NCBI GenBank assembly: GCA_963662275.1
Contig: OY759316.1
Coordinates: 1,408,001-1,472,000 of the forward strand
Length of the DNA stretch: 64,000 nt
Direction: 5' to 3'
DNA from: Candidatus Cloacimonadales bacterium
Lineage (GTDB): Bacteria; Cloacimonadota; Cloacimonadia; Cloacimonadales; DAONDQ01
The notes beneath the pieces are model-generated. The model saw only the letters and a program-made list of their open reading frames with translations, ran no database searches and was not told the origin of the DNA. This document shows positions 1 through 64,000 of this stretch, piece by piece (positions within the stretch are counted from its first letter, which is position 1; every line of letters starts with the position of its first letter). Position numbers and translations under genes: made by a program.

Positions 1-56
1 CATATGAATCTTATGCCACGACATTTCTGAGGATAGACCAATGGGTCAATCCCTAC
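1..56 (-). repeat. Two REP-like palindromes (partial GTGG-footed copy and a GTAG-GGAT...ATCC copy)
   Basis: gaatcttatgccacgac (6-22) matches the repeats at 2994-3096; ggatagaccaatgggtcaatccctac (31-56) resembles 27694-27719. Confidence 0.7.
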
Positions 57-135
57 AATTGAATTCTTACTTGACATGTGTACAAATGCAATAACAATAA
101 TAGATATGAGTTAATTCAATTTATGGGGAGGTTTC

Positions 136-915
136 ATGAATATCAGGGATTTAACGGAAGCAGATTTGTCGAAGTATTTTTGTTGTTTGGAGGATTACGC
201 TGACATCCTGGAGAAGGGAAAGGCGTATAAGCAGCGGTGGTATGATCAGATGAAAGACAAAGGGCTGAGAGTTAAGCTGGCGATCGATGATGATGGTACA
301 ACTGCCGGAATGATCCAATATATGCCGGTTGAACATACACATATCACTGGCAAGGACATGTATTTCATTTACTGTATCTGGGTACATGGACATAAAATGG
401 GTATAGGGAATCGGCAGAAAAGAGGATTGGGAAAAGCCCTGCTGACGGCTGCGGAAGAAGATGCCAAAGCACTGGGATCAAAAGGCATCATCGCCTGGGG
501 TATGAAGATTCCTGTGTGGATGAAGGTTGCCTGGTTTCGCAAGCAAGGCTTCAAAACTACTGATTCACAAGGCATTATGGCACTTGTTTATAAATCCTTT
601 GCACCTGGTACACAGAAGCCTTCCTTTCCAAAACCGAAGAAGAAGCCAGTTTCCTCCAATGAGAAGGTCATCCTCACAGATTTCGTCAACGGGTGGTGTC
701 CGTTTACCAATGTCACTCACTTCAATGCCGAGAAGATTACTTCAGAACTCAAGGATAAAGTGGAACTCATTACCTTGGATACCACGGATAAAGCCGTCCT
801 TGATGAATGGGGAATAGGTGAAGGGCTGTTCATCAATGGTAAAGAAGTTAGGAGCGCTCCTCCGCTGTCATATGAAAAGTTGAAGAAGAAAGTGGAGAAG
901 AGAATTAAAAATTAA
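136..915 (+). CDS. GNAT family N-acetyltransferase with thioredoxin-like C-terminal domain
   Basis: Acetyl-CoA motif QKRGLGKALL; C-terminal NGWCP..FINGK segment; GGAGG RBS. Confidence 0.8.
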   Translation: MNIRDLTEADLSKYFCCLEDYADILEKGKAYKQRWYDQMKDKGLRVKLAIDDDGTTAGMIQYMPVEHTHITGKDMYFIYCIWVHGHKMGIGNRQKRGLGKALLTAAEEDAKALGSKGIIAWGMKIPVWMKVAWFRKQGFKTTDSQGIMALVYKSFAPGTQKPSFPKPKKKPVSSNEKVILTDFVNGWCPFTNVTHFNAEKITSELKDKVELITLDTTDKAVLDEWGIGEGLFINGKEVRSAPPLSYEKLKKKVEKRIKN

Positions 916-970
916 AAGATAAAAATTAAAAATTGGCAGGATCGGAACGCCTCACCCCGTGAGGTGGCAT

Positions 971-992
971 AACGCACCCCGTGCGTTTTTTT
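971..992 (+). terminator. Probable intrinsic terminator after GNAT gene
   Basis: aacgcac-ccc-gtgcgtt followed by T-run. Confidence 0.55.
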
Positions 993-1080
993 ACTAATAC
1001 AATATTCAGTGGTATTCGTGTGATCATTTCCAATGGTTTGCACCTTGGCTTTTTGTTAGATGAAAAGCGAGATTCATGTT

Positions 1081-1323
1081 CAGCAGGAACGGCATCCTAC
1101 TCTACGAAAAAGACAGTAGGATCGGCATCCTACTCTACGAAAAAGACAGTAGGATCGGCATCCTACTCCACAAAGTAAGACAGCAGGAACGGCATCCTAC
1201 TCTACGAAAAAGACAGTAGGATCGGCATCCTACTCCACAAAGTAAGACAGCAGGAACGGCATCCTACTCTACGAAAAAGACAGTAGGATCGGCATCCTAC
1301 TCCACAAAGTAAGACAGCAGGAA
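1081..1323 (-). repeat. Tandem array of 7 REP-like 33/34-bp palindromic units
   Basis: Core agtaggatcggcatcctact hairpin with GTAG/GTGG foot on minus strand; alternating 33/34-bp variants; no unique spacers. Confidence 0.9.
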
Positions 1324-1401
1324 TAGCGAATATAGAACCTGATCAACTACTTATCAGCTCCTTCCAAAACAACTGGTCTGTCCATGTAGTTTACAAAATA
1401 C

Positions 1402-1422
1402 TTGACGGACTTACGGTGTAAG
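1402..1422 (+). promoter_or_regulatory. Putative promoter with palindromic TetR-type operator CTTAC-GGT-GTAAG
   Basis: TTGACG followed by palindrome at 1410-1422, upstream of a gene pair ending in a TetR gene. Confidence 0.5.
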
Positions 1423-1450
1423 GTAGCGTGTCTCCAAGAAGGAGGAAAAC

Positions 1451-2101
1451 ATGAAAAAGCTACTATTAATACTTATCTTTAGTGTTATGGTGATTGCAAA
1501 TGCATTCAGCCAAATTCAAAATCAAACCAATAAAACTTCTGCAGAAGATTCTGTACAAAAGTACAAATATTCAATCAGCACTACATATTTAGCATTCTTC
1601 AATTTTGGAGAGGAAAAAACAAATACGCATCACTACGAGCTGCACGTTGGATACAGACTTACTCCTAAGGATAAGATCGGTATCAAAGTAGCAACGTGGA
1701 AAATGTTCGCCCCAATGGGCATGCCTATGCAAGAGCAACTTAAATACGACGAAAGTAATTTCTATCCTGGAAGGCTTAGAGAAAGTGGTATAGGAGTTAC
1801 GTATCAGCGCATGCTTTGGAAGGGTTTATTTGTATCAACAGAAATACTGCCACAATTAAAGACCTACCTGGACGAGAATAATAATAAACTTAATAATGGC
1901 TTTAAGTTATATACTTCGTATCATCTCGGGTATCATCTTTCATTTTTCAAAGACAGAGCTTATATCGAACCTCAAATTCATTGCCAATATTGGCCTATCA
2001 ACACAAATGTACATCAAGCCTTCAAGGAGAAAGACGATCAATGGAATAACTACTTCCTCTTTGAACCTAATTTATATCTCGGGGTTAATTTTGAGTATTG
2101 A
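1451..2101 (+). CDS. Hypothetical exported protein, probable outer-membrane beta-barrel
   Basis: Signal peptide; alternating aromatic beta-strand pattern; C-terminal YLGVNFEY. Confidence 0.65.
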   Translation: MKKLLLILIFSVMVIANAFSQIQNQTNKTSAEDSVQKYKYSISTTYLAFFNFGEEKTNTHHYELHVGYRLTPKDKIGIKVATWKMFAPMGMPMQEQLKYDESNFYPGRLRESGIGVTYQRMLWKGLFVSTEILPQLKTYLDENNNKLNNGFKLYTSYHLGYHLSFFKDRAYIEPQIHCQYWPINTNVHQAFKEKDDQWNNYFLFEPNLYLGVNFEY

Positions 2102-2227
2102 TCTATCAACGATGATCGGCAAGGTAACATGGAATAACTTGTTATAGTTGAACGTTCAGTTCTTCTTTTTCCGAATCATCAATCATGAGGCATGCAACTT
2201 CAACACGATGAAAAGGAGTTTTTTGAT

Positions 2228-2896
2228 ATGGAAAAACGACCAGCACTCACAAAAGATCAAATCATTTCAAAAGCAATTGAAATGGCTGACAAAGGCGGCA
2301 TTAATGCTTTGTCAATGAGGAAATTAGCTGGCGAACTGAATATTCAGGCGATGTCTCTTTATTATTATTTCAAAACAAAAGATGAACTCATTGCTCATAT
2401 GGCTGACAAATTGGTTACTAATATTGACTTTGGAGAATATAGTGATAATATCACGAATGATTGGCGTACAATTATGAAAACCAGGGCAACCTCGGCAAAG
2501 GCTTTGTTCCTGGAGCATTCATGGTTGCCTTTTGTGTTGGATTCACAGATTCAAAGTGGTATTAAGCGACTAGAATACTTAAATAATTATATTGGAATTC
2601 TTCGTAATGCGGGATTTCCAATCGATCTTTCTTTAAGAGTAACTTCACTTATTGACAGTTACATTTATGGGTATTGTCGGCAATTAACTCATGTTTCTGA
2701 CAGTGAAAAATCGCCGGAAGAATTGGCAGAGGATTTTTCAAACAACTTTGTTTCTTCCGAGTTTCCCTTTCTACATGAAGCCACATCATTAGTAATGGAA
2801 CATGGATTCGATGAGAATACTGATTTCCTATTCGGTTTAAATGTAATTTTAAATGGTATAAGTTTGGAATTAGAGAATTTAGCGTCTTGCCAATAA
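2228..2896 (+). CDS. TetR/AcrR family regulator (TetR_C-type)
   Basis: HTH LSMRKLAGELNIQAMSLYYYFKTKDEL; C-terminal FLFGLNVILNG; start placed at ATG 2228 after AAGGAG. Confidence 0.9.
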   Translation: MEKRPALTKDQIISKAIEMADKGGINALSMRKLAGELNIQAMSLYYYFKTKDELIAHMADKLVTNIDFGEYSDNITNDWRTIMKTRATSAKALFLEHSWLPFVLDSQIQSGIKRLEYLNNYIGILRNAGFPIDLSLRVTSLIDSYIYGYCRQLTHVSDSEKSPEELAEDFSNNFVSSEFPFLHEATSLVMEHGFDENTDFLFGLNVILNGISLELENLASCQ

Positions 2897-2965
2897 TAAT
2901 CGGGATAGCAAATTCCGATTTGCCACCTCATGCTGACTTGGAAGAATTAGCTGATAGGAGCGGAC

Positions 2966-3096
2966 AGTAGGATCGGCATCCTACTCCACATACCATAAGA
3001 TCGGAATCTTATGCCACGACAACTCCACAGATCATAAGATCGGAATCTTATGCCACGACAACTCCACAAATCATAAGATTGGAATCTTATGTCACG
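2966..3096 (-). repeat. Composite REP cluster: one copy of the 1081 family plus three 39-bp units with CATAAGAT-CGGA-ATCTTATG hairpin
   Basis: Units start at 2994, 3033, 3072; GTGG foot on minus strand. Confidence 0.85.
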
Positions 3097-3209
3097 CAGA
3101 GAATCAAGAATCACATTTATTTCCTCTATAAGCAATAATATGTATATCACATTTAAAGCAGAAACAATCTACATTTTAGTGTATGACTATAAAACTATAA
3201 AATAACTTC

Positions 3210-3241
3210 TTGACAATATAGTGACCATTAGTCAGTATGTT
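3210..3241 (+). promoter_or_regulatory. Putative promoter/operator of tetR-RND operon
   Basis: TTGACA at 3210 and palindrome TGAC-N5-GTCA at 3222-3234. Confidence 0.5.
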
Positions 3242-3294
3242 CACGAAAGTAAACTGACAATACTTATCTTATTAATAAATATGGAGGTTACTAA

Positions 3295-4008
3295 ATGGGA
3301 ACAGCCGAGAGAAAGCAAAGAGAAAGAGAACTTCGCAAGAAGCAGATACTGAAAGCTGCTGAAAAAATCATCACAAGAAAGGGTATGCAGAATACCACTA
3401 TGGACGAGATCGCGGAGAGCTGCGAGTTGAGTAAAGGAACTCTATATTTGTATTTTCGAAATAGGGAAGAATTGATATTTTCTTTACTGATCATGACATT
3501 AGATAATTTCATTAAAATCATGGAAAGCAACCTCAAAAAGCAGGATTCCTTCCAGTCCAGGTTTGTCTGTATCGGTGAATCCTACCTGGAGTTCTATCAT
3601 AAATATCCCTATCAGTTCAAGATTATGAATCATTCACCTGAACAGCATCCTGAGATTGAACATCCCTCACGTGAATTGGAATCCGAGCTTATGGCAAGCA
3701 GTGCCAAGTTATGGAGCATGGTGGAAGGAGTTATCCAGGAAGGTATTGATATCGGTTTGATCCGCAAGGATGTGAATCCGCTTGAAGTCGGGATATCCCT
3801 GTGGGCAAGCAGTAACGGTATGATTCAACTGATGGAACATATTAAAGCCGATGCGAAGAATTGCATGGATGCTGAGGGGAATTTCCCGGAAGGCAATCCT
3901 TATTCCGCTATATTCATGGCAATGGACTTCGAACAGATGTTGCGTAACCTGTGGAATGCAGTTAATCAATCAATTTTAGTAAATCCGAACTACAATCGGG
4001 AGGGGTAA
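3295..4008 (+). CDS. TetR/AcrR family regulator of RND efflux operon
   Basis: HTH TTMDEIAESCELSKGTLYLYFRNREEL. Confidence 0.9.
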   Translation: MGTAERKQRERELRKKQILKAAEKIITRKGMQNTTMDEIAESCELSKGTLYLYFRNREELIFSLLIMTLDNFIKIMESNLKKQDSFQSRFVCIGESYLEFYHKYPYQFKIMNHSPEQHPEIEHPSRELESELMASSAKLWSMVEGVIQEGIDIGLIRKDVNPLEVGISLWASSNGMIQLMEHIKADAKNCMDAEGNFPEGNPYSAIFMAMDFEQMLRNLWNAVNQSILVNPNYNREG

Positions 4009-4010
4009 GA

Positions 4011-5369
4011 ATGACAATGAAAGAAAAGATTTGCCGAATCGGAGTTCGGCAACCCAGTTATCTTTTAATGATACTAGTCATTTTAATAAGTATCAGTCCT
4101 ATTTTTGCTGAGTTGAATGACACACATTTGAAAGCTTACCTGGAACTAGGGATTCAGAACAATCTCGATCTGAAGAATATGCGGGATAACCTGAGCAATT
4201 CTCATGCAAAGAAGACCGAAGCTTTTTCCGTTTTCTTGCCCAGTGTTGATTTTTCCTCCCGCTATACGGAAATGAATGAAGGTGTATCCATTCCCATTGG
4301 AACTTACTCCATTCCGATCCAGGCAAAGAAAAGTACAGCCACTAAATTTGAAGCTACGCAAGTATTATTCAATCCTGCTGTGTATTTGGGTTACAAGATG
4401 CAGTCACATTCCACCAAGGGTGATGATTACAGCTACAAATCCAAACTGCATAATACTCAATACAATATCCTGGAAGCTTATTACAACTGCCTGAAGTCTT
4501 CTTCCCTTGTGGAAATCAAGAAATCAGCGCTCGAACTAGCAAAAGAGAACTACAACGTAACTTCCAAGCTCTACCAGGTGGAAAAAGTTCCGCAAACCGA
4601 CGTTCTGCGTGCACAGTTGGGCATGATGACAAGTGAGCAAGATATACGTGATGCAGAGAACATGTACCGGTTGGCAGGCAATTACTTTAATAATCTGTTA
4701 AATAGAGAGATGAACACAGCGATCGAGATGGAAGTGCTTTCACCGGAATACTTATACACGCTGTCACTTTCTTCCGTACTACCTCCAATCGATTCATTGG
4801 ATGTTGCTGTTGGTATGGCTATGCAGCAAAGACCTGAAATCAAACAGGTTGATGAAGGCTTACAGACAGTGAAACTGGCAAAGACGATGACGCTTTCCGG
4901 ATATCTGCCTTCGCTGGTGGGTATCGGTGATTATGGGTGGCAAAGCGATAGTTTCGATTACAACAAGGATTCAGACTATTGGTCGATCACCGGTATGCTC
5001 TCCTGGAATCTCTTTTCAGGTTTCGGAAAGGAATCAAGGGTTCGCCAGGCACATTCTTCCGTAAGGCAGATGCAAAGAACTGTGGAGATCACCAAGCATA
5101 TGATAGAATTGGATGTCCGCAATTCCTACGACAATTATATTCATGATCGTAACCAGTTTGAAGTATCGAAGCAGACCTATAGCATGGCTCTTTCTAATTA
5201 TTCGATGGTTCAGAAGCAGTATCAGAATGACCTGGCACCGATGATCAATCTCCTGGATGCAAAGAATCTTCTGGATGCTTCGAAAATGAGCCTGATTGTT
5301 GGCTACATCAATATTCTAACCTCCAAGGCTAAATACGATATCAGCCTGGGGAATCCAATCATTAAATAA
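4011..5369 (+). CDS. TolC family outer-membrane efflux protein
   Basis: Two OEP repeats (FLPSVDF, YLPSLV); operon with MFP and RND genes. Confidence 0.9.
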   Translation: MTMKEKICRIGVRQPSYLLMILVILISISPIFAELNDTHLKAYLELGIQNNLDLKNMRDNLSNSHAKKTEAFSVFLPSVDFSSRYTEMNEGVSIPIGTYSIPIQAKKSTATKFEATQVLFNPAVYLGYKMQSHSTKGDDYSYKSKLHNTQYNILEAYYNCLKSSSLVEIKKSALELAKENYNVTSKLYQVEKVPQTDVLRAQLGMMTSEQDIRDAENMYRLAGNYFNNLLNREMNTAIEMEVLSPEYLYTLSLSSVLPPIDSLDVAVGMAMQQRPEIKQVDEGLQTVKLAKTMTLSGYLPSLVGIGDYGWQSDSFDYNKDSDYWSITGMLSWNLFSGFGKESRVRQAHSSVRQMQRTVEITKHMIELDVRNSYDNYIHDRNQFEVSKQTYSMALSNYSMVQKQYQNDLAPMINLLDAKNLLDASKMSLIVGYINILTSKAKYDISLGNPIIK

Positions 5370-5389
5370 AAGAAGATAGAGGAGAAAAC

Positions 5390-6496
5390 ATGGGACGTAA
5401 GAAAGCTTTAATGTACGTAGTCTTGTTGATTGTGATAGCACTTTTTGTGTTTATCATCGTGTCAGGCAATAAAGCCAAAAAGAGTGAGAAAAAGGATGTT
5501 CTGATTCCGGTCAGTGTGATTACTGCACCAGTCGTGAAAGGTTCCATCCAGGAGTATTTAACATACACAGGAACCTTGGAAGGTAGGGAACAGGCAACTG
5601 TGATGTCTCAGACTTCAGGCGTGGTAGAGAGAGTATCAATGAATCCGGGGCAAGTATGCAAAATAGGACAGGTTCTGGGTACTGTAGAGAACAGCCAGCA
5701 GGAAGCTGGTGTGGAACAGGCAAAGGCGCAGGTCATGGCTGCTGAAACGAATTATGAGAAGGCACAGAAGGACTTAACTCGCATTCAGCAGTTGTATGAT
5801 GATAAGGTGGCTACGAAGGACAATTTAGAAATGACACAGTTGGGAGTGAAATCCTCCTTTGCCCAGTTAAAGGGAGCACAGGCTGGTCTGAAGGTAGCTC
5901 AGAAGCAATTGGATAATACCTATTTGAAAGCAACAATAAACGGCAGGATCGCTACTAAGCTTATCAATGTGGGTCAGACTCTTGGACCTGGTTCACCTAT
6001 TGCCACGCTCGTTGATGACTCAGCGTTCAAACTGAAAGTATTTGTACCTGAGAATAATATCACCAAAGTCAAACTCAAAGACCAGGTGGAAGTCACTGTT
6101 GATGCTATCACAGGAAAGTCATTCAAGGGAACCATTCAATCCGTTAGTATCGCTTTTGAAGGTGAGGGTAATTCTTATCCTGTAGAAATTATAATCCAGA
6201 AGAGTGGCAACCAGGATATCAAGGCTGGTATGTTCGCTCGCAGTACTATCTCGACTTTGAAAAAGGACAATACAATGCTGATTCCTTCTGCTGCTGTAAT
6301 CACAAATGACAATCAAACTTATGTCTATGTTGTGTCTGGAAACAAGGCAGTTAAGAAGCAGATAGAGATAGGTTTGAAGAATAACGAGAATTCCGAAGTA
6401 CTTTCAGGTCTAAAATCTGAAGATAAAGTCATTACCACAGGAAAGGATGCTGTTTCTGATGGTACATTAATTCAGCTTGGAGATAAAAAGTCATGA
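5390..6496 (+). CDS. RND efflux periplasmic adaptor (membrane fusion protein)
   Basis: N-terminal TM, lipoyl half-motifs, alpha-hairpin, IKAGMFA motif. Confidence 0.9.
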   Translation: MGRKKALMYVVLLIVIALFVFIIVSGNKAKKSEKKDVLIPVSVITAPVVKGSIQEYLTYTGTLEGREQATVMSQTSGVVERVSMNPGQVCKIGQVLGTVENSQQEAGVEQAKAQVMAAETNYEKAQKDLTRIQQLYDDKVATKDNLEMTQLGVKSSFAQLKGAQAGLKVAQKQLDNTYLKATINGRIATKLINVGQTLGPGSPIATLVDDSAFKLKVFVPENNITKVKLKDQVEVTVDAITGKSFKGTIQSVSIAFEGEGNSYPVEIIIQKSGNQDIKAGMFARSTISTLKKDNTMLIPSAAVITNDNQTYVYVVSGNKAVKKQIEIGLKNNENSEVLSGLKSEDKVITTGKDAVSDGTLIQLGDKKS

Positions 6497-9400
6497 AATT
6501 AACCGAATTATCAATCAAACGACCGGCGTTCATGACGATGATCTTCGTCGCGCTGGCTGTTTTCGGTATCTACTCATTCTCCAACATGGGAGAAGACCTG
6601 CTGCCCAAGATGGATTTCCCGATGGTATTCGTGGCGACACCATACCCTGGAGCAGGACCTGAGGAGATTGAGACCCAAGTCGGCAAGCCGATTGAAGAGG
6701 CATTATCCTCTATCAACGGCATTAAATCGATAAGAACCTATTGTGCAGAGAACTTCAATTTCTGTATGGTCGAATTCAATATGACAGAGAATGTTGATGT
6801 TGCCCTCAATAATGTGGAACGCCAGGTGAATGCTGTGCAAAATCAATTGCCTGATGGCGTGAAGCCTTCCACCGTGAGCAAGGCGGATGTCGGCTCTTTT
6901 GCCATATTACGTATTGCAACTCAGTCCAACATGCAATCTGAGGCGTTCTACCAATTCATGAAGGATCATGTAAAGCCTCAACTTGAACAGGTGGAAGGTG
7001 TCTCCGGTGTGGAGATTGTCGGTGGAAAGCAGCGAGAGATTCGCGTTGAAGTGGATAATGATAAACTACGTCACTACAACCTAACTTTAGGACAGATCAA
7101 CAACTCCTTGACCCTGGAGAATCTTGATTTTCCAACAGGCTCCATTGAACAAAGAGATCGCAAATTCATCGTGAGAGTAGCAGGTAAATTCAAGATACTG
7201 GAAGAGATCGGGAATCTGATCGTTTCTTCCGGTCCCAATGGTAATGTGTATCTGAAAGATGTGGCTACAATCCTGGATACGGATAAAGAAGAATTCACCT
7301 TTGGCAGACTGAACAATGTGAATAGCATCGGTTTGCTCATCACCAAAGCATCAGATGCGAATGCTGTGAAAACCAGTGATGGTGTGCAGAAAGCCATGAA
7401 GAAAATGGAAGTGCTTTATAAACAGCATAACCTGAAGTTCATCATTGCCCAGGATATCACTGATTTCACAAGAAGAGCTGTGAAGAGCGTCGGAATCGAT
7501 ATGCTGTTTGCCATTCTCATGGTAGCACTGGTACTATTTGTATTTCTTCACAATGCGAAGAATATGTTCATCGTTCTCCTCACCATTCCCATATCACTGG
7601 TGACAACCTTCATCATGATGAAATTAATGGGCTTCACGATCAACCTGATTACGATGATGGCAATGACGCTGGTCATTGGTATCCTGGTGGATGATTCCAT
7701 TGTGGTGTTGGAGAATATTCATCGTAAATTGCAGTTGGGAAGGGATAAAGTGACAGCAGCCATCGAAGGTCGTTCAGAAATCGGCTTGGCTGCCATCGCC
7801 ATTACCCTCGTGGATGTCGTAGTCTTCCTGCCTATTGCCATGCTTTCAGGTATGGTCGGTATGATCTTCCGTGAATTCGGATTGACGATCGTGACAGCAA
7901 CACTGGTATCCCTGTTCGTTTCTTTCACGTTGACGCCTCTGTTGGCTTCCCGCTGGTCAGAAGTGATCACTTGTTCCAAGAATGATTGGTGGTCACGCTT
8001 CACATGTGCTTTCGAAAATTTCGAAGAGAAGATGAAAAACGGATATAGAAGCTTACTGGAATCTTCTTTGAAACATAGGGGACGTGTGGTTTTGGTGGCT
8101 GTTTTTGCTCTTGTTTTGAGCTTTGTACTAGTCGGTATGGGATTCGTCGGTGGTGAGTTCATGCCTGCTATGGATCGTGGTGAATTTGCTGTGAACCTGG
8201 AATTGCCGAAAGGTACAGGTATCATGGATAATGATATGGTCACTAAAAGAGTTGAAAGGATCATTGCAGCTTCCAAAGAAGTGGATACTTACTATACTGT
8301 TGTAGGTAGGAAGGAACAACCTTGGGGTGGATCTAACAGCGCAGATATCAGCCAAATACAGGTGAAGTTGAAACCATTGAAGGATAGAAGACCGACCAAT
8401 GATGTGATCAGTAGTCTGCTTAAGGATATCGGAAAGATACCCGGTGTGAAAGCCAGTGCTGCCTTGATTGGACTGTTCGGTGCTGCAGAAGAATCTTCTT
8501 TAATGCTCGAGTTGAAGGGTGATAACCTGGAACCATTGATCAAAGCATCAGATATGGTTTTAAATGTTGTGAAACAGGTACCCGGTACACGTGATGTAAA
8601 AACAAGCTGGGAAAACGGTCAGCCTGAAGTAAAGGTGCATATTGATAGAGAGAAATGTGCATTCTATCAGACTTCAGTCGGGGAAGTAGGACAAACAGTC
8701 CGTAATGCCTTGCAAGGGGATATTCCTTCCAAGTTCAAAGACGGTCCAACAGAATATGATATCAATGTCATATTGAATAAAAAATACCGGCAGGATGCTG
8801 AGAACGTGAAAAATATCATGATCATGAATCACAAAAATCAACCCATACTGCTTTCCCAAGTTGCCGAAGTTGGTTATGGTATAGGACCCACGGTCATCAG
8901 CAGGAAGGATAGAACACGTGTCATCTCCATCTCCATGAGTGCCACTATTCCTTCAAATGCCATACGCCAGGGGATCGAAAAAGGACTGGCTAAGATAACA
9001 CTGCCCCCAGGCGTCAGTGTGTTCTATGGCGGTGATTTTGAAAGCCAGACAGATATGATGGGAGATATGATGGTTGCCATCGGCTTCGCCTTCCTGTTCG
9101 TTTACATGATCATGGTGAGTTTGTTTGAATCATTCACCTATCCATTCATTATCATGTTTTCCATTCCAGTCGCTCTTGTGGGAGCATTATTTGCCCTTGC
9201 ATTAACTCACCAGACCCTGAATGTTTTCTCAATGATAGGAATCATCATGTCGATGGGCTTGGTAACAAAGAACGCCATATTACTTGTAGATTATACGAAT
9301 ACTCTACGACGTAGGGGAAAGGATATGGTTTCTGCACTATTAGAAGCAGGTCCAATCAGATTGAGACCGATCATTATGACCACCCTAACGATGGTCTTCG

Positions 9401-9618
9401 GTATGATGCCTATTGCTATGTCAGGTGGAGCAGGTGCCGACATGAGAAAGGGTATGGCAATCGTGGTGATAGGTGCTCTGATCTCATCTACATTATTGAC
9501 CCTTGTTCTTGTGCCGACGGTTTATTCCATCGTAGAGAGCATACGCAGACGTTTAGGCATGATCAAGGAAAATGAATTCATGCCGACGGAAGAAGATTTG
9601 AAACAGATGGCGGAGTAG
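6493..9618 (+). CDS. AcrB/AcrD/AcrF family RND transporter
   Basis: GILVDDSIVVLENI, KNAILLVD, RLRPIIMT motifs; 1041 aa. Confidence 0.95.
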   Translation: MKLTELSIKRPAFMTMIFVALAVFGIYSFSNMGEDLLPKMDFPMVFVATPYPGAGPEEIETQVGKPIEEALSSINGIKSIRTYCAENFNFCMVEFNMTENVDVALNNVERQVNAVQNQLPDGVKPSTVSKADVGSFAILRIATQSNMQSEAFYQFMKDHVKPQLEQVEGVSGVEIVGGKQREIRVEVDNDKLRHYNLTLGQINNSLTLENLDFPTGSIEQRDRKFIVRVAGKFKILEEIGNLIVSSGPNGNVYLKDVATILDTDKEEFTFGRLNNVNSIGLLITKASDANAVKTSDGVQKAMKKMEVLYKQHNLKFIIAQDITDFTRRAVKSVGIDMLFAILMVALVLFVFLHNAKNMFIVLLTIPISLVTTFIMMKLMGFTINLITMMAMTLVIGILVDDSIVVLENIHRKLQLGRDKVTAAIEGRSEIGLAAIAITLVDVVVFLPIAMLSGMVGMIFREFGLTIVTATLVSLFVSFTLTPLLASRWSEVITCSKNDWWSRFTCAFENFEEKMKNGYRSLLESSLKHRGRVVLVAVFALVLSFVLVGMGFVGGEFMPAMDRGEFAVNLELPKGTGIMDNDMVTKRVERIIAASKEVDTYYTVVGRKEQPWGGSNSADISQIQVKLKPLKDRRPTNDVISSLLKDIGKIPGVKASAALIGLFGAAEESSLMLELKGDNLEPLIKASDMVLNVVKQVPGTRDVKTSWENGQPEVKVHIDREKCAFYQTSVGEVGQTVRNALQGDIPSKFKDGPTEYDINVILNKKYRQDAENVKNIMIMNHKNQPILLSQVAEVGYGIGPTVISRKDRTRVISISMSATIPSNAIRQGIEKGLAKITLPPGVSVFYGGDFESQTDMMGDMMVAIGFAFLFVYMIMVSLFESFTYPFIIMFSIPVALVGALFALALTHQTLNVFSMIGIIMSMGLVTKNAILLVDYTNTLRRRGKDMVSALLEAGPIRLRPIIMTTLTMVFGMMPIAMSGGAGADMRKGMAIVVIGALISSTLLTLVLVPTVYSIVESIRRRLGMIKENEFMPTEEDLKQMAE

Positions 9619-9623
9619 GCAGA

Positions 9624-9753
9624 AGCGTACAGCGTACAGGGAACAGCGTACAGGGAACAGCGTACAGGGAACAGCGTACAGGGAACAGCGTACAGGGAAC
9701 AGCGTACAGGGAACAGCGTACAGGGAACAGCGTACAGGTATAGGTATAGGTAT
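9624..9753 (+). repeat. Heptamer tandem array (AGCGTAC/AGGGAAC) x16 plus (AGGTAT)x3
   Basis: Starts just after the RND stop, following GCAGA; same family as 31960-31990 and 60008-60182. Confidence 0.95.
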
Positions 9754-9775
9754 AGATACCTAAGACTCATATAAA

Positions 9776-9818
9776 AAAAGGACTGATTTTCTTATGAGAA
9801 TCAGTCCTTTTCTCTTTT
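9776..9818 (+). terminator. Intrinsic terminator of RND operon
   Basis: aaaaggactgattttc-ttat-gagaatcagtcctttt followed by T-rich tract. Confidence 0.8.
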
Positions 9819-9998
9819 GCAGCAGCTTTTAGTTATTAGTCTTTAGTTTTTAGTTTGTTATTCTTTCACTTGATCTTACTTATGAATAGAACTCATTATT
9901 TTTAGCGATTTGGAGAAGATAGTACACTTATTCCTTGACATACAAGTATTACTCTAACTATATTATCCTAAATTTTTGTCTGTATCAATGGAGGTAAT

Positions 9999-11435
9999 AT
10001 GAAAATATTTTATGTATTATCATTTCTGGTCTTGGCTTCAATTTTATCAGCAGGAACAGTCACTTTTCACACCGATAACGCTCTTGCTACCGGCTGGAGA
10101 ACATGGATGTTCGACTACACAGTTGATAATCCCTATACACCCCATTTAACCCCTGCTACAGTTCAACCTATTTTTGCTTTTGAAACGATGAGTTATGCGC
10201 ATCGCGGTTATCCTTTTATTCAAAATGGTATTCCTGTCACTAGTGCTGTGTCAAGTTCGCGACTAATCGCAAAGACAGCCTACCCCATCATCACAAGCAC
10301 TCTTCCTGATACAACCTTGCATTTGGAATATGGTGATTATTGTTCAGCTACTGATTTCCAGTTGGCAGCTCTTTGTAAGATCAATACGGTTAATCCCAAT
10401 TCTCCCTGGAGTACAACTGCCCAGGCTGGTGATACTCGTATTTATGGTGGAGCTACCATGAAGATTGTTCAAAGCCATGGTTCTGCTTCTACATATTATA
10501 CTACAACCAAAGTGACACTGACAGATTGCTGGTTCACTTCAACGGCTCCCTATCCATATAATATAGGTTCCGGAGCTGCCATTACAGGTTATGGCTGGGG
10601 CAAAATAGATCCTGCAAACAGTGATACAGATTGGATGACTCCTCTCAATTCAAATGATGGGTTTGTAGAATTTCAATATAGCTCCTTTTCTTCTGTTGTA
10701 CAAACTGCTTTTGGAGAATATGGAAATGATTGCATGTTGTATCCTGCAACAGTTAAAAGATATGCTCGTTTTGGTAGTGCAGGATCTTTACCTTCGCAAG
10801 TGAATTCATCAAGTTATAATGACATGATCCTGGATTTGACCGCGGGAAGTTACTACTATTATCCGTTTGATAGTTCACATCGTATGATGACAAATAGAAT
10901 CGCCGGGAATCCCATTGGCACTTTTCCCGGTTCTGTTGTAAAAGTGTATAATGGATGTTATTGGGAAGCAGGAACCACTTTTAATACATTTACAGGGAGT
11001 CTTACTTTTGATCTAAGTAATATTCCCGGTATCCAAACCCCTGCAAATTTAAGGATCATGCAAAGACAGACTGGATATGGGACATTTTTTAATGTCGTTC
11101 CATCCACTATTATCAGCACTAATCCATTGCGTTTGAGAGTGGATAATCTGAATGTCCTGGGTCAATTTGCTCTTGGTTCAACAGGTGGGAATAACCTGGA
11201 GATCAACACACCTTTACAGGTTACTGTAACTCATATCAGTGCTCCATCTGAGAGCGTACGCATTGACTGGGATCCAGTTTCTAGTGCAACACAATATCAC
11301 ATTTATTACTCTGATGAACCTTATGATATTCCTGCTCATTGGGGCCATCTGGCAACAGTTCCTGTATCTTCTACACATTATTCGCTGAATCCATCATATA
11401 GTAAGAAATTTTTCTATGTAACAGCAGAAAAATAA
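9999..11435 (+). CDS. Hypothetical secreted beta-rich protein with FN3-like C-terminal module
   Basis: Signal peptide; C-terminus VRIDWDPVSSATQYHIYYSDEPY...KKFFYVTAEK. Confidence 0.7.
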   Translation: MKIFYVLSFLVLASILSAGTVTFHTDNALATGWRTWMFDYTVDNPYTPHLTPATVQPIFAFETMSYAHRGYPFIQNGIPVTSAVSSSRLIAKTAYPIITSTLPDTTLHLEYGDYCSATDFQLAALCKINTVNPNSPWSTTAQAGDTRIYGGATMKIVQSHGSASTYYTTTKVTLTDCWFTSTAPYPYNIGSGAAITGYGWGKIDPANSDTDWMTPLNSNDGFVEFQYSSFSSVVQTAFGEYGNDCMLYPATVKRYARFGSAGSLPSQVNSSSYNDMILDLTAGSYYYYPFDSSHRMMTNRIAGNPIGTFPGSVVKVYNGCYWEAGTTFNTFTGSLTFDLSNIPGIQTPANLRIMQRQTGYGTFFNVVPSTIISTNPLRLRVDNLNVLGQFALGSTGGNNLEINTPLQVTVTHISAPSESVRIDWDPVSSATQYHIYYSDEPYDIPAHWGHLATVPVSSTHYSLNPSYSKKFFYVTAEK

Positions 11436-11475
11436 TGAGATAATTAAGCGAATCAATATGCTTCACTATGCCATC

Positions 11476-11547
11476 GTAGAGACGCCCAACTGGGGCGTCT
11501 CTACGTTTTGCCTATTTTCATGAGACGCCCCAGTTGGGCGTCTCTAC
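11476..11547. repeat. Pair of REPs GTAGAGACGCCCAACTGGGGCGTCTCTAC
   Basis: Two palindromic copies; same family at 58074-58168. Confidence 0.85.
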
Positions 11548-11726
11548 CAAATTTTCTGATATATCATATCTACTTCTTTCAATTTGCACTTTCAATATTC
11601 AGTAACCAAACAGTATCCGAATAACATCCATACAGCATCCATTGGAAGTAAATGGACGATGTATTAATTCTCTAGTGAAAATGCATGTATTTTGAAATTT
11701 CAAAGAGGTATTTCTTTATTAGTTAA

Positions 11727-12102
11727 TCTGTGAAAAAAAGTAGTCAAGAAATCTTGGAGTCCAAATCGTCAGGTCAGGATTTACCTATTTACTCTATATA
11801 ATAGGAGATTCGGACTTCAAGATTTCGTACACGTAAGTATTTAGAATTAAATAAGTATTATGCAAAATTGACGCTTTCTTGAAATTCCTAGAAAACGATT
11901 TTCGCTGCCGAGGATGAGAGGTCGATTTTGAAGTCCGAATTTCCTATTACTTGAGAAATCGCAGTAGATTCGATGGAAATTTGAACTCCAAACTCTTAGC
12001 TTTCATATAAATTCCGAAATTCCCTGTTTGATTAATTGAGTTTTGATAATTTTCGAAGGGGATTTGGGACTCCAGGTCGCTCATAAGACTTTTTTCCACA
12101 GA
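11727..12102. mobile_element. Putative MITE / non-coding element with terminal and internal inverted repeats
   Basis: tctgtgaaaaaaagt vs acttttttccacaga (14/15 inverted match); several internal copies of a ttgRagtccRaat motif in both orientations; no ORF. Confidence 0.5.
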
Positions 12103-12238
12103 GTCTTAATAAATAATCTTAAATTCTTCAGAATTTCTTATTCTGTAAGCTATAACCCGGATGCAAATTCTCCTTGACTAATAAGTTATCAATACAATAG
12201 GCATTTAAACAGAAAAATATTAATAATTTGGAGGAAAA

Positions 12239-13957
12239 ATGAAAAACAAATGGATTTTCATCGTAATTATTATCCTGCTAGGTTTATGGGGAATGACATA
12301 TTGGGCTGCACACAGTTTTCTCAAGACAATGAAAGCATCGCAATCAGTAAATATTCCACAAGGTTCTTATCTGGTTTTAAAGCTGAACGGTCAGATCCCA
12401 GAATTCTCGCAAATCTCCATGGGTATTTTCGGGCAAGAACAGACGAGTGCTTTTGAAATCAAACAAAAAATACTCAAGGCAGCATTTGATAATCGCATCA
12501 AAGGGATCATACTTGAACCGAGTGGGGTTATCATGGGATATTCCACGGCTCATGAGATAAGGTCAGCCTTGGATAAATTTAGGACGAAAGGTAAGAAAGT
12601 ATATGCTTATCTGCAAATGGGAGCAACTAAGGATTATTACCTTTGTGCAGGTTCAGATAAGATTTTCATGAATCCATCTGAATCAGGAGGAATTCTATTT
12701 ACTGGAGTTGGAGCAAATCTTACTTTGATGAAGGATTTCCTGGATAAGATAGGGGTCACTTTGTATGTAGCCCAGGCAGGTAAATTTAAAGGTTATACAG
12801 ATTTATACACAAAAAGTACACTTTCTACTGACTTACGAAATGATCTAACAATTCTTTTTGGAGATGTGTACGAGAGATTGACTTCGGACTTGGCAAAAAA
12901 GAGAAATCTCTCCGAAGAGAAGATGAAATGGATCTTTGAAAAGAGAGAGGATATCTTCATGACAGGAAAGATAGCTAAGTCATATGGGCTTGTAGATTCT
13001 CTGATCTATGAAGATGATTTGTTCTCCTCTTTGAACATCTCAAAAGAAAAGCGTATTTCGATCAATAATTACCAGATTTACCTGAAACCGCAATTGGGTG
13101 AGAAAATTGCCATTATCTATTTAAACGGATCAATTATGCCCAGTAATGGAAATTGGACATCACAAACGATCAATGCCAAGGATTTTAGGGAAACACTAAA
13201 ACAAGTGACAGATGATTCGAATGTGAAGGCGATAGTATTGAGAATCAACAGCCCTGGTGGTTCTTCACTGGAATCAGATATTATTCTGAATCAACTCAGG
13301 AAAGTTAGGAGTATTCCTATTGTGATCTCCATGGGTGATGTGGATGCTTCAGGAGGATATTATATCAGCACAATAGGCAAATATATTTTTGCTGATCCCT
13401 ATACGATTACAGGTTCAATCGGTGTTGTGGCTATGATACCCAAATTTGATAGACTTGGGAAGAAGATAGGAGTTCATTCAGAATCAATCTCCTTCGGTAA
13501 ATTTACCGATATCTATGATCCATGGAGTCCATTGAATCCTGAATCTATGGGTGCTTTACAGAGAAGCACAGAAAGCATATATTCAGAATTCAAAAACTAT
13601 GTGGGAAATAGCAGAAAATTAACACCGGATGAAGTTGAAGCTGTTGCCCAGGGACAGGCTTGGTCTGCGGAAAGAGCAAAAAAAATTAAGCTTGTGGATG
13701 AGGTTGGAACATTGGAAGATGCGATCAAGAAAGCTGCTGACTTAGCAAAGATGAAAGAAATCAATGTCGTATATTATCCAAAACAGAAGTCAATCCTTGA
13801 TGTCATTTTAAACGAGAAACTGAATCAAGGTGCATTCAGTTCATTATTGCAACATGCTATGGCAAAAGAACTTGGAACAGAGCACGCTCTTCAGTATAAA
13901 GACATGTTCCTGTCTCAACCACTCCAAATGATCTTGCCTTTTATCCCAGAATATTAA
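12239..13957 (+). CDS. sppA: Signal peptide peptidase SppA (S49, 67K type)
   Basis: RINSPGGS, ASGGYY, TGSIGV motifs; duplicated S49 domain. Confidence 0.92.
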   Translation: MKNKWIFIVIIILLGLWGMTYWAAHSFLKTMKASQSVNIPQGSYLVLKLNGQIPEFSQISMGIFGQEQTSAFEIKQKILKAAFDNRIKGIILEPSGVIMGYSTAHEIRSALDKFRTKGKKVYAYLQMGATKDYYLCAGSDKIFMNPSESGGILFTGVGANLTLMKDFLDKIGVTLYVAQAGKFKGYTDLYTKSTLSTDLRNDLTILFGDVYERLTSDLAKKRNLSEEKMKWIFEKREDIFMTGKIAKSYGLVDSLIYEDDLFSSLNISKEKRISINNYQIYLKPQLGEKIAIIYLNGSIMPSNGNWTSQTINAKDFRETLKQVTDDSNVKAIVLRINSPGGSSLESDIILNQLRKVRSIPIVISMGDVDASGGYYISTIGKYIFADPYTITGSIGVVAMIPKFDRLGKKIGVHSESISFGKFTDIYDPWSPLNPESMGALQRSTESIYSEFKNYVGNSRKLTPDEVEAVAQGQAWSAERAKKIKLVDEVGTLEDAIKKAADLAKMKEINVVYYPKQKSILDVILNEKLNQGAFSSLLQHAMAKELGTEHALQYKDMFLSQPLQMILPFIPEY

Positions 13958-14127
13958 CCAATTCATATTGTATAAAAAAGAAAGTTGAAATTAACCTGAG
14001 ATAAGGTTATATTGTTATAAAGCAGTTAAGTATGAAACCTGGTATTTGGAAGAAATAGGGGAATTTACTTGACCCTTGCTTTGAATATTTGAAAATGACA
14101 TTATCGTATGTATAAGGAAAATTAACC

Positions 14128-15630
14128 ATGTTGAATGAGATAATCATAAATATTCATCCTTTTGAGAAGAGGGTGGCAATTCTAGAAGATGGCAAACTAG
14201 TTGAGCTATTTGTAGAAAAAAAGAACAAACAGAATGTTGTAGGAAACATCTATAAAGGTATCGTAAAAGATGTACTTCCAGGGATGGGAGCAGCTTTTAT
14301 CGATGTCGGACTGGAAAGAACTGCATTTCTGCATTATTCAGATATCGTCGTTGACTTTCTGGATTATTTTGATGCAGAACAACCTCGTCATCATCGCTTT
14401 GGTGATTCATCCAAAATCGGTGAATTATTAAAACCGGGACAGGAAATTATCGTCCAGGTTCATAAAGGTCCTATTGGCAATAAAGGGGCGCGGCTCACGG
14501 GTCAGATTTCAATACCGGGTAAGTACCTAGTTTTCTTTCCTAATAAGAATAAGATTGCCATTTCCCGTAAAATAGCATCTTCAAATGAAAAAGCAAGGAT
14601 TAAGGGAATCTTAAGTGCCATTAAGGATGAAAATGTAGGTTTGATCGTGAGAACTGAATCAGAGGGAAGCTCAGAAGAAGATTTTACCAACGAATACCAT
14701 GCCCTGGCTAAGACTTGGAGATTGGTGGAAAAGCAACTTAAATTTGTGAAACCACCTGAATGCGTATTCGACGAAAATGACTTAGCGAATACATTAATAC
14801 GCGATCTATTTTCGAGTCATGTGGATCGTCTGGTTGTTGATAGTAAACAATTTGTGAAAACACTCAACTCACAATTAGAAGATGCAGCCCCGGAATTGAT
14901 GGAAAGAGTGGAACTCTACCAGGAAGATTCTCCAATTTTTGATGCTTTTGGCATAGAGAAGAAAATAGAAACTATCTTTCAATCACGATTATATTTACCT
15001 AGCGGTGGAAATATCCGTATTGAGCAGACAGAAGCTCTGGTTGCCGTGGATGTGAATACCGGAAGTTTTACCGGTCATTCTAATTATGAAGAAACTGTAA
15101 AGAAGACGAATATAGAAGCTGCAGTTGAAATAGCCAGGCAGATCAGGCTTCGTGATTTAAGTGGAATCATGGTCTTGGATTTTATTGACATGGCTCACGA
15201 TACCAGTAGGGAAGAAGTGATCAATATTCTCCGTAGAGAATTAAGACGCGATCGTGCTAAGAATAAAGTATATCCTTTCGGACCATTAGGACTTGTGGAA
15301 GTGACAAGAAAACGGATGCGTCCATCGCTTGTCCTGAGCTATTCTGAACCTTGTCCTCATTGTAATGGAACTGGGAAAAATCTATCACGGGATGCAGTTG
15401 TAATGAGGATACACAGGTGGCTTAGCCGTTCGGAGTATTTTATTGGCAATATGAATGTACGGGTAATTGTACATCCGAATGTGCGAAAATTCTTACTAGA
15501 TCATCCTGATTATATGAGCAGCTTTAAGAATCGTGTAGAATTTGTGACAGATGAAAACTTAAAGTCAGATCAGTTCAAGGTCTATCCCCAGGGGGATGAA
15601 AAAGAAATTACGAATAAATATAATCCTTGA
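14128..15630 (+). CDS. rng: Ribonuclease E/G family
   Basis: S1 domain GNIYKGIVKDVLPGMGAAFIDVG; DVNTG; DFIDM; CPHCNGTG. Confidence 0.92.
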   Translation: MLNEIIINIHPFEKRVAILEDGKLVELFVEKKNKQNVVGNIYKGIVKDVLPGMGAAFIDVGLERTAFLHYSDIVVDFLDYFDAEQPRHHRFGDSSKIGELLKPGQEIIVQVHKGPIGNKGARLTGQISIPGKYLVFFPNKNKIAISRKIASSNEKARIKGILSAIKDENVGLIVRTESEGSSEEDFTNEYHALAKTWRLVEKQLKFVKPPECVFDENDLANTLIRDLFSSHVDRLVVDSKQFVKTLNSQLEDAAPELMERVELYQEDSPIFDAFGIEKKIETIFQSRLYLPSGGNIRIEQTEALVAVDVNTGSFTGHSNYEETVKKTNIEAAVEIARQIRLRDLSGIMVLDFIDMAHDTSREEVINILRRELRRDRAKNKVYPFGPLGLVEVTRKRMRPSLVLSYSEPCPHCNGTGKNLSRDAVVMRIHRWLSRSEYFIGNMNVRVIVHPNVRKFLLDHPDYMSSFKNRVEFVTDENLKSDQFKVYPQGDEKEITNKYNP

Positions 15631-15695
15631 CACGGAAGACCTCCTAAAATGCAGTGTCTAAACCTTGAAGTGAGTTTTAGAGAAGGAGTATAGAA

Positions 15696-16010
15696 ATGTA
15701 CGCGATTGTTGATTTTAAAGGCGTTCAATTAAAAGTTGAAAAAGATACCTTAATTAAAGTTCCATACTTAGGTGAATTGGAAGTAGGGACACGAATTGAG
15801 ATGGACAAAGTATTGATGATTCGTAATGATAGTGATATCGAAATTGGTCAGCCATTAGTTCTTGAAGCGAAAGTAATCGCTGAATTTGTGATGAATGGAA
15901 AAGACGATAAGATCATTATTTTCCATAAGAAGAGACGTAAAGGCTATGCCAAAAAGAATGGTCATCGCCAGCGTTTTTCACAGATCAAGATCTCTGAAAT
16001 TAAGAATTAA
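15696..16010 (+). CDS. rplU: 50S ribosomal protein L21
   Basis: MYAIV..., KKRRKGY..KNGHRQ. Confidence 0.97.
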
Positions 16011-16027
16011 ATAGAGGGGATAGCAGC

Positions 16028-16291
16028 ATGGCACATAAAAAAGGTGTAGGAAGCAGTCGTAATGGAAGAGATAGTAATCCCCAGTATCTGGGTGTAAAAA
16101 AATACGGCAGCGAAGTAGTGAGAGCTGGAAATATTATTATTCGCCAAAAAGGCACAAAGTTCAAAGTTGGAAACAACGTTGGTCTTGGCAGAGATTATAC
16201 GATTTTTGCCTTAATTGATGGCTTTGTAAAATTTGAAACAAAAAAGGCAGGAAGAAAGTACGTCAGTGTATATCCAACATTGGAAGCCTAA
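16028..16291 (+). CDS. rpmA: 50S ribosomal protein L27
   Basis: [16 protein letters not shown]. Confidence 0.98.
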
Positions 16292-16311
16292 GCCTGCCGA
16301 GAGTTATATGA

Positions 16312-16337
16312 GCGCCCTCTAACGAGGGCGTTTTTTT
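16312..16337 (+). terminator. Intrinsic terminator after rpmA
   Basis: gcgccctc-taac-gagggcgt + T-run. Confidence 0.85.
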
Positions 16338-16399
16338 ATTGACGAATATAATTGTATTTAGGAACGATGTAATATTAGATTTGAATCATAGGAGGAAGT

Positions 16400-16795
16400 A
16401 TGAAAGTCGTTCATTCCACGGATGTGAAACTTGAAGATGTCAATGTTGAAGGTTCTTCTTATACAAAGATCAGGTGGTTAATTGCCCAGAATGATAGTGC
16501 TCCAAATTTTGCTATGCGTTTATTTGAGATTGCACCCGGAGGTCATACTCCATTTCATAAACATGATTGGGAACATGAAGTGTATGTAGTGGAAGGAACC
16601 GGTAAGCTGGTTTTTGAAGATGGAGAACAGGCTTTTGTGGCTCACGATGCCATATATGTCGATCCCAATCAAATGCACCAGTTTCAGAATACAGGTGAAA
16701 CAACGATGAAGTTTCTATGTATGATTCCTCATGAAAAACCTGTGGTAAAAAAAACGGTGAACCCGTTTGCTGGCGGTAAAGCAAATAACTGCTAA
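16400..16795 (+). CDS. Cupin domain protein
   Basis: HKHDWEHEVYVVEGTG and HQFQN cupin motifs. Confidence 0.9.
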   Translation: MKVVHSTDVKLEDVNVEGSSYTKIRWLIAQNDSAPNFAMRLFEIAPGGHTPFHKHDWEHEVYVVEGTGKLVFEDGEQAFVAHDAIYVDPNQMHQFQNTGETTMKFLCMIPHEKPVVKKTVNPFAGGKANNC

Positions 16796-16918
16796 CAATC
16801 GATACTTGGTATATAGACAGATGTTATGGACAAATCAATAAGTCATCATCTGTACAAAAGCAAATTATGCTGATTATATTGATATCAAAAGAATAAGTAT
16901 ATTTTTCAGGGAGATTTC

Positions 16919-17995
16919 ATGGAAACGAAAAACATCGAATTTTTCAAACAGCTAACATCTACTCCCAGTCCTTCAGGGAACGAAGAAAAAGCACAAAGGA
17001 TTTTCCTCAATTTTACGAAGACATATGCTGATGAAGTGAAGACTGATATCAATGGAAATGCTGCCGCTGTTCATTACGGTACTTCTCATAAAACGACTCC
17101 ATACAATGTCATGTTGAGCGGACATGCTGATGAAATTGGCCTTATGGTTTCACATATAGATGAAAATGGATATCTTTATGCACGTATTATCGGAGGAATA
17201 GATATCACACTTTTACCTGGACTTCGACTCGATATTCATCATGATGATATGGTTGTGAGAGCGATTGTAGGTAGGAAACCCATACATATGCTTCGTGACT
17301 CAGAAGAATCTAAACCGAAGATAGAAGACCTTTGGCTCGATATTGGCGCTAAAGATAAGGAAGATGCTCTTCAGAAGGTGGCAATTGGTGATGTCATCAC
17401 TTATGTTCCTAACTTTGAGCATTTAACCGATGATCTGATTGTAAGTAAAGGAACTGATAATAAGGCAGGTGTTTTTGTTGCTGCGATGGTAATGTCTCTT
17501 TTGCACAAAAACAGGAAGATCTATCCTGATGTATATGCTGTCTCAACAGTTGGAGAAGAGGTAGGCGCTAAAGGTGCCAAAACAAGCTCTTTCGACATCA
17601 AACCAATTATCGCACTAGCTCTCGATGTAACATTTGTATCTGATCACCCCGGTGTAGATAAGCGTACTTTTGGAGAAGTTGGATTGGGCAAAGGTCCTGT
17701 ACTGACCATTGGTTCTATGATCAATAAAAAAGTACTAGCGCTTTTAAAGAAAACGGCAGAAGAAGAAGCAATTCCTATACAGTTTGAGATATCTCCCACT
17801 CGTTCAGGAACAGATGGAGATGTGATTCATAATAATCTAGCCGGTATTGCTTTAGCAATTATCAGTATTCCTAATCGTTATATGCATACCCCCAATGAAA
17901 TAGTATCATTGAGTGATCTGGAAAATGCAGCTAAATTGATAGCAGGATTCTTGAAACGTCTTGGACCTGGCTTCAATCCTGATCCCATACAATAG
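16919..17995 (+). CDS. M42 family metallo-aminopeptidase
   Basis: GHADEIG, DNKAG, GEEVG, DVT, YMHTPNE. Confidence 0.9.
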   Translation: METKNIEFFKQLTSTPSPSGNEEKAQRIFLNFTKTYADEVKTDINGNAAAVHYGTSHKTTPYNVMLSGHADEIGLMVSHIDENGYLYARIIGGIDITLLPGLRLDIHHDDMVVRAIVGRKPIHMLRDSEESKPKIEDLWLDIGAKDKEDALQKVAIGDVITYVPNFEHLTDDLIVSKGTDNKAGVFVAAMVMSLLHKNRKIYPDVYAVSTVGEEVGAKGAKTSSFDIKPIIALALDVTFVSDHPGVDKRTFGEVGLGKGPVLTIGSMINKKVLALLKKTAEEEAIPIQFEISPTRSGTDGDVIHNNLAGIALAIISIPNRYMHTPNEIVSLSDLENAAKLIAGFLKRLGPGFNPDPIQ

Positions 17996-18006
17996 GTGAA
18001 ATACAG

Positions 18007-18771
18007 ATGATTGTTGTTGATCACCTGGTGAAGGAATTCCAGCAAAAAAATGGAGAGATGATGCGTGCCGTTGATGATCTCTCTTTTACCGCAAAACACA
18101 ATGAAGTCGTCTGCCTACTCGGGGTTAATGGTGCAGGTAAAACTACAACGATGCGTATCCTGTCCACGGTTTTCATGCCTTCTAGTGGCACAGCAACAAT
18201 AGAAGGTTATGATGTGAAAACTCAAGCGCAAAGAGTACGTGAGAACCTGGGATTCCTATCTGGGGATACCGGTTTATATGCCAAATTATCTGTGAAGGAG
18301 ATACTTAGTTATTTTGGTGATCTGTATGATGTTCCACGCAATACTTCAGATCAGCGTATTCACGATATGGCTAATCTCCTGGATATGAATGAATTTTTAG
18401 ACAAGAAGATCGAGTTCCTTTCAACAGGGATGAAACAAAAAGTCTCAATTGTTCGTTCCGTCATTCATAATCCACCCACAATGATACTTGATGAACCCAC
18501 AGCAGGACTAGATATTCTTACTGCTCGTAATATCGTTACTTTTATGCGCAGATGTCGGGAAGATGGGAAATGTGTGTTATTTTCCACACATATTATGAGA
18601 GAAGCAGAACGACTTGCTGATAAAATCATAATGGTTCACAAGGGAAAACTGCTAGCTGAAGGACCTCTTGAGCAATTACGTGATATGGCATCTCTACGTG
18701 ATTTGGATGATATCTTTATTTTCTTTGTCAATCAATCGAATGAGGATGAGGTTCACCAGCATGAATTTTAG
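18007..18771 (+). CDS. ABC transporter ATP-binding protein, NatA-like
   Basis: GVNGAGKTT, LSTGMKQK, ILDEPT. Confidence 0.88.
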   Translation: MIVVDHLVKEFQQKNGEMMRAVDDLSFTAKHNEVVCLLGVNGAGKTTTMRILSTVFMPSSGTATIEGYDVKTQAQRVRENLGFLSGDTGLYAKLSVKEILSYFGDLYDVPRNTSDQRIHDMANLLDMNEFLDKKIEFLSTGMKQKVSIVRSVIHNPPTMILDEPTAGLDILTARNIVTFMRRCREDGKCVLFSTHIMREAERLADKIIMVHKGKLLAEGPLEQLRDMASLRDLDDIFIFFVNQSNEDEVHQHEF

Positions 18772-20800
18772 AAAAGTACTCAGAATATACAGAAAAGAAC
18801 TCTTGGAATTGTTCCGTGACCGTCGTACTCTTTTTACGACCATCCTATTACCTGTTATACTATATCCTGTTATATTCATCGGTCTTTCCTCCCTCATGAG
18901 CCGGCAGGAAACTAAAATGTCAGAAGCAGGGGCAACAGTGATTGTCCAAGATCATATCAAAGACAGTAATTCAAGATTGTTAATTTCTGAATTGAAACAA
19001 ATACCGAACTTTCAGATTCGGGAATCAGCAACATTTATTGATAAACTTTATAAAGAAAAAGCCATCCAAGCTGTCATCGACATTAGTGACTCCACTACGA
19101 CTGACGGTGTGGTTATTTACAAAATATTGATCAAATATGATAAAACAAATGATCGCAGCGATATGGCTTACATCAAACTGACAAATCAATTGAGTATCGC
19201 AGAGAAAAAGATCGTGGGACTTCGCTTAAAGACACGTGGTATCCCTGAAAGCTATGTGAATGCAGTTAAGGTGGTGGAAAACAATACTGCTTCTTCCCAG
19301 CAGATGATGGGTCTATTCTTTGGACGTTTCCTTCCTTATATGCTGGTTATGATGATCATTACCGGTGGAGCATATGTTGCAACTGATCTGGTAGCAGGAG
19401 AAAAGGAAAGAAAAACACTTGAAACACTACTTGTCAGTTCTGCTCATCGCAATGAGCTAGTATTAGGGAAATATCTTACTATCATCACAGTATCTTTCAT
19501 TAATGTGCTGGTCAACCTACTAAGTATATATTTTTCAATGTCCAAAGTGCTGAATTTAACTGGAGAAGTGGGTAACCAATTTTCTTTCCCTATGGGTAGC
19601 TTCGCCCTCATACTAGTTGCCTTACTGCCATTAATCACACTCTTTGCAGCAATTCTTTTATCAATTTCCACATTTTCTAGAAATATGAAAGAAGCCAAAG
19701 CTTATGAGGGTCCTTTGGTTATAGTGGCTATGATGCTGGGTATGATCAGCTTTCTTCCGTCTTTTGAGTTGAATAATGGCTTGGCTTTAATTCCAGTTAT
19801 CAATATCTCCTTATTATTCAAGGAAATTATGCTACAGCAGATGCAGCTTAGTCATTTCCTGATTACAATAGGCTCAACTATTTTACTGGATATTATTGCT
19901 ATTTATTTTACAATACGTTTGTTCAGTACAGAATCCGTGTTATTCCGTACGGAAGAAGAATCTATCAGTTTCAAATCCCTTCTTAAGAATAAACGGGCTT
20001 TCTTCACTCCCTATTTTGGTATGATCTATTATATTGCAGCCATGGCTGCGTTTTACTATCTTGGATTCAGTTGGCAGAAGGAAAATCTGGTAAATGGCTT
20101 ACTGCAAACACAAATAATTCTCATTTTCCTACCAGTCATCCTGATATTAAAAACTCTGAAATTGAATCAGAAAGAAGTACTGCGGTTGAAACCAACGAAA
20201 GGAATCAATTATCTTTTAGTCTTCCTAATGGCATTCCCAATGTTTGTGTTATCAACAGCGATAGCCCAGTTGATTAACCTGATTTATCCATTTCCACCTG
20301 AATATTTAAAGACGATGAATGGACTTATGGATATAGGAAATTTACCACTCTATAAAGTTGTTATGCTCATTGCCTTGCTTCCTGCTATATGTGAGGAAGT
20401 CATGTTTCGCGGTTTCATCTCACGTTTCTTTGAAAACTACGGAAGATGGACAGCTATTATTATTACAGCTTTACTATTCGGATTATTCCATCTTGACATG
20501 TATCGTATGCTTCCTGTAACAATACTCGGGATTTGGCTAGGATATCTTGTGATGCAAACTGGTAGTATCCAAATGTCAATGCTAGCTCATTTCCTAAATA
20601 ATGGAACTGCAGTATTAGTTTCATATTTAATAGAAAAGAAATTGTTTCCGAATTTGTTATTATCCGGTGATGATCTTTCCTGGTGGTTGTTACCTCCAGC
20701 GATAGTGATATTGGCATGCCTTGTATATCTCTTTCATCATCAGAATCGTACGATAATTGAAGTTGATATCGAAAATAAGGAGATTGTATGTGCGGAATAG
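18761..20800 (+). CDS. NatB-like ABC permease fused to CPBP (CAAX/Abi) intramembrane protease
   Basis: AGEKERKTLETLL; C-terminal EEVMFRG, FGLFH, HFLNN; start moved to ATG 18761. Confidence 0.85.
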   Translation: MNFRKVLRIYRKELLELFRDRRTLFTTILLPVILYPVIFIGLSSLMSRQETKMSEAGATVIVQDHIKDSNSRLLISELKQIPNFQIRESATFIDKLYKEKAIQAVIDISDSTTTDGVVIYKILIKYDKTNDRSDMAYIKLTNQLSIAEKKIVGLRLKTRGIPESYVNAVKVVENNTASSQQMMGLFFGRFLPYMLVMMIITGGAYVATDLVAGEKERKTLETLLVSSAHRNELVLGKYLTIITVSFINVLVNLLSIYFSMSKVLNLTGEVGNQFSFPMGSFALILVALLPLITLFAAILLSISTFSRNMKEAKAYEGPLVIVAMMLGMISFLPSFELNNGLALIPVINISLLFKEIMLQQMQLSHFLITIGSTILLDIIAIYFTIRLFSTESVLFRTEEESISFKSLLKNKRAFFTPYFGMIYYIAAMAAFYYLGFSWQKENLVNGLLQTQIILIFLPVILILKTLKLNQKEVLRLKPTKGINYLLVFLMAFPMFVLSTAIAQLINLIYPFPPEYLKTMNGLMDIGNLPLYKVVMLIALLPAICEEVMFRGFISRFFENYGRWTAIIITALLFGLFHLDMYRMLPVTILGIWLGYLVMQTGSIQMSMLAHFLNNGTAVLVSYLIEKKLFPNLLLSGDDLSWWLLPPAIVILACLVYLFHHQNRTIIEVDIENKEIVCAE

Positions 20801-22623
20801 TGGCTTATATTGGAAAACGCAATGCCTTACCAATCGTCATTGAAGGTCTCAAACGTCTTGAATATAGAGGATACGATAGTGCTGGAATAGCTATTCTTCA
20901 TGATGATCAACTTGCGCTTTTTAAACGTAAAGGGAAGATCACAGAACTTGAACGTTCTCTTCCTGAACCTTCAAAACTAACTGGCTTAATTGCGATAGGA
21001 CATACCCGATGGGCTACTCATGGAGAGCCCACCGAAATCAATGCTCATCCGCACTTGGATTGTATGCATCGTTTGGCTATTGTGCATAATGGAATCATCG
21101 AAAATTATAAACCAATTAAAGAAAAGCTACTTACACTAGGACATATATTCAGTAGTGATACAGATACAGAAGTTCTTGCTCATTTGATCGAAGAGTTTCT
21201 GAAAACCATCCCATCCTTAGAAGAAGCAATTCGAGAAGCAATGAAAGTTGTGGAAGGTACTTACGGTATTGCCGTAATTAGTTTGGATTATCCTGATCGA
21301 ATTGTTGCTGCCAGAAAAGGCAGTCCTCTTATAGTGGGCGTAGGCAATGACGAATATTTTATCTGTTCTGATGTGAGTGCTGTTATTATTCATACGAAGA
21401 AAGTAATCTATCTCCAGGATGGTGAAATCGTTACTCTAACCCATGATGGTTTTGAAATTACAACGATGGATAATATTGCAGTAACCCCGAATATCTCAGT
21501 TGTGGATTGGGACGTTTCTGCCCTTGAAAAAGGGGAGTTCAAGCATTTCATGTTAAAGGAAATTTATGAACAGCCTTATTCCGTAGAAAATGCTTTTAGG
21601 GGAAGACTTGTGGATAGCCTTGCCGTAACGAAATTAGGCGGATTGCAGATGCGTGCTGATGAATTACGACGAATTAAAAGGATACAGTTGATTGCCTGTG
21701 GCACTTCCTGGCATGCCTGTTTGATTGGAAAATACATCATTGAATCTTTAGCGCGATTACCTGTGGAAGTAGAATATGCCAGTGAATACAGATATCGTAA
21801 TCCAATCATACCTGAAGATACACTCGTTATTGTGATTAGCCAATCTGGAGAAACGGCTGATACCCTTGCTGCAATGCGTGAAGCCCAGGCAAAGGGAGTC
21901 CGTGTTCTTGGTATCACTAATGTGGTAGGAAGTTCCATTGCGCGTGAATCGGATGGTGGTGTATATATTCATGCCGGCGCAGAAATTGGAGTCGCTTCCA
22001 CAAAGGCATTTACTTCTCAAGTAACAATTCTCTACTTATTGGCTGTGATGTTAGGCAGAATGAAGCACGTTTCACCAACTGACGGTTTAAGGTATCTTGA
22101 CGAAGTCAGAAAGATTCCCCATAAAATCGAACAAATCCTGGCTCTTAGTGAAGACATACGTAAAATTGCGAGTTCCATAATGTCCTCCACCAATGCCCTT
22201 TATCTGGGGCGTGGTGTCAATTATCCAGTTGCTTTGGAAGGGGCTTTGAAGCTTAAGGAAATATCCTACATTCACGCTGAAGGTTATCCGGCTGCTGAAA
22301 TGAAGCATGGACCTATTGCGCTCATCGACAAGAATATGCCTGTAGTTTGTATCGCACCTCAAGATATCCTATACGAAAAAATATACTCAAATATGCAAGA
22401 AGTGAAAGCTAGAAATGGAAGGTTGATATCTATTGCCACAGAAGGAGATACACAATTGCGTCAGATTTCTGAACATATTGTCTGTATTCCTGATACAATT
22501 ACTCCCCTTCAACCCTTGCTATTTGTCATACCGCTTCAATTATTAGCTTATCATGTTGCAGATTTACGTGGTTTGGACGTAGATCAACCCCGTAATCTGG
22601 CAAAAAGTGTAACCGTAGAATAG
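20788..22623 (+). CDS. glmS: Glutamine--fructose-6-phosphate aminotransferase
   Basis: MCGIV start, GHTRWATHG, PRNLAKSVTVE end. Confidence 0.98.
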   Translation: MCGIVAYIGKRNALPIVIEGLKRLEYRGYDSAGIAILHDDQLALFKRKGKITELERSLPEPSKLTGLIAIGHTRWATHGEPTEINAHPHLDCMHRLAIVHNGIIENYKPIKEKLLTLGHIFSSDTDTEVLAHLIEEFLKTIPSLEEAIREAMKVVEGTYGIAVISLDYPDRIVAARKGSPLIVGVGNDEYFICSDVSAVIIHTKKVIYLQDGEIVTLTHDGFEITTMDNIAVTPNISVVDWDVSALEKGEFKHFMLKEIYEQPYSVENAFRGRLVDSLAVTKLGGLQMRADELRRIKRIQLIACGTSWHACLIGKYIIESLARLPVEVEYASEYRYRNPIIPEDTLVIVISQSGETADTLAAMREAQAKGVRVLGITNVVGSSIARESDGGVYIHAGAEIGVASTKAFTSQVTILYLLAVMLGRMKHVSPTDGLRYLDEVRKIPHKIEQILALSEDIRKIASSIMSSTNALYLGRGVNYPVALEGALKLKEISYIHAEGYPAAEMKHGPIALIDKNMPVVCIAPQDILYEKIYSNMQEVKARNGRLISIATEGDTQLRQISEHIVCIPDTITPLQPLLFVIPLQLLAYHVADLRGLDVDQPRNLAKSVTVE

Positions 22624-22640
22624 TAGAATAGGAAGGCTGA

Positions 22641-24686
22641 ATGCCAAAACAACCGAATGATCTCAAACCTGGTGAAGTAATCAACAAGAAGGTGATTGAT
22701 CAACCGTGTAATGATACCGTTCCTGATACTCTATATCATTCTATCTTGGAAAATAGTCTGGTAGGAATTCTTCGCTTTGAACCTATCATCATGACAGATT
22801 CAAATGGAAAAATTAAATTCTGGAATCCAGGTTCAGAAAAATTATTCGGTTATTCTTATGATAAAATGCTGGGTACGAATATCCAAAACTTGTTTTGTGA
22901 TCAACAATTCAATCAGATTTATCCATTGTCTATTAACTTTTCGGATAGTGAGAAAGGGTTAGAGCAAGACCAGATAGGAAAAGTTTACGAACTTACCGCA
23001 AGAGGAAGGTTCATTAGTAGCATTCCTTTGGAAGTATCTGTCTCTTATCATTGTTATCAGGGGCAAACCTATGCAGTGCTAATTGCACGCAATATTACTG
23101 AAAGAATATTACAAATCGAAGAATTGCAGAAAGCAAAGGATGAAGCAGTAAAGGCAAATCGTCTGAAAAGTGAATTTCTTTCCAATATGTCTCATGAGAT
23201 CAGGACTCCTATGAATGCCATTCTCGGATTTGCAGCAATTACATTGAATTGTATTGAAAATGAAGAACATAAAGAGTACTTGCGAATCATACAGAAATCA
23301 GGAGAGAACCTGCTGCGTCTGCTGAATGATATTCTTGATCTTTCAAAAATAGAAGCTGAAAGAATGATACTTCAGCAGAAAGAATTCTCCATGCGAAAGT
23401 TGATGAATGAAGTCTATGAGATATTTTCGCTCCAAGCATCCCAAAAAAACATAAAATTTCTTAGTGAAATCAGTGATGATACACCAGATAAGTATATCGG
23501 TGATGAGCATCGCTTAAGACAGATATTGATTAATTTTCTATCCAATGCATTCAAATTTACAAGTGAAAATGGCACTGTTAGGGTATGTTTTTTTCACCGG
23601 AAAGATAAAGGATATTTTGAGATATCGGATACCGGTATTGGTATTCCTCAAGATAAAATAAATACAATACTGAATGCCTTTGTGCAGGTTGATGGTACTT
23701 TCACACGTCAATATAGCGGTACAGGATTGGGTCTCGCAATCACCCGTAGACTGGTCGAGTTGATGGAAGGTAAAATCGAAGTGACTAGTGAAGAAAAGAA
23801 AGGCTCTACTTTTAAATTTCATGTGAAGATGTTGGTGTCACAAGAAACAGATGCAGATCTGGAAAGCGAATACAGCGCTGATCGGAAATTTAGACACATA
23901 CTTAAGAGTACTGAGAATTACCGTAAAGGTGTATCCATGGTTCGGAAATGGATTCAATTTGCCGAAGGTGATGTGGAAATTGAGGATATTATTTGTGAGG
24001 CGATTACACTTCTTCCTGGAAAATTAGAGGAATTAATGGTTGTGATTAATAACAAAGATGAGAAGAAGCTAGATTTTCTTTCCCATTCCTTGAAAGGTGA
24101 AACTCTCAATCTACATATGAATGATATTGCGAAACATGCGAAAAAGATGAATGATGTGATCAGGCAGAAACCACCGGATTGGGTTGTTATTCAAGAAGAA
24201 CTGGAAGGATTAAAGGAGCTGATTTCTCTGATACCACCAGGTTATCTGGAGAGGCATCCAGTAAAATATTCAACGGAAAAAATATCCAGGCAAGATACAA
24301 TTCTAGTTGCAGAAGATAATGCGATGAATCAAAAACTCATGAAAACGATTATCGAAAAGCTTGGATTTGCCTGTGAAGTAGCAAACAATGGTCTGATAGC
24401 CTTAAATATGCTGATGGAAAATGAATACTTCATGTTGCTCCTGGATATGCAAATGCCTGTAATGGATGGTATGGAATTAATCAAGATAATTAGGGATGAT
24501 GTTCATATCAAAGATCTGTATGTGGTTGCTGTCACTGCTCATGCGATGAAAGGAGATAAGGAACTTTTCATGGAAGCTGGTTGTAATGACTATTTAGCAA
24601 AGCCAATAGAATTTGACAAACTGTCCAAAGTGATTGAAAACACACTCAAGAATAATCAAAAAGCAAATGAAAACACTGATAGCTAA
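22641..24686 (+). CDS. Hybrid histidine kinase PAS-HisKA-HATPase-HPt-REC
   Basis: MSHEIRTPMN, NFLSNAFKFT, DTGIGI, GTGLGL, HSLKG, AEDN..DMQMPVMDG. Confidence 0.9.
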   Translation: MPKQPNDLKPGEVINKKVIDQPCNDTVPDTLYHSILENSLVGILRFEPIIMTDSNGKIKFWNPGSEKLFGYSYDKMLGTNIQNLFCDQQFNQIYPLSINFSDSEKGLEQDQIGKVYELTARGRFISSIPLEVSVSYHCYQGQTYAVLIARNITERILQIEELQKAKDEAVKANRLKSEFLSNMSHEIRTPMNAILGFAAITLNCIENEEHKEYLRIIQKSGENLLRLLNDILDLSKIEAERMILQQKEFSMRKLMNEVYEIFSLQASQKNIKFLSEISDDTPDKYIGDEHRLRQILINFLSNAFKFTSENGTVRVCFFHRKDKGYFEISDTGIGIPQDKINTILNAFVQVDGTFTRQYSGTGLGLAITRRLVELMEGKIEVTSEEKKGSTFKFHVKMLVSQETDADLESEYSADRKFRHILKSTENYRKGVSMVRKWIQFAEGDVEIEDIICEAITLLPGKLEELMVVINNKDEKKLDFLSHSLKGETLNLHMNDIAKHAKKMNDVIRQKPPDWVVIQEELEGLKELISLIPPGYLERHPVKYSTEKISRQDTILVAEDNAMNQKLMKTIIEKLGFACEVANNGLIALNMLMENEYFMLLLDMQMPVMDGMELIKIIRDDVHIKDLYVVAVTAHAMKGDKELFMEAGCNDYLAKPIEFDKLSKVIENTLKNNQKANENTDS

Positions 24687-24730
24687 AATCATAGTTCTTT
24701 TACGAAATTGATATTGGATATGAAGTTCAG

Positions 24731-25519
24731 ATGAGATACCATATTAGATGGAATAGATTTTGGCATTATATCCTACCTTCTCTATTTCTCATTTGCATTA
24801 TTATCATATGGGATTTGATAACAAGTAATGGCAGGATTGATCAGTGGATTTTACCTGCACCTGGTGAGATTGTGAAAGCACTGATTTCTTCAGGTCCATT
24901 ACTATTAGATCATGCCTCAGTTACAATTCGGGAAACTTTACTGGGGATGACTCTCGCCGTCTGCTTAGGTATTTTCATTGCATCATTACTGGAGCAGGTT
25001 AATCCTCTGAAACATACACTATATCCTTTTCTAATTGTCAGTCAAACCATTCCCATCATCTCTGTTGCACCTTTATTGATTTTATGGTTTGGATTTGGAA
25101 TTAAAGCAAAAGTTTTTATTGTAGCTCTTGTGTGCTTTTTCCCAATTACAATTAATTTATTGGATGGATTCAGAACTGTTAATCCGGAACAGATTAAATT
25201 ACTGAGAACCATGGGTGCAAGTCATTGGCAGTTATTCAGCAAAGTAAAAATGCCTTCTGCTTTACCTTTTCTCTTTTCCGGTTTGAAGATTGCAGCAACG
25301 TATAGTGTGATGAGTGCCATCATTGGTGAATGGCTGGGAGCATCTAGTGGCTTAGGTATATATATGACCAGGGCTTCCCATTCTTATCTTACTGCAAATG
25401 TCTTTGCTGCTATTGTAATGATCATTATCATAAGCTTCGCATTTTATATGATTATTGAATTATTGGAGCGCATTGTTATTCCCTGGCATTATTACAAAAA
25501 CGATGAATCATATGAGTAA
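24731..25519 (+). CDS. ABC permease (SsuC/ThiX-like)
   Basis: SQTIPIISVAPL; EAA-like loop; GEWLGASSGLG. Confidence 0.88.
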   Translation: MRYHIRWNRFWHYILPSLFLICIIIIWDLITSNGRIDQWILPAPGEIVKALISSGPLLLDHASVTIRETLLGMTLAVCLGIFIASLLEQVNPLKHTLYPFLIVSQTIPIISVAPLLILWFGFGIKAKVFIVALVCFFPITINLLDGFRTVNPEQIKLLRTMGASHWQLFSKVKMPSALPFLFSGLKIAATYSVMSAIIGEWLGASSGLGIYMTRASHSYLTANVFAAIVMIIIISFAFYMIIELLERIVIPWHYYKNDESYE

Positions 25520-25530
25520 AGGAGAATTAG

Positions 25531-26517
25531 ATGAAAAACACTAGTAAGTTAATTCTGATTTTTATCATCATTTTACTAGGATTATTAAGTTGTACGAAAC
25601 AGAAAACAGATACTTCTCTACAGAAAGTAACTGTCATGCTTGACTGGACTCCGAACACCAATCATACAGGTCTTTATGTAGCGCTGGATAAAGGATATTA
25701 TAAGAATGAGGGATTGGATGTCCAAATTGTTCAACCCGGTGAAGGTATTACATTGCAATTGGTTGGTTCTGGGAAGTCCGAATTTGGAATTAGTTACCAG
25801 GAAGATGTAACTACTGCCCGAGCCAAAAATATCCCTGTTGTGTCTATTGGTGCAGTGATTCAACATAATACATCCGGATTTGCCTCGTTGAAAAAAGATA
25901 ATATCAAATCTCCGAGGGATTTTATGGGAAAATGTTATGGTGATTGGGGTTCACCAACTGCTACTGAGATCATCAGAGCCTTGATGGATAAGGATAAAGC
26001 GAATTTTAAGAGTGTAACAATCATCAGTGGCATCACAGAATTCTTTCATTCAATAGGGAAAGATGCTGATTTTGAATGGATATTCTATGGGTGGGATGGT
26101 ATCGAAGCGAAAAGAAGAGGAATGGATATTAATATCATTATGTTAAAAGACCTTGATCCTATCTTCGATTATTATACACCTGTCATAGTAACGAATGAAA
26201 CTCTAATTACCAGTAATGCTATTTTAGTTAAGAAATTCATGAATGCAACTGCCAAGGGATATGATTTTGCTATCCAGAATCCTGATGCTGCCTCTGATAT
26301 TCTAATTAAAAATGCTCCTGAACTTGACCCGCAGTTAGTAAAACTTAGCCAGGAATACCTCAGTAAAGAGTACCAGGCAGATGCTAAACAGTGGGGTTTC
26401 CAGAAGTTAAATGTTTGGAAGGATTATGCGCAATGGATGTACAATCACCGGCTTATCAGCGAGATGATCGATGTGAAAAAAGCATATACAAATGAATTCC
26501 TGCCAATTAAGAAATGA
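25531..26517 (+). CDS. ABC substrate-binding lipoprotein, NMT1/THI5 (ThiY-like)
   Basis: Lipobox LLSC; LDWTPNTNHTG; DYYTPV. Confidence 0.88.
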   Translation: MKNTSKLILIFIIILLGLLSCTKQKTDTSLQKVTVMLDWTPNTNHTGLYVALDKGYYKNEGLDVQIVQPGEGITLQLVGSGKSEFGISYQEDVTTARAKNIPVVSIGAVIQHNTSGFASLKKDNIKSPRDFMGKCYGDWGSPTATEIIRALMDKDKANFKSVTIISGITEFFHSIGKDADFEWIFYGWDGIEAKRRGMDINIIMLKDLDPIFDYYTPVIVTNETLITSNAILVKKFMNATAKGYDFAIQNPDAASDILIKNAPELDPQLVKLSQEYLSKEYQADAKQWGFQKLNVWKDYAQWMYNHRLISEMIDVKKAYTNEFLPIKK

Positions 26518-27275
26518 TGCCTGAACTCGAAATATACCATATCAGCAAGAGTTACTTCTATAAAAAGGAAGAAACTCCTGCGTTAGTGGATATTTCTATC
26601 TCCATTCAAAAGGGGGAATTTGTTAGTCTCATTGGACCGAGTGGCTGTGGAAAAAGCACACTCCTGGAAATCATCTCAGGTCTGATAAAACCGGATGTGG
26701 GGGAGATACTTCTGCATGATTTTGATATTAAAGGGAAACCCGGTCATGTTAGCTTCATGCCACAAGACGATACTCTCTTCCCCTGGCGTACTATAATGGA
26801 TAATGTAATACTTCCACTTGAGATAGATAACGTAAAGAAAAATATAGCTATTAAAGAAGCTGAGTCATATTTTGAACTCTTTGGTCTAGCCAATTATGAA
26901 AACAAAAGACCTTTCATGCTTTCAGGTGGAATGCGACAACGAGCTGCCTTTCTACGTACATTTCTTGGCAAGAAGGAAATGCTTCTTCTAGACGAACCCT
27001 TTGCCAAACTCGATGCCCTCACTCGTATGAAAATGCAGAAATGGCTGTTAGATATCTGGAGTCATTTTGGTTATTCTGTCCTCATGGTCACACATGATAT
27101 CGAAGAGGCAGTCTGGATGTCAGATCGTATCTATGTCATGTCCGGCGCTCCCGGTAGAATCATAGCAGAGGAAAAGATACCATTCGCCCGACCACGTATT
27201 CCACATATCCGCTTTCAACCGGAATTTCTGGCTTTGAAGACGGAACTGACGGTGCTTTTAGGCGAGGAAGCCTAA
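26514..27275 (+). CDS. ABC ATP-binding protein (TauB/ThiZ-like)
   Basis: GPSGCGKST, LSGGMRQR, LLLDEPF. Confidence 0.9.
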   Translation: MMPELEIYHISKSYFYKKEETPALVDISISIQKGEFVSLIGPSGCGKSTLLEIISGLIKPDVGEILLHDFDIKGKPGHVSFMPQDDTLFPWRTIMDNVILPLEIDNVKKNIAIKEAESYFELFGLANYENKRPFMLSGGMRQRAAFLRTFLGKKEMLLLDEPFAKLDALTRMKMQKWLLDIWSHFGYSVLMVTHDIEEAVWMSDRIYVMSGAPGRIIAEEKIPFARPRIPHIRFQPEFLALKTELTVLLGEEA

Positions 27276-27278
27276 AAG

Positions 27279-27757
27279 CAATTAAAAATTAAAAGTTAAA
27301 AATTTAAAATTGCAGACATGAGTGCAGTGTTTGCCACCCTTCCCGGAGGTGGTATCATGAAGTGATGGGGTTAATCCAGTGTATTTTCTTTTCGCAGATA
27401 TGTTATAAAGTATAAGATTTACTTGTATACGCCAACTTATAATAATTTATATGGTTAGTAGTAGCTGTTTAGAACTGCCAAGATTGGAGAATGATTACTC
27501 ATTTATGGTACAGCTAATTCTTATTACCTCTTCCTTTTTTTCATAAACTGTGTAATTTTCTTTATGCATCTTTTAGATTTTAGTTTGATGTAAACAGATG
27601 GCTTGTGATCATTAAGTGAGCGAATACGTTAGTAGAAATTATGTAAAATAAGGAGCAGATAATTAAACTCTCCGCAAATCCCAACAATCCAGAGGATAAA
27701 CACATTGGTTTATCCCTACTCTGCAATTTTTAATTTTTAACTTTTAATTTTTAATTG
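27279..27757. repeat. 479-bp non-coding segment bounded by 38-bp inverted heptamer arrays
   Basis: 27279-27316 and 27720-27757 match 37/38 as inverted repeats; REP at 27694-27719 inside. Confidence 0.8.
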
Positions 27758-27766
27758 AAAAGCTAA

Positions 27767-28933
27767 TTACAATTTTTCCTGAAAAATTGTGATTAGCTTT
27801 TCCACCGCCATGCTTGCAGTAATATCCCCATTCAGAAGCTGCTTCTGAACATCCGGCAAGGATGTCTTTATCCCCGGATTCTGGTAAAAGCTAGCTTCTA
27901 AATATTCCTGGATCATCGATTTTACCCAATCTAATACTTGTGAATTTCGACGTTTTAAGAAGAAGCCATTTTTTTTCGTCACTTCCTTGAAATTCTCAAT
28001 CAGTGCCCAGATTTCAGGAATGCCTTCTTCCGTGAGAGCAGAGCAGGTATAGGCATCAGTTTTCCAGCCTATTGTGGCAGGAGTTAGGTAATGAAGGGCA
28101 TGAGCATATTCAGAACAAGCCCTTTTTGCGCTTTGTATATTATCACCATCCGCTTTATTCACGACGATAGCATCGGCAAGCTCAATCACACCTTTCTTGA
28201 TACCTTGCAGTTCATCTCCTGCACCGGGGATCTGTAAAAGGAGAAAGAAATCAACCATGGAACGCACGGTGATTTCACTCTGACCCACACCGACCGTCTC
28301 CACGAGGATTACATCATATCCTGCTGCTTCGCATAAAAGCATCGTTTCACGCGTTTTCTTCGTCACACCACCAAGGGTACCACCCGAAGGAGAAGGACGT
28401 ATAAAACAGTGCGGATCACGCGCTAAACGCTCCATACGGGTCTTATCACCAAGAATACTTCCATGCGTGATACTGCTGCTCGGATCAACGGCAAGAACTG
28501 CCACATTATGCCCTTGCGAAGTAAGATAAGAACCGAAAGTCTCTATAAATGTACTTTTACCAGCGCCGGGTACACCTGTAATGGCAATGCGAATAGAATT
28601 ACCTGCTTTGGGTAAGATGTTGCGAATCAGCTCCTGTGCCAGTACCTGGTGAGTATGGGAATTGCTTTCCACCAAGGTAATAGCCCTGGCAAGGATCATA
28701 GTATCCCTGTTCAAAATACCAGCGATATAATCATTTATCGTCAGTTTCTTTGGATGTTTTACTGGTCGTAGCGCTCGATCTCCGAGCGGGTTGGATTGTA
28801 GGTCTCGATCTCCGAGCGAGTTGGATTTAGAAGGTAACCCATCGTGGACAGATTCCACACCAGGCATGACAGTGGTTGTGAATTCACTACCTGCATTAGC
28901 AGGAGTCCATTCCGGCTTCTTACTCTTTGGCAT
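27767..28933 (-). CDS. meaB: Methylmalonyl-CoA mutase-associated GTPase MeaB
   Basis: GVPGAGKST, DPSS..GSILGDKTRM, ETVGVGQSE, NKAD. Confidence 0.95.
   Translation of the reverse strand: MPKSKKPEWTPANAGSEFTTTVMPGVESVHDGLPSKSNSLGDRDLQSNPLGDRALRPVKHPKKLTINDYIAGILNRDTMILARAITLVESNSHTHQVLAQELIRNILPKAGNSIRIAITGVPGAGKSTFIETFGSYLTSQGHNVAVLAVDPSSSITHGSILGDKTRMERLARDPHCFIRPSPSGGTLGGVTKKTRETMLLCEAAGYDVILVETVGVGQSEITVRSMVDFFLLLQIPGAGDELQGIKKGVIELADAIVVNKADGDNIQSAKRACSEYAHALHYLTPATIGWKTDAYTCSALTEEGIPEIWALIENFKEVTKKNGFFLKRRNSQVLDWVKSMIQEYLEASFYQNPGIKTSLPDVQKQLLNGDITASMAVEKLITIFQEKL
28768..28827 (+). repeat. Two 30-bp GTAG-footed REPs in frame within meaB
   Basis: gtagcgctcgatctccgagcgggttggatt and gtaggtctcgatctccgagcgagttggatt. 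Confidence 0.85.
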
Positions 28934-28953
28934 ATACCTTCCTTAGCTTTGAC

Positions 28954-29449
28954 TCCCCTCCCATTTGTAAAGGGAGGGGTCGGGGGAGAGCTAGTTCTTT
29001 ATATTTCCATCACATCATCAGGCTTTTCAATTAAACAATACAGATGTTCTAAAACCACATCCATATTTATCATTACATCAAAATTAGTAAATCTGATCAC
29101 CCTGATTCCGAGATTTTCAAAATACTCGGTTCTCTTGTGGTCATATTCCCTATTAGTTTCCTCAAAATGTTGACTTCCATCAAGTTCAATCACTATTTTC
29201 TTTTCCGGGCAACAGAAATCAGCAATATAATTTCCAATACCTTGTTGTCGATAGAATTTCAAATTCTGGAAGCGTTTATTCCGCAATCGCCCCCATAATT
29301 TCTTTTCTGCATCTGTCTTTTCTTTTCGTAGATGAATCCGGTTATCTTTTGTTGATTTTCGGTTTATTGTTTTCATTATGTCCTCCGAAAATATGCATCA
29401 GAGCAGAACTAGCTCTCCCCTAACCCCTCCCTTTACAAATGGGAGGGGA
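28954..29449 (-). mobile_element. DUF559 cassette bounded by 45-bp inverted repeats
   Basis: 28954-28998 vs 29405-29449 match 43/45 inverted; each contains hairpin CCCCTCCC-N9-GGGAGGGG plus a G-rich tail. Confidence 0.75.
28999..29376 (-). CDS. DUF559 (YcjD/Vsr-like) endonuclease-domain protein
   Basis: TDAEKKLWGRLR, KFYRQ, YIADF, IELDGSQH, GIRVIRFTN; GGAGG RBS. Confidence 0.92.
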   Translation of the reverse strand: MKTINRKSTKDNRIHLRKEKTDAEKKLWGRLRNKRFQNLKFYRQQGIGNYIADFCCPEKKIVIELDGSQHFEETNREYDHKRTEYFENLGIRVIRFTNFDVMINMDVVLEHLYCLIEKPDDVMEI

Positions 29450-29463
29450 ACCGGAAGAGAATC

Positions 29464-29522
29464 TCTGCAATTTTTAATTTTTAATTTCTGCCCCTGTTAC
29501 CTGTTACCTGTTACCTGTAACC
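29464..29522 (-). repeat. Heptamer arrays (TAACAGG)n and (AAAAATT)n overlapping the mutB stop
   Basis: cctgtta repeats encode QVTGNR and the TAA at 29497-29499; followed by gcaga-aattaaaaattaaaaatt-gcagag. Confidence 0.8.
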
Positions 29523-32025
29523 TTCTGCAAAGCTCGGTCATCATCACTTTAGCTGAATATGGCAGCACTGTTCCCGGTCCAAAGATGGCAGCAGCGCCGT
29601 GTTCTCTCAGGAATTCATAATCCTGGGCAGGAATCACTCCACCGACAACGACCATGATATCTTCTCTTCCCAACTTTTGAAGTTCTTCCATCAAAGCGGG
29701 GAGGAGGGTCTTATGTCCGGCTGCAAGGGAGCTCATACCTATAATATGCACATCATTCTCCACCGCTTGTTTGGCAGTTTCTTCCGGTGTCTGGAATAGC
29801 GGTCCGATATCCACATCGAATCCCATATCGGCGTAAGCAGTGGCAACGACCTTTGCCCCGCGGTCATGTCCGTCCTGACCCATCTTGGCGATGAGAATAC
29901 GCGGACGTCTTCCTTCCTCTTCAGCAAAAGCATCTGTCAAGGCACGGATTTCATCGAATTCAGACTTATTGGCATATTCGCTGCCATACACATTATTGAT
30001 GGTGCGAATTGTGGCTTTATGACGACCAAATATCTTTTCCATAGCGAACGATATCTCCCCTAATGTTGCCCTGGCTCGTGCTGCTTCAATGGAAAGCGCC
30101 AGGAGATTACCTTCACCTGTATCCGCAGCTTTGGTTATAGCTTCCAGACAGGCATCCACTTTAGATTGATCACGATTACTCTTTAATTCATGAAGCCGAC
30201 GTAATTGCGCTTCACGTACAGATGTATTATCAACTTCCAGGATTTCCATGGGTTGCTCTTTCTCTAAACGGTATTTATTCACACCGACGATCGTCTCGGC
30301 ACCGCTGTCTATATGTGCCTGGCGACGTGCAGCCGCTTCTTCAATTCTCATCTTGGGAAGTCCGGTTTCAATGGCTTTCGACATTCCGCCCAGTTCTTCC
30401 ACTTCCATAATATGATGCCAGCCACGTTTCATAATGGCATCGGTCAGGGCTTCCACATAATAAGAACCACCCCATGGATCCACGACTTTGCAGATACCCG
30501 TTTCATATTGAAGATACAACTGGGTGTTACGGGCAATACGAGCTGAGAAGTCTGTGGGAAGTGCGATGGCTTCATCCAGTGAATTGGTATGAAGTGACTG
30601 TGTATGTCCCAGCGTGGCAGCCAAAGCTTCCATGCAGGTACGGGTGATATTGTTGTAAGGATCCTGTTCTGTGAGGCTCCATCCTGAAGTTTGGGAATGA
30701 GTACGCAGAGCCATGGATTTCGGATCTTTCGGATTGAAATCTTTGATGAGCTTCGCCCAGATCACACGGGCAGCACGCAGCTTGGCGATTTCCATGAAGT
30801 AATTCATGCCTTCACCCCAGAAGAAGGAAAGACGAGGTGCGAAAGCATCGATGTCAATTCCTGCCTTGATTCCGGTACGAACGTATTCCAGTCCGTCAGC
30901 AAGCGTGTACGCCATTTCCAAATCAGCAGTTGCACCGGCTTCCTGCATATGATAACCGGAAATGCTGATGCTGTTGAACTTGGGCATATTCTTCGTCGTG
31001 AAACTGAATATATCCGCTATGATCTTCATGGAAGGTTCAGGCGGATAGATGTAGGTATTGCGCACCATGTATTCTTTTAAAATGTCATTTTGTATAGTTC
31101 CGATTAGTTTTTCCATGGAAACGCCCTGCTCTTCGGCAGCGACGATATAGAAGGCTAGTATTGGCAGCACTGCTCCGTTCATCGTCATGGAAACTGACAT
31201 CTGGTCTAAGGGAATGCCATCGAACAAGATCTTCATATCGAGGATGGAATCAATGGCTACACCCGCTTTACCCACGTCACCAATCACACGCGGATTGTCT
31301 GAATCATAGCCGCGATGTGTGGCAAGGTCGAAGGCAACGGACAAGCCTTTCTGTCCCATTGCAAGATTACGACGGTAGAAGGCATTCGATTCTTCTGCTG
31401 TGGAGAAGCCGGCATATTGTCGAATCGTCCAGGGCTTCTGGATGAACATGGAAGCATATGGTCCTCTCAGGAATGGCGGGATACCGGACATAAACTGCAA
31501 GTGCTGCAATACTTCCATATCCGCCTTCGTATAGAGCGGTTTCACATCTATCTGTTCATTCGTATGCCAGATAAGCTGATCGAATTTTTCCATCCTGTAC
31601 TTGAGCTGGGCAGCATCCTGCATACTCCAATGCATCAGTGTTTCATCAACTCCAGCATTAGCAAGATCTTCATCGAATTCAACTTCAAGTAGGGGAGACC
31701 CATGAGGCAATTCCTGCAATGCTGCTTTCTTCCATTCATTCAATGATTCATCTAATCCCCCCTTGGGGAGTGAATTGTCTAATCCCCCCTTGGGGAGTGA
31801 ATTGTCTAATCCCCCCTTGGGAAGTGAATTGTCTGCTCCCCCCTTGGGAAGTGAATTGTCTGCTCCCCCCTTGGGAAGTGAATTGTCTAATCCCCCCTTG
31901 GGAAGTGAATTGTCTAATCCCCCCTTGGGAAGGGGGGTAGGGGGGTCTATCCTCTCTGTCCTGTACGCTGTACGCTGTACGCTGTTCCCTTTTACCAACT
32001 CTATTTTCGTAAAGTCTGGTTTCAT
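29497..32025 (-). CDS. mutB: Methylmalonyl-CoA mutase large (catalytic, B12-binding) subunit with repeat-expanded N-terminus
   Basis: [23 protein letters not shown]12 motif [17 protein letters not shown]. Confidence 0.95.
31751..31990 (-). repeat. In-frame 27-bp tandem array (7x LPKGG) plus heptamer run in mutB
   Basis: Six units tctaatccccccttgggRagtgaattg (tgct variant in two), then the full hairpin copy ccccccttgggaaggggggtagggggg; (gctgtac)n at 31960-31990. Confidence 0.95.
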
Positions 32026-34160
32026 AACGCCACCCCCACTTTCTTCAAAACACGTGACAGAGTATCCACCACATCAGCACGAATATGAATGAATTCATCG
32101 ATACCCTGCGATTTGTAGGTTTCCACCATGTCTGTCGGATAACCAGCAAGAATGAGGCAGATATCCGATTTTGCTTTTCGAAGGAGCAGATCTATATGCG
32201 GAACAAGTTCCGGGTACATATCATCAGTAGCACAAATACAGACTGCTTCTGCACCTGATTCCAGGGCTGCTTTTACCGCATCTTCTACAGTCGCGAATCC
32301 CAACTCTTCAATGACTTTGAATCCGGCAGCAGAGAAGAATCCCTGGGCAAATTCAGCTCGAGCTTTATATTGGGCGATCGTTCCCATCGTTGCCAGGAAG
32401 ACAGCCGGACGCTTCCCTGCTGTATAAATATGACGTTCCACTGCAAGACGCATTGTTTCGTAAGGTTTGGAAAGCCTCGTAGGGGCGCATGGCAATACGC
32501 CCATCTGCTCTGCTTTATTTTCCATATTTTCGGGCGTATTGTCATGCGCCCCTACGCAATCATTCATGGGCGTACTTCCGCACGCCCCTACTAATATATC
32601 TTCATACGGATTGGCAAACATATTGGTACCCACAATCACATCCTTGCGGCTGCGAATATTTTTCTCACGCAGGGCAGCAATGGCTTTTATCTTATCATCT
32701 ATAAAATCATGTGCTTTACTCATTCCGCCTTTGCCTTCAATCTCCTGGAACAAAGCCCAGGCTTTTTCTGCGAGCTGGTTTGTCAGTGATTCAATGTACC
32801 AAGAACCACCGGCAGGATCTACAAGTGCATCGAGGTGAGTTTCTTCTTTTAAGATCAATTGCTGATTCCGGGCTATATGACGGGAGAATTCATCTCCTTC
32901 CCGAATCACAGAATCGAAGGCATCCACATGCAGGCTGTCTGTTCCGCCGAGAATGGCAGCAAACGCTTCAGTTGTAGAACGCAGGATATTTACATACGGA
33001 TCGAAAATTGTTTTATTATATTGTGAAGTTTTTGTATGCATCGTTATCTTCTGGGAATCGGTATGTCCGCCATAAGCTTTGACGATATTTGCCCACAAAT
33101 AGCGTGCAGCACGCAGCTTGGCAATTTCCATAAAGAAATTCGAGCCTATGCAAAACTCAAAGCGGATACGTGACGCAATATCATCTATCTTCATACCTCC
33201 ATCACCCAGGAGAGATATATGATGGTTACTCAATTCTTCAATCTTCTCTACGGCAATTGCAAAAGCTACCGCAAGTTCTTCCACAGCACTGGCACCACGA
33301 TTATGATAAACAGATGTATCCACGGAAATTGCATCCATCTTAGGGGCATGCTTCTTCATCCAATGCACGAACTGTAGCTTCGCTTGTAGCTCCGCCTTAA
33401 GACGGTTGTCTTTCTGCTCTGCCCTGTCATCTGACACCTGACACCCGACACCTGTGATGCTCCCTTCCACATCGTGAAGATTGATTCCATGCTTCTTGCA
33501 CCAATCCTGCAGCAACTCCGCAATCTTCAGCGGAACGCCATCGACCTTGAAATCGATCGCCACTGCTCTCAGGTCAATCCCCTCCAGCAATGCTTCCATA
33601 TCTTCTATCGTATTTAGTTGTAGCACTGCCTTCAGGCGGTTACCCTCTGCTCTGCTCTGCTCTGAAGCTCCCCCCTTGGGAAGTGAATTGTCTGCTCCCC
33701 CCTTGGGAAGGGGGGTAGGGGGGTCTATCTGCTCTGCCATTCTTAATTCTTCATTCTTAATTCTTAATTGCTCAGCAGCAGCAACTCTCACCGATACTCG
33801 ATCTAGCCCCCGCATCAATTCCTTTTTCAACACAGCATTCACTTGCTTTGGGTCGCTGCTGCTGGGAGCCTGCTGCGCTACGTCCCACGCTTTCACCACA
33901 TAACCTAAGGGATCCGTACCGCGAATGAATGAGTCAAAACCGGGCATGGAATCAGTATGTGGTAGATCGGCTGCATCTTCTTCCCGATAGATCGGCTGCA
34001 GATTGATGCCTTCATAAGTCGGAGTGATCATGGCTTTCTCAAATGGTACACCTTTCAATTGCGATTCAACAACTTTACGCCATTCTTCGTAGGAGGGAGG
34101 TGTAAAATCATCAGACAGCCGTAGCGGTTTTAAACCGGGCTGGTCAGTCGAATTTGACAT
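32022..34160 (-). CDS. mutA: Methylmalonyl-CoA mutase small (beta) subunit with several in-frame repeat inserts
   Basis: [27 protein letters not shown]; lacks DxHxxG; start placed at ATG 34160 after AGGAG. Confidence 0.92.
32479..32591. repeat. Three GTAGGGGCG..CGCCC REPs in frame within mutA
   Basis: 32479-32502 forward; 32532-32555 and 32568-32591 reverse. Confidence 0.9.
33386..33454. repeat. REP plus heptamer composite in frame within mutA
   Basis: gtagctccgccttaagacggtt, tctgctctgc, (ctgacac)n. Confidence 0.8.
33620..33770. repeat. Four-part composite repeat in frame within mutA
   Basis: REP gtagcactgccttcaggcggt; (ctctg)x4; LPKGG 27-mer plus hairpin; (aattctt)n. Confidence 0.9.
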
Positions 34161-34418
34161 ATCAATATCTCCTGGAGTTTTTTGGGTAAACTTGATATGC
34201 CTGTTGATTGATGTCAATAATAAAACGGAACGCCGATTTCTTATCGGCGTGCGAGGTGAATTCTTTTCGCTTCTCTTCTCCGAAACGATAAGATATAAAC
34301 TTATTCTAAATCGATGTAAGTCTAGAATCTTGAGTACTATTTGCGAAAATAATGCAAATATCTTGACAAAAATACGGAAACGCATATCTTTTATATGTAT
34401 GTATTCATGGAGGTCAAC

Positions 34419-35690
34419 ATGCTTTTAGAATTCAGAGTTTCTAATTTCCGTTCCTTTTCAGAGGAAGTAGTATTCAGTATGGTTGCTGGTCCTTATAATG
34501 AACTGCCTGATAACACTTTTACAGTAGGGAAATTCACATTATTAAAAACGGCAGCTATCTATGGTGCTAATGCAAGCGGGAAAACAAATCTCATAAAAGC
34601 ATGGAGTTTCTTTAGAGAATTTGTGAAAGAATCTCATAAGGAAATGGATACTCCAAATAGGCAACCTTTTGCTTATAATTCAGAACCCTCAACTATTCCA
34701 ACAACTATGGAAGCAACTCTGCGAATAGATGGGGTTCGATATTGTTATGGCTTTTCATTAGATGATGAAGGAGTCTTAGAAGAACATCTGTTTTCTTATC
34801 CCGTTGGAGTTAAACGAACTCTCATAAAACGCGACAGAAATACACAAATAAAGACATGGATCAATCAGATTGAATTCAAAGAAGGACGTGGCATCGAGTC
34901 CAAAGTACGGGACAAAGCACTATTTCTTTCTGTAACTGCGCAATTCAATGGAGCCATTGCAACAAATGTAATAAAGGGAATTTTAAATGCTATAACTTTG
35001 TACCCTAGCGCAAGTATTACTTCATTATCACTCTCTGTATTTAAACCGGAAAGAATCGATCATGAAAAAACCAGAGAATTTTTAAAATTAGCTGATTCAG
35101 GCATTGATAACTTCAAGTATGATAAGATTGTAGTAAATGATGAACAAAAGTCATCTCGTAGTATGTCATTTAGAGTAAGGGGAAAAGCAGATGGATCGAC
35201 TGAACTCACACAAGAAACTGTAAGCACATATCATAAAAATAATAATGATGAATCAGTAATATTCTCCATGGATGATAATGAGTCAAGAGGAACACAGCGT
35301 ATTTTTGTGCTCTCCTCTCCGATTATTGACGCTTTAAAAGAAGGTTCCGTATTATTCATAGATGAGATAGAAAGTAGTCTGCATCCCTTATTGGCTCAAA
35401 CACTGGTCCAGATGTTTAATTCACCGGTTACAAATCCCAATAACGCACAACTTATATTCACAACACATGATACAAATTTATTGAACCCTGAGCTAATGAG
35501 AAGAGATCAGATCTGGTTTACTGAAAAATCGGAGCATAATAGCACTGACCTGTATTCTTTGTTAGAATTTAAGGGAGTCAGGAAAGAGGCATTCAGCGAT
35601 AAGAAGTATTTAGGAGGTAAGTATGGCGGAATTCCATTCTTATCCATTCATACCTTGGATAAATTTACATCCTCTAAGGTTAGTGAATAA
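34419..35690 (+). CDS. AAA_21-type ABC ATPase (RloA/AbiLi-like)
   Basis: YGANASGKTN, ESRGT, FIDEIESSLHP, QLIFTTHD, RRDQIWF, YLGGKYGG; start ATG 34419 after GGAGG. Confidence 0.9.
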   Translation: MLLEFRVSNFRSFSEEVVFSMVAGPYNELPDNTFTVGKFTLLKTAAIYGANASGKTNLIKAWSFFREFVKESHKEMDTPNRQPFAYNSEPSTIPTTMEATLRIDGVRYCYGFSLDDEGVLEEHLFSYPVGVKRTLIKRDRNTQIKTWINQIEFKEGRGIESKVRDKALFLSVTAQFNGAIATNVIKGILNAITLYPSASITSLSLSVFKPERIDHEKTREFLKLADSGIDNFKYDKIVVNDEQKSSRSMSFRVRGKADGSTELTQETVSTYHKNNNDESVIFSMDDNESRGTQRIFVLSSPIIDALKEGSVLFIDEIESSLHPLLAQTLVQMFNSPVTNPNNAQLIFTTHDTNLLNPELMRRDQIWFTEKSEHNSTDLYSLLEFKGVRKEAFSDKKYLGGKYGGIPFLSIHTLDKFTSSKVSE

Positions 35691-36307
35691 TGAAAAGGCA
35701 ATTGGGAGGGCTGAAACGGAAAACGGAGAGCCGTTATTTTAGGAAGAAAATACTGATTATTTGTTGCGGAGTGCAAACAGAGCCAAATTACTTCAGAGGC
35801 TTTCCTATTCCTCCAGAATATAACGTTGTTATTAACTCTGATGCTGTCGATTCTCTAAATATGGCTAAGAATGCAATTCAAATTATGAAAACGGAAATGA
35901 AGCGATCTTTTGCTTTTACCGAATGTTGGGTAGTATTCGATAAAGATAGCTTTCTGAATGATAATTTCGATAATGCTATCTGGATCATTGAAAAGAATAA
36001 ACTTCATGTTGCATACTCAAACCAGTGCTTTGAATTATGGTACCTTTTACATTTTGAGTTGTTACAATCTAGCCTGAATCGTTCAGATTATTGGACAAAA
36101 GTTACTACATACTTAGGAACAGTGAAATACCAGAAGAATTCTACAGATATGTATGATAGGTTGAAAGACAATCAGGAATATGCAATCAAAAATGCTGAAA
36201 AACTGTTAGAACAACATGAAGGAAAAACCTGTGCTAAAGCCGATCCTTCAACAACTGTGCATTTGCTTGTTCAGCGTTTGAATACGTTGTGGAAGGCACA
36301 AGTATAA
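35690..36307 (+). CDS. rloB: RloB family protein (AbiLii-like, TOPRIM-related)
   Basis: TEPNYF, WVVFDKD, SNQCFELWYLLHF, DPSTTV; overlaps the ATPase stop. Confidence 0.88.
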   Translation: MKRQLGGLKRKTESRYFRKKILIICCGVQTEPNYFRGFPIPPEYNVVINSDAVDSLNMAKNAIQIMKTEMKRSFAFTECWVVFDKDSFLNDNFDNAIWIIEKNKLHVAYSNQCFELWYLLHFELLQSSLNRSDYWTKVTTYLGTVKYQKNSTDMYDRLKDNQEYAIKNAEKLLEQHEGKTCAKADPSTTVHLLVQRLNTLWKAQV

Positions 36308-36310
36308 AAT

Positions 36311-37326
36311 ATGAAACAGATATCATCTAAAAAAAAGCATATAGATAGTAAAAATGAATCTCAATTATTTAGTACCCAGACACATCAATTAGTCAGGAAA
36401 ATTAGAGATTTGATTAATGAGGGTTGGAAGTCAAACCAATATCTATATGAAAATAGGAATATTTCTGGTTGGCACATGCTTTGTAGTGCTATGGATACAA
36501 TTGAAGATACAGATTTAGCTCAGAAAGCTTATCTCTCCTTAATAAATGAAGATAAATCAATTGGCGAAAAGTATCTTATATATATGGAATATTTCAAGTG
36601 CTATATAATCAATCAAACGCAATCAAGTCACTAACAATTTCTTTAGGATATTGTTATATCCTTAATGATTCAATGAAGAAAATTCGTGATATGAGATCTC
36701 TTATAATTGGACATCCGACAGATACCACAATTAGAGAGACAAAGCAGAAGTGTTCTAACGTCATTAATCGTTGGGATATGCAACTTGCAAAATTTCAACT
36801 TATTAAACGAACTTCAAACAAAGCTGGCTCTCAATATGAAAATATTGAGATGTTCAATTTGATACAGCAGCATAATAGCATAATTAATACTTATTTAAAA
36901 GATCTAATAAGACAAATTGAGGACGAAAGAATGAATGAAGCAAAAGAATATCTGAAAGAACGTCTCTCTCAATTTTTTCCAGACGATATAGATTATGGTT
37001 GTGGAGTTATATTTACTGCGATCCATGAACGAAGGGATTTCGCACGGGAACCTTTTGATCTTATAGAATTTAAAACATGTATAATCAAATTGCAAGAATC
37101 CTTGAAAAGGAAAAAGATGTTCAGTTCAGATTGGACAGAGGATACAAACAGGATAATTTATGCTCTTGACGAATTGATTAAGTACTTTTCTAATCCATTG
37201 AACCAAGGAAAAAACAAAGATTATGCACATATTTTTGCATACTTTATTCAAGCAGAAATGAATAGTTTAAAAGAAACTGCATATGATATCGATGAAGAAA
37301 ATGAAGAAATGGCAGAATCGAAATAA
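36311..37326 (+). pseudogene. Probable single HEPN-like gene split by a frameshift near (TA)n at 36577-36585
   Basis: Two overlapping ORFs; removing one TA joins them as KYLIYGIFQVLYNQSNA; RSLIIGHP motif. Confidence 0.55.
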
Positions 37327-37853
37327 GAAAGGACCAATCCTACAAATCTGCAAAACTTTTTAAATTCTATCATGAATATTAACACCTCCTGAATTATAAC
37401 CTGTAATTCAGCACCCAGTTTCTATTAACTCAAATTCCTTGTGGACCATTCAGAATGGAAGATATAAGAATGTAGATTTTAAGAACCTAAAAAATCGCCT
37501 CGACACTCTTCCCACATCTTCCAACCATATCTCATCTCATTCCTCATCCAGCACGTATATTCCACCCATAAATCACAATGGAAACTAAAAACTAGTAACT
37601 AAAAACTACAAGTTGCAGAGAAGAGCTTGAGGAATTACAAAAGAATTAAAAATTAAAAATTGCAGAGCAGGTTTCATAATGTAAGATGTTATATGGAAAA
37701 TGTGAGATTGAAGATGTAGCAGTTTGAAAACGTACAAAAACCAATAGGAGATTAACAGCTTTTCGACTTCATGTGATCTGTATTAGACCAGTATCGGAAC
37801 ACCCTGCGAAATCTCCTACCTGTATCTTGGACGAAAAAGGGTATGAATACTAT

Positions 37854-37924
37854 ATCATTACGGTACGAATACGGTTTTTTACCGTAATGCTACCGTAATG
37901 CTACCGTATTGGTACCGTAATGCT
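37854..37924. repeat. 11-bp-period palindromic repeat (accgtaatgct)
   Basis: Four direct units 37881-37924 and two inverted units 37854-37875 around a T-run. Confidence 0.8.
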
Positions 37925-38040
37925 CTTGCAGAATTTAAGAGTGAATATTGAAGATTGAAGATTGGCGGAGCAGATTTGAAGAATGGAAGATGAAAAGCAG
38001 ATGAATCCCCGACTAGGTCGGGAATGACATGATTATTAGT

Positions 38041-38793
38041 TTATTTTACTACAAATTCAAGGATTCTTCCAGTTTCAAAAGAGCCATAATGGCGGAATTC
38101 TACAGGTTTATCCCCTTTTTTAATCGTGACTTTCTTTCCACTCATCAAATCTGATATCTTAGCTGTTTTATTCGTGGAATCCCAGACCGCAACGACATCT
38201 TCGACTTTTATGTCGATTTTGAGGTTTGTGGAAAGACTTTCACCATTGACTGCTGTAATAGGGAGCTTTTCAGCGGATAGATCAAGAGGATACGTATATC
38301 TTTCTCTAACCCATAACTTGGTCACAGCATCCGGCTGATCAATATTGATTGTATATATGTGTTCGTATCTCGATTTAACCTGCTGATCAGTTGTAAAATC
38401 ACCCAAGGGGCTAACTGTAGCATTGTATGGTTCACGGTAGACAGACAAACCCAGTTTCGGAGTTTTCGAAATGAGATAAATTGAATAATACTTACTTTTC
38501 TTTTTTTCCATTGCTGCTAATACCTTCCAGGCACTTACACCCTTAAGCTTTTTATTCTCCAAATTTGCCAAAGTTATCTTCTGAGAATCAGTTATTTCGG
38601 TTATTGAGTCTGTGATTCCGAATACTTTAGCATTGGCTGTTTTGATTGCTTGTACCATTTCCACACTTGAAGATTTATTCTTACAACCGGATATTGATAA
38701 AAGTAAGATGATAAATAAGGCAATTAGTAGTACGTGCAGGAATATTGTGTGTTTGTGACAAGTATCAGAAAACATATTCATAATTATCTCCAA
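38041..38793 (-). CDS. Hypothetical lipoprotein
   Basis: Hydrophobic leader ending ISGC; start codon uncertain. Confidence 0.65.
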   Translation of the reverse strand: MEIIMNMFSDTCHKHTIFLHVLLIALFIILLLSISGCKNKSSSVEMVQAIKTANAKVFGITDSITEITDSQKITLANLENKKLKGVSAWKVLAAMEKKKSKYYSIYLISKTPKLGLSVYREPYNATVSPLGDFTTDQQVKSRYEHIYTINIDQPDAVTKLWVRERYTYPLDLSAEKLPITAVNGESLSTNLKIDIKVEDVVAVWDSTNKTAKISDLMSGKKVTIKKGDKPVEFRHYGSFETGRILEFVVK

Positions 38794-38921
38794 CCCTAAT
38801 TGAATATGTCATTTGTTATTTGTCAAGGGGATTGCAGAAGTGAATAGCGAAAAGGGAGTAGGGAATAGCCCAGAATGAGGTTTGTGGAGATGATTTGTTA
38901 ATTTTTAACACTTGGTGTGAT

Positions 38922-38998
38922 AGATGATAGCCCATAGAGTAAGCTATGGGACTTTTAAACATTTGTGCCAGATGATAGCCCATAGCGTAAGCTATGGG
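38922..38998 (+). repeat. REPs AGATGATAG-CCCATAGCGTAAGCTATGGG (left module of tnpA locus)
   Basis: Two copies; same family at 43492-43742. Confidence 0.9.
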
Positions 38999-39034
38999 GA
39001 AACGTTGAATGGGAAATGTTGATTAAGAGGTGTC

Positions 39035-40927
39035 GGAGATGTCCCGAAACTAAATGATAGAAAAATAGCAACTATTAAATATTAATCATATTACTTGACA
39101 TATTGTTATAGGGTGTATTGTTGCCTTTAAAAACTAAGCATAGAGAGAATTATGAATTTCAGAGAGCACAATCCGAATCAGGGGACACTCTATGGACTTA
39201 ATATTGAAGAGAGAATACCTCCCCAGCACATGGTTCGTTATGTTAACGATGTCGTTGAGCAACTGGACTTATCTGAGCTATATACAAGATACTCTGATGA
39301 AGGTACACCTGCTTATCATCCCAAGATGATGTTGAAGATCATTGTATACGCCTATATCAATGGTATTTATACCTGTCGGAAGATAGCTAAGGCTGTTCGG
39401 GAGAACATCAATTTTATCTGGCTGGCAGGAGAACAGGAACCTGATTTCAGAACGATCAACACCTTTGCCTGGACTAAGTGTTCTGATATTCTTATTGATG
39501 TATTTTATCAGGTAGTACTGAAAGCATCATCATTAGGATATCTTGATCTCGACACCTGTTTTGTTGACGGGACGACGATTCACGCAAATGCCGGCAAGAA
39601 TTCCTACATCTGGAAAAGCAATGCGCTTCGTTATCAGGAACTGGTCAAGACACGAGTTGAGGGATTGTTTAAAAAGATCGAGGAATATAATCAGGAAGAG
39701 CAACAGCAATATGGAACCGCTGATCTTCTTGAGCTTGGTGAGCAATTGCATGCGGTTGAATCAGAGAAAACTGCTACAGTCGCATCTGAACAGATCAGAG
39801 ATAGACTGGTCTCAGCAGAAAACAAGCTGAAAGAAGCAATGTCCCGACTACAGAAAAATCATCCGTCAGATACTCGGGCTATCAAGAAAATCAAATCTCT
39901 TTTGCGCGAAATCTCCAAATCAAAGAGCAATGATATAACTAAGCTGGAGAAATATGAGCAACAGCTTGAGATAATTGGAGAAGGACGCAGCAGCACATCC
40001 AAGACTGATAATGATGCCACATTTATGCGATTGAAAAATGGACAGCTGGCACCGGGTTATGTTGCCAGTATCGGAACTTCAGAGCAATTTGTCACAGGCA
40101 TTCACTTATTCAATATCCCTAAAGAAACCGTTGAATTTCCCAATCTCATGGAGCAAATGCATGATGAATTGGGACAATATCCTACCGACGTTGTTGGAGA
40201 TGCTGCCTATGGCACTGCGCTGAATTTGAATTATGCTGCTGAAAAAGAGATAACAAGCTATCTCAAGACCCAGGATTATAAGAGAGATTATCGGGACTCT
40301 CTTCTGACAGGCTTCAGCTATGATGAGGAGCATGATGAGTGGGTCTGTCAATTTAATCGGAGACTGGTCAAAATCAAGGAAGAAGAGACAGAGAAGAACG
40401 GTCCGAAACGAATCGTGAAAACCTATATATGTAATGACTGCAGAGAATGTCCTCACAATAAAAAGTGTATTCCCTACAAGGATAAAACACATAAATCACT
40501 GACCTACGATCCTCATATAGCTCCACTAAAACGTCAGACCGTCAATAATCTGCTTTCTGAAAAAGGCGACAAGCTGAGAAAGCAAAGAGGCATCGAACCG
40601 GAGGCTGTATTTGCTTTCATGAAGTGGAACAGGAAGTTTGAGAGATTTACTGTCCGTTCATTGAGAAAATGCAAGGAACAGTTATCCCTCCTCTTTTTAG
40701 GACATAATATAGGGAAAATGTTTCTGCACTTACAAAATACTGAAGGAAAAGCCTGATGAAGACTCTTCCTACCAGAATTCAAACATGAATTAGGTAAATA
40801 TTACTCCGTTTTTCCTTGTCTTTGCATCGCTTTTCGGAAACTATTGAGTAATTTAGTTTGCCTGTAAAAACAATCACATATTTTACAACAGAAGAAAATA
40901 AAATCATGCTAGTTTCGGGACATCTCC
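39035..40927 (+). mobile_element. IS1182 family insertion sequence (1893 bp)
   Basis: Perfect 18-bp TIRs ggagatgtcccgaaacta / tagtttcgggacatctcc; no target duplication visible. Confidence 0.92.
39152..40756 (+). CDS. IS1182 family DDE transposase
   Basis: AYHPKMMLK, PDFRTI, VDGTTIHANA, SKTDNDATFM, GDAAYG, R..EPEAVF..MK. Confidence 0.93.
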   Translation: MNFREHNPNQGTLYGLNIEERIPPQHMVRYVNDVVEQLDLSELYTRYSDEGTPAYHPKMMLKIIVYAYINGIYTCRKIAKAVRENINFIWLAGEQEPDFRTINTFAWTKCSDILIDVFYQVVLKASSLGYLDLDTCFVDGTTIHANAGKNSYIWKSNALRYQELVKTRVEGLFKKIEEYNQEEQQQYGTADLLELGEQLHAVESEKTATVASEQIRDRLVSAENKLKEAMSRLQKNHPSDTRAIKKIKSLLREISKSKSNDITKLEKYEQQLEIIGEGRSSTSKTDNDATFMRLKNGQLAPGYVASIGTSEQFVTGIHLFNIPKETVEFPNLMEQMHDELGQYPTDVVGDAAYGTALNLNYAAEKEITSYLKTQDYKRDYRDSLLTGFSYDEEHDEWVCQFNRRLVKIKEEETEKNGPKRIVKTYICNDCRECPHNKKCIPYKDKTHKSLTYDPHIAPLKRQTVNNLLSEKGDKLRKQRGIEPEAVFAFMKWNRKFERFTVRSLRKCKEQLSLLFLGHNIGKMFLHLQNTEGKA

Positions 40928-41059
40928 TTATATTGTTTTCGATTCAATTGATCCCCCCATCCACCCATAATTTACATTATGGGCTATCATCTTGCATCTG
41001 TGCGGATTTGGACGGTATTGTTCATTCATTGATCCACCCATAGCTGACGCTATGGGCTA

Positions 41060-42929
41060 GTACGATAGTGATAGATAGAAATCGGATGGGTGCAAGTCCC
41101 ATTTCAGGCTACGTCATGCCTGGTAGTCTATGTAACTGCTTCATCGTGAGATGGGGTGGGGAGTAACAAATGACGAAACAGCAGTCCGTAGGATAACGAA
41201 CTCGATTCGGCAGGATACAATGTCGAGCTTGCTAGCCTTAAGCGAAGACCAAAATCTTCTGGAATGATGCACTTCGGGTGAACCGGAGTTTCCCCCGGAA
41301 GATGGCAGACAGGCTGAGATGACGTGCAAAAGCCATGTACTGATTGTATCAAGTGACTGGAGACGGAATGTTGTGAAGGTTTCTATCTCAAGCTATGAGA
41401 CCTGCTGATGGGAAGAGACATCAGCAGGAGTCAGAGTGTTCATAGTAGCGATGATATTCAGGACACTATAACCTGAAAGTAGCGAAGGGGCACAGGAAAA
41501 TGAATTTTGAAAGGAGTATTGATGGAAGATCAACGTTCATTATTGCCGAAAACGGCTAAACAAGAACGAGAAATCCCTCCGCAATGGAGTTGGGTGGAAC
41601 CGTCAGTATGGTCTGACAAAATGTTGGCAGCGCTCGAAATGGGCGTCAAAGGTGGAAAATGGTTCAGTCTGATAGACAAGGTATATGCCATGGCAAACCT
41701 TGCATCAGCTTGGAAACACGTGGCATCCAACAGAGGTAGTGCCGGTATCGACAATGTCAGCATCCAGCACTACAAAAGACATGCGCTGGCAAGATTAGTA
41801 CGAACCTCCGAACTGTTGCAAAAGGAAGCGTATCAACCCAATGGAATCAAACGTGTCTGGATAGATAAACCGGGCAGTAAGGAAAAGAGACCTTTGGGCA
41901 TACCGACCGTCACGGACAGAGTAGTACAAACAGCACTGCGCAATGTAATCGAACCGATATTTGAACAGGGATTTGCCGAACACAGTTATGGCTTTCGTCC
42001 CAAACGCGACTGCAAAGATGCTTTAAGACAAGTCGATGGACTTCTCAAGCAGGGATACGTCTTTGTTGTGGATGCAGACCTGAAAGGATACTTTGACAGT
42101 ATACCGCAGGACAAGCTGATGAAGCGTGTAGGAGAAAAGATAGCAGACGGGAAAGTTCTGAATCTTATCAATGACTATTTGAATCAAAAAGTAATGGATA
42201 CAACGTCAACCTGGACACCGGAAACGGGAACACCTCAGGGAGCAGTTATCAGTCCATTACTGGCAAACATTTATCTGAATCCTCTGGACTGGCTTATGGC
42301 AGGCAAAGGCTATAGAATGATACGCTATGCGGATGATTTTGTAGTCATGTGTCAAAGTCGAGAGGAAGCAGAAATGGCTTTATGTACAATAGGCGAATGG
42401 GTTGAAAAAGCAGGTCTGGTTTTGCATCCTGAAAAGACTAAAATACTGGACGCAGAAACGGAAGCGGTGGAATTTTTAGGATACCACTTCTTCAAGGGTA
42501 AAAGATACCCCAGACAGAAGAGTATCAACAAGTTCAAAGACAGCATCCGTAAATGTACCGGACGCAGTAATGCCCACAGCTTACAAACCATAATAGCTAA
42601 AATCAAGCCGATTCAAAGAGGTTGGTTCGAGTATTACAAACACTGTTACAAAACAGTCTTTCCTAACTTGGATGGCTGGGTAAGACACAGGCTACGCAGT
42701 ATCCTCAGAAAGAGGAAAAAGCGCTATGGTATTGCCACAGGAAAAGACAATATCAGGTATCCAAATTACATCTTTGATAATGCTGGGTTTTTCTCATTAA
42801 CCAAAGCCCATCAGGAATTATGTCAATCTCTTAAATGAGAACTCGTTTTCTGGAGAGCCGTATGCGGGAGAACCGCACGTACGGTTCGGAGGGAGGGGAG
42901 CCAGTAATGGATTACTCCCCTACCCCTAT
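41060..42929 (+). mobile_element. Group II intron (1870 nt) inserted in a REP
   Basis: Starts GTACG, ends CCCCTAT; DV gagccgtatgcgggagaaccgcacgtacggttc at 42855-42887 and DVI; removal restores tatgggcta|tcatcttgcatc as in the uninterrupted copy at 40978-40998. Confidence 0.92.
41522..42838 (+). CDS. ltrA: Group II intron reverse transcriptase/maturase without endonuclease domain
   Basis: RPLGIPTVTDR, SYGFRP, DADLKGYFD, GTPQGAVISPLLANIYL, RYADD, FLGY, GWFEYY; ATG 41522 after AAGGAG. Confidence 0.95.
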   Translation: MEDQRSLLPKTAKQEREIPPQWSWVEPSVWSDKMLAALEMGVKGGKWFSLIDKVYAMANLASAWKHVASNRGSAGIDNVSIQHYKRHALARLVRTSELLQKEAYQPNGIKRVWIDKPGSKEKRPLGIPTVTDRVVQTALRNVIEPIFEQGFAEHSYGFRPKRDCKDALRQVDGLLKQGYVFVVDADLKGYFDSIPQDKLMKRVGEKIADGKVLNLINDYLNQKVMDTTSTWTPETGTPQGAVISPLLANIYLNPLDWLMAGKGYRMIRYADDFVVMCQSREEAEMALCTIGEWVEKAGLVLHPEKTKILDAETEAVEFLGYHFFKGKRYPRQKSINKFKDSIRKCTGRSNAHSLQTIIAKIKPIQRGWFEYYKHCYKTVFPNLDGWVRHRLRSILRKRKKRYGIATGKDNIRYPNYIFDNAGFFSLTKAHQELCQSLK

Positions 42930-42969
42930 TCATCTTGCATCCGTGCGGATTTGGACGGATAAGATATTA

Positions 42970-43413
42970 TCATGAATTATGATCATTTATTACCGGATAT
43001 CCATGGGCAATTAAGAATTTGTTGAATTCTTCCTGATAATCGATCTTTTTGTGATGTTCTTCCTGGTTTTGAATGTACTCTTTCACTTGAGGGATATTGG
43101 ATTTGCTAACGCTGAAAATGCCATATCCAATTTGCCAATGAAATTCGCCTTCATATGTTTCATGCATCCATTTGCTTGAATTAGCCTTGATTGTTCTAAT
43201 AAAATCAGAAATACCCATGTCTTTTGGAAGAAGAGCCAGGATGTGGACATGATCTTCGGTGCCATTCATTTGAATGACCTTACCTTGAACGTTACGGATA
43301 ATTCCGGTTATATATTCAAAAAGACGAGTTCGGACTTCCTGATTGAGCCAAGGGTTGCGGTTTTTGGTTGTAAATATGATGTGTGCAGCTACATGAAAAT
43401 ATGAATGCGGCAT
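42970..43413 (-). CDS. tnpA: IS200/IS605-superfamily Y1 HUH transposase, probably REP-associated
   Basis: HIIFTTK, DHVH, IKANSS, WQIGY, YIQNQ; REP modules on both sides; no tnpB. Confidence 0.9.
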   Translation of the reverse strand: MPHSYFHVAAHIIFTTKNRNPWLNQEVRTRLFEYITGIIRNVQGKVIQMNGTEDHVHILALLPKDMGISDFIRTIKANSSKWMHETYEGEFHWQIGYGIFSVSKSNIPQVKEYIQNQEEHHKKIDYQEEFNKFLIAHGYPVINDHNS

Positions 43414-43491
43414 GGTTACCTCCGAGGTTTCCTTTTAATTGTTTCTATCATGAATTAATATGAATCCTATGTCAAATTGTTTTTTTTTGAT

Positions 43492-43935
43492 AGATGATAG
43501 CCATAGCGTTGTACATGTTTGCCAGATGATAGCCCATAGCGTAAGCTATGGGACGGCGAGTAGATTTTTTTAAACATTTGTGCCAGATAATAGCCCATAG
43601 CGTAAGCTATGGGGAAGGAATTCAATGATTTTGCACACGTTGTGTGCCAGATGATAGCCCATAGCGTAAGCTATGGGAAAGGGATTCAATGATTTTTAAC
43701 ACGTTGTGTGTTAGATGATAGCCCATAGCGTAAGCTATGGGGATACGTTGAATGGGAAATGTTGATAACGAGGTGTCACCCCGACGTGGTTTATATTGTT
43801 TTCGATTCAATTGATCCCCCCATCCACCCATAATTTACATTATGGGCTATCATCTTTCATCCGTGCGGATTTGGACGGTATTGTTCATTCATTGATCCAC
43901 CCATAATTTACATTATGGGCTATCATCTGGCATCC
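43492..43935. repeat. Right REP module of tnpA locus
   Basis: Four full and one partial forward REP, then two inverted variants cccataatttacattatgggctatcatct. Confidence 0.9.
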
Positions 43936-44146
43936 TTGTGGGATTTAAATTTAACAGGATATCGTAACCTGCTTACTCAATAGTGGCAATGACAGGATAT
44001 TTGAACGGAGTTAAGAATAACAGACTTTACTCAATTCATCGGGCTGAAGAATCAATCTATAAGCCTATCCAGAAAAATCTGATTGACACGAAAACTGAAT
44101 CAATGATAAGCGAACTAGAAGAAAATATTACTATTATGGAGGATTT

Positions 44147-45391
44147 ATGTCAGACCAGTTGATATACGGTACCATCGGTTCGCAGGAAGCCATTGAGTTA
44201 GAAGAGAAATATGGAGCACACAATTATCATCCTCTTCCTGTTGTATTAGCCAAAGGACTAGGACCTTTTTTATGGGATCCGGAAGGAAATCGTTATTTTG
44301 ATTTTCTTTCAGCTTATTCGGCTGTCAACCAGGGACATTGCCACCCAAAGATTATTAAGGCACTTTGTGATCAAGCTCAGGAATTAACCTTAACTTCACG
44401 TGCTTTCTTCAACAACAAGCTTGGCGAGTATGAAAGGTTCATCACAGAGTTTTTCAACTATGATATGGTCTTACCCATGAATTCAGGTGCTGAAGCTGTG
44501 GAAACAGCTTTAAAACTTGCCCGTAAATGGGGATACGAAGTGAAGGGTATTGATAAGGATAAAGCGATCTTAATCTTTTGCGAAGGTAATTTCCATGGTC
44601 GTACTCTAGCTGTTGTTTCAGTATCAACCGATCCTGATTGTTATGGAAATTTTGGTCCTTTCATACCTGGCATGATAACAATACCCTACAACGATCCTGA
44701 AGCCTTGAAAGCGGTTTTAGAGAAGCACGGAAAGAATGTTGCCGGTTTCATTGTTGAACCAATACAAGGTGAAGCTGGTGTATATGTTCCAAATGATGGA
44801 TATCTGAAACAGTGTTATGATCTTTGTAAGCAGAATAATGTACTCTTTATCGCAGATGAAGTCCAGACCGGCATAGCCCGTACCGGCAGACTGATCGCAT
44901 GTGATTATGAAAATGTCAGACCCGATATATTAATTCTCGGAAAAGCTCTTTCAGGTGGAGTTCTACCTATTTCTGCCTGTTTGGCAGATCGTGATATTAT
45001 GATGGTGATCAAACCTGGGCAGCATGGTTCTACCTTTGGTGGTTTTCCATTAGCATGTGCAGTGGCGAAAGCAGCTTTGGAAGTAGTTCGGGATGAAAAG
45101 CTAACCGAGCGCTCATTTAGCCTGGGTGAGTTGTTCCGCTCCGAGTTACGCAAGATAGATAATCCCATGATCAAAATTATACGCGGAAAAGGATTGCTCA
45201 ATGCAATCGTCGTTGAGCCAAAAGCTGGTGTCGAAGCTTGGGATGTATGTCTCATGCTGAAAGAACGTGGATTGTTATGCAAACCGACACATAGACATAT
45301 CATCCGCCTGGCACCTCCTTTAACGATCACAGAAGCTGAGTTAATGGAAGCTGCAGATATTATCAAACAAGTATTCCAGGATTTGAAATAA
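44147..45391 (+). CDS. rocD: Ornithine--oxo-acid aminotransferase
   Basis: [43 protein letters not shown]. Confidence 0.95.
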
Positions 45392-45403
45392 ATAATCCAA
45401 ATG

Positions 45404-45426
45404 AGCGGACGAAAGTCCGCTTTTTT
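45404..45426 (+). terminator. Intrinsic terminator after rocD
   Basis: agcggac-gaaa-gtccgct + T-run. Confidence 0.85.
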
Positions 45427-45445
45427 ATTAAACACGGGAGAATGC

Positions 45446-46252
45446 ATGGAACAAATCATATCAAATTTACATGATCTGTTATTGAGATGGACTTCAACTG
45501 AACGTATCAGTGAAATTCTTCGTTTGATACTGATTATTGTCATTGGTTTTCCTTTTGTTCAATCCGTGGCAAAACTCAGCAGGAAGTTATCAAAGAACAG
45601 GCTGACACCCCAGACAGAGATGCTGATAAACAGGGCAATTCTATACATTGGGTATCTCATTTTGATTGTAACTGTGCTGAATGAACTCGGATTTAAGCTT
45701 TCTGCTTTGTTAGGAGCTGCGGGTATACTAGGTATTGCCATTGGTTTTGCTTCCCAGACAAGTGTATCCAATATCATCAGCGGAGTATTTCTAATCTCAG
45801 AGAAGCCATTTATGGTTGGTGAAGTGATTCAAAGTGGAGAAACCATCGGAACAGTACATTCCATCGACCTTCTTTCAGTTAAATTGCATACATTTGATAA
45901 TCGGTTTGTTCGAATACCCAATGAAGATTTGATTAAAGCTCGTATTTTTAATAATAGCCGTTTACCTATCAGAGCTGTGGAAATCAAAATTACCATACCC
46001 TATAAAGAGAACCTCGGACAGGTTATGAATCTCTTCAAAAAAGAGGCAGAGGCAAATCCACTTACTCTCAAGAAACCAGAAGTACAAATTGCTGCAGAAA
46101 GTATTACCACACAGGGAGTAGTGCTTGTTGTCAGTGCCTGGACTAATACTGAGAATTATGCAAGTCTGAAGACTTCACTCGTAACCAGCATCTATGAATG
46201 TTTTACAAGGGAAAATATCGCTTTCCCATCTCCATCCATGACGATAAATTAA
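45446..46252 (+). CDS. Small-conductance mechanosensitive channel (MscS family)
   Basis: GAAGILGIAIGFASQTSVSNIISG, PF.VGE.I, RIPN. Confidence 0.92.
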   Translation: MEQIISNLHDLLLRWTSTERISEILRLILIIVIGFPFVQSVAKLSRKLSKNRLTPQTEMLINRAILYIGYLILIVTVLNELGFKLSALLGAAGILGIAIGFASQTSVSNIISGVFLISEKPFMVGEVIQSGETIGTVHSIDLLSVKLHTFDNRFVRIPNEDLIKARIFNNSRLPIRAVEIKITIPYKENLGQVMNLFKKEAEANPLTLKKPEVQIAAESITTQGVVLVVSAWTNTENYASLKTSLVTSIYECFTRENIAFPSPSMTIN

Positions 46253-46260
46253 AGGTTGTT

Positions 46261-46944
46261 ATGAAAGATAAATCTGAAGTATTTTCACAATTGAAAGGTG
46301 TCATTTTTGATCTTGATGGTACTTTAATCAATACCCTTGATGATATAGCTGTTACCATGAATGCTGTTTTACGGCAAAATGATATGCCTTCACATCCTAC
46401 AGAAAAATACAAGTTTCTTGTTGGTGAAGGTATCTTTGAATTAACAAAAAAAGTGCTTCCTCCTAAGCAATGGAGTGAACAAAATGCTAAAGAATTTGTT
46501 CAAAGATTCCGTACTTTATATGATCAGACTTGGCATGATAAATCACTTCCTTATCCGGGTATCATAGATATGCTCAAAACGTTGGAAGATAAGGGCATCA
46601 AGATTGGTGTTCTATCAAATAAACCTGATTCCTTCGTGCAAAAGATCATTGCCTGGTTCTTTCCTGATATTCATTTTGTAGGAATTTCCGGTGAACTGGT
46701 AAATATCCCGGCAAAACCTAATCCCCTGCTCGCATTGAAAATAGCCCAGGATATGGAATTGGCAGTTGAACAAATCGCTTTTGTTGGAGATAGTGGTATC
46801 GATATTCAAACAGGTTTAAATGCTGGAATGAAACCTGTGGGAGTTAGCTGGGGATTTAGACCGGTCGAGGAATTGATTTCCACTGGAGCATCCATGATTG
46901 TGAATACTCCAGCAGAAATGATATTCCTATTTGAAAAACCTTAA
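46261..46944 (+). CDS. HAD family hydrolase (phosphoglycolate phosphatase-like)
   Basis: FDLDGTL, LSNK, KPNP, VGDSGID, GVSWG. Confidence 0.9.
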   Translation: MKDKSEVFSQLKGVIFDLDGTLINTLDDIAVTMNAVLRQNDMPSHPTEKYKFLVGEGIFELTKKVLPPKQWSEQNAKEFVQRFRTLYDQTWHDKSLPYPGIIDMLKTLEDKGIKIGVLSNKPDSFVQKIIAWFFPDIHFVGISGELVNIPAKPNPLLALKIAQDMELAVEQIAFVGDSGIDIQTGLNAGMKPVGVSWGFRPVEELISTGASMIVNTPAEMIFLFEKP

Positions 46945-49900
46945 TGAATCATAATTGCTTTCTTCACCCAAGTCTGATGATCGCATTCCATCTTAAAGAA
47001 ATAAATACCTGAAGCAGTTTCCCTACCACTAGTATCTTTCCCATCCCATTCCATTGAGTATGTTCCAGCACTTTTATTACCCTTATCCAGGGTTCTAATA
47101 TGCTCACCTTTCACATTGTATATATCCAATCTAAATGATTGTGCTGGTTTTGCCAGATCGTAATGAATCATGGTTTTTCCCATGAAAGGATTGGGATAAT
47201 TCTGACTTAGCTGAGTGATAACAGGCATAATAGGATCGTTGTTAGACGTGATTGCCTGGTTGATGACATTACTTGTATCCCTGTATATAATCTGACCTTC
47301 AAGAGAGTATTCAGCAACAACATAAAATTCATAGTTTCCTGAGCCGAAGAGAACATGCGTATATTGAGTATCTGTGGTGGTATCTGTGAAATTCAGATTA
47401 TTACGTTTGATATGAACCCGATATGAAGTTGGGGCTATTGATCTACCAATAAGCTTTCGTGATATATCACGTCCCAAAGACCATTGAAGTGTTACATGGT
47501 TGCCTGAAATTGTATCTGTTAGATTGAGAATCGGTTGGTAATATTGAAGTACCAAATCATTCAACATAGTATGTTGGGTTGAAATGACTGAAACCGAATC
47601 CAGTTGCGCCCATTGGTAACCAGGTAAAATAGCTACAACGGATGGATATATTCCTTCGTAAGCCGGTAATATATAGTTACCTTGTGCATCAGGATGTACA
47701 GAGTGCTGATCTGGAAGTGCCATTAATTCTACCTGTGTGATATCACCAGTCCCGCCATCCAGGGTAACATGACCTTGAAAATATCCTGGTAAATGATGAA
47801 TACCTCCGACAAAGATATCATCAAGAATGAAGGGTGTAAATTCAATCTGAGCGTGTGGTGAAGCATAAAAACAGATATTCAGGCTCCAAGATTCCAGGGT
47901 TATGGGGAATGATATATTCATGTAGGTGGGAGTATTAACTATAGCTGTATCTGACCAGGCAGTTACCCAAGATGCTTGATCAAAGGAGTACAAACATCCA
48001 TATTCGCAATGCTCATTCAGATTCATATAATTAAACTTAATATTCAATGCTTGGAGGTCATTTCCATTAAGTAATGGAAGTATTAAGTATGAACCATTAT
48101 ACGAACCTGCATCAAAAACAGCTTCTTTACCCTGCGTATGAATATATTGAGCATTCTCGATCGTCACATTCTGCATTGTTAATAAGGGATTCTGCACAGA
48201 TAAACTATCCAGGTTATTCGAAAATAATGGATCTGGAATACCTACAATCAATTCCTGGGTATTCGACCAACTATAACTTCCTGACTGTGCACATACCTGG
48301 TAGTTGCAAATCGACCCTGATGGATAATTCGGAGGTATCTGAATTTGGAAGGATAGCGGAACGACAGTTCCTGATGTAAAATTTACTACATGATTGGCTG
48401 GCAGGATGTTCCATTGTGTCGGGAAGATCGGAAAGACAGATGTTTGTGCGATTGCTATCGCTGAAATATTCTTTAATGATAAATTGAGAGTGACCGTTTC
48501 ACCGGGTTCAGGATACTGATTATTGTTATCCGAAAAAGAAGCACTTATCAGTTGAAGATCTGGTGCATGTGCAACGATGGAGAATTGCAATTCATAGGTT
48601 TTGCTGCCAGCAAGAATGTGCATAGTAAGTGGAATCGAATGCAGATTTGGAACATTCCCTAAGACATGGATTTGTAATGGCTGTGTCGGAGTAGCATCCT
48701 GGTAATAAGAAATCGCCGGTAGGGTTGAATTTGCATTCAGCAAAGTCACATATTGATCAGTTGTCGTTAAAACTAGATTTGATGCAGGCAAGTCATCTTG
48801 ACCTTGATTACGGATAGTCAGATTAATAGTCACAGTTTCTCCAAAATCAGCCTGACTATTGTTATTCCCCGCAGGATCAGAGATTGAAATTGAAGAAATC
48901 ACCGGACGAGGATTCACGGTGATTGGATTGATACTGATAAACCGTAAGGCTGTCTGATTTGCCAAAGGTCTCGCAGATGTTGGATATAAATTGGAATGAG
49001 TATATTGCAATCCAATACTTCCCGTATTATCGCCAATTCCCACGGTTGCATATTCACCATGTGTGAGATAATCCCCGATATAGCTACCTGCATCCACATT
49101 GTTGATAGTTTTATACTGAAAAGTAATGGTATTATCAGATGAAGTTGTGGAATCAGTTGGTGCATCATGAATCCAAGCAGCGAAAGTTTCTATGGAGCTG
49201 GAATTATAGCAGTTTTTCAATCGTGACCATTCAATGATCAACGCATGTAATTCAGGTCGATATTGATAGAATACATTGCCCCCATTAATCGTGAGAAGAT
49301 CATCCCAAAATGGTGCAATAATCGGTTTTGGAACCATTGGACCGGGGATTGACCAGTTCATCCATTCCACACTTCCATTCGATCCGGGCATAATATAACC
49401 ATTACTGCAGATAGTAACATGAGTATATATCTGGCCGTAAAATTTAAAAGAAAATGGCAGTGAAATTGTAGAAAATACTCCGCTGCCGGTTGTGTCATTA
49501 TCGAGAAAATTCAAACCAGTTCCCGTTCCTGCGAGTGTTGGATCAAGTTCAATCCATTGATATGCAGGTGTATAAGCAGAACCAGTATCCCGGCTTTCTA
49601 TACAATAATAACCGTACATATCAGGACCGCTAGGATCATTCAAAGTGGATTGACCTACCTGGATATTAAAGGGAATATCCTGTCCCCATCCGCTATCAGT
49701 ATACATATGAAGCTGAAGAGTGATAATCTGACCATTGATAGCTTCCGTTCCAATTTGAATCTGGTAAGGAATATTCGTTGTATAAGATGTTCCTGCAGGT
49801 ATGGAAGAAATATCCTGGCTGTCTGTGGGGAAGTTGATCATAGTATAGGGAGTCCGTAAACGGGTATGAATTTGTAACCCATTCCACAGACTGAGGTTTT

Positions 49901-52241
49901 GAATCGAAAGCGATAATGGTTTAGTCTCTCCAGGGTTGATAATGTTACCGGAAGTACCAATTTGAACTGTATTGATCAGGAAAAGAAGACCATTTTCCTG
50001 AATACTAAAACTGGAAACATAGGTTTGTGCTCCATCATGTATTGTCAGTTTCATTGGTAAAATAGAACCTTTTGGACAATCTGTAGCTATATGAATTGCA
50101 TAGTTGACTGTAGAGATCCCTTCAGTTCCGGCATTCATTGCTGGGTAAGGGGAACTGGCAGTCTGAATAGTCACAAAGGGATTCTCTGATGAAACGTCGC
50201 CAGTAAGTCCTGTTAATGTATTCGCTGAGTAATTCATCACTTTTATTTGGAAATTTGTCGAAGTCCCAGCTTGGAAAGGTGCATCTACAACTAGATTTCT
50301 ATACTCAGCATTCGCATGGGTAGTTCCAATAGTGATCGTATTCAGAAGTGGTATGTAATGTTGTCTGGTAATCGTAATATTGCATAATCCACTAGTGGCA
50401 TTTGAGTAAGCAAGAATTACATGACCTGTTTCATCTGTATAACCACTGACAAAAATTTCATCTTCTCCTTTTTGCAGACAAACCCAGGCTCCAGAAACAG
50501 GAGAGTTCAGGTTATCACGAACAGTAACGAGCACTGAGCTAGTTCCCGGGGAAGCAGTGAGTGGATAAGAAGCCACCATCGTGTGTGGTGTTTTCAGCCA
50601 TATTTCTGTACTGGGATCGCCCAATAAATTATTAGCCATCAGGTATTGTTTCGTATAATTCTGGGGATTAGAAGGATAATTAGCGATAAGAGCTAACTTT
50701 GAACGGAGTACTGCTTGTCCGGGATTAGAATTATTCTCTTTGTAAAGACCATATGCAAAAGCACCGGTTAAAAGATTGTTGAAACAGGTATGTGTCTCAG
50801 AAGATGGAGCATATACAGCGATAGCACCTTTTGGAGCTGAAGGAGTACCAATTTTCATAAAAGTTTCTGCTTGTGAAATACCTCCTATATTCACATTCGC
50901 ATAATCACCACCAAAACAGGTGATATATGTAATAACAGGGAATTTACCGCCATTTACCAGTGAATTGATATTCTGAATCGAAAAACCGCTGAAATCTCCA
51001 AAACCACGATAATAATATGCACTAACACCCTGGTTAATAGCAGTACTGATTTGGGAAGGATAATTTCCGGTATATAGTTCTGTAAAAGCTTGATTTGGAT
51101 TGTAATCCAGGATCAGGCTTTTGATATACAGCGCTGTTGTTTCTGTTGAAGTACCTGAGTTACGAGAATCACCCACGAGTAAGGTTTTCTCAAACCAATT
51201 ACCGGTTCCTAAATTTAAATCTTTCTCATAGTTGAGTATTCGATTTACCATTGTATTTAATTCAGTTGTACTGGAAAAGCACAATCTACCGATGTATGCA
51301 TCAGGATAATCATCATTACCGGCTAATTTTGTATAATCATTATCACCAACAGTATCAAATTGACTCGGTTGACCAGTGAAGTGATTGACATAGGTCGGGA
51401 TAGATGTAGTTCCAGTTGCATCTCCAACGAGTAAGATATATTCCGGCGGATTCTGCCATGTATTGTAAGCTGTTTGCAAATAATTCTTGATTGCTGTTGT
51501 GGTTGAACCAATATCTAATATGTTAACGGTATGAACTTCATAACCTTTCCGGTGTTTCCAGTCAACGAGTGGTTGTATTGTACTGAGTGAGGATGTGCTA
51601 TTATAAAAGAAGATATAGCTGCCAGGGGTTGTTTCTGATCGTGATGATTCTGAAATAGGGTTCAAAACAAGATCACGAGTAAGATTCATCCAACTTTTTG
51701 AGGAAGGAGGTCTCACCGTGAAGTTCTTTCCTAAGGGTGATGATATGAATGTGATATGTATATTTGCCTTCTTTAATACCCTTGTCAGTCCAGTTTCAGG
51801 ATTATAGAGAAAAGGCTTGATACATAAAGGTGAGATGATTTGATTTCTGCATATTCCAGTTTCACCAATTTCTAAAAACTTTTGGTTTATTGAACGTATT
51901 TTTTGATTGAAATCCGGTTCAGCTTCGTAAAAATTAATTGTTTGTATCGAATCATAGATAGCCGATTCCAATGTTACTTGTGCAATACTACCTTCGGGGA
52001 TGTTTATAAAACGTCCGAATTGTGGCAAGTCAGCAGATGTCTTTACTTCGTTGTCAATTTCTGTATCAGTGAATTTAATTTGCGATAAAGCAGGATGTTC
52101 TCTGGTTGCAGTGATTACATAATCAGGAAGTGTAAATAATATATTGAGTTCCTGACCAGTTGCTCGATCACATTTAAAAACGTCGATTGCATAAGCAGTT
52201 AAGGATAGAAAGAGAATGAGAGATACAAAAAGGTACTTCAT
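46941..52241 (-). CDS. Large secreted C25 (gingipain-like) protein with propeptide, Ig-like repeats and FlgD-Ig/T9SS-like C-terminal domain
   Basis: LVDWKHRKG, YILLVGD, IGRL, LLGDP, GPDMYGY, IAPFWDDL, QNYPNPF..WDGKD..ASGIYF..KKAIMIH; start at ATG 52241. Confidence 0.85.
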   Translation of the reverse strand: MKYLFVSLILFLSLTAYAIDVFKCDRATGQELNILFTLPDYVITATREHPALSQIKFTDTEIDNEVKTSADLPQFGRFINIPEGSIAQVTLESAIYDSIQTINFYEAEPDFNQKIRSINQKFLEIGETGICRNQIISPLCIKPFLYNPETGLTRVLKKANIHITFISSPLGKNFTVRPPSSKSWMNLTRDLVLNPISESSRSETTPGSYIFFYNSTSSLSTIQPLVDWKHRKGYEVHTVNILDIGSTTTAIKNYLQTAYNTWQNPPEYILLVGDATGTTSIPTYVNHFTGQPSQFDTVGDNDYTKLAGNDDYPDAYIGRLCFSSTTELNTMVNRILNYEKDLNLGTGNWFEKTLLVGDSRNSGTSTETTALYIKSLILDYNPNQAFTELYTGNYPSQISTAINQGVSAYYYRGFGDFSGFSIQNINSLVNGGKFPVITYITCFGGDYANVNIGGISQAETFMKIGTPSAPKGAIAVYAPSSETHTCFNNLLTGAFAYGLYKENNSNPGQAVLRSKLALIANYPSNPQNYTKQYLMANNLLGDPSTEIWLKTPHTMVASYPLTASPGTSSVLVTVRDNLNSPVSGAWVCLQKGEDEIFVSGYTDETGHVILAYSNATSGLCNITITRQHYIPLLNTITIGTTHANAEYRNLVVDAPFQAGTSTNFQIKVMNYSANTLTGLTGDVSSENPFVTIQTASSPYPAMNAGTEGISTVNYAIHIATDCPKGSILPMKLTIHDGAQTYVSSFSIQENGLLFLINTVQIGTSGNIINPGETKPLSLSIQNLSLWNGLQIHTRLRTPYTMINFPTDSQDISSIPAGTSYTTNIPYQIQIGTEAINGQIITLQLHMYTDSGWGQDIPFNIQVGQSTLNDPSGPDMYGYYCIESRDTGSAYTPAYQWIELDPTLAGTGTGLNFLDNDTTGSGVFSTISLPFSFKFYGQIYTHVTICSNGYIMPGSNGSVEWMNWSIPGPMVPKPIIAPFWDDLLTINGGNVFYQYRPELHALIIEWSRLKNCYNSSSIETFAAWIHDAPTDSTTSSDNTITFQYKTINNVDAGSYIGDYLTHGEYATVGIGDNTGSIGLQYTHSNLYPTSARPLANQTALRFISINPITVNPRPVISSISISDPAGNNNSQADFGETVTINLTIRNQGQDDLPASNLVLTTTDQYVTLLNANSTLPAISYYQDATPTQPLQIHVLGNVPNLHSIPLTMHILAGSKTYELQFSIVAHAPDLQLISASFSDNNNQYPEPGETVTLNLSLKNISAIAIAQTSVFPIFPTQWNILPANHVVNFTSGTVVPLSFQIQIPPNYPSGSICNYQVCAQSGSYSWSNTQELIVGIPDPLFSNNLDSLSVQNPLLTMQNVTIENAQYIHTQGKEAVFDAGSYNGSYLILPLLNGNDLQALNIKFNYMNLNEHCEYGCLYSFDQASWVTAWSDTAIVNTPTYMNISFPITLESWSLNICFYASPHAQIEFTPFILDDIFVGGIHHLPGYFQGHVTLDGGTGDITQVELMALPDQHSVHPDAQGNYILPAYEGIYPSVVAILPGYQWAQLDSVSVISTQHTMLNDLVLQYYQPILNLTDTISGNHVTLQWSLGRDISRKLIGRSIAPTSYRVHIKRNNLNFTDTTTDTQYTHVLFGSGNYEFYVVAEYSLEGQIIYRDTSNVINQAITSNNDPIMPVITQLSQNYPNPFMGKTMIHYDLAKPAQSFRLDIYNVKGEHIRTLDKGNKSAGTYSMEWDGKDTSGRETASGIYFFKMECDHQTWVKKAIMIH

Positions 52242-52518
52242 ATTACTACTCCTACTGAAATCATTAATGACTTTGGATACAGAAAACATTCCAAAATCAA
52301 AAATATTAATATTCTTTTTAACTTGCAACTAAATTATTTAGAATTTCATGTTTGAGACAGGTACAAGATGTCATCAATTCAATTTGCTCGATTTACTACA
52401 GGCGTTTCGATTAATCAATCTGTTCTTAATTCTAACAGAGGAATTCAATATAACTGATTACAATTTGACATAATCTCTAGCAATTGATAACTTACCCAAA
52501 ACAACCAAGGAGATTAAC

Positions 52519-53172
52519 ATGAAAAAGGGATTTCTTATACTAATTATCGTCGTTGGAATAATGATTGTCATTTTTCTGGGAGTTCTTTATTTCTTTAACA
52601 AGGGACCTGATCTTAAAAAATATGAGTACTTAAAAAATCCGATCATTGTTCAAATTCCTTCTCAAAATATGCTTGTCGTTGTAACGAAAGGGGATCCGAA
52701 TGAAATCGCAGGTAAAGCATTTAAGCTTCTTTATAGAGAATATTATTCCCTAGTGGGATTTTCTAAAAATATGAAGCCTGTTGTACCACGAGCACGTTGG
52801 ATGACTGATTTTGATTCTCCAAAAGACCAATGGATGGGGCAATTTGCATTACAAATTCCTGATTCTGTAACGACGTTACGCTCAGTGCCAAACGATGAAA
52901 ACCTCAAACTCTACATTACGACCTGGAATTATGGTACTTGTGCTGAAATTCTTCACCAAGGATCATATGATTCAGAAAGAAGTACGATTAACAAACTGGA
53001 AGATTACATTACAAGCCAAGGTTTTCGTATCACTGGGGCACATGAAGAAGAATATCTGAAAGGACCGGGATTGTTTGGACCCGGTAATCCCAAAAATTAT
53101 TCTACTATCATTCGTTATCCGATTGAAAAGATAAAACTAATCAAGGATGAGAAAGGAAATGGATCAAGATAA
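52519..53172 (+). CDS. GyrI-like small-molecule-binding protein with N-terminal membrane anchor
   Basis: AEILHQGSY, HEEEYL, TIIRYPI. Confidence 0.8.
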   Translation: MKKGFLILIIVVGIMIVIFLGVLYFFNKGPDLKKYEYLKNPIIVQIPSQNMLVVVTKGDPNEIAGKAFKLLYREYYSLVGFSKNMKPVVPRARWMTDFDSPKDQWMGQFALQIPDSVTTLRSVPNDENLKLYITTWNYGTCAEILHQGSYDSERSTINKLEDYITSQGFRITGAHEEEYLKGPGLFGPGNPKNYSTIIRYPIEKIKLIKDEKGNGSR

Positions 53173-53283
53173 CCAAGGATGAAATACTAGTTTTTAGGAT
53201 TTTGTTTCAGGATATTTCGCTTGACATTCCTTATTCGCTATGGGTAATAGATATTGCATACTGATGAGGGGAGGAATATAATC

Positions 53284-53853
53284 ATGCTAAAAGATTTAGT
53301 TTTAAAAAACCGCAGTTATCGACGTTTCTATGAAGACGAGGAAATAACACGTGAGACATTATTGGAACTTGTCGATTTGGCACGACTGTCACCGAGTGCG
53401 GCAAACCAGCAGCAATTGCGTTACTATCTATCCAATGAGCAAGAGACGAATGATTTTATCTTTTCCTGCTGTTCATGGGCAGGATATATACTAGATTGGA
53501 GTGGACCGAAGAAGGGTGAAAGACCTTCTGCATATATCGTGATATTAGGAAATACACTTTTTAGCCATCATGTCTCTATTGATCTAGGGATTGCAAGCCA
53601 GTCTATTTTATTGGGAGCTGTTGAAAAAGGACTTGGTGGCTGTTGCATTGCTTCCCTTCAACATGATAAACTTCAAATGGGTATGGAGTTTCCTGAAGAT
53701 TTGGAAGTTCTATTGGTTATAGCCCTGGGAAAACCTCTGGAAAAAGTGATCATCGATCCTATGCCTGATGGAGATGATATACGCTACTGGCGGGATAAAG
53801 AAGGTGTGCATCATGTGCCTAAGAAGAGTTTAAATGAGATTATCATAGAATGA
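53284..53853 (+). CDS. Nitroreductase family protein
   Basis: NRSYRRF, SPSAANQQ, AVEKGLGGC, HHVPK. Confidence 0.9.
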   Translation: MLKDLVLKNRSYRRFYEDEEITRETLLELVDLARLSPSAANQQQLRYYLSNEQETNDFIFSCCSWAGYILDWSGPKKGERPSAYIVILGNTLFSHHVSIDLGIASQSILLGAVEKGLGGCCIASLQHDKLQMGMEFPEDLEVLLVIALGKPLEKVIIDPMPDGDDIRYWRDKEGVHHVPKKSLNEIIIE

Positions 53854-53926
53854 AATATCGAGCAGGACACCGATCCTGCTGAATATCTGTTATACTGGGT
53901 CAGCCTCTTGCTACAAGTATATAAAC

Positions 53927-53956
53927 AAATGAGCCGTTCAATAGAACGGCTCATTT
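53927..53956. terminator. Bidirectional terminator hairpin between convergent genes
   Basis: aaatgagccgttc-aata-gaacggctcattt. Confidence 0.75.
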
Positions 53957-53976
53957 AACTTATGGACTGATTAGTT

Positions 53977-54849
53977 TTATTTAGTCATAATCACAATGAA
54001 CTTATTCTGTCTGAATGTTTCCGGTTTTGTAACCTGGAGTTTTGTTTGTTTATCATTGACGGGGATAATTTCATATGAGTCAGCATTCTGTGATGACAGA
54101 ATAGATACTTTTTTCATCGTCTGATTGATATTGATTGATTGCTCATTGAGTAGATTTAAGCTGGAAAATTCAGCAGTTTTGTATTTTTTTAATATCCTGG
54201 GTGTTTTACCTATACCCAGGAAACCACCTGTGTTTTCAAGGATGCCTTTGGCAATAAGTTGTTTTTGAGTTCCAATAACATAGTAAACAGTATTGACTAT
54301 TTCGTCCTGTAGTTTCAGGGATTTATCTCTTTCTGAGATTGTAAGATCCCTGGAAGCAATTTCCTCTTTGGAAGTCACTCTTTCAGTTTCCAGTGTACGA
54401 TTCAATTCATTGATTTGATTACTTAAGCTGGCTATTAATTCTTCTTTTTCTGTAAGAGAGATTTTAAGTTTTTCAACTAATTGCTCCAAACCTCGGATCT
54501 TGATGCTGTTATTACTGAGTTTTTTCTCTAAATCGCTTATCCTGGTTTTATATGCCGTCATTTGGGAATTCAACTGGTCTATCTTGTTCATGATTCTGCC
54601 CTTCTTATCGACTACAGCGGAGTCAGGTAATTCAGGATTGCTCGAAATGTCTTTGATTGATTCAGCGCTGATATTATCTAAACTGCTTTGAATATCAGAA
54701 ATGGTCTTCGTTGCATCATCTACATAGGCTGTTATTTCTTCATTTTGTTTCTTCAGTTCATGATTCTTTTGAATGGTTGCGATCAGATATGCCGATACTC
54801 CAACCAAACCAAGTGCAACGATTATTAAGATTATATTTACGGCTTTCAT
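53977..54849 (-). CDS. Membrane-anchored coiled-coil hypothetical protein
   Basis: N-terminal TM, long heptad region, NTVYYVIGT..L..KGI..GGFLGIGK. Confidence 0.7.
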   Translation of the reverse strand: MKAVNIILIIVALGLVGVSAYLIATIQKNHELKKQNEEITAYVDDATKTISDIQSSLDNISAESIKDISSNPELPDSAVVDKKGRIMNKIDQLNSQMTAYKTRISDLEKKLSNNSIKIRGLEQLVEKLKISLTEKEELIASLSNQINELNRTLETERVTSKEEIASRDLTISERDKSLKLQDEIVNTVYYVIGTQKQLIAKGILENTGGFLGIGKTPRILKKYKTAEFSSLNLLNEQSININQTMKKVSILSSQNADSYEIIPVNDKQTKLQVTKPETFRQNKFIVIMTK

Positions 54850-54924
54850 AATGGCTCCTTAATTTTTCTTATCGATTTCATCGGGATTTGTTTTTCTTGA
54901 ATACAGAGGACAATATAACTGTAA

Positions 54925-55605
54925 TTAGCTCAAACGCATCAATATCTTTTCTCCTATAATCTGTTTTCTTTGTTTTTGATCATCTGTTGGTCTTAATGTA
55001 TTTAAAGATCGTTTTAAAACCGGTAGGGCATAAGTGAGTTCCTCTTCTGCTCCCTGCATATCCATTAAAGTATAGAGTGTGTAGTAAAAAGGAAATCTTT
55101 TCCATTTCCCATGATCATCACGAAGCGACTTAATCGCTTTCAGACTAGACTTTATGTAAAGTTTAGCTTCCGGTTCAGGAATCAGTTTCATGACCCGAAG
55201 AACGGCATCTGTGCATTTTCCGCAACAAAACATGGAAGCTGGATTCTTTCCATAGAAGCCTGTAAACTCTGCAAAAGGAAGGAGGGCATTATGAATCGCT
55301 TTTTGTACAAAATCTTCCTTAATATCCAGCCATAATAAAGCATGAAGAGCTTCCTCTCCAAGTATATGGCGTAACGATGCATTTGAATTCAGTACTTCTC
55401 CGGTAAATACTCTTGTTTCATTTTGCTTATCCGCGGGAGGAATAGCAAACATTCCCCGGTATGAACCTGGTTTTCCCTGTAATGATGAAATCCAGCGAGC
55501 AATTAAGACTTTTTCTTGTTCACTTATTTTCTCTTCCAGCAAGATTTTATCATTCAGATTATGAAGAGTTAGAGCCAAGCTATTCTCATTTAGAATATTC
55601 ATCAT
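54925..55605 (-). CDS. Hypothetical protein
   Basis: 226-aa ORF with RBS; CCGKC and WKRFPFYYTL segments. Confidence 0.6.
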   Translation of the reverse strand: MMNILNENSLALTLHNLNDKILLEEKISEQEKVLIARWISSLQGKPGSYRGMFAIPPADKQNETRVFTGEVLNSNASLRHILGEEALHALLWLDIKEDFVQKAIHNALLPFAEFTGFYGKNPASMFCCGKCTDAVLRVMKLIPEPEAKLYIKSSLKAIKSLRDDHGKWKRFPFYYTLYTLMDMQGAEEELTYALPVLKRSLNTLRPTDDQKQRKQIIGEKILMRLS

Positions 55606-55734
55606 AATATCCTTTTAAAAGTCTGGTTCCAGAAATTCGTTTTTTAAGCATATCCGTCAAGTTAATATTGACATAAATCCATTTGATTCGGATTGCTAAC
55701 CGTTGAAGAAACATGATTATGATTAGGAGATTCC

Positions 55735-57285
55735 ATGCATTATGCCTTATTGAAACATTGGGTCGAAGAGAATGCTCCCAAGTTGATAGGAAAGATCATT
55801 ACCGGTATGGAGCAATTTGAAGATCAGATGAGAATAACAATTCTCGGGACGCAGGAATCACTTCAATTGAACCTGATGAATAAAGATACATTTGCTTTCT
55901 TCTCAAATAAGCATGACTTGCCATTTCTTCCTACAAAAGACTCAGGTGCCTTTCAAAAACACATCAATGGAAGCACAATTCAATCGGTTGAAATGGATCA
56001 ATCTGACCGCATTATGTACTTTACACTTCACCGCACAGATATGTACCAGGACACGAATCAGTATCGTCTTATCTTTGAAATGATTCCAACTTACCAGAAT
56101 ATCATACTTACACGGCTTGATCATGGGAAGGAAATCGTGTTCGAAGCAATGCGTAAATTCAGCCTGGCTGATAATCCGCATAGGCAGATACTACCCGGCA
56201 GCCCATATATGTTACCACCGAATTTTGGGATACATAATGCGAAGAAGGATATAGGGTTGCCCCCCTCTTTAAAAGGGGTTATTAATCCCGTAGAAAATAA
56301 TGGGCATACAATCTCCCCTCTATTAAGCATTAGAGAGGGATCCGGGGTGAGTAGTGGGGTCAATCTCCAATTCGAATCTCTTTATTATGACACATATCTT
56401 CCCACAAAGAAAACTGATATCCAGCGCAGTATGATCAAGCAGATAAATACAGAAGTCATCAAACTGGAACGAAAATTAGCCAAGCAGGAAGTTGAACTGA
56501 TTTCTGCCAAAGATGAAACGCTCTGGTTTAATTATGCCGAACTGTTGAAAGCAAATTTCTCTCAGATCAAGCCGGGAATGAATTCTCTAGTTGTGACAGA
56601 TTATTTTACAGACGGTTTCCCCGAGATTGAGATACCGTTGCAGGGTGATAAATCTCCACGTATCAATATGGAATATTATGTCAGGAAATACAGGAAAGCA
56701 CGGAATGGCAGAGAAATTATCGAGAAAAATATCAGGGATGGGAAACAGAAGTTAGCTTTATTGTTGGAACGTATTGTGAAGATAAAAGATACGGATTCTT
56801 ATCTGGAGCTACGTTCAGAAATGGGAAAGAAAGGTGAAAGAACATCTCACCAGGTCAAGACTCTATTTCGTCACCTCCTGATCAATGAAAACTGGGAAAT
56901 TCTGATTGGCAGATCAGCAAAGGAAAATGACCTGCTTTCACTTCATACAGCAAAACCTCAGGATTGGTGGTTTCATACCCGTATTTACCAGGGAACACAC
57001 GTCGTCCTGAGAAACTTTAAAAAGCAGGAATTACCTGAAGAACTGAAACTACTCTGTGCCCGACTCGCAGCATATTACAGCAAGGCTAAATCTTCTTCCC
57101 AGGTACCGGTAGATTTTACCCAAATTCGTTATATCCGTAAACCACGTGGCAGTGCACCAGGCTATGTGACCTATTCTCACCAGCATACGGTCTTTGTTGA
57201 TCCCATTAGTTATCGGGAAGCAGCTTTGAAATTGAATAAAGTAGAAAGTACAGGTCATGAACATCCTTCCTTAATGCCCCTCTGA
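55735..57285 (+). CDS. NFACT/Rqc2 (FbpA-like) protein
   Basis: DRI motif, IGRSAKEND, WWFH, GTHV, AAYYSKA, VDFT..RYIRKP. Confidence 0.9.
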   Translation: MHYALLKHWVEENAPKLIGKIITGMEQFEDQMRITILGTQESLQLNLMNKDTFAFFSNKHDLPFLPTKDSGAFQKHINGSTIQSVEMDQSDRIMYFTLHRTDMYQDTNQYRLIFEMIPTYQNIILTRLDHGKEIVFEAMRKFSLADNPHRQILPGSPYMLPPNFGIHNAKKDIGLPPSLKGVINPVENNGHTISPLLSIREGSGVSSGVNLQFESLYYDTYLPTKKTDIQRSMIKQINTEVIKLERKLAKQEVELISAKDETLWFNYAELLKANFSQIKPGMNSLVVTDYFTDGFPEIEIPLQGDKSPRINMEYYVRKYRKARNGREIIEKNIRDGKQKLALLLERIVKIKDTDSYLELRSEMGKKGERTSHQVKTLFRHLLINENWEILIGRSAKENDLLSLHTAKPQDWWFHTRIYQGTHVVLRNFKKQELPEELKLLCARLAAYYSKAKSSSQVPVDFTQIRYIRKPRGSAPGYVTYSHQHTVFVDPISYREAALKLNKVESTGHEHPSLMPL

Positions 57286-57299
57286 GAGAAGTGATATTT

Positions 57300-58049
57300 A
57301 TGCGAGAAAGACAAATAATCACTCGTGGAATTATTCTGAATCGTACTGATTACACTGATACCAGTCTCATCCTGGATGTGTTTTCTGAAGATTTGGGACG
57401 TATTTCTGTCATTGTTAAAGGGGCGAAACGAGAAAAACGACAGGATACAGGTTTCTATAGCCTGATGAATGTCTTGGAGTGGACTTTAATAAGCCAACAA
57501 TCCGAAATGTACATTCTGAAGTCTTCGAATCTCCTGGAAAGTACAGCCATGACTGAACAGTGGGAGACTTTTTCGCTGCAATGCGCTGGACTGGAATTGT
57601 ATCGTTCTATTATGGTGACTCATGAGGAAGCTTCAGAATATTATGAACTATTATATTCATACTTAGTTTTTCTGCCAAAGATAACAGCGAATGGTATTCT
57701 CATTTTTTGGAGATTCTTGCTGAGAGTTTTTCAGAAAATGGGGATAGAATTAAATGTTAAAGCTTGTGCTTTTTGCCGGAAGGAGGATATTCCTCTTCCT
57801 TATTACAATAGTCATCGAAGTGGTTTCGTTTGCCAGGATTGCACATCCAAACTCAATGAACCGTCAATACCTTTAGATTCTCATGCTGCAAATATACTGC
57901 ATTCTCTACCATATATAGGACATTTATTGATTGATATTCAACTATCTAAAAGGGAAACTGCCGAAATACAATCTATCTTTCTTCGTCATTATGAAGATCA
58001 TATGCATCAGAAGCTTTGTTTTAAGAGTCTAATAGATTTGTTAAAGTAA
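57300..58049 (+). CDS. recO: DNA repair protein RecO
   Basis: OB-fold GIILNRTDY..LGRISVIVKGA; CAFC..CQDC Zn finger. Confidence 0.9.
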   Translation: MRERQIITRGIILNRTDYTDTSLILDVFSEDLGRISVIVKGAKREKRQDTGFYSLMNVLEWTLISQQSEMYILKSSNLLESTAMTEQWETFSLQCAGLELYRSIMVTHEEASEYYELLYSYLVFLPKITANGILIFWRFLLRVFQKMGIELNVKACAFCRKEDIPLPYYNSHRSGFVCQDCTSKLNEPSIPLDSHAANILHSLPYIGHLLIDIQLSKRETAEIQSIFLRHYEDHMHQKLCFKSLIDLLK

Positions 58050-58073
58050 TTGTGACTATTTGGAAATAATAAA

Positions 58074-58168
58074 GTAGAGACGCCCAACTTGGGCGTCTTA
58101 ATTAAGGATCGAGTTACATCTGCTACAAATACATTGTAAAATAGAGACGCCCAACTTGGGCGTCTCTA
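58074..58168. repeat. Pair of GTAGAGACGCCCAACTTGGGCGTCT REPs
   Basis: Same family as 11476-11547; between convergent genes. Confidence 0.85.
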
Positions 58169-58196
58169 TTTAGGAGATAAAACAGAGGGGACGAGT

Positions 58197-59507
58197 TTAT
58201 TGGAGAAGAATAAATTTCTTGGTTATGCTGGTATTTGTTGTGTTTAATTTGTAGAAATATACACCTGCACCACATACGTTACCATGAGAATCAATACCAT
58301 TCCATGATACTTCCTGGCTGCCCTGGGAACGAGAGTATTGTTGAACTACTTGTCCACGGGTATTGTAAATGGTTAAAGTTGCTGTTTCACCAGTTTTTAC
58401 GTCAAAACCGATCTTTGTTCCTGAGGCTGCAGTGAAGGGATTTGGATAGGCGTTTCTTAATGCTGTAGCCACAGTAATGGTTGGAGTCGTTGGGTTATCG
58501 ATAGTAGCAGTGATATAATTACTAAAATTGGATTTATTATTGAAATCAACATTCTCCACCCAATAGTAATAGGTTGTACTATTTTCCACTTCGGGGTCAG
58601 TAAAGTTGTAGCTATGTGTCGTAGAAGTATTGGTTCCACTTATGATGGCTTGGTTCAGTTTGAGAGCATTTGAAATATTGGAGTCTGAGGAGCGATAGAC
58701 ATTGAAACCAAGATTATTAGTTTCAGATTCTGTTGTCCATTGCAGGTTCACCAGCATCTGGGAGGTCACGGTAGCGGTAAAGGAACTCATTTCGACAGGA
58801 AGCTCAATTTCATTATATGAAACTAGGAAATTATCAAATCCAGTAATGCGAAAATTTCCTACAGCAAAGTAGGGATAGATCATACCCGCATTTGCAAAGT
58901 CTGGATTTGATCTTCCGCCGATGGAAAATCCATGCAAAGCGTTAATTATGTTACCATTGATGTCCGAACTATTAATGAAAAAAGCCTCTGAAAACTGACC
59001 AGAAAGTTGTCTTTCAAGATAAAACCAAACATAATACCACGCATAAAGTGGTAAATCACCCGTGTCAGAAAACCATGGCATCACTATTGGACTTTCATTA
59101 CTATTTAAAAAACTACCTTCTCCTCCTTGGAAATTCATCCCCATGTATGGAACACCAACGACTTGACAATCAGCAGTTGCGTTATTGATATTGGATGCTG
59201 AAAATCCAATTCCACCATAACCATTATTGAAATCATTATAGAAATAACCTGAAAGAGAGATCGCTTCACCAATTCTCGGTACAGGGCATCCTGTTTTCAG
59301 AGTCCATACATCATTCATACCCAAAGGAATCATTACACCGCCGGTATCGCCCAGACCACCATTAGCCATATTTATTGCCCCTGTTGGAAAACCATCATTG
59401 AATTGGCTGGTCAAGTTGCTTGGGTTGTTGAAATCGACGAGTTTGTCTATTGCCGATAATCCAATCACCAGCAATAACATACAAAAACTGATTAGAACTG
59501 TTTTCAT
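58197..59507 (-). CDS. Secreted protein with LPVE(L/M) Ig-like module and FlgD-Ig/T9SS-like C-terminal domain
   Basis: Signal peptide; ELPVEMSSFTA..WTTESETNNLGFNVYRS; NAYPNPF..GVYFYKL..KKFILLQ. Confidence 0.8.
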   Translation of the reverse strand: MKTVLISFCMLLLVIGLSAIDKLVDFNNPSNLTSQFNDGFPTGAINMANGGLGDTGGVMIPLGMNDVWTLKTGCPVPRIGEAISLSGYFYNDFNNGYGGIGFSASNINNATADCQVVGVPYMGMNFQGGEGSFLNSNESPIVMPWFSDTGDLPLYAWYYVWFYLERQLSGQFSEAFFINSSDINGNIINALHGFSIGGRSNPDFANAGMIYPYFAVGNFRITGFDNFLVSYNEIELPVEMSSFTATVTSQMLVNLQWTTESETNNLGFNVYRSSDSNISNALKLNQAIISGTNTSTTHSYNFTDPEVENSTTYYYWVENVDFNNKSNFSNYITATIDNPTTPTITVATALRNAYPNPFTAASGTKIGFDVKTGETATLTIYNTRGQVVQQYSRSQGSQEVSWNGIDSHGNVCGAGVYFYKLNTTNTSITKKFILLQ

Positions 59508-59509
59508 TT

Positions 59510-59794
59510 TTAGTCTCCTTTTTTCTTGTTTTTGGTTGAGTCTTTAATACCTACAGACCCCATCGAAACTCTACGATCATAATTTTTCTTGATTGCAAGC
59601 TTGGATTTGCGCAATTGCTCCAATTCCTGATAAACGATATCTTTACTTTGGATATCGAAATCCCTGATAATGTTTTCAAAACTGCAATCTTGATGTTTGA
59701 TGGTAAATCCAAGCAAACCATTACCATCTTTATCATAGGTTTCTATGATTGCGCTTATGTCAACGATATTATTATTTTTTTCTTTTGTTTTCAT
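59510..59794 (-). CDS. Small hypothetical protein
   Basis: 94-aa ORF ending 2 bp before the next start; no recognisable motif. Confidence 0.4.
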   Translation of the reverse strand: MKTKEKNNNIVDISAIIETYDKDGNGLLGFTIKHQDCSFENIIRDFDIQSKDIVYQELEQLRKSKLAIKKNYDRRVSMGSVGIKDSTKNKKKGD

Positions 59795-60007
59795 AAGCTA
59801 TAATAAAGCAGGAATGGTACCAAAAAAAGGATATTTTAAATATACTGTATCTGTATGATATATGGGTTCTTATGAAATATGGGAAATCAGGAACTGCAAT
59901 AAATTTCAAAATAGCCCTGAAATTATATGAAAGTGAAATTTCATATGAAATTAATTTGCATCTAAAAACGAGATACTTATCTCCCCGGTTTAGCTCATTT
60001 ATTGTTA

Positions 60008-60182
60008 CCTGTACGCTGTACGCTGTACCCTGTACCCTGTACCCTGTACCCTGTACCCTGTACCCTGTACGCTGTACCCTGTACCCTGTACCCTGTACCC
60101 TGTACCCTGTACCCTGTACCCTGTACCCTGTACCCTGTACCCTGTACCCTGTACCCTGTACCCTGTACGCTATACCCTACAC
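60008..60182 (-). repeat. Heptamer array (CCTGTAC/GCTGTAC) x25
   Basis: Begins just after the DUF523 gene stop via GCAGAAG. Confidence 0.95.
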
Positions 60183-60189
60183 CCTTCTG

Positions 60190-61143
60190 CTAGGAGTGAT
60201 TCCGCAGATTCAATTCCATAGGGTGTGGATTGAGGTAATATTGTTCTGCTAAATATGGCTTATCGTACTTTCGGACATAATGATTGATTAGGGTCATCGG
60301 AACGATAAGCGGGTAGTGTTCTGCTTTGTATTTTACTAAGATATCGATTAATTCAGCTTTCTCATCCGAACTCAAATCATTTTTAAAATATCCTAGAATA
60401 TGCAGCATCACATTTTGATGCTTGCTCCTTGTGGCAGGTTTCTTTGTTGCTTGCATCAGCATTTCATAGTAAGTCTGCAACACTTCGGGGAAAGCTAATT
60501 GAGAGGCAAATGCTACATACTTTCCTGTGCTTCTGTACAATTCGATATTATGAGCCATGAATAAAAGCTTATGACGTGTATGAAAAATGATCAGGTCATT
60601 TATTTTAGGATTGGAATTTAATAAATTCTGCCAACGCTTCATGATGAAGATGCGCTCAATAAAATTCTCTCTAAGGATAGGATCTTGCAGCCTGCCCTCC
60701 TCTTCAACGGGTAAATACGGAAAAGCTTTCATGAACTGGTTGGCAAAAATTCCAATGCCTTTTTTTTCAGCGATCCCATGGTTCTCGGGATAGACTTTTA
60801 CTCTTTCCATTCCACTACTGGGAGACCTACTTTTGAACACAAATCCGCATAGCTTCTCATTCCCTAGCTCACGTACCTTCTTTTCACAGAAAGAAAGCAT
60901 TTGATGAGTTAGATTTTTTCCCGTTTTTATTGTTACTAATCTTGGATTTTCAGGATTACCGACAAGATGCATTGCTTCCCTGGGAACAGACAAACCACAT
61001 TCCACTTCAGGACAAACAGGTACATAATCGACATATTTACCCAACTCTTCCACTAGCCAATTGTCATACTTATGCTGTCCATCATAGCGAACTTTATTTC
61101 CTAAAAGACAGGAGCTAATACCAAGTCGTATTTTTTCATCCAT
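60190..61143 (-). CDS. DUF523/DUF1722 (YbbK-YbgA) fusion protein
   Basis: GISSCLLGNKVRYDG, CPEVECGL..PRE, SPSSG, EEEGRL, H..GYFK, YLAEQYYL. Confidence 0.9.
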   Translation of the reverse strand: MDEKIRLGISSCLLGNKVRYDGQHKYDNWLVEELGKYVDYVPVCPEVECGLSVPREAMHLVGNPENPRLVTIKTGKNLTHQMLSFCEKKVRELGNEKLCGFVFKSRSPSSGMERVKVYPENHGIAEKKGIGIFANQFMKAFPYLPVEEEGRLQDPILRENFIERIFIMKRWQNLLNSNPKINDLIIFHTRHKLLFMAHNIELYRSTGKYVAFASQLAFPEVLQTYYEMLMQATKKPATRSKHQNVMLHILGYFKNDLSSDEKAELIDILVKYKAEHYPLIVPMTLINHYVRKYDKPYLAEQYYLNPHPMELNLRNHS

Positions 61144-61375
61144 GATTATAACCTCACATTTTAATATAATACATGAACCATATGATAGCAAGAAATTAAA
61201 ATGATTCTACACCTATCCTCACTTCACTTCAATGAACCGTTTCTGCTATTTCCTTGTTTTTTGTAGTAAGCGTTCAAATAGGTTCTGGATTGTCTCAATT
61301 ATAGACATTAGTGTAATAATACTTGACAAAACATGACATTATGTAATCTAATGGACAAAAGGAGCTTGATTAATT

Positions 61376-61846
61376 ATGGAAAAAGATATTCTTAGTATCG
61401 ATGAAACAGCAGAAATGCTCTCAATGCATCCACGAACCATACGCAGATATCTCAAGGCAGGTACATTAAAAGGAACTAAAATCGGCGGTGAATGGCGAAT
61501 ACAAAGATCTGACCTGAAAACAATGCTAGGCAGCCCTGAAGTGATACAAGAGCTAAATACAACTTGGAATAACAGTGTCTCTGATTTTATTGCAGGAAAA
61601 CAGGATATACCTCTCATGGGTTTCCGGATATGCACTGTGATCGACTGTATGTTTTCCGGTTCAGAAGAAGCACAGGAAATCTCTTCATCATTGCTGAGAA
61701 TTGTGAACCAGTATAAGTCAGAAGACGGTGAAGCGCGTTTCCAATATTCTTATGACTCTCAAACCGGGAAGGCACGCTTCATTCTTTGGGGTTCACCGGA
61801 CTACATCATCAAAATGCTGCAAGTTCTACCTGAAAGTAATTCGTAG
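61376..61846 (+). CDS. Excisionase-type (HTH_17) DNA-binding protein
   Basis: LSIDETAEMLSMHPRTIRRYLKAG.LKG.KIGGEWRI. Confidence 0.85.
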   Translation: MEKDILSIDETAEMLSMHPRTIRRYLKAGTLKGTKIGGEWRIQRSDLKTMLGSPEVIQELNTTWNNSVSDFIAGKQDIPLMGFRICTVIDCMFSGSEEAQEISSSLLRIVNQYKSEDGEARFQYSYDSQTGKARFILWGSPDYIIKMLQVLPESNS

Positions 61847-61949
61847 CGCTGCCTTTAGGCGGTTATCTCGTAGCGCTGCCTTTAGGCGATAATCTCGTAG
61901 CACTGCCTTTAGGCGGTAATCTCGTAGCACTGCCTTTAGGCGGTATCTT
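61843..61949 (+). repeat. Four tandem 27-bp REPs GTAGC(G/A)CTGCCTTTAGGCGG
   Basis: Units at 61843, 61870, 61897, 61924; first unit supplies the TAG of the upstream gene. Confidence 0.92.
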
Positions 61950-61967
61950 ATAAAAAAAGGAGGATCA

Positions 61968-62795
61968 ATGTTCCGTTATTTGTTTTTTATATTTCTCATT
62001 CTTTTCTTCATCACAGTACTTTCAGCAGAATCTTCAGCAAGCACTTTTGATTTACACCCCATAACCAAAATGTGGCAAACTGCAAAAACAATGCATCCTG
62101 CCTGGGAGAAACTATATCCAATTTGCATTGCCAGTGGTGATGACTTTTATCTGTACCAGCCTTCTTCCAATGGAACCTGGACGTTGACTAAAACGGAGAA
62201 TCGGTCTGGTCAGGTTCCTAAGGAAATCCGTGCAGCATATCCGGTTGACTTTGCAGATAATCAAATCGTCTGTGTCATCGATCCCAGTGTTTTAGCAAAT
62301 CAAAAGCAGATCATCACCGTATTTCATGAATTTGTTCATTGCTATCAGTTCAATACCTGTGAATTCAGTATTAAGGATTCGCTGCAGGTCAATCAGGATG
62401 CTATGGCACAGAAAAACTGGATGTGGGAGCTGAATTATCCATTTCCTTATGACAATATCAAAGTAACGAAAACCTACCTGACAATGATTGCCGCAGCAAA
62501 ACAAGGAAAAGTTAAGCAAGTGGGCATCCTTCGTGGAAAGCTTCGCTCTCTTCTTACAAAACAGGAATGGGAATACTTATCCTGGCAGGAATTCAAGGAA
62601 GGAACAGCCAGATATTTGCAGAATGAGTTAAATGCCAAATACGGTTACCCCAGGGCTACATCTTCACATCAAAAACCACTAAATCGTGTGATCTTCTATG
62701 AAGGAGGAGACTATATGATTCGCATGCTTCTCAAATCCAATCCGGATATGATTAATGATCTTCCTGCGCTGTGGATCGCATTATATACAAAATGA
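61968..62795 (+). CDS. Secreted putative zinc metalloprotease-like protein
   Basis: Signal peptide; HEFVH plus downstream EGTA (gluzincin-like). Confidence 0.65.
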   Translation: MFRYLFFIFLILFFITVLSAESSASTFDLHPITKMWQTAKTMHPAWEKLYPICIASGDDFYLYQPSSNGTWTLTKTENRSGQVPKEIRAAYPVDFADNQIVCVIDPSVLANQKQIITVFHEFVHCYQFNTCEFSIKDSLQVNQDAMAQKNWMWELNYPFPYDNIKVTKTYLTMIAAAKQGKVKQVGILRGKLRSLLTKQEWEYLSWQEFKEGTARYLQNELNAKYGYPRATSSHQKPLNRVIFYEGGDYMIRMLLKSNPDMINDLPALWIALYTK

Positions 62796-63153
62796 AAACA
62801 TGATACGAGATGGAGCCATGGTTAACAATCCTTCCATTAACGGCTTTACAAACCGTGTTACGATTCTGCTCTGCTAATTCTGTAATTCTCATGAATTTCT
62901 CTTCGAACTTCGCACTTATAAAATGAGCTGGGTTTCATCTAGGCATTATCTAGGGATCATCTAGGGATCATCTAGACTTTTTTAGATTTTCCTTAGGTTT
63001 TCATTAGTTCGTGATTAGCTTCTATTTCGTTGATTTTCTCGTTGTGATTCAAGAGCCAATTGGGTGGGGTATGAGTGGAATATAATTACTCACATTTCGA
63101 CTTCGCTCAATGACCGAGTAATCACTCGATGAACCGATTGTTGGGTACTGAAA

Positions 63154-63238
63154 CAACCGGTTAAACCCGGAGCTACCAAGTACAACCGGCTAAACCCGGA
63201 GCTACGCTAATGAATCAACCGGTTAAACCCGGAGCTAC
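63154..63238 (-). repeat. Three REPs GTAGCTCCGGGTTTAACCGGTTG
   Basis: Copies at 63154, 63183, 63216. Confidence 0.88.
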
Positions 63239-63290
63239 CACTCTGAGCTAGTACCTAACACCTAGAACCTAGCACCTTCTGCAAATTTCC

Positions 63291-63338
63291 TTGACATCTT
63301 TCCTATATTTATAAACATATGCGTATATGTTCATATAT
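63291..63338 (+). promoter_or_regulatory. Promoter with ArsR/SmtB-type operator
   Basis: TTGACA at 63291; imperfect inverted repeat ataaacatat-gcgt-atatgttcat. Confidence 0.65.
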
Positions 63339-63354
63339 CAATAAGGAGAGAAGA

Positions 63355-63726
63355 ATGGTGTTGATCGAAGAGACTGAACTTTGTTCCTGCCACCAGGAAA
63401 ACCCTGATTTAGTACAAAAAGTACGTGAGCAATTAGCTTCTACCAATGAAATAGATAAGATGGCTGAATTCTTTAAGATGTTTGCAGATACTTCCCGTTT
63501 GAAGATCATCCTTTCATTGCTTAACAATGAGCTTTGTGTCTGTGACCTTGCTTCTGTAGTGCAGATGAATCAATCGGCAGTCTCTCATCAATTGCGTGTG
63601 TTGAAGTTGCTCAGGCTTGTGAAGTCACGTCGCGATGGAAAGGTGATCTATTACTCGTTAGATGATGAGCATGTGCATGATATTGTGGCGTTGGCAAAAA
63701 CACATTTTGAAGAGGGATCATGGTAA
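63355..63726 (+). CDS. ArsR/SmtB family metal-sensing repressor
   Basis: ELCVCDLA, SAVSHQLR.L, YYSLDDEHV. Confidence 0.93.
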   Translation: MVLIEETELCSCHQENPDLVQKVREQLASTNEIDKMAEFFKMFADTSRLKIILSLLNNELCVCDLASVVQMNQSAVSHQLRVLKLLRLVKSRRDGKVIYYSLDDEHVHDIVALAKTHFEEGSW

Positions 63727-64000
63727 AGAAGGAATACAAGCTGGAAGGTCTTGCGTGCGGTTCCTGTGCAGCCAAGATCGAAGGGCATATGAATAAACTG
63801 GATTCTGTTGCCCAGGCGCAGGTGAATCTGATGACCCAGACACTGACTCTTTATTACAATGAAGATGACAACCACATGCAAGATGAGCAGATAAAGAAGA
63901 TCGTACTGGGTTATGAACCGGATGTGATCGTTGAGAAACTTAATGATAAACGCAGTAAGGATGAAACAGCAAAGGAAGCTCGTCTTTCGAATTATATTTT
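63720..64000 (+). CDS. 5' part of probable heavy-metal P1B ATPase (HMA domain), truncated by window end
   Basis: MVKKEYKLEGLACGSCAAKIE; start overlaps arsR stop. Confidence 0.8.
   Translation, partial: MVKKEYKLEGLACGSCAAKIEGHMNKLDSVAQAQVNLMTQTLTLYYNEDDNHMQDEQIKKIVLGYEPDVIVEKLNDKRSKDETAKEARLSNYI

What the first reader, a model, noticed from the sequence alone, without database searches (positions are those of the whole stretch)
27767..34160. The mutase operon is a hotspot of in-frame invasion by several unrelated repeat families
Seen: at least five internal in-frame insert sites (meaB 28768; mutB 31751; mutA 32479, 33386, 33620) plus a repeat-derived mutB C-terminus, all within 6.4 kb. They come from GTAG-REPs, G/C hairpins and heptamer arrays; frames and catalytic motifs are intact. 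Among the roughly 45 other genes I found only one comparable insert (NFACT). Known: Rickettsia palindromic elements insert in frame into proteins. Inference: either repeat delivery is locally targeted or these loops tolerate and accumulate mosaic peptides.
Basis: partly seen in the sequence, partly recalled or inferred. Interest (0 to 1): 0.8.

Follow-up and report, generated by a model that had tools for sequence, protein, structure and literature searches.

The report
Repeat cassettes translated inside mutase operon
The three genes of a vitamin-B12 mutase operon in a repeat-rich Cloacimonadota bacterium carry translated pieces of normally intergenic selfish DNA, more than any other gene in the genome, most likely because the non-catalytic subunit and floppy protein tails tolerate them.

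Summary
All five listed sites and the repeat-made mutB 3' end are real and in frame. Orthologs lack this sequence. Independent contigs from four runs (two studies) reproduce three of the sites without a difference.

In a genome-wide test, intergenic-type repeats cover 29.7% of intergenic DNA but 0.38% of genic DNA. mutA ranks first of 2936 predicted genes, and its 6.4-kb window ranks first in the genome. The phenomenon is not confined to the operon: 51 to 110 genes carry such repeats, among them mutL, polA and ppx.

The families are linked rather than unrelated. Each mutA site is a cassette of heptamer array, then GCAGAGCAGA, then a REP or hairpin. The same cassette normally sits just after stop codons.

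Two "inserts" are replacements of native sequence. The same-genus relative carries different repeats at the same sites and shares one orthologous array, which includes a stop-avoiding mutation.

Best reading: tolerance plus accretion at already colonised, unconstrained sites. These are the vestigial active-site loops and linker of the non-catalytic MutA and the N-terminal tails of MutB and MeaB. Special targeting is less likely.

This is a known kind of event (RPE, intragenic REPs), and the scan has seen it in other genomes. Here it is an unusually dense case.

The parts
32022..34163 (-). mutA, the non-catalytic beta subunit of methylmalonyl-CoA mutase (713 aa). About 116 residues are repeat-derived.
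   Evidence: Pfam MM_CoA_mutase only, with no B12-binding match. The start matches the G001 ortholog (MSNSTDQP...). Repeat-derived DNA is 349 of 2139 nt.
33618..33770 (-). mutA site 1. Read on the coding strand: heptamer AATTAAG x4.4, then GCAGAGCAGA, then a G/C hairpin, one 27-nt unit, (CAGAG)n and a GTAG REP.
   Evidence: The segment is 56 aa against a median of 25 (range 6-26) in 38 homologs. The heptamer-plus-junction part is orthologous in G001. It corresponds to the loop and strand after the 'GLSVAF' strand of MutB.
33373..33454 (-). mutA site 2: heptamer CAGGTGT x4.6, then GCAGAGCAGA, then a GTAG REP. It replaces a native segment of fixed length.
   Evidence: The segment is 28 aa against 29 aa in all 38 homologs. 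It follows the equivalent of the MutB 'GTIQN' motif. Contigs of X1, X3 and X5 cover it with 0 differences.
33189..33233 (-). mutA site 4: a 15-aa segment ([15 protein letters not shown]) where all other homologs have 7 aa. No repeat is recognisable in it now.
   Evidence: At the same place G001 has 13 aa that are still readable as heptamers plus GCAGAGCAGA.
32479..32592 (-). mutA site 3: three GTAG REPs (GTAGGGGCG...ACGCCC type) around a GCAGAGCAGA junction. They form most of the linker between the barrel and the C-terminal domain.
   Evidence: The linker is 48 aa against a median of 91 (range 33-166) in homologs and 22 in the G001-like protein. M. tuberculosis MutA has almost no sequence there. 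Contigs of X1, X3 and X5 cover the whole site with 0 differences; the listed X4 piece begins inside it, at 32546.
29497..32025 (-). mutB, the catalytic alpha subunit (842 aa). The catalytic part is intact.
   Evidence: 1REQ_A aligns over query 152-832 at E=0. Pfam finds mutase plus B12-binding domains.
31750..31986 (-). mutB N-terminal repeat block (aa 14-92): heptamer ACAGCGT x3.6, a junction, a G/C hairpin, then the 27-nt unit x6.7, which encodes (L/A)DNSLPKGG.
   Evidence: It is absent from 10 relatives. The insertion point, after 'MKP.F..I.L..G', is the same in G001, but the content differs.
31606..31719 (-). mutB extra 38-aa segment (LQELPHG...QDAAQ) with no counterpart in relatives. Its origin is unresolved.
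   Evidence: Alignment with 10 relatives. It was not marked as repeat.
29469..29523 (-). mutB 3' end: the last codons (QVTGNR) and the stop codon come from the heptamer array CAGGTAA. An AATTAAA array and a GCAGAG junction follow.
28952..29449 (-). DUF559 (Vsr-like nuclease) gene 28999-29376 between inverted C/G-rich hairpin repeats (28952-28999 and 29398-29449). It is a cassette inserted between mutB and meaB.
   Evidence: Pfam DUF559 at E=1.9e-35. The hairpins fold at -9.2 and -12.7 kcal/mol. No DUF559-sized ORF lies in the G001 spacer. 5 of 5 DUF559 genes examined in this genome are flanked the same way.
27767..28933 (-). meaB, the G-protein chaperone of the mutase (388 aa).
   Evidence: Pfam MeaB at E=5e-108. 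Solved homologs align from query residue 64 onward.
28768..28827 (+). meaB REP dimer (GTAG orientation on the + strand). It is translated as part of SNSLGDRDLQSNPLGDRALR in the N-terminal tail.
   Evidence: This REP has no other copy in the genome at E<=1e-3. It lies upstream of the part covered by solved structures. Contigs of X1 and X3 cover it with 0 differences.

Best explanation
The genome is saturated with small selfish repeats. They include GTAG REPs (15 Y1/RAYT-like genes are present), C/G-rich hairpins that bracket DUF559 nuclease genes, and heptamer arrays. They occur as composite cassettes of heptamer array, then GCAGAG(CAGA), then a hairpin or REP, and these normally start a few bases after a gene's stop codon.

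Rarely a cassette lands or is copied inside a gene. Selection keeps only versions that are in frame, free of stops and located where the protein does not care.

The mutase operon offers unusually many such places:
- MutA is the non-catalytic paralog of MutB. The loops that line the active site in MutB, and the inter-domain linker, have no job in MutA.
- The N-terminal tails of MutB and MeaB lie outside the conserved folds.

Once a site is colonised it grows and turns over. The likely routes are slippage, nested insertion and local copying between mutA and mutB, sometimes with loss of native residues. The operon therefore accumulated mosaics over a time longer than the split of the two known species of the genus.

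Shown here: the anatomy, the enrichment, the absence from orthologs, the reuse of sites in the sister species, and the filter against stop codons. Inferred: that the inserts are neutral or tolerated, and the molecular route of insertion and replacement.
For: (1) Enrichment.
- Repeats cover 29.7% of intergenic DNA and 0.38% of genic DNA.
- mutA holds 6 of the 142 intragenic segments, rank 1 of 2936 genes.
- Under strict rules it holds 5 of 68 segments, and its 6.4-kb window is the top one.
- It has 3 of 56 merged sites and is the only gene with 3.

(2) The sites are unconstrained.
- Site 1 and site 3 lie in length-variable segments.
- Sites 1 and 2 align to the '[15 protein letters not shown]' loop and the segment after 'GTIQN' of the catalytic paralog.
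- The MeaB insert lies before residue 64, where the solved structures begin.
- The MutB block lies in the N-terminal arm, which is short in 10 relatives.
- MutA is the fastest-evolving of the three proteins: 64/58% identity between G000 and G001, against 92% for MutB and 79% for MeaB. The same ranking holds for G003 against G022 (54, 83 and 66%).
- G001 MutA has even lost about 130 aa of the barrel.

(3) Site reuse and accretion.
- G001 has other repeats at the MutB insertion point, and repeats at MutA site 4.
- It shares an orthologous AATTAAG array at site 1.
- In Ppx/GppA an ancestral heptamer array grew in G000 by a hairpin plus inverted heptamers.
- The 27-nt unit variant occurs 7 of 7 times inside the operon.

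(4) Selection filter.
- 17 of 21 intragenic heptamer arrays have a stop-free unit on the coding strand, against 315 of 682 strand-orientations between genes (Fisher P=0.0017).
- The AATTAAG array carries AATGAAG exactly where TAA would fall in frame, in both species.

(5) No sign of special delivery.
- Co-oriented and head-on genes carry 34 and 34 segments, at 0.017 and 0.022 per kb.
- In the flanks, 21% and 38% of intergenic bases are repeat, against 30% genome-wide.

(6) The assembly is sound. Contigs of runs from two studies match with 0 differences across the meaB site and mutA sites 2 and 3.
Against: - Host genes are GC-richer than other genes after masking repeats (41.0 against 39.1%, P=8e-6). 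Site density rises from 0.17 to 4.96 per 100 kb from the lowest GC quintile to the top 5%. mutB and mutA sit at the 99.6th and 96th percentiles. This could reflect a delivery bias and not tolerance.
- The 10 kb to the right of the operon holds 14 repeat segments, where about 4 are expected (8.6 per 20 kb on average). It also holds a DDE transposase, a group II intron and a Y1 transposase gene.
- All 14 sense copies of the G/C hairpin inside genes use one reading frame, which tolerance alone does not predict. However, 8 of them are one paralog family, and one of the other two frames is closed by a TAG in many copies.
- The number of independent events is small, so the site-level statistic is modest (P=0.018).
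- My gene calls are a home-made ORF model.
- No structure model could be made, so 'surface loop' is inferred from alignments only.
- There are no RNA or protein data.
Confidence: 0.65

Rival explanations
1. Delivery is locally biased. The cassettes or their enzymes (RAYT-like Y1 transposases, DUF559 nucleases) insert preferentially into GC-rich and probably highly transcribed DNA, or near existing mobile elements. The GC-rich mutase operon, next to a mobile-element-rich stretch, therefore receives more hits.
For: - Intragenic site density rises about 30-fold from the lowest GC quintile to the top 5% of genes. mutB is at the 99.6th GC percentile.
- The right flank has 14 repeat segments in 10 kb, plus a transposase, a group II intron and a Y1 transposase at 42970-43413.
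- A DUF559 cassette landed inside the operon.
Against: - No difference between leading-strand and lagging-strand genes.
- The left flank is repeat-poor, and the repeat fractions of both flanks bracket the genome mean.
- The REP array beside the nearby Y1 gene (43516-43743) is a different family from the REPs in the operon.
- The sites coincide with unconstrained segments and are re-used in G001.
- GC-rich decayed repeats could themselves raise host-gene GC.
Confidence: 0.2
2. The intragenic cassettes have been recruited for a function. As DNA or RNA hairpins they might tune mRNA stability, processing or translation speed inside the operon and so set subunit ratios. As peptides they might serve as spacers or interaction arms.
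For: - The site 1 heptamer array and junction are conserved between the two species, including the stop-avoiding change.
- Cassettes of the same build normally sit right after stop codons, median 8 nt, where REPs are thought to act on transcripts (Di Nocera 2013, passages read).
- One reading frame is used by 14 of 14 sense hairpin copies.
Against: - Content turns over between species at the MutB site and at MutA site 4, and G001 deleted the region that holds site 2.
- The meaB REP is absent from G001.
- Promoter-like and terminator-like matches in the operon are at chance level: 13 against 13.4, and 7 against 5.9.
- The same elements sit in unrelated genes.
Confidence: 0.08
3. Artefact: an assembly chimera, or decaying pseudogenes that are no longer translated.
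For: High-copy repeats break short-read contigs at the 27-nt array and at the G/C hairpins, so the copy number of the array is not independently confirmed.
Against: - Contigs from X1 and X3 (two studies), and pieces from X4 and X5, reproduce the meaB site and mutA sites 2 and 3 with 0 differences.
- All frames are open across about 116 + 79 + 20 repeat-coded codons.
- Stops have been mutated away.
- MutB is 92% identical to its G001 ortholog.
Confidence: 0.03

Closest known systems
Rickettsia palindromic elements (RPE; Ogata et al. 2000). Recalled, and as summarised in PMC3733652 and PMC3184786 (passages read).
   Same: A dispersed palindromic repeat family is inserted in frame into genes that still look functional. 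It is read as extra peptide segments and is absent from orthologs.
   Different: Here several linked module types (heptamer arrays, GTAG REPs, C/G hairpins) form the inserts. The host is a free-living or syntrophic Cloacimonadota lineage rather than an obligate intracellular bacterium. Some inserts replace native residues instead of adding to them. One operon carries at least six sites.
Intragenic GTAG/CGTC REPs (Di Nocera, De Gregorio, Rocco 2013, PMC3733652; abstract and passages read).
   Same: GTAG-tagged REPs, singly or as dimers, encode 20-30 aa inside known genes. Some genes are hit at two sites (the uvrA genes of O. terrae). Hosts include PolA, helicases and repair genes, and here too polA, mutL and a DEAD/MrfA-type helicase are hosts. 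That paper also proposes location in flexible linkers or loops.
   Different: The densest host here is a metabolic operon, not a repair gene. The REPs come with heptamer arrays and a conserved GCAGAGCAGA junction, which the passages I read do not mention.
Heptamer tandem repeats of cyanobacteria (STRR, recalled) and TAACTGA repeats of Beggiatoaceae, cyanobacteria and Bacteroidetes (MacGregor 2015, PMC4679880; abstract and passages read).
   Same: Abundant, mostly intergenic tandem arrays with a period of exactly 7. Period 7 is the commonest period in this genome, with 592 arrays.
   Different: Many different heptamer units are used here. The arrays mostly follow stop codons rather than precede start codons. 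They are joined to GCAGAG and hairpins. Some are translated.
DUF559 (Vsr-like) nuclease cassettes with hairpin-bearing inverted repeats and gene-less miniature copies. Noted 63 times by this scan in other genomes. I found no paper describing them (search listing only).
   Same: The operon's DUF559 gene sits between inverted C/G hairpins. 5 of 5 DUF559 genes examined in this genome do likewise. The G/C hairpin translated in mutA and mutB is the repeat type that brackets the seven DUF559 copies at 3.581-3.588 Mb.
   Different: In mutA and mutB only solitary hairpins, without the nuclease gene, are translated.

Membership tests
In-frame intragenic palindromic repeats (RPE / intragenic REP kind) | The inserted sequence belongs to a dispersed repeat family that is mainly intergenic. 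| tested here: met
   Positions matched by 3 or more distinct intergenic loci cover 29.7% of intergenic and 0.38% of genic DNA. All listed sites except the meaB REP are so marked.
In-frame intragenic palindromic repeats (RPE / intragenic REP kind) | The host reading frame stays open and the host gene's own domains stay intact. | tested here: met
   ORFs; Pfam; MutB against 1REQ_A; MeaB against solved chains.
In-frame intragenic palindromic repeats (RPE / intragenic REP kind) | Orthologs lack the segment. | tested here: met
   Alignments with 11 order-level relatives and 39 database homologs. At site 2 the orthologs have a different, native 29-aa segment.
In-frame intragenic palindromic repeats (RPE / intragenic REP kind) | The inserts lie in surface loops or linkers of the folded protein. 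| tested here: inconclusive
   This was inferred only from length-variable segments and from alignment to MutB and solved chains.
GTAG REP with RAYT (REPtron) | A short imperfect palindrome tagged by GTAG at one end. | tested here: met
   The sequences begin with GTAG. Seven REP copies were folded and gave energies of -2.9 to -8.1 kcal/mol and z-scores of -0.7 to -3.3, so some fold weakly as DNA.
GTAG REP with RAYT (REPtron) | A cognate RAYT (Y1 transposase) gene flanked by the same REPs. | tested here: inconclusive
   The genome has 15 Y1_Tnp matches. I did not link the operon's four REP types to a particular gene. The REP array beside the Y1 gene in the window is a different type.
DUF559 hairpin-ended cassette | A DUF559 nuclease-fold gene between inverted hairpin repeats, with gene-less copies of the repeat elsewhere. 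| tested here: met
   Pfam. Inverted repeats flank 5 of 5 genes examined, out of 11 matches. The related hairpin has 96 copies in G000, 6 in G001 and 0 in 29 other genomes of the order.
Methylmalonyl-CoA mutase alpha-beta heterodimer with MeaB | The alpha subunit has a mutase barrel plus a B12 domain with DxHxxG. The beta subunit is a paralog without the B12 motif. A MeaB GTPase is encoded alongside. | tested here: met
   Pfam. The MutB sequence shows DGHDRG, and MutA has no such motif at the aligned place. PDB matches. Enzyme activity was not tested.

The most novel reading that the evidence does not exclude
The unit of heptamer array, GCAGAGCAGA and hairpin or REP may be one undescribed composite mobile or self-copying cassette. 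In this reading it homes to earlier copies and to GC-rich transcribed DNA, and it can overwrite native coding sequence with patches of matching length. The non-catalytic mutase subunit would then be undergoing progressive rebuilding from selfish DNA, and the operon would act as a self-reinforcing landing pad rather than a passive dumping ground.
Probability: 0.15. Interest if true: 0.6.

Novelty: new member of a known kind. Interest (0 to 1): 0.38.

Why it matters
This case shows how far a working enzyme complex can be loaded with translated selfish DNA. About one sixth of MutA, an 80-residue arm of MutB and a stretch of MeaB are repeat-coded. It also shows that the load follows the map of functional constraint. 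The vestigial active-site loops of a non-catalytic paralog are the preferred sites.

The case offers three things for further work:
- A natural experiment on which parts of the mutase beta subunit are dispensable.
- A clean example of site reuse, accretion and stop-codon avoidance.
- A genome in which three repeat systems (RAYT/REP, DUF559/hairpin, heptamer arrays) can be studied together.

It does not point to a new kind of biological system.

Tried and rejected
No model, fold search or surface mapping was possible.
- The k-mer mask with 12-mers gave false positives in AT-rich words. I replaced it with the BLAST-depth test.
- GTAG-anchored hairpin energy as a REP detector was only 2- to 6-fold above control tetramers, which is too unspecific, so I dropped it.
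- A scan of metagenome contigs for close MutA relatives gave 115 pattern matches, none confirmed.
- No RNA holder was listed among the public runs, so nothing can be said on expression.
- Contigs do not bridge the 27-nt array or the G/C hairpins, so the array's copy number is unverified.
- Replication-strand bias: none found.
- Promoter and terminator consensus scan: chance level.
- The Rfam gathering scan of the window found nothing inside the operon.
- Papers holding 'Cloacimonas', 'repeats' and 'palindromic' together: 0 hits. The search for 'DUF559' with 'repeat' gave no listed paper on such cassettes (listing only).
Full report
**Setting.** The window is G000:C1:1408001-1472000 of a closed 4.38-Mb genome with 39% G+C. 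The nearest database homolog of its MutA is named as from a Candidatus Cloacimonadota bacterium. All 31 genomes searched (G000 and 30 relatives) carry the mutase genes.

On the minus strand lie mutA (32022-34163), mutB (29497-32025, whose start overlaps the mutA stop as ATGA), a DUF559 gene (28999-29376) and meaB (27767-28933). MutB matches the Propionibacterium alpha chain 1REQ_A over residues 152-832 at E=0 and shows the DGHDRG cobalamin motif. MutA has the mutase barrel only. MeaB matches solved MeaB/MMAA chains from residue 64 onward.

**The observation.**
- In meaB, two 30-nt GTAG REPs (28768-28827) are read in the N-terminal tail.
- In mutB, residues 14-92 are coded by a heptamer array, a C/G-rich hairpin and a 27-nt unit repeated 6.7 times (31750-31986). 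The last codons and the stop codon of mutB come from another heptamer array (29493-29523).
- In mutA, three blocks (33618-33770, 33373-33454, 32479-32592) are built from heptamer arrays, GTAG REPs and the same hairpin.

Orthologs from 11 genomes of the order and 39 database homologs lack these sequences. Short-read contigs from runs of two studies reproduce the meaB site and mutA sites 2 and 3 with no difference. The contigs break only at the high-copy hairpin and the 27-nt array, so an assembly chimera is not the explanation. The copy number of the array remains unverified.

**Corrections to the anatomy.** Segment lengths between conserved anchors in 40 MutA sequences:

| MutA site | G000 | G001-like protein | The other 38 homologs | Reading |
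|---|---|---|---|---|
| Site 1 | 56 aa | 17 aa | median 25 (6-26) | net gain |
| Site 2 | 28 aa | 0 (region deleted) | 29 in all 38 | replacement |
| Site 3 (linker) | 48 aa | 22 aa | median 91 (33-166) | repeats fill a shortened linker |
| Site 4 (33189-33233) | 15 aa | 13 aa | 7 in all 38 | older gain |

At site 4 the G001 sequence is still readable as heptamers plus GCAGAGCAGA. MutB also has a 38-residue segment (31606-31719) with no counterpart in 10 relatives and no recognisable source. About 349 nt, roughly 116 of 713 MutA residues, are repeat DNA.

**The families are linked.** The 10-mer GCAGAGCAGA occurs 72 times against about 4 expected. 54 copies are intergenic. Four places lie in mutA, one in each of sites 2 and 3 and two in site 1.
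- GCAGAG lies within 15 nt of one end of 75 of 446 heptamer arrays, against 3 in shifted controls.
- 97 of 140 intergenic heptamer-to-GCAGA cassettes follow a co-directional gene, beginning a median 8 nt after its stop codon.

So the mutA blocks are copies of the genome's usual 3'-end cassette (heptamer array, junction, hairpin or REP) placed inside a gene in the sense direction.

The C/G hairpin (consensus around CCCCCCTACCCCCCTTC) has 96 copies here, 6 in the sister species and none in 29 other genomes of the order. It is the repeat that brackets the tandem DUF559 genes at 3.58 Mb. All 5 DUF559 genes I examined, of 11 matches, lie between inverted hairpins of this build, including the one between mutB and meaB. 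The genome also has 15 Y1-transposase matches, which fits its many REP types.

**Is the operon a hotspot?** I called genes with a simple ORF and codon-usage model (2936 genes covering 86% of the genome). I marked every position matched by at least three distinct intergenic loci. Such repeats cover 29.7% of intergenic DNA and 0.38% of genic DNA.

Of 2039 segments, 1587 are intergenic, 310 overlap a gene end and 142 lie inside 110 genes. mutA is first with 6, one of which lies in the over-extended 5' part of the ORF.

Under strict rules (at least 150 nt from the ORF start, at least 30 nt from its end, gene at least 600 nt), 68 segments remain in 51 genes. mutA has 5, and its 6.4-kb window is the best in the genome. 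Merging neighbours gives 56 sites. mutA alone has 3, and three other genes have 2. Random placement by gene length gives P=0.018 for a maximum of 3 or more.

The mutB block (too near the start for the strict rule) and the meaB REP (unique in the genome) come on top. So the hotspot is real, but it rests on few independent events.

The phenomenon is genome-wide. Other hosts include mutL, polA, a DEAD/MrfA-type helicase, ppx/gppA, two radical-SAM genes, an integrase and Mu-like prophage genes.

**Why here?**
- The sites map to unconstrained parts. Aligned to its catalytic paralog, MutA site 1 replaces the loop that in MutB reads [15 protein letters not shown] and runs into the next strand. Site 2 follows the equivalent of GTIQN. 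From memory of the Propionibacterium structure, these segments line the substrate channel of the alpha chain and have no such role in the beta chain.
- Site 3 is the inter-domain linker. The MeaB and MutB blocks lie in N-terminal tails.
- MutA evolves fastest of the three proteins in two independent species pairs. The sister species has deleted about 130 residues of its barrel.
- The sister species re-uses the same places. It has the same MutB insertion point with other repeats, and repeats at MutA site 4. At site 1 it has an orthologous AATTAAG array that shares the T-to-G change turning an in-frame TAA into GAA.
- Ppx/GppA shows the same course. A heptamer array is shared by both species, and G000 has enlarged it with a hairpin and inverted heptamers.
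- The 27-nt unit variant occurs only in mutA and mutB (7 of 7), which points to local copying.
- Selection against stops is visible. 17 of 21 intragenic heptamer arrays have stop-free units on the coding strand, against 315 of 682 strand-orientations between genes (P=0.0017).

**Evidence for a delivery bias is weaker but not nil.** Host genes are GC-richer, and site density rises about 30-fold across GC classes. mutB and mutA are among the most GC-rich genes. The right flank is rich in repeats and mobile genes. Against targeting, there is no replication-strand effect. The repeat fractions of the flanks bracket the genome mean. The nearby Y1 gene has a different REP type.

A regulatory role is not supported by the consensus scans or by Rfam, and the repeat content turns over between species.

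**Comparison and novelty.** In-frame palindromic repeats are known from Rickettsia (RPE). GTAG/CGTC REPs inside genes are also known, including genes hit at two sites and hosts such as PolA and helicases (PMC3733652, abstract and passages read; PMC3184786, passages). Heptamer arrays are known from cyanobacteria and Beggiatoaceae (PMC4679880, passages).

This scan has already reported translated heptamer/REP mosaics in other genomes. Those notes include linker replacement, mutated stops and sister species with other mosaics at the same spot. It has also noted DUF559 hairpin cassettes 63 times.

The present case is a dense new member of a known kind. Its own points of interest are:
- the concentration on one metabolic operon;
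- the match between insert sites and the vestigial active-site loops of a non-catalytic paralog;
- the linkage of three repeat systems into one cassette.

**Limits.** There is no structure model and no RNA or protein evidence. The gene calls are home-made, and only one sister species was available.

Noticed in passing
G000:C1:3580965-3588093 (outside the window): Seven tandem DUF559 gene copies. From the match coordinates, each lies between an upstream reverse copy and a downstream forward copy of the CCCCCCTACCCCCCTTC hairpin; I inspected the flanks of two of them. The same hairpin has 96 copies in this genome, 6 in the sister species and none in 29 other genomes of the order.
   Followed up: partly
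window 42970-43413 (-) and 43516-43743: A Y1 (IS200/RAYT-like) transposase gene beside a 64-nt repeat x3.6 with a CCCATAGC...GCTATGGG hairpin, about 9 kb from mutA. This is a different repeat type from the REPs in the operon.
   Followed up: partly
window 41507-42929: A group II intron reverse transcriptase/maturase ORF (RVT_1, GIIM), followed by an Rfam group II intron domain match (RF00029, 42853-42929). An Acido-Lenti-1 RNA match lies at 43900-43945.
   Followed up: no
window 34395-36304: An AAA_21 (AbiEii-like ATPase) plus RloB gene pair directly upstream of mutA on the other strand. This may be a defence-type pair.
   Followed up: no
G000:C1:2744221-2746520 (L026): One open frame joins a formyltransferase domain (aa 3-185) to a MiaB/RimO-like radical-SAM protein (aa 332-645) through a 414-nt repeat block. 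It may be two genes fused by read-through of an intergenic cassette, or an artefact of my ORF model.
   Followed up: no
G000:C1, eight paralogs of about 549 aa (for example 2891775-2893421 and 515006-516652): A paralog family carries the same G/C hairpin at the same place (about nt 1436), read as TV(D/T)[14 protein letters not shown] translated repeat has therefore been multiplied along with its host gene.
   Followed up: no
whole genome: Period 7 is the commonest tandem-repeat period (592 arrays) and uses many different units. Period 11 comes next (313 arrays). I did not examine the 11-mers.
   Followed up: partly
window 31914-31948 and 33692-33726: The hairpin-plus-27-nt module lies in the same orientation and the same reading frame in mutB and mutA, 1.8 kb apart. 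Recombination between the two copies would give an in-frame MutA-MutB fusion. No contig showed such a joint.
   Followed up: partly

Follow-up and report, generated by a model that had tools for sequence, protein, structure and literature searches.

A DUF559 nuclease-family gene between inverted triplex-motif repeats in a Candidatus Cloacimonadales bacterium, a candidate selfish cassette

The window analysed here is a stretch of 64,000 nucleotides from the genome of a Candidatus Cloacimonadales bacterium (assembly GCA_963662275.1, contig OY759316.1, positions 1,408,001 to 1,472,000 of the forward strand). The genes mutA (32022-34385), mutB and meaB form a row on the minus strand of this window, and the short mutB-meaB spacer contains a 496-bp cassette (28954-29449) made up of one DUF559 gene between two inverted 45-nt repeats. 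The gene (28999..29376, minus strand) encodes a 125-aa protein that matches Pfam PF04480 and corresponds to a predicted PD-(D/E)xK-type nuclease of the Vsr/I-Bth0305I fold. The two arms (28954-28998 and 29405-29449) are complementary at 43/45 positions (96%) and are separated by 406 nt; an inverted repeat of 45 nt with two mismatches inside 1 kb is not expected to arise by chance. The downstream terminal repeat (28954..28998, plus strand) touches the gene, as the stop codon TAA (28999-29001) directly adjoins this left arm. At the other end, the ATG at 29376 is separated from the upstream terminal repeat (29405..29449, minus strand) by a 28-nt leader (29377..29404, minus strand) which contains GGAGGA, likely the ribosome-binding site, and the extension TTCTGCTCTG, a sequence that also follows most of the gene-free copies of the repeat. 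On the outer sides, the maximal ORF of mutB (29497..32025, minus strand; Pfam MM_CoA_mutase, E = 6.5e-234) stops 47 nt upstream of the cassette, and the start codon of meaB (27767..28933, minus strand; Pfam MeaB, E = 5.2e-108) lies 20 nt downstream of it. The DUF559 gene is on the same strand as mutA, mutB and meaB, so the cassette is in sense orientation within the spacer; since it is thus embedded in the gene row, the DUF559 gene is probably expressed by read-through.

Both terminal repeats have the same internal organization. In the downstream arm, a C-arm CCCCTCCC is followed by a 9-nt loop, a G-arm GGGAGGGG, the spacer TCG and a mirror G-tail GGGGAGAG, and then by CTAGTTCT; the upstream arm is the same motif with TTA as its 3-nt spacer, and the tails of both arms point into the cassette. 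Folding prediction gives each arm an 8-bp hairpin (CCCCTCCC-N9-GGGAGGGG) of -9.2 to -9.6 kcal/mol (z of -2 to -3), and the G-tail GGGGAGAG equals the mirror image of the G-arm at 7/8 positions. The initial annotation of this locus had described a DUF559 gene of this length between 45-bp inverted repeats, one of them abutting the stop codon, each of them a hairpin with an N9 loop and a tail, and the whole located between mutB and meaB; this description stands. No T-run follows the cassette hairpins. When the region 28700-29700 was compared with Rfam (E up to 1), there was only a chance match to a viral element, far under the gathering score. The cassette ends show no target-site duplication, the outer sequences (…GCTTTGAC / ACCGGAAG…) having no direct repeat in common. 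A reading of the cassette as an IS or MITE transposon was rejected, as there is neither such a duplication nor a transposase domain among the Pfam matches of the cassette. In the contigs of four sequencing runs, none joins across the cassette or skips it, and contigs end at the two repeats. The read depth of the cassette interior equals that of the flanks in two runs; another run reaches part of the gene interior and none of the flanks.

The repeats of the cassette are members of a large family. The 4,378,784-bp genome contains 17 more copies of the arm (35-45 nt, 86-100% identity), repeat copies within the genome being 95-100% alike, and the tail motif GGAGAGYTAG occurs 27 and 22 times on the respective strands, compared to about 5.3 and 5.4 expected from base composition and to 7 and 3 in a reversed control. 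The downstream arm is 100% identical over 43 nt to the copy at genome position 1297777, where the next ~12 nt resemble the 3' end of the DUF559 gene; this resemblance is too short, and its interpretation as a relic of the gene was rejected. In the grammar common to these repeats, a C-arm and its loop lead to a complementary G-arm, and after a short spacer comes a second G-tract, the mirror image of the G-arm, so that two G-tracts would compete for a single C-tract. Judged by this three-block grammar, the window repeats belong to the BoxC/PIT/triplex-motif (TM) class; the grammar itself had been noticed in the initial annotation, whereas the membership in this already described class had not. 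A strict three-block scan of the genome detected 221 TMs, among which 101 are of type F2 (CCCCCCTTGRGAAGGGGGG-TA-GGGGGG), 36 of type F1b (CCCTCCCTTTGGATAAAGGGAGGG…), 16 of type F1a (the type of the cassette arms), 16 of type F4, 9 of type F3 and 43 of other types. Long open frames contain 17 of these 221 TMs. When adjacent TMs up to 1500 bp apart are paired, 13 pairs are oriented inward, 40 outward and 28 in tandem. A DUF559 gene is enclosed by 7/13 of the tails-inward pairs, with a gap of 420-450 bp in all seven cases. No other recurrent gene family was found within the 13 pairs, and no remnant of DUF559 was detected in the four gene-free tails-inward pairs that were inspected for it. For types F1b (36 copies), F3 and F4, the genome has no DUF559 gene with a matching hairpin.

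Several gene-free copies are present in the window itself. One TM of the commonest type, CCCCCCTTGGGAAGGGGGGTAGGGGGG, is found at 31919-31945 (plus strand) within 31741..31950, a region that also contains about seven tandem half-repeats. The reading frame stays open through this region, which belongs to the N-terminal extension of the mutB ORF and reads as 11 residues followed by LPKGG(L/A)DNS repeats. The initial annotation had placed this TM inside mutB; the repeat is indeed there, but its position inside the gene is uncertain, as homology to the MutB of relatives only starts at residue ~146-153, after the TM. Being upstream of the start of this homology, the TM may sit in the mutA-mutB spacer. 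The gene-free repeats that had been reported in mutA and in an NFACT gene are found where they were expected. The former, of the same type CCCCCCTTGGGAAGGGGGGTAGGGGGG (33697..33723, plus strand), is accompanied by one half-repeat and by CAGAG-type flanks, and corresponds to a true in-frame insertion in mutA; no TM is present in the MutA of G003, G020 and G021, three order-level relatives. The MutA of the congener G001 aligns only up to the start of the TM. The latter belongs to a third type, CCCCTCTATTAAGCATTAGAGAGGG-ATCC-GGGGTGAG, and occupies 56313..56351 (plus strand) inside the NFACT-family ORF 55723-57282.

DUF559 domains are very common, and no function has been assigned to them. The protein encoded in the cassette matches PF04480 with 121.5 bits (cut-off 20.6; E = 1.9e-35) over residues 9-115 and, at the sequence level, PDB entry 3hrl with E = 5.3e-22. 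A profile built from 38 homologues retrieved PDB entry 3r3p, annotated as a 'mobile intron protein', with E = 8e-6; the same search weakly matched enterotoxin B chains (E ~0.01), which was dismissed as due to chance. The AF2 model of the protein has a pLDDT of 88.4, and Foldseek relates it to 3hrl (TM-score 0.91), 3r3p (probability 1.0) and 1vsr (probability 1.0). Residues R17, T21, E24, W28, R43, Q44, D53, E64, D66, G67, H70, D79, R82 and R95 are invariant in the 38 homologues, and D53, E64, D66, G67, H70, D79, R82 and R95 are putative active-site residues, judging by their position. The NCBIfam model NF007294 (YcjD-type DUF559) matches with E = 2.5e-24, under its equivalog cut-off. PADLOC only gave weak partial matches to nuclease domains of far larger proteins, such as DpdF (E = 2.9e-5, 57/1078 profile positions). 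Steczkiewicz et al. 2012 (PMC3424549) group VSR, DUF559 and DUF2726 with the structures 3hrl, 3r3p and Vsr.

PF04480 matches 11 places in this genome, corresponding to 10 small genes and to one domain in a 1586-aa frame. Tails-inward repeats flank 10/10 of the small genes. In eight of them, a strict TM is found within 300 nt, where 0.01 would be expected per 200-nt window; the flanks of the remaining two are degenerate versions of the repeat, as judged by eye. Three of the small genes are diverged paralogues, 62-64% identical, which are associated with three different hairpin sequences; one of them has an in-frame TAA. Such low identities argue against any recent DUF559 transposition within the genome. 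The other seven copies are near-identical and form a local tandem array at 3.581-3.588 Mb, in which each is bracketed tails-inward by F2 repeats; an IS21-like insertion interrupts one of the copies, and stops are present in two.

The comparison with relatives shows that these sites are variable. The genes mutB and meaB are adjacent in relatives, with a spacer of ~100 nt in G021, ~60 nt in G020 and ~0 nt in G003; in all three, the spacer has no such cassette and no repeats of this type. Empty junctions of this kind had been suggested as something to look for in the initial annotation, and the DUF559 gene is not stably syntenic with mutB-meaB. In the congener G001, the spacer measures ~460 nt and contains an F2 motif as well as two tails-inward repeats that have a 54-nt filler, and no gene, between them; the mutB-side arm of this pair (CTAGCTCTC…CCCTCCCTTTGCAAATGGGAGGG) is homologous to the window arm. 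The reverse case also exists: where G001 has a DUF559 cassette, the genome studied here has, at the orthologous site (3622.8-3623.5 kb), no more than four tandem repeat doublets. The cassette of the third paralogue (paralog 3) is stable, as shown by its synteny between the two congeners. The identity of repeat copies from one congener to the other reaches 98%, compared to 79-82% for the flanking genes, and F1a-type repeats are present in G001, where the paralog-1-type gene is absent. The DUF559 gene thus comes and goes, without gain and loss being told apart, at sites that keep their repeats, and the repeats stay homogeneous.

The association of DUF559 with TMs extends well outside of this genome. 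Homologues were sought in one genome per species, which provided 358 relatives, and the best 80 of these 358 loci (42-56% identity) were analysed; they come from Proteobacteria, Bacteroidota, Patescibacteria, Nitrospirota, Chloroflexota, Planctomycetota, Elusimicrobia, Clostridia, an archaeal bin and others. TMs were searched in 260-nt windows beside the matched region, six loci having a flank shorter than 260 nt. At these best 80 of 358 loci, a strict TM is present within 260 nt in 56 cases and absent in 24; 46 loci have a TM upstream (the nearest one being aimed at the gene in 36), 46 have one downstream (aimed at the gene in 39) and 36 have TMs on both sides, tails-inward in 28/36. The background in the rest of the sequence of the best 80 of 358 loci amounts to 16 TMs in 311,681 nt, or 0.015 per window, and a reversed-sequence control gave 5 matches. 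The flanking repeats first noticed at a single gene are therefore recurrent, both within the genome (10/10) and at homologous loci elsewhere (56 of the best 80 of 358).

Closer to the window, PF04480 is present in 36/61 sampled genomes of the order. A set of 36 small DUF559 genes from 19 relatives of the order, which excludes genes at contig ends, weak matches and three G043 genes, has a strict TM upstream in 15 cases, downstream in 10 and on both sides in 9. Seven more genes of this set are flanked by long inverted repeats with the same grammar and hairpin-bearing loops, and the cassette is complete at 3/3 small DUF559 genes of G043. In E. coli K-12, a TMECO-type motif is found ~170 nt downstream of the DUF559 gene ycjD. 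Methyltransferase genes contain in-frame DUF559 modules between short C/G-arm hairpin repeats, with a strict TM in 1/5. The initial annotation had also proposed that repeat abundance should follow the presence of DUF559, and it does so only loosely. The genome G040 (91% complete) has 105 matches to the pattern used to estimate repeat load (CCCYCCN{3,12}GGRGGGN{2,5}GGGG) and no DUF559 in a profile search at E up to 1; many DUF559-bearing relatives have no match to this fixed pattern, which is narrow and misses repeats with other arms. Because of this narrowness, the cross-genome comparison of repeats and DUF559 is a weak test in both directions.

The explanation that we favor, with a probability of about one half, is that the cassette is a selfish nuclease-repeat unit: TMs would be acted upon by the nuclease, and the gene or the repeats would be copied by host repair. 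In that case, the 'TM-DUF559-TM' cassette would be a small selfish element that inserted in sense into the short mutB-meaB spacer. The nuclease would recognize the folded part or the tail of its own repeat and nick or cut there. Host recombination and repair among the ~220 repeats of the genome could then copy the gene into repeat-bearing sites in a homing-like manner, while host repair would keep the repeats homogeneous and may also seed gene-free copies. Host functions would have to complete each of these events, because a PD-(D/E)xK nuclease is unable to rejoin DNA. The initial annotation had suggested a REPtron-like system in which a nuclease spreads its own palindromes; the association between both partners is borne out by the flanks and by the synteny comparisons. 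The architecture of the unit, its presence in many genomes, the insertion polymorphism and the fold of the protein are thus shown, and the nuclease activity of DUF559, its recognition and spreading of the repeats and the repair-driven copying are inferred. This explanation is supported by the tails-inward repeats at 10/10 small DUF559 genes as opposed to 0/15 Y1_Tnp genes near a TM, by the recurrence of the pairing across phyla together with the insertion polymorphism and the homogeneity of the repeats, and by the profile and fold matches to a mobile-intron homing endonuclease and to Vsr, the putative active-site columns being invariant. The unusual rearrangement of TM loci among E. coli strains, near which no mobility enzyme was found (Holder et al. 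2015, PMC4666352), also speaks for it. It is weakened by the 105 pattern matches of G040, which has no DUF559, by the 24 of the best 80 of 358 loci that have no strict TM, and by the many DUF559-bearing relatives that have no match to the narrow pattern. The age of the paralogues, the stability of the paralog 3 cassette and the lack of target-site duplication also count against it, as do the repeat types F1b, F3 and F4 without cognate gene, the F1a-type repeats of G001 without paralog-1-type gene, and the fact that no contig in four runs skips the cassette.

Alternatively, DUF559 could be a free-standing homing-type endonuclease gene, copied by repair into pairs of TMs that already existed, the TMs having arisen and spread by some other means, such as a different enzyme or errors of replication or recombination where the DNA adopts a non-B form. 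Both the fold and the profile of the protein are related to the I-Bth0305I homing endonuclease, and the presence or absence of the gene, in both directions, at sites that have repeats in both congeners is what homing would produce; the abundance of TMs in G040, in the absence of DUF559, and the existence of repeat types without cognate gene would also be natural outcomes. Yet, the hairpin type differs from one DUF559 family to the other, and the two families that have intact genes match abundant dispersed repeat types (F2, 101 copies; F1a, 16 copies). Moreover, gene-less tails-inward pairs are few (6/13 of the adjacent inward pairs) and devoid of gene remnants, and most gene-free copies are not obvious homing sites, as they are solo or tails-outward (40 outward pairs). 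We consider this alternative possible, with a clearly lower probability than the selfish cassette.

A rather unlikely alternative would be that TMs are autonomous structure-prone repeats and that DUF559 is either a structure-specific repair nuclease or a cargo located between them, which processes triplex or hairpin lesions and does not spread the repeats. Vsr, which has the same fold, is a repair nickase, and TMs have been linked to instability in E. coli (Holder et al. 2015, PMC4666352); the old age of the DUF559 paralogues and the stable synteny of the paralog 3 cassette between congeners also count in favor of this alternative. Nevertheless, a repair gene does not require tails-inward bracketing at a spacing of 20-60 nt in more than 15 phyla. 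The patchy distribution of the homologues across phyla (42-56% identity) and within the order (36/61 genomes) rather fits a mobile gene, and the repeat-flanked DUF559 modules that lie in frame inside methyltransferase genes are hard to reconcile with a guardian of the repeats.

It is still less probable, and indeed very doubtful, that the DUF559 gene uses its flanking repeats as cis elements, be it as operator, insulator, terminator or mRNA stabiliser, the dispersed copies being otherwise employed. The positions of the upstream repeat, just ahead of the ribosome-binding site, and of the downstream repeat, at the stop codon, would suit such a role, and the hairpins are stable. But these hairpins have no T-run, the same repeats occur in frame within coding regions, and earlier work cited in Holder et al. 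2015 (PMC4666352) is summarized there as having found no promoter or terminator activity; in addition, the ~220 dispersed copies and the insertion polymorphism would be left unexplained. Finally, the repeats might be ordinary REPs spread by one of the RAYT (Y1) transposases of the genome, with DUF559 merely among them. Y1_Tnp is indeed matched 15 times in this genome, in which REPs of several families are found, but this possibility is most improbable, since 0/15 of the Y1_Tnp genes have a TM within 1 kb, the four RAYT-like genes among them are flanked by palindromes or REPs other than the TM, and the TM-DUF559 pairing recurs in other phyla.

A broader proposal can be made, which we regard as tentative and less likely than not: DUF559 proteins could be the missing partner enzymes of BoxC/PIT/TM repeats across bacteria. 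They would then define a nuclease-driven pan-bacterial mobile system that reads a non-B structure (a hairpin and a third strand) at its own ends and breaks such sites genome-wide, host repair making copies of the cassette or of the repeats alone, which could land in frame even within housekeeping and restriction-modification genes. A full-text search, with subscription journals outside its scope, found no paper linking DUF559 or YcjD to BoxC/PIT/TM-type repeats. The oriented pairing across phyla joins repeats that have no assigned enzyme to DUF559, and makes both the origin of the repeats and the function of DUF559 directly testable. If the nuclease drives the repeats, the system would offer a natural example of an enzyme that recognizes a folded DNA motif.

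Among known systems, the repeats are best compared to BoxC/PIT/TM. According to Holder et al. 2015 (PMC4666352), these repeats (TMECO in E. coli) have been known since the 1990s, occur in E. coli as well as in over 260 further bacterial genomes and have been linked to genome instability, with no origin or enzyme assigned to them. The E. coli consensus given there is CCCTCNCCC N3-6 GGGNGAGGG N3 GGGNGAGGG, in which the second loop is of two kinds, one of them TTA; the triplex folding of TMECO was shown in vitro, TM loci have undergone unusual rearrangement among E. coli strains, and the authors state that near TM loci they 'never found ... transposases or integrases', remnants included (Holder et al. 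2015, PMC4666352). The words DUF559, endonuclease and ycjD are absent from the same article. The window repeats resemble this class in the succession of a pyrimidine arm, a short loop, the complementary purine arm, a spacer of 3 nt (TTA, as in TMECO type A) and a mirror purine block, and also in being many, near-identical, dispersed, chiefly intergenic and located at variable loci. They differ from TMECO in the sequence of the arm, which is CCCCTCCC or CCCCCC in this genome and not CCCTCNCCC, in the first loop, which measures 9 or 7 nt instead of 3-6, and in the additional conserved extension CTAGTTCTGCTCTG. Because of these differences in arm sequence and first-loop length, the window repeat is a sequence variant of the BoxC/PIT/TM class and not TMECO itself. 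Unlike the TMs of Holder et al., the window repeats bracket a nuclease gene, and some of their copies are in frame inside genes.

As regards the enzyme, the catalytic domain of I-Bth0305I (3r3p) and Vsr (1vsr, 1cw0) have the same fold as the window DUF559 protein, with detectable profile similarity. I-Bth0305I is the nuclease of a mobile element, whereas the window DUF559 gene has no intron or intein context; it encodes a bare 125-aa domain with no added DNA-binding domain, and is flanked by structured repeats, contrary to I-Bth0305I. The closest counterparts in family and size are the stand-alone DUF559 proteins YcjD of E. coli and NGO0050 of Neisseria (3hrl), for which the searchable papers record neither a function nor an association with repeats.

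The architecture of the cassette is also reminiscent of REPs or REPINs and their RAYTs (REPtrons), in which the gene of an HUH Y1 transposase is flanked by inverted palindromic repeats and gene-free copies are dispersed. As in a REPtron, the enzyme gene is framed by two inverted repeats whose other copies are dispersed in the genome, and several enzyme/repeat types coexist. The cassette enzyme is nevertheless a PD-(D/E)xK nuclease of the Vsr fold and not an HUH Y1 transposase, so that the covalent cut-and-rejoin chemistry of the latter cannot operate in the cassette; furthermore, the window repeat has a third, mirror strand, and the RAYTs of this genome have different REPs of their own. By analogy, the cassette would resemble a REP-RAYT or a homing-endonuclease partnership, with an enzyme other than that of the former and with neither the intron nor the intein of the latter. 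If the nuclease does drive the repeats, it would represent a second partnership of the REP-RAYT kind, independent of the first and based on a different chemistry.

Among the 221 triplex-type motifs (TMs, C-arm/G-arm hairpins with a mirror G-tail repeat) found by strict scan in the genome, 17 lie within long open frames. They include eight paralogs, each an ORF of about 551-579 aa with an in-frame TM about 60 codons ahead of the C-terminus (genome 515009-516661, 1851592-1855276, 2539894-2541549, 2641155-2642807, 2891709-2895292 and 3886834-3888570); in both of the two paralogs that were scanned, Pfam recognized FG-GAP repeats along with a T9SS sorting domain at the C-terminus. At the mutA-mutB junction (window 31741-31950), a TM is followed by about seven tandem 27-nt half-repeats, and the frame is open throughout as LPKGG(L/A)DNS repeats within a putative N-terminal extension of the mutB ORF. 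The mutA gene itself carries an in-frame insertion (window 33640-33730) composed of a TM, one half-repeat and CAGAG-type flanks. The MutA of three order relatives (G003, G020 and G021) has no such insertion, and the MutA of the congener has a related short piece and is missing about 85 adjoining residues.

DUF559 domains are also found in frame. Five order relatives possess a long ORF with such a domain (L133, L134, L135 and L137 in G013, G051, G014 and G054, respectively, and L136 in G046), flanked by the peptide repeats SPKGDFEKGD and KSPLGDLG, whose coding DNA consists of short C/G-arm hairpin repeats; a strict TM accompanies the domain in only one of the five, G013. Judged by eye from their sequences, four of the five ORFs resemble HsdM, the methyltransferase of type I systems, and the position of the DUF559 insert is identical among these four.

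Many TMs are directly adjoined by short tandem repeats of 5-7 nt, with units such as (CCTGTTA)3, (GGTAACA)n, (CACCTAG)n and (YTCTG)n (window 29493-29520; genome 1297710-1297750, 2186790-2186815 and 3623470-3623510). In the 5' part of meaB, a neighbor of the cassette that holds the DUF559 gene between two inverted TMs, a 30-nt tandem duplication (window 28768-28827, 90% identical) produces an in-frame 10-residue repeat. The bare mutB-meaB spacer of G020 (L094, about 6995-7070) contains the palindrome GAGAGAGTTAGCC-TAGG-CTGACTCTCTC, which looks like the inward-pointing tails of both cassette repeats fused without the gene, a likeness that may be a coincidence. Outside the window in its own genome, an IS21-like element (genome 3583700-3586330, L140), with two ORFs that, judged by eye, resemble istA/istB, splits one of the DUF559 copies arrayed in tandem.

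The window also encodes a RAYT-like Y1 transposase (43063-43401; a 154-aa frame matching PF01797 with E = 2.1e-28), upstream of which its own palindrome (CCCATAGCTTACGCTATGGG…, window ~43440-43830) occurs four times in tandem. The palindrome system of this RAYT-like gene is distinct from the TMs.

Follow-up and report, generated by a model that had tools for sequence, protein, structure and literature searches.

A group II intron from outside class C that probably homes to REP elements through a DNA hairpin and EBS1/EBS3 pairing

A complete group II intron in a 64,000-nt stretch of a Candidatus Cloacimonadales bacterium genome (hereafter the window) is probably an endonuclease-less, non-class-C element that is targeted by a hairpin together with EBS1 and EBS3 pairing and that uses the copies of a REP family as homing sites. 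The intron is an intact, recently active mobile element and, judged by sequence comparison, its lineage lies outside class C and is poorly described. Its features are listed here in window coordinates.

41060–42929, plus strand: complete 1870-nt group II intron, delimited by an Rfam match and identical genome copies.
41060–41064, plus strand: intron 5′ terminus GUACG, with the A at position 3 offset by U at 41164 in GAGUAA (epsilon–epsilon′).
41111–41116, plus strand: alpha, ACGUCA, with its partner alpha′ (UGACGU, 41320–41325) in a terminal loop.
41227–41243, plus strand: EBS1 stem-loop, GCTT/AAGC closing a 9-nt loop, with EBS1 (UAGCCU) at 41233–41238.
41299, plus strand: candidate EBS3 (A), pairing with the first 3′ exon base, T at 42930.
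41522–42838, plus strand: reverse transcriptase/maturase of 438 aa without an En domain and with YADD intact; alternative TTG start at 41507.
42855–42887, plus strand: domain V, 33 nt, with an AGC triad, a 4-bp distal stem and the 5-nt loop GAGAA.
42890–42929, plus strand: domain VI and intron 3′ end (...CCUACCCCUAU), from the Rfam alignment.

The 3′ end of the intron was placed at 42929 because the match of domains V and VI to RF00029 (42853–42929; 63.6 bits in an Rfam search, cut-off 40) reaches this position; the A at 42922 is the likely branch nucleotide. The 5′ end, at 41060, reads GTACG; the original prediction had remarked on GUACG in place of GUGYG, and the unusual A is compensated by the U in epsilon′. 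Across 14 aligned sequences an A is accompanied by U and a G by C in 13, lineage L035 being the exception. In the alignment to RF02001, the epsilon′ region of the window intron (GGAGUAA) lies opposite GAAGGAA of the model, and the corresponding sequence in a second, g6-type intron family of the host genome (family B) is GAAGUAA; in class C, the epsilon′ bulge carries a conserved AGGAA. The alpha–alpha′ pairing covaries in the L022, L025, L024, L028, L035 and L046 lineages when the 14-sequence alignment is read by inspection. By eye, the alpha′ loop is closed by GGCU/AGCC, a stem absent from the RNAalifold call, which on the 14 sequences reproduced the stem of EBS1 and a small number of further stems but not domain I as a whole.

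The basal stem of domain V has 9 bp and its distal stem 4 bp; a 2-nt bulge separates the two, and a 5-nt loop caps the distal stem. Its AGC triad had been identified correctly, but the domain is not full length as had been stated, since it has 33 nt against the standard 34 and carries a 5-nt loop. Loops of this size are found in the window intron and in L022, L023, L033, L024, L025 and L026; domain V has 31 nt in family B and in its Desulfotalea relative. Domain I of the window intron scores 31.9 bits against RF02001, nearly the gathering score of 32, and the g6-type introns of the host genome match this model well, which together indicate that the RNA is not far from class IIC.

The intron ORF contains RVT_1 (8e-40) and GIIM (2.8e-17) domains and nothing else, in line with the predicted absence of an En domain. 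The final RT tree consisted of 23 rows, with the class E reference absent. Two lineages, L035 and L038, were omitted from both RT trees as fragmentary, L037, a long branch, was kept in the first tree but not in the final one, and L021, L027, L036, L029 and L034, being near-duplicates or partial, lay outside both. As reference introns we used the RefSeq forms of two among AE006469, DQ363750 and CP000320, plus CP000433 (pRHL2). The identity of these RefSeq records was checked at the published coordinates, which showed an annotated ltrA (L040, L041) or an ORF of the published size (L039). This analysis placed the window RT inside an 11-row clade (support 100/99) that lies outside the clade formed by class C and g6 (98/95), in a tree whose deep branches are weakly supported (78/62 and 81/84). 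In the same tree, class C is joined by integron intron L045. Within the 100/99 clade sits the intron of plasmid pBN3 (23112–24969), labelled 'Unclassified' in Table_3 of Miura 2022 (PMC8919778). The window RT thus clusters with an intron of the 'Unclassified' IEP types (U1–U3) of that study, and family B clusters with its g6 example.

Both the RT phylogeny, a clade separate from C+g6 in a tree of 23 rows without class E, and domain V, with its 4-bp distal stem and AGC triad, agree with the original prediction that the intron is non-IIC. That it is instead an ordinary class C intron lying behind a palindrome, as many of them do, appears unlikely to us. Targeting by a hairpin and a short IBS1 would be in keeping with class C, as would the RF02001 score just under its cut-off, and the top relatives of the RT among solved structures are IIC enzymes (7uim, 215.7 bits; 6ar1, 210.3 bits), ahead of a IIB RT (148.9 bits) and LtrA (127.9 bits). 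However, the g6-type RT of the same genome scores far higher on the same IIC structures (290 and 281 bits), and the 100/99 clade of the intron is excluded from C+g6. The domain V architecture also departs from that of class C, EBS1 pairing extends over 5–6 bp rather than 3–4, and the clade member listed in Table_3 of Miura 2022 appears there as 'Unclassified' and not as C.

The locus that the intron interrupts comprises the following features.

40964–41008, plus strand: intact REP-1 (hairpin, GGGCTA, TCATCT, second hairpin), the uninterrupted form of the target; matches RF01687 (Acido-Lenti-1) at 26 bits.
41037–41059, plus strand: 5′ half of the interrupted REP-1, consisting of the hairpin at 41037–41056 and CTA, with IBS1 (GGGCTA) at 41054–41059.
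42930–42960, plus strand: 3′ half of the interrupted REP-1, consisting of TCATCTTGCA and the second hairpin, with IBS3 the T at 42930.
42970–43413, minus strand: RAYT-like Y1 transposase gene (PF01797, 8.6e-29), with REP-1 copies on both sides.
43530–43945, both strands: six further REP-1 copies beyond the RAYT gene (minus strand, four; plus strand, two), all of them unoccupied potential targets.

The hairpin at 41037–41056 reads CCCATAGC-TGAC-GCTATGGG and is followed by CTA at 41057–41059, so that the intron begins 3 nt past the stem, exactly where the original prediction had put it. The same prediction held that removal of the intron restores a REP. Joining 41059 to 42930 in silico gives GGGCTA followed directly by TCATCTTGCA, the identical reading to that of the intact neighbour at 40964–41008, and TCATCT also comes next after 16 of the 22 unoccupied REP-1 copies in the genome, which bears this out. 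Genome-wide, the REP-1 pattern CCCAT-N10-ATGGGCTA is found 26 times, with an intron in 4 of these copies and none in 22. The window holds 10 matches against 0.12 expected, a number reached in none of 100 shuffles, and these lie around the PF01797 gene, four to its left and six to its right; the nearest on the left is the interrupted REP-1, which adjoins the 3′ end of the RAYT gene. The locus therefore has the REP/RAYT arrangement, in which multicopy intergenic palindromes flank a Y1 (IS200-like) transposase gene. This RAYT-associated REP-1 family also matches the Rfam Acido-Lenti-1 model, at 37.9 bits for the copy at 43900–43945, and an RF01687 match was present within 5 kb of RAYT homologues in 4 of 4 cases. 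The Rfam Acido-Lenti-1 'sRNA' family appears to be a REP.

The host genome contains six full copies of the intron, 100% identical over positions 1–1870 and with exactly the same ends, plus one 5′ fragment. All seven follow repeated palindromes that end in G-Y-T-A and are continued by T as the first 3′ base: four in REP-1, two in REP-2 and one in REP-3. The flanks of the other copies thus contain nothing that refutes the original prediction, and 4 of 7 copies sit in REP-1, as expected if sibling REPs are homing sites; the presence of three palindrome families nevertheless means that the target is not limited to the REP-1 sequence. REP-2 has 11 exact genome copies, 2 of them occupied, and its copy at 3137687 adjoins another RAYT gene, at 3137201; REP-3 has 5 genome copies at up to 2 mismatches. 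A genome scan that required G[CT]TA after a hairpin of 7 bp or more returned 342 sites, just 26 of them REP-1, and all 4 occupied ones were REP-1. Six of the seven copies are co-oriented with fork movement (origin near 4.17 Mb, terminus near 2.15 Mb).

In the contigs of four sequencing runs over 40700–43300, which are repeat-broken unitigs whose depth over the intron is about 7 times that over its flanks, no junction skipping the intron across 41060–42929 was found. Low-depth joints 41211>41425 and 41211>42850, with sides shorter than 31 nt, were also seen in the contigs of these four runs.

Two of the host-genome copies, at 1482825 and 1484835, are 2010 nt apart with identical 3′ flanks and may represent one insertion followed by tandem duplication. 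This shared downstream flank, together with the position of the window copy beside a RAYT gene, is what might be expected had REP-plus-intron units been spread passively, copied through recombination or RAYT transposase activity with no homing by the intron itself. We regard passive spread as the least probable of the readings considered here, a very remote one: beyond the palindrome, the flanks differ between at least six sites; three palindrome families are involved; and the intron ends are base-exact in all copies. Nor would passive spread be expected to produce covariation of EBS1 and EBS3 with the exons across lineages.

The loop at 41227–41243 aligns to the EBS1 loop of RF02001, at the A-run of the model. 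The complementarity between its UAGCCU and the exon end had been noticed from the letters, and the alignment together with cross-lineage covariation identifies it as EBS1. In 10 related introns or lineages, 54 of 60 positions pair between EBS1 and the last 6 exon bases, a result matched by none of 20000 permutations, and non-cognate combinations pair at a mean of 2.74 of 6 positions. The EBS1 of the window intron pairs with REP-1 at 6 of 6 bases. More generally, EBS1–IBS1 pairing covers 5–6 of 6 positions at cognate sites, and 4 contiguous bp at REP-2 and REP-3 sites. By inspection, pairing is 6 of 6 in the pBN3/Cupriavidus lineage, and an intron of a genome of the same order (G017) presents UAGGG to the exon sequence CCCUA. 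Internal mismatches in cognate pairings occur in L022 (position 2) and L027 (position 3), and 2 of the 6 sites in G017 end in CTC, resulting in a mismatch at −1. The candidate EBS3 and IBS3 form A-U, G-C and U-A pairs across lineages, with L024, L026, L035 and G017 tested after the choice of the column.

Inspection of the variable segment preceding the EBS1 stem in the window intron, L024 and L025 revealed no exon complementarity that could correspond to EBS2, and the three hairpins used by identical copies have nothing in common at −7 to −12. Because identical copies sit behind three unrelated hairpins, we conclude that no EBS2 pairing is used. Of the three guide pairings raised by the original prediction, EBS1 and the candidate EBS3 are therefore supported and EBS2 is not. 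Sequence-specific homing of the IIB type, in which the REP would be read by EBS1 and by an EBS2 pairing that was not found, with the hairpin incidental, could account for the 6 of 6 REP bases paired by EBS1, and domain V and alpha′ do resemble those of IIE/IIF (Nagy 2013; PMC3753933), classes with EBS2 motifs. It is nonetheless very improbable given that the three hairpins upstream of identical copies are unrelated in sequence from −7 to −12 and that the segment 5′ of the EBS1 stem showed no such complementarity on inspection in the three introns; moreover, homologues whose exon sequences are quite different all keep a hairpin 3–7 nt upstream.

Insertion sites are enriched in hairpins. When perfect stems that end 0–7 nt upstream were counted, 14 of 23 sites had one of 6 bp or more, versus 2.0% of random positions, and 20 of 23 had one of 5 bp or more, versus 5.9%; the stems preceding three short fragments of a sister intron are just 4 bp. 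In another Cloacimonadales genome (G001), a related intron splits a hairpin repeat, GCTGGCGTTCCCAGT, between GTTC and CCAGT; with up to 1 mismatch allowed, this repeat has 78 occurrences there and the control 0. All 6 copies in G017 follow, by eye, one REP-like hairpin family, whose stems differ by compensatory changes.

Taken together, these comparisons suggest that recognition consists of a hairpin, 4–6 bp of IBS1 and 1 bp of IBS3 rather than of one REP sequence, and such recognition would therefore imply an IIC-like mechanism; as REPs are by nature hairpins, recognition of the hairpin and of the REP sequence are not fully separable within the host genome. In the mechanism that we propose, the intron would reverse-splice into single-stranded DNA directly downstream of a DNA hairpin, with EBS1 (UAGCCU) recognizing the last 4–6 bases of the 5′ exon and the one-base EBS3 (A) recognizing the first 3′ exon base (T). 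If IIC introns are a guide, the hairpin itself would be contacted in a structure-specific manner in place of EBS2 pairing, and cDNA synthesis would probably be primed at replication forks, because the intron has no endonuclease. Since EBS1 perfectly matches GGGCUA, the conserved foot and tail of the RAYT-associated REP, the multicopy REPs would provide the cognate homing sites, with sister families that end in GYUA as 4-bp secondary sites. REPs may in this way offer the intron a 'safe target', as originally suggested.

A broader hypothesis, which we put forward tentatively and at slightly less than even chances, is that the intron represents a hairpin-reading non-C lineage (structure plus 5–6 bp of EBS1), present in several phyla and specialised on RAYT-associated REPs as renewable landing pads. 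If this is true, hairpin targeting is older, or has evolved more often, than a 'class C only' view allows, and the Rfam Acido-Lenti-1 'sRNA of unknown function' would be recast as a REP element. An association between group II introns and the Acido-Lenti-1 motif was noted previously, and homing of introns would account for such a link; for annotation, group II introns are to be expected inside this family. The main text and 8 supplement files of Weinberg 2010 contained no sentence tying Acido-Lenti-1 to group II introns. For REP/RAYT biology, the intron would be a second mobile element competing for these hairpins in their single-stranded form. IIC-style target choice is displayed here by a separate RT clade that has an IIE/IIF-like domain V, with guide pairings mapped by covariation and a natural multicopy target defined. 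With its three natural hairpin families and the 22 REP-1 sites that are empty, this one intron provides a system for the study of hairpin reading, which could address whether this is ancestral or convergent.

According to the review of Zimmerly & Semper 2015 (PMC4424553), all lineages but class C home to specific sequences. The window intron resembles class C introns such as B.h.I1 (PMC1702495; PMC4424553) in being En-less and inserted 3–7 nt past a DNA stem-loop, in using only EBS1 and EBS3 and no EBS2, with the stem-loop at the place of IBS2, in being multicopy with a lagging-strand-template bias, and in having a domain I that aligns to RF02001. It differs from them in that its RT clade lies outside C+g6, in pairing 5–6 bp of IBS1–EBS1 at cognate sites rather than 3–4 bp, and in targeting REP-type repeats without a T-run rather than terminators. 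Class IIC is defined by a CGC triad and a domain V distal stem 2 bp shorter (Toor 2006; PMC1702495), whereas the window intron has AGC, a 4-bp distal stem and a 5-nt loop. Section 9 and Table_3 of Miura 2022 (PMC8919778) place the En-less IEP types g6, U1 and U2 outside class C and report them immediately after predicted terminators, on the basis of a distance statistic only; EBS1/EBS3, a REP link and RNA features, none of which form part of that account, are given here for the window clade.

With IIE/IIF (Nagy 2013; PMC3753933) the intron shares a 5-nt domain V loop and a small ribozyme, about 550 nt once the ORF is excluded. In IIE/IIF, alpha′ occupies the tip of an Id3 stem-loop, and the terminal loop assigned by eye to alpha′ in the window intron, whose stem was absent from the RNAalifold call, may correspond to it. 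In contrast to IIE/IIF, which have clear EBS2–IBS2 pairing and home to specific sequences, the window intron uses no EBS2 and has a hairpin before every site. The IIC-attC introns of integrons offer a parallel in that their target is likewise a repeated imperfect palindrome used in single-stranded form by another recombinase, although the repeat family and partner enzyme differ (attC and IntI versus REP and RAYT), as does the protein clade, integron intron L045 falling with class C. The only entry linking group II introns with REP/RAYT that we found in the literature is in the table of Tobes & Pareja 2006 (PMC1525189), in which 2 of 9 copies of a Pseudomonas putida group II intron lie in REPs. 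REPs are landing sites in both cases, but whereas that intron has a minority of its copies in REPs and no mechanism was given, the window intron has 7 of 7 copies behind such palindromes and an EBS1 that matches them.

On the plus strand, a complete group II intron of 1870 nt was delimited, the 3' end of which matches the Rfam model RF00029 for domains V and VI (DV/DVI) at 63.6 bits (cut-off 40). A domain search of the intron ORF, which encodes the reverse transcriptase (RT), revealed no endonuclease domain. The intron and its neighbourhood comprise:

41037-41056: hairpin CCCATAGC-TGAC-GCTATGGG, directly upstream of CTA (41057-41059) and then the intron
41060-42929, plus strand: complete group II intron
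41522-42838, plus strand: intron ORF, 438 aa, RVT_1 and GIIM domains
42970-43413, minus strand: Y1 transposase (RAYT-like) gene, 147 aa, PF01797, 8.6e-29

The window corresponds to C1:1408001-1472000 of the source genome (G000), which holds six intron copies that are 100% identical across all 1870 nt, plus one 5' fragment of 272 nt with 98% identity. Also recovered by this search were three sister-intron fragments of ~105 nt (77-79% identity), along with nine weak hits to a second family of introns. The identity of the full copies and the intact YADD motif suggest that the window intron was recently active. Contigs of two runs also carry joints within 41211-42850 (41211 to 41425, 41211 to 42850 or 42852, and 41451 to 42850) at low depth and with sides of only 27-30 nt, which could represent ORF-less derivatives or relatives.

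As originally observed, the intron begins 3 nt past the hairpin, with the stem ending at 41056, and its removal restores a REP: the sequence GGGCTA/TCATCTTGCA obtained by joining 41059 to 42930 is also that of the uninterrupted neighbouring REP (40964-41008). This family (REP-1; CCCAT-N10-ATGGGCTA) has 26 copies genome-wide, and its motif occurs ten times in the 64-kb window versus 0.12 expected. The intron directly follows 4 of the 26 copies, while TCATCT follows 16 of the remaining 22. REP copies lie on both flanks of the RAYT-like gene, and the occupied REP is the one closest to its 3' end. REP-1 matches the Rfam Acido-Lenti-1 model RF01687 with 37.9 bits at 43900-43945. This 'sRNA' acts like a REP in G000 (38928-38998, 40964-41059 and 43530-43945 in the window), with 34 matches at E ≤ 0.01, ten of them above the cut-off, and a match at most 5 kb from all four RAYT homologues; among relatives it is patchily distributed (8 of 21 genomes) yet multicopy, two genomes having 53 and 56 matches, and it builds tandem arrays that repeat every 87 nt. 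Between the REP copies at 38928-38998 and 40964 lies a DDE transposase ORF of 534 aa (39152-40756; DDE_Tnp_1_6, DUF772), so that this REP cluster also harbours a mobile element of a third type.

REP-1 is the site of four full copies, CGCCGGATTGAAATCCGAGCGTTA that of one full copy and the 5' fragment, and CCGGGCTTACGCCCGGGTGTTA that of one full copy. The CGCCGGATTGAAATCCGAGCGTTA palindrome has 11 exact copies in G000, or 19-20 when 2-3 mismatches are allowed, and one copy adjoins a second RAYT homologue; the CCGGGCTTACGCCCGGGTGTTA palindrome has five at up to 2 mismatches. As these two are also repeated, every one of the seven sites is a repeated palindrome that ends G-Y-T-A, and the 3' exon begins with T throughout. 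Scanning G000 for G[CT]TA behind perfect hairpins of 7 bp or more gave 342 sites, of which REP-1 makes up only 26; the four occupied sites detectable in this way are all REP-1. Outside the window, at 1482825-1486704 of contig C1, two identical copies occupy consecutive REPs of one array. Because these copies, at 1482825 and 1484835, lie 2010 nt apart and have identical 3' flanks, they possibly reflect one insertion and a tandem duplication rather than two homing events. The three sister-intron 5' fragments (L008-L010; C1 514287-514391, 2539099-2539203 and 3889056-3889162; ~140 nt) derive from an intron that starts GTGCG and are all preceded by copies of a small fourth palindrome (AACCGCGTAAATGCGGAGCTA-like), which ends AGCTA, AACTA or AGCAA and is tandemly repeated at 514 kb.

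Domain I aligned end to end with RF02001 at 31.9 bits (cut-off 32) under permissive thresholds, and the loop at 41227-41243 coincides with the model loop 'GCaaaacA'. The equivalent loop of the second intron family, which follows terminator hairpins with T-runs, is AAAAA; together, these observations identify the loop as the exon-binding site EBS1. We read the 5' junctions of homologues from other genomes (RT identity 45-72%). Across ten lineages, 54 of 60 positions pair between the six central loop bases and the last six exon bases (IBS1), versus a mean of 2.74 of 6 for non-cognate combinations, and none of 20000 permutations reached the observed sum. Loop and exon likewise agree in the pBN3/Cupriavidus lineage (ACUAAA with UUUAGU) and in an intron of G017, a genome of the same order (UAGGG with CCCUA). 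The proposal that UAGCCU is an EBS1 matched to the REP arm is thus substantiated by 6/6 pairs with REP-1 and by covariation across lineages. Only four contiguous bases pair with the other two occupied repeats, marking REP-1 as the cognate site. For EBS3, the candidate at 41299, the base past ...CGG, pairs with the first 3' exon base as A with U, G with C and U with A; L024, L026, L035 and the G017 intron were examined after the column had been chosen, and the loci L046 and L048 agree only with a one-column shift. The unusual GUACG start has a compensating change: U or C of GAG[U/C]AA covaries with the A or G at intron position 3 in 13 of 14 aligned sequences. As three hairpins of unrelated sequence precede identical copies, EBS2 pairing cannot be required.

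Some relatives occupy comparable sites. In a Cloacimonadales genome, a homologue interrupts GCTGGCGTTC/CCAGT, a motif with 78 occurrences at up to 1 mismatch versus 0 for a reversed control, and in G017 an intron 68% identical in DNA occurs six times, each time downstream of a hairpin from one family whose stems differ by compensatory changes. On plasmid pBN3 the target hairpin occurs three times with an intron copy beside each. Two introns listed as 'Unclassified' stand back to back at 104914-108630 of this plasmid (NZ_CP022993.1; 104914-106771 and 106773-108630; Miura 2022 table, PMC8919778), the hairpin adjoining only the second. Five Cloacimonadales RT ORFs from three genomes (L021, L022, L023, L027 and L033), otherwise open and conserved, share an in-frame TGA within a short insertion at locus base 2218 (5/5), with a second TGA in L023; this could reflect readthrough, recoding or shared decay.

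A perfect hairpin with a stem of at least 6 bp ends 0-7 nt upstream of 14 of 23 junctions versus 2.0% of 40000 random positions, and one of at least 5 bp precedes 20 of 23 versus 5.9%; the three exceptions are the sister-intron fragments. By analogy with IIC biology (Toor 2006, PMC1702495; Zimmerly & Semper 2015, PMC4424553), the window intron may read the hairpin itself, and its cDNA may be primed at replication forks. Six of the seven copies in G000 are co-oriented with replication, consistent with this picture. The second family, with 11 DV/DVI matches on C1 (for example locus L017, 1536700-1538794), has a terminator-like hairpin before every copy, followed by a T-run in all but one (2210993), and 11/11 copies are co-oriented with replication. 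It shows an EBS1 loop AAAAA, a DV of 31 nt and 45-52 bits to RF02001, and its RT clusters with a Desulfotalea intron labelled g6 in Miura 2022 (PMC8919778).

Among solved RTs, the window RT is closest to IIC enzymes (215.7 and 210.3 bits, versus 148.9 for a IIB RT and 127.9 for LtrA); the second-family RT, only 38% identical to the window RT, matches these IIC structures with 290 and 281 bits. A tree of 23 RTs (431 columns) was labelled from Toro 2013 Table S2 (g1, g3/F) and Miura 2022 Table_3 (PMC8919778; C, g6, D, Unclassified), with one row, an intron carried by a class 1 integron, labelled by context. The window RT falls inside an 11-row clade (support 100/99) that takes in the 'Unclassified' pBN3 intron, while C and g6 form a separate clade (98/95) and support for the deeper branching is low (78/62 and 81/84). 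By this protein clade, in a tree whose rows include no class E reference, and by its DV, the window intron falls outside class C, in line with the original assignment. With sites, EBS1, RT clade and DV in agreement, the central proposal of a REP-targeted non-IIC intron is upheld.

Literature searches found no description of these pairings, the REP link or these RNA features. Section 9 of Miura 2022 (PMC8919778) reports that g6, U1 and U2, placed near C on the tree of that study, also tend to directly follow predicted terminators, so hairpin proximity outside class C is already published there as a statistic. Hairpin targeting and the presence of introns in REPs have each been described before, as separate phenomena. 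DV of the window-intron lineage measures 33 nt and combines an AGC triad with a distal stem of 4 bp and a 5-nt loop, and alpha' lies in a terminal loop (alignment read by eye). The DV loop and alpha' position are as listed among IIE/IIF features in Nagy 2013 (PMC3753933), whereas the distal stem and AGC differ from the shorter distal stem and CGC by which Toor 2006 (PMC1702495) defines IIC. Taken together, the window intron is predicted to function like a IIC intron, with a guide tuned to a RAYT-linked REP.
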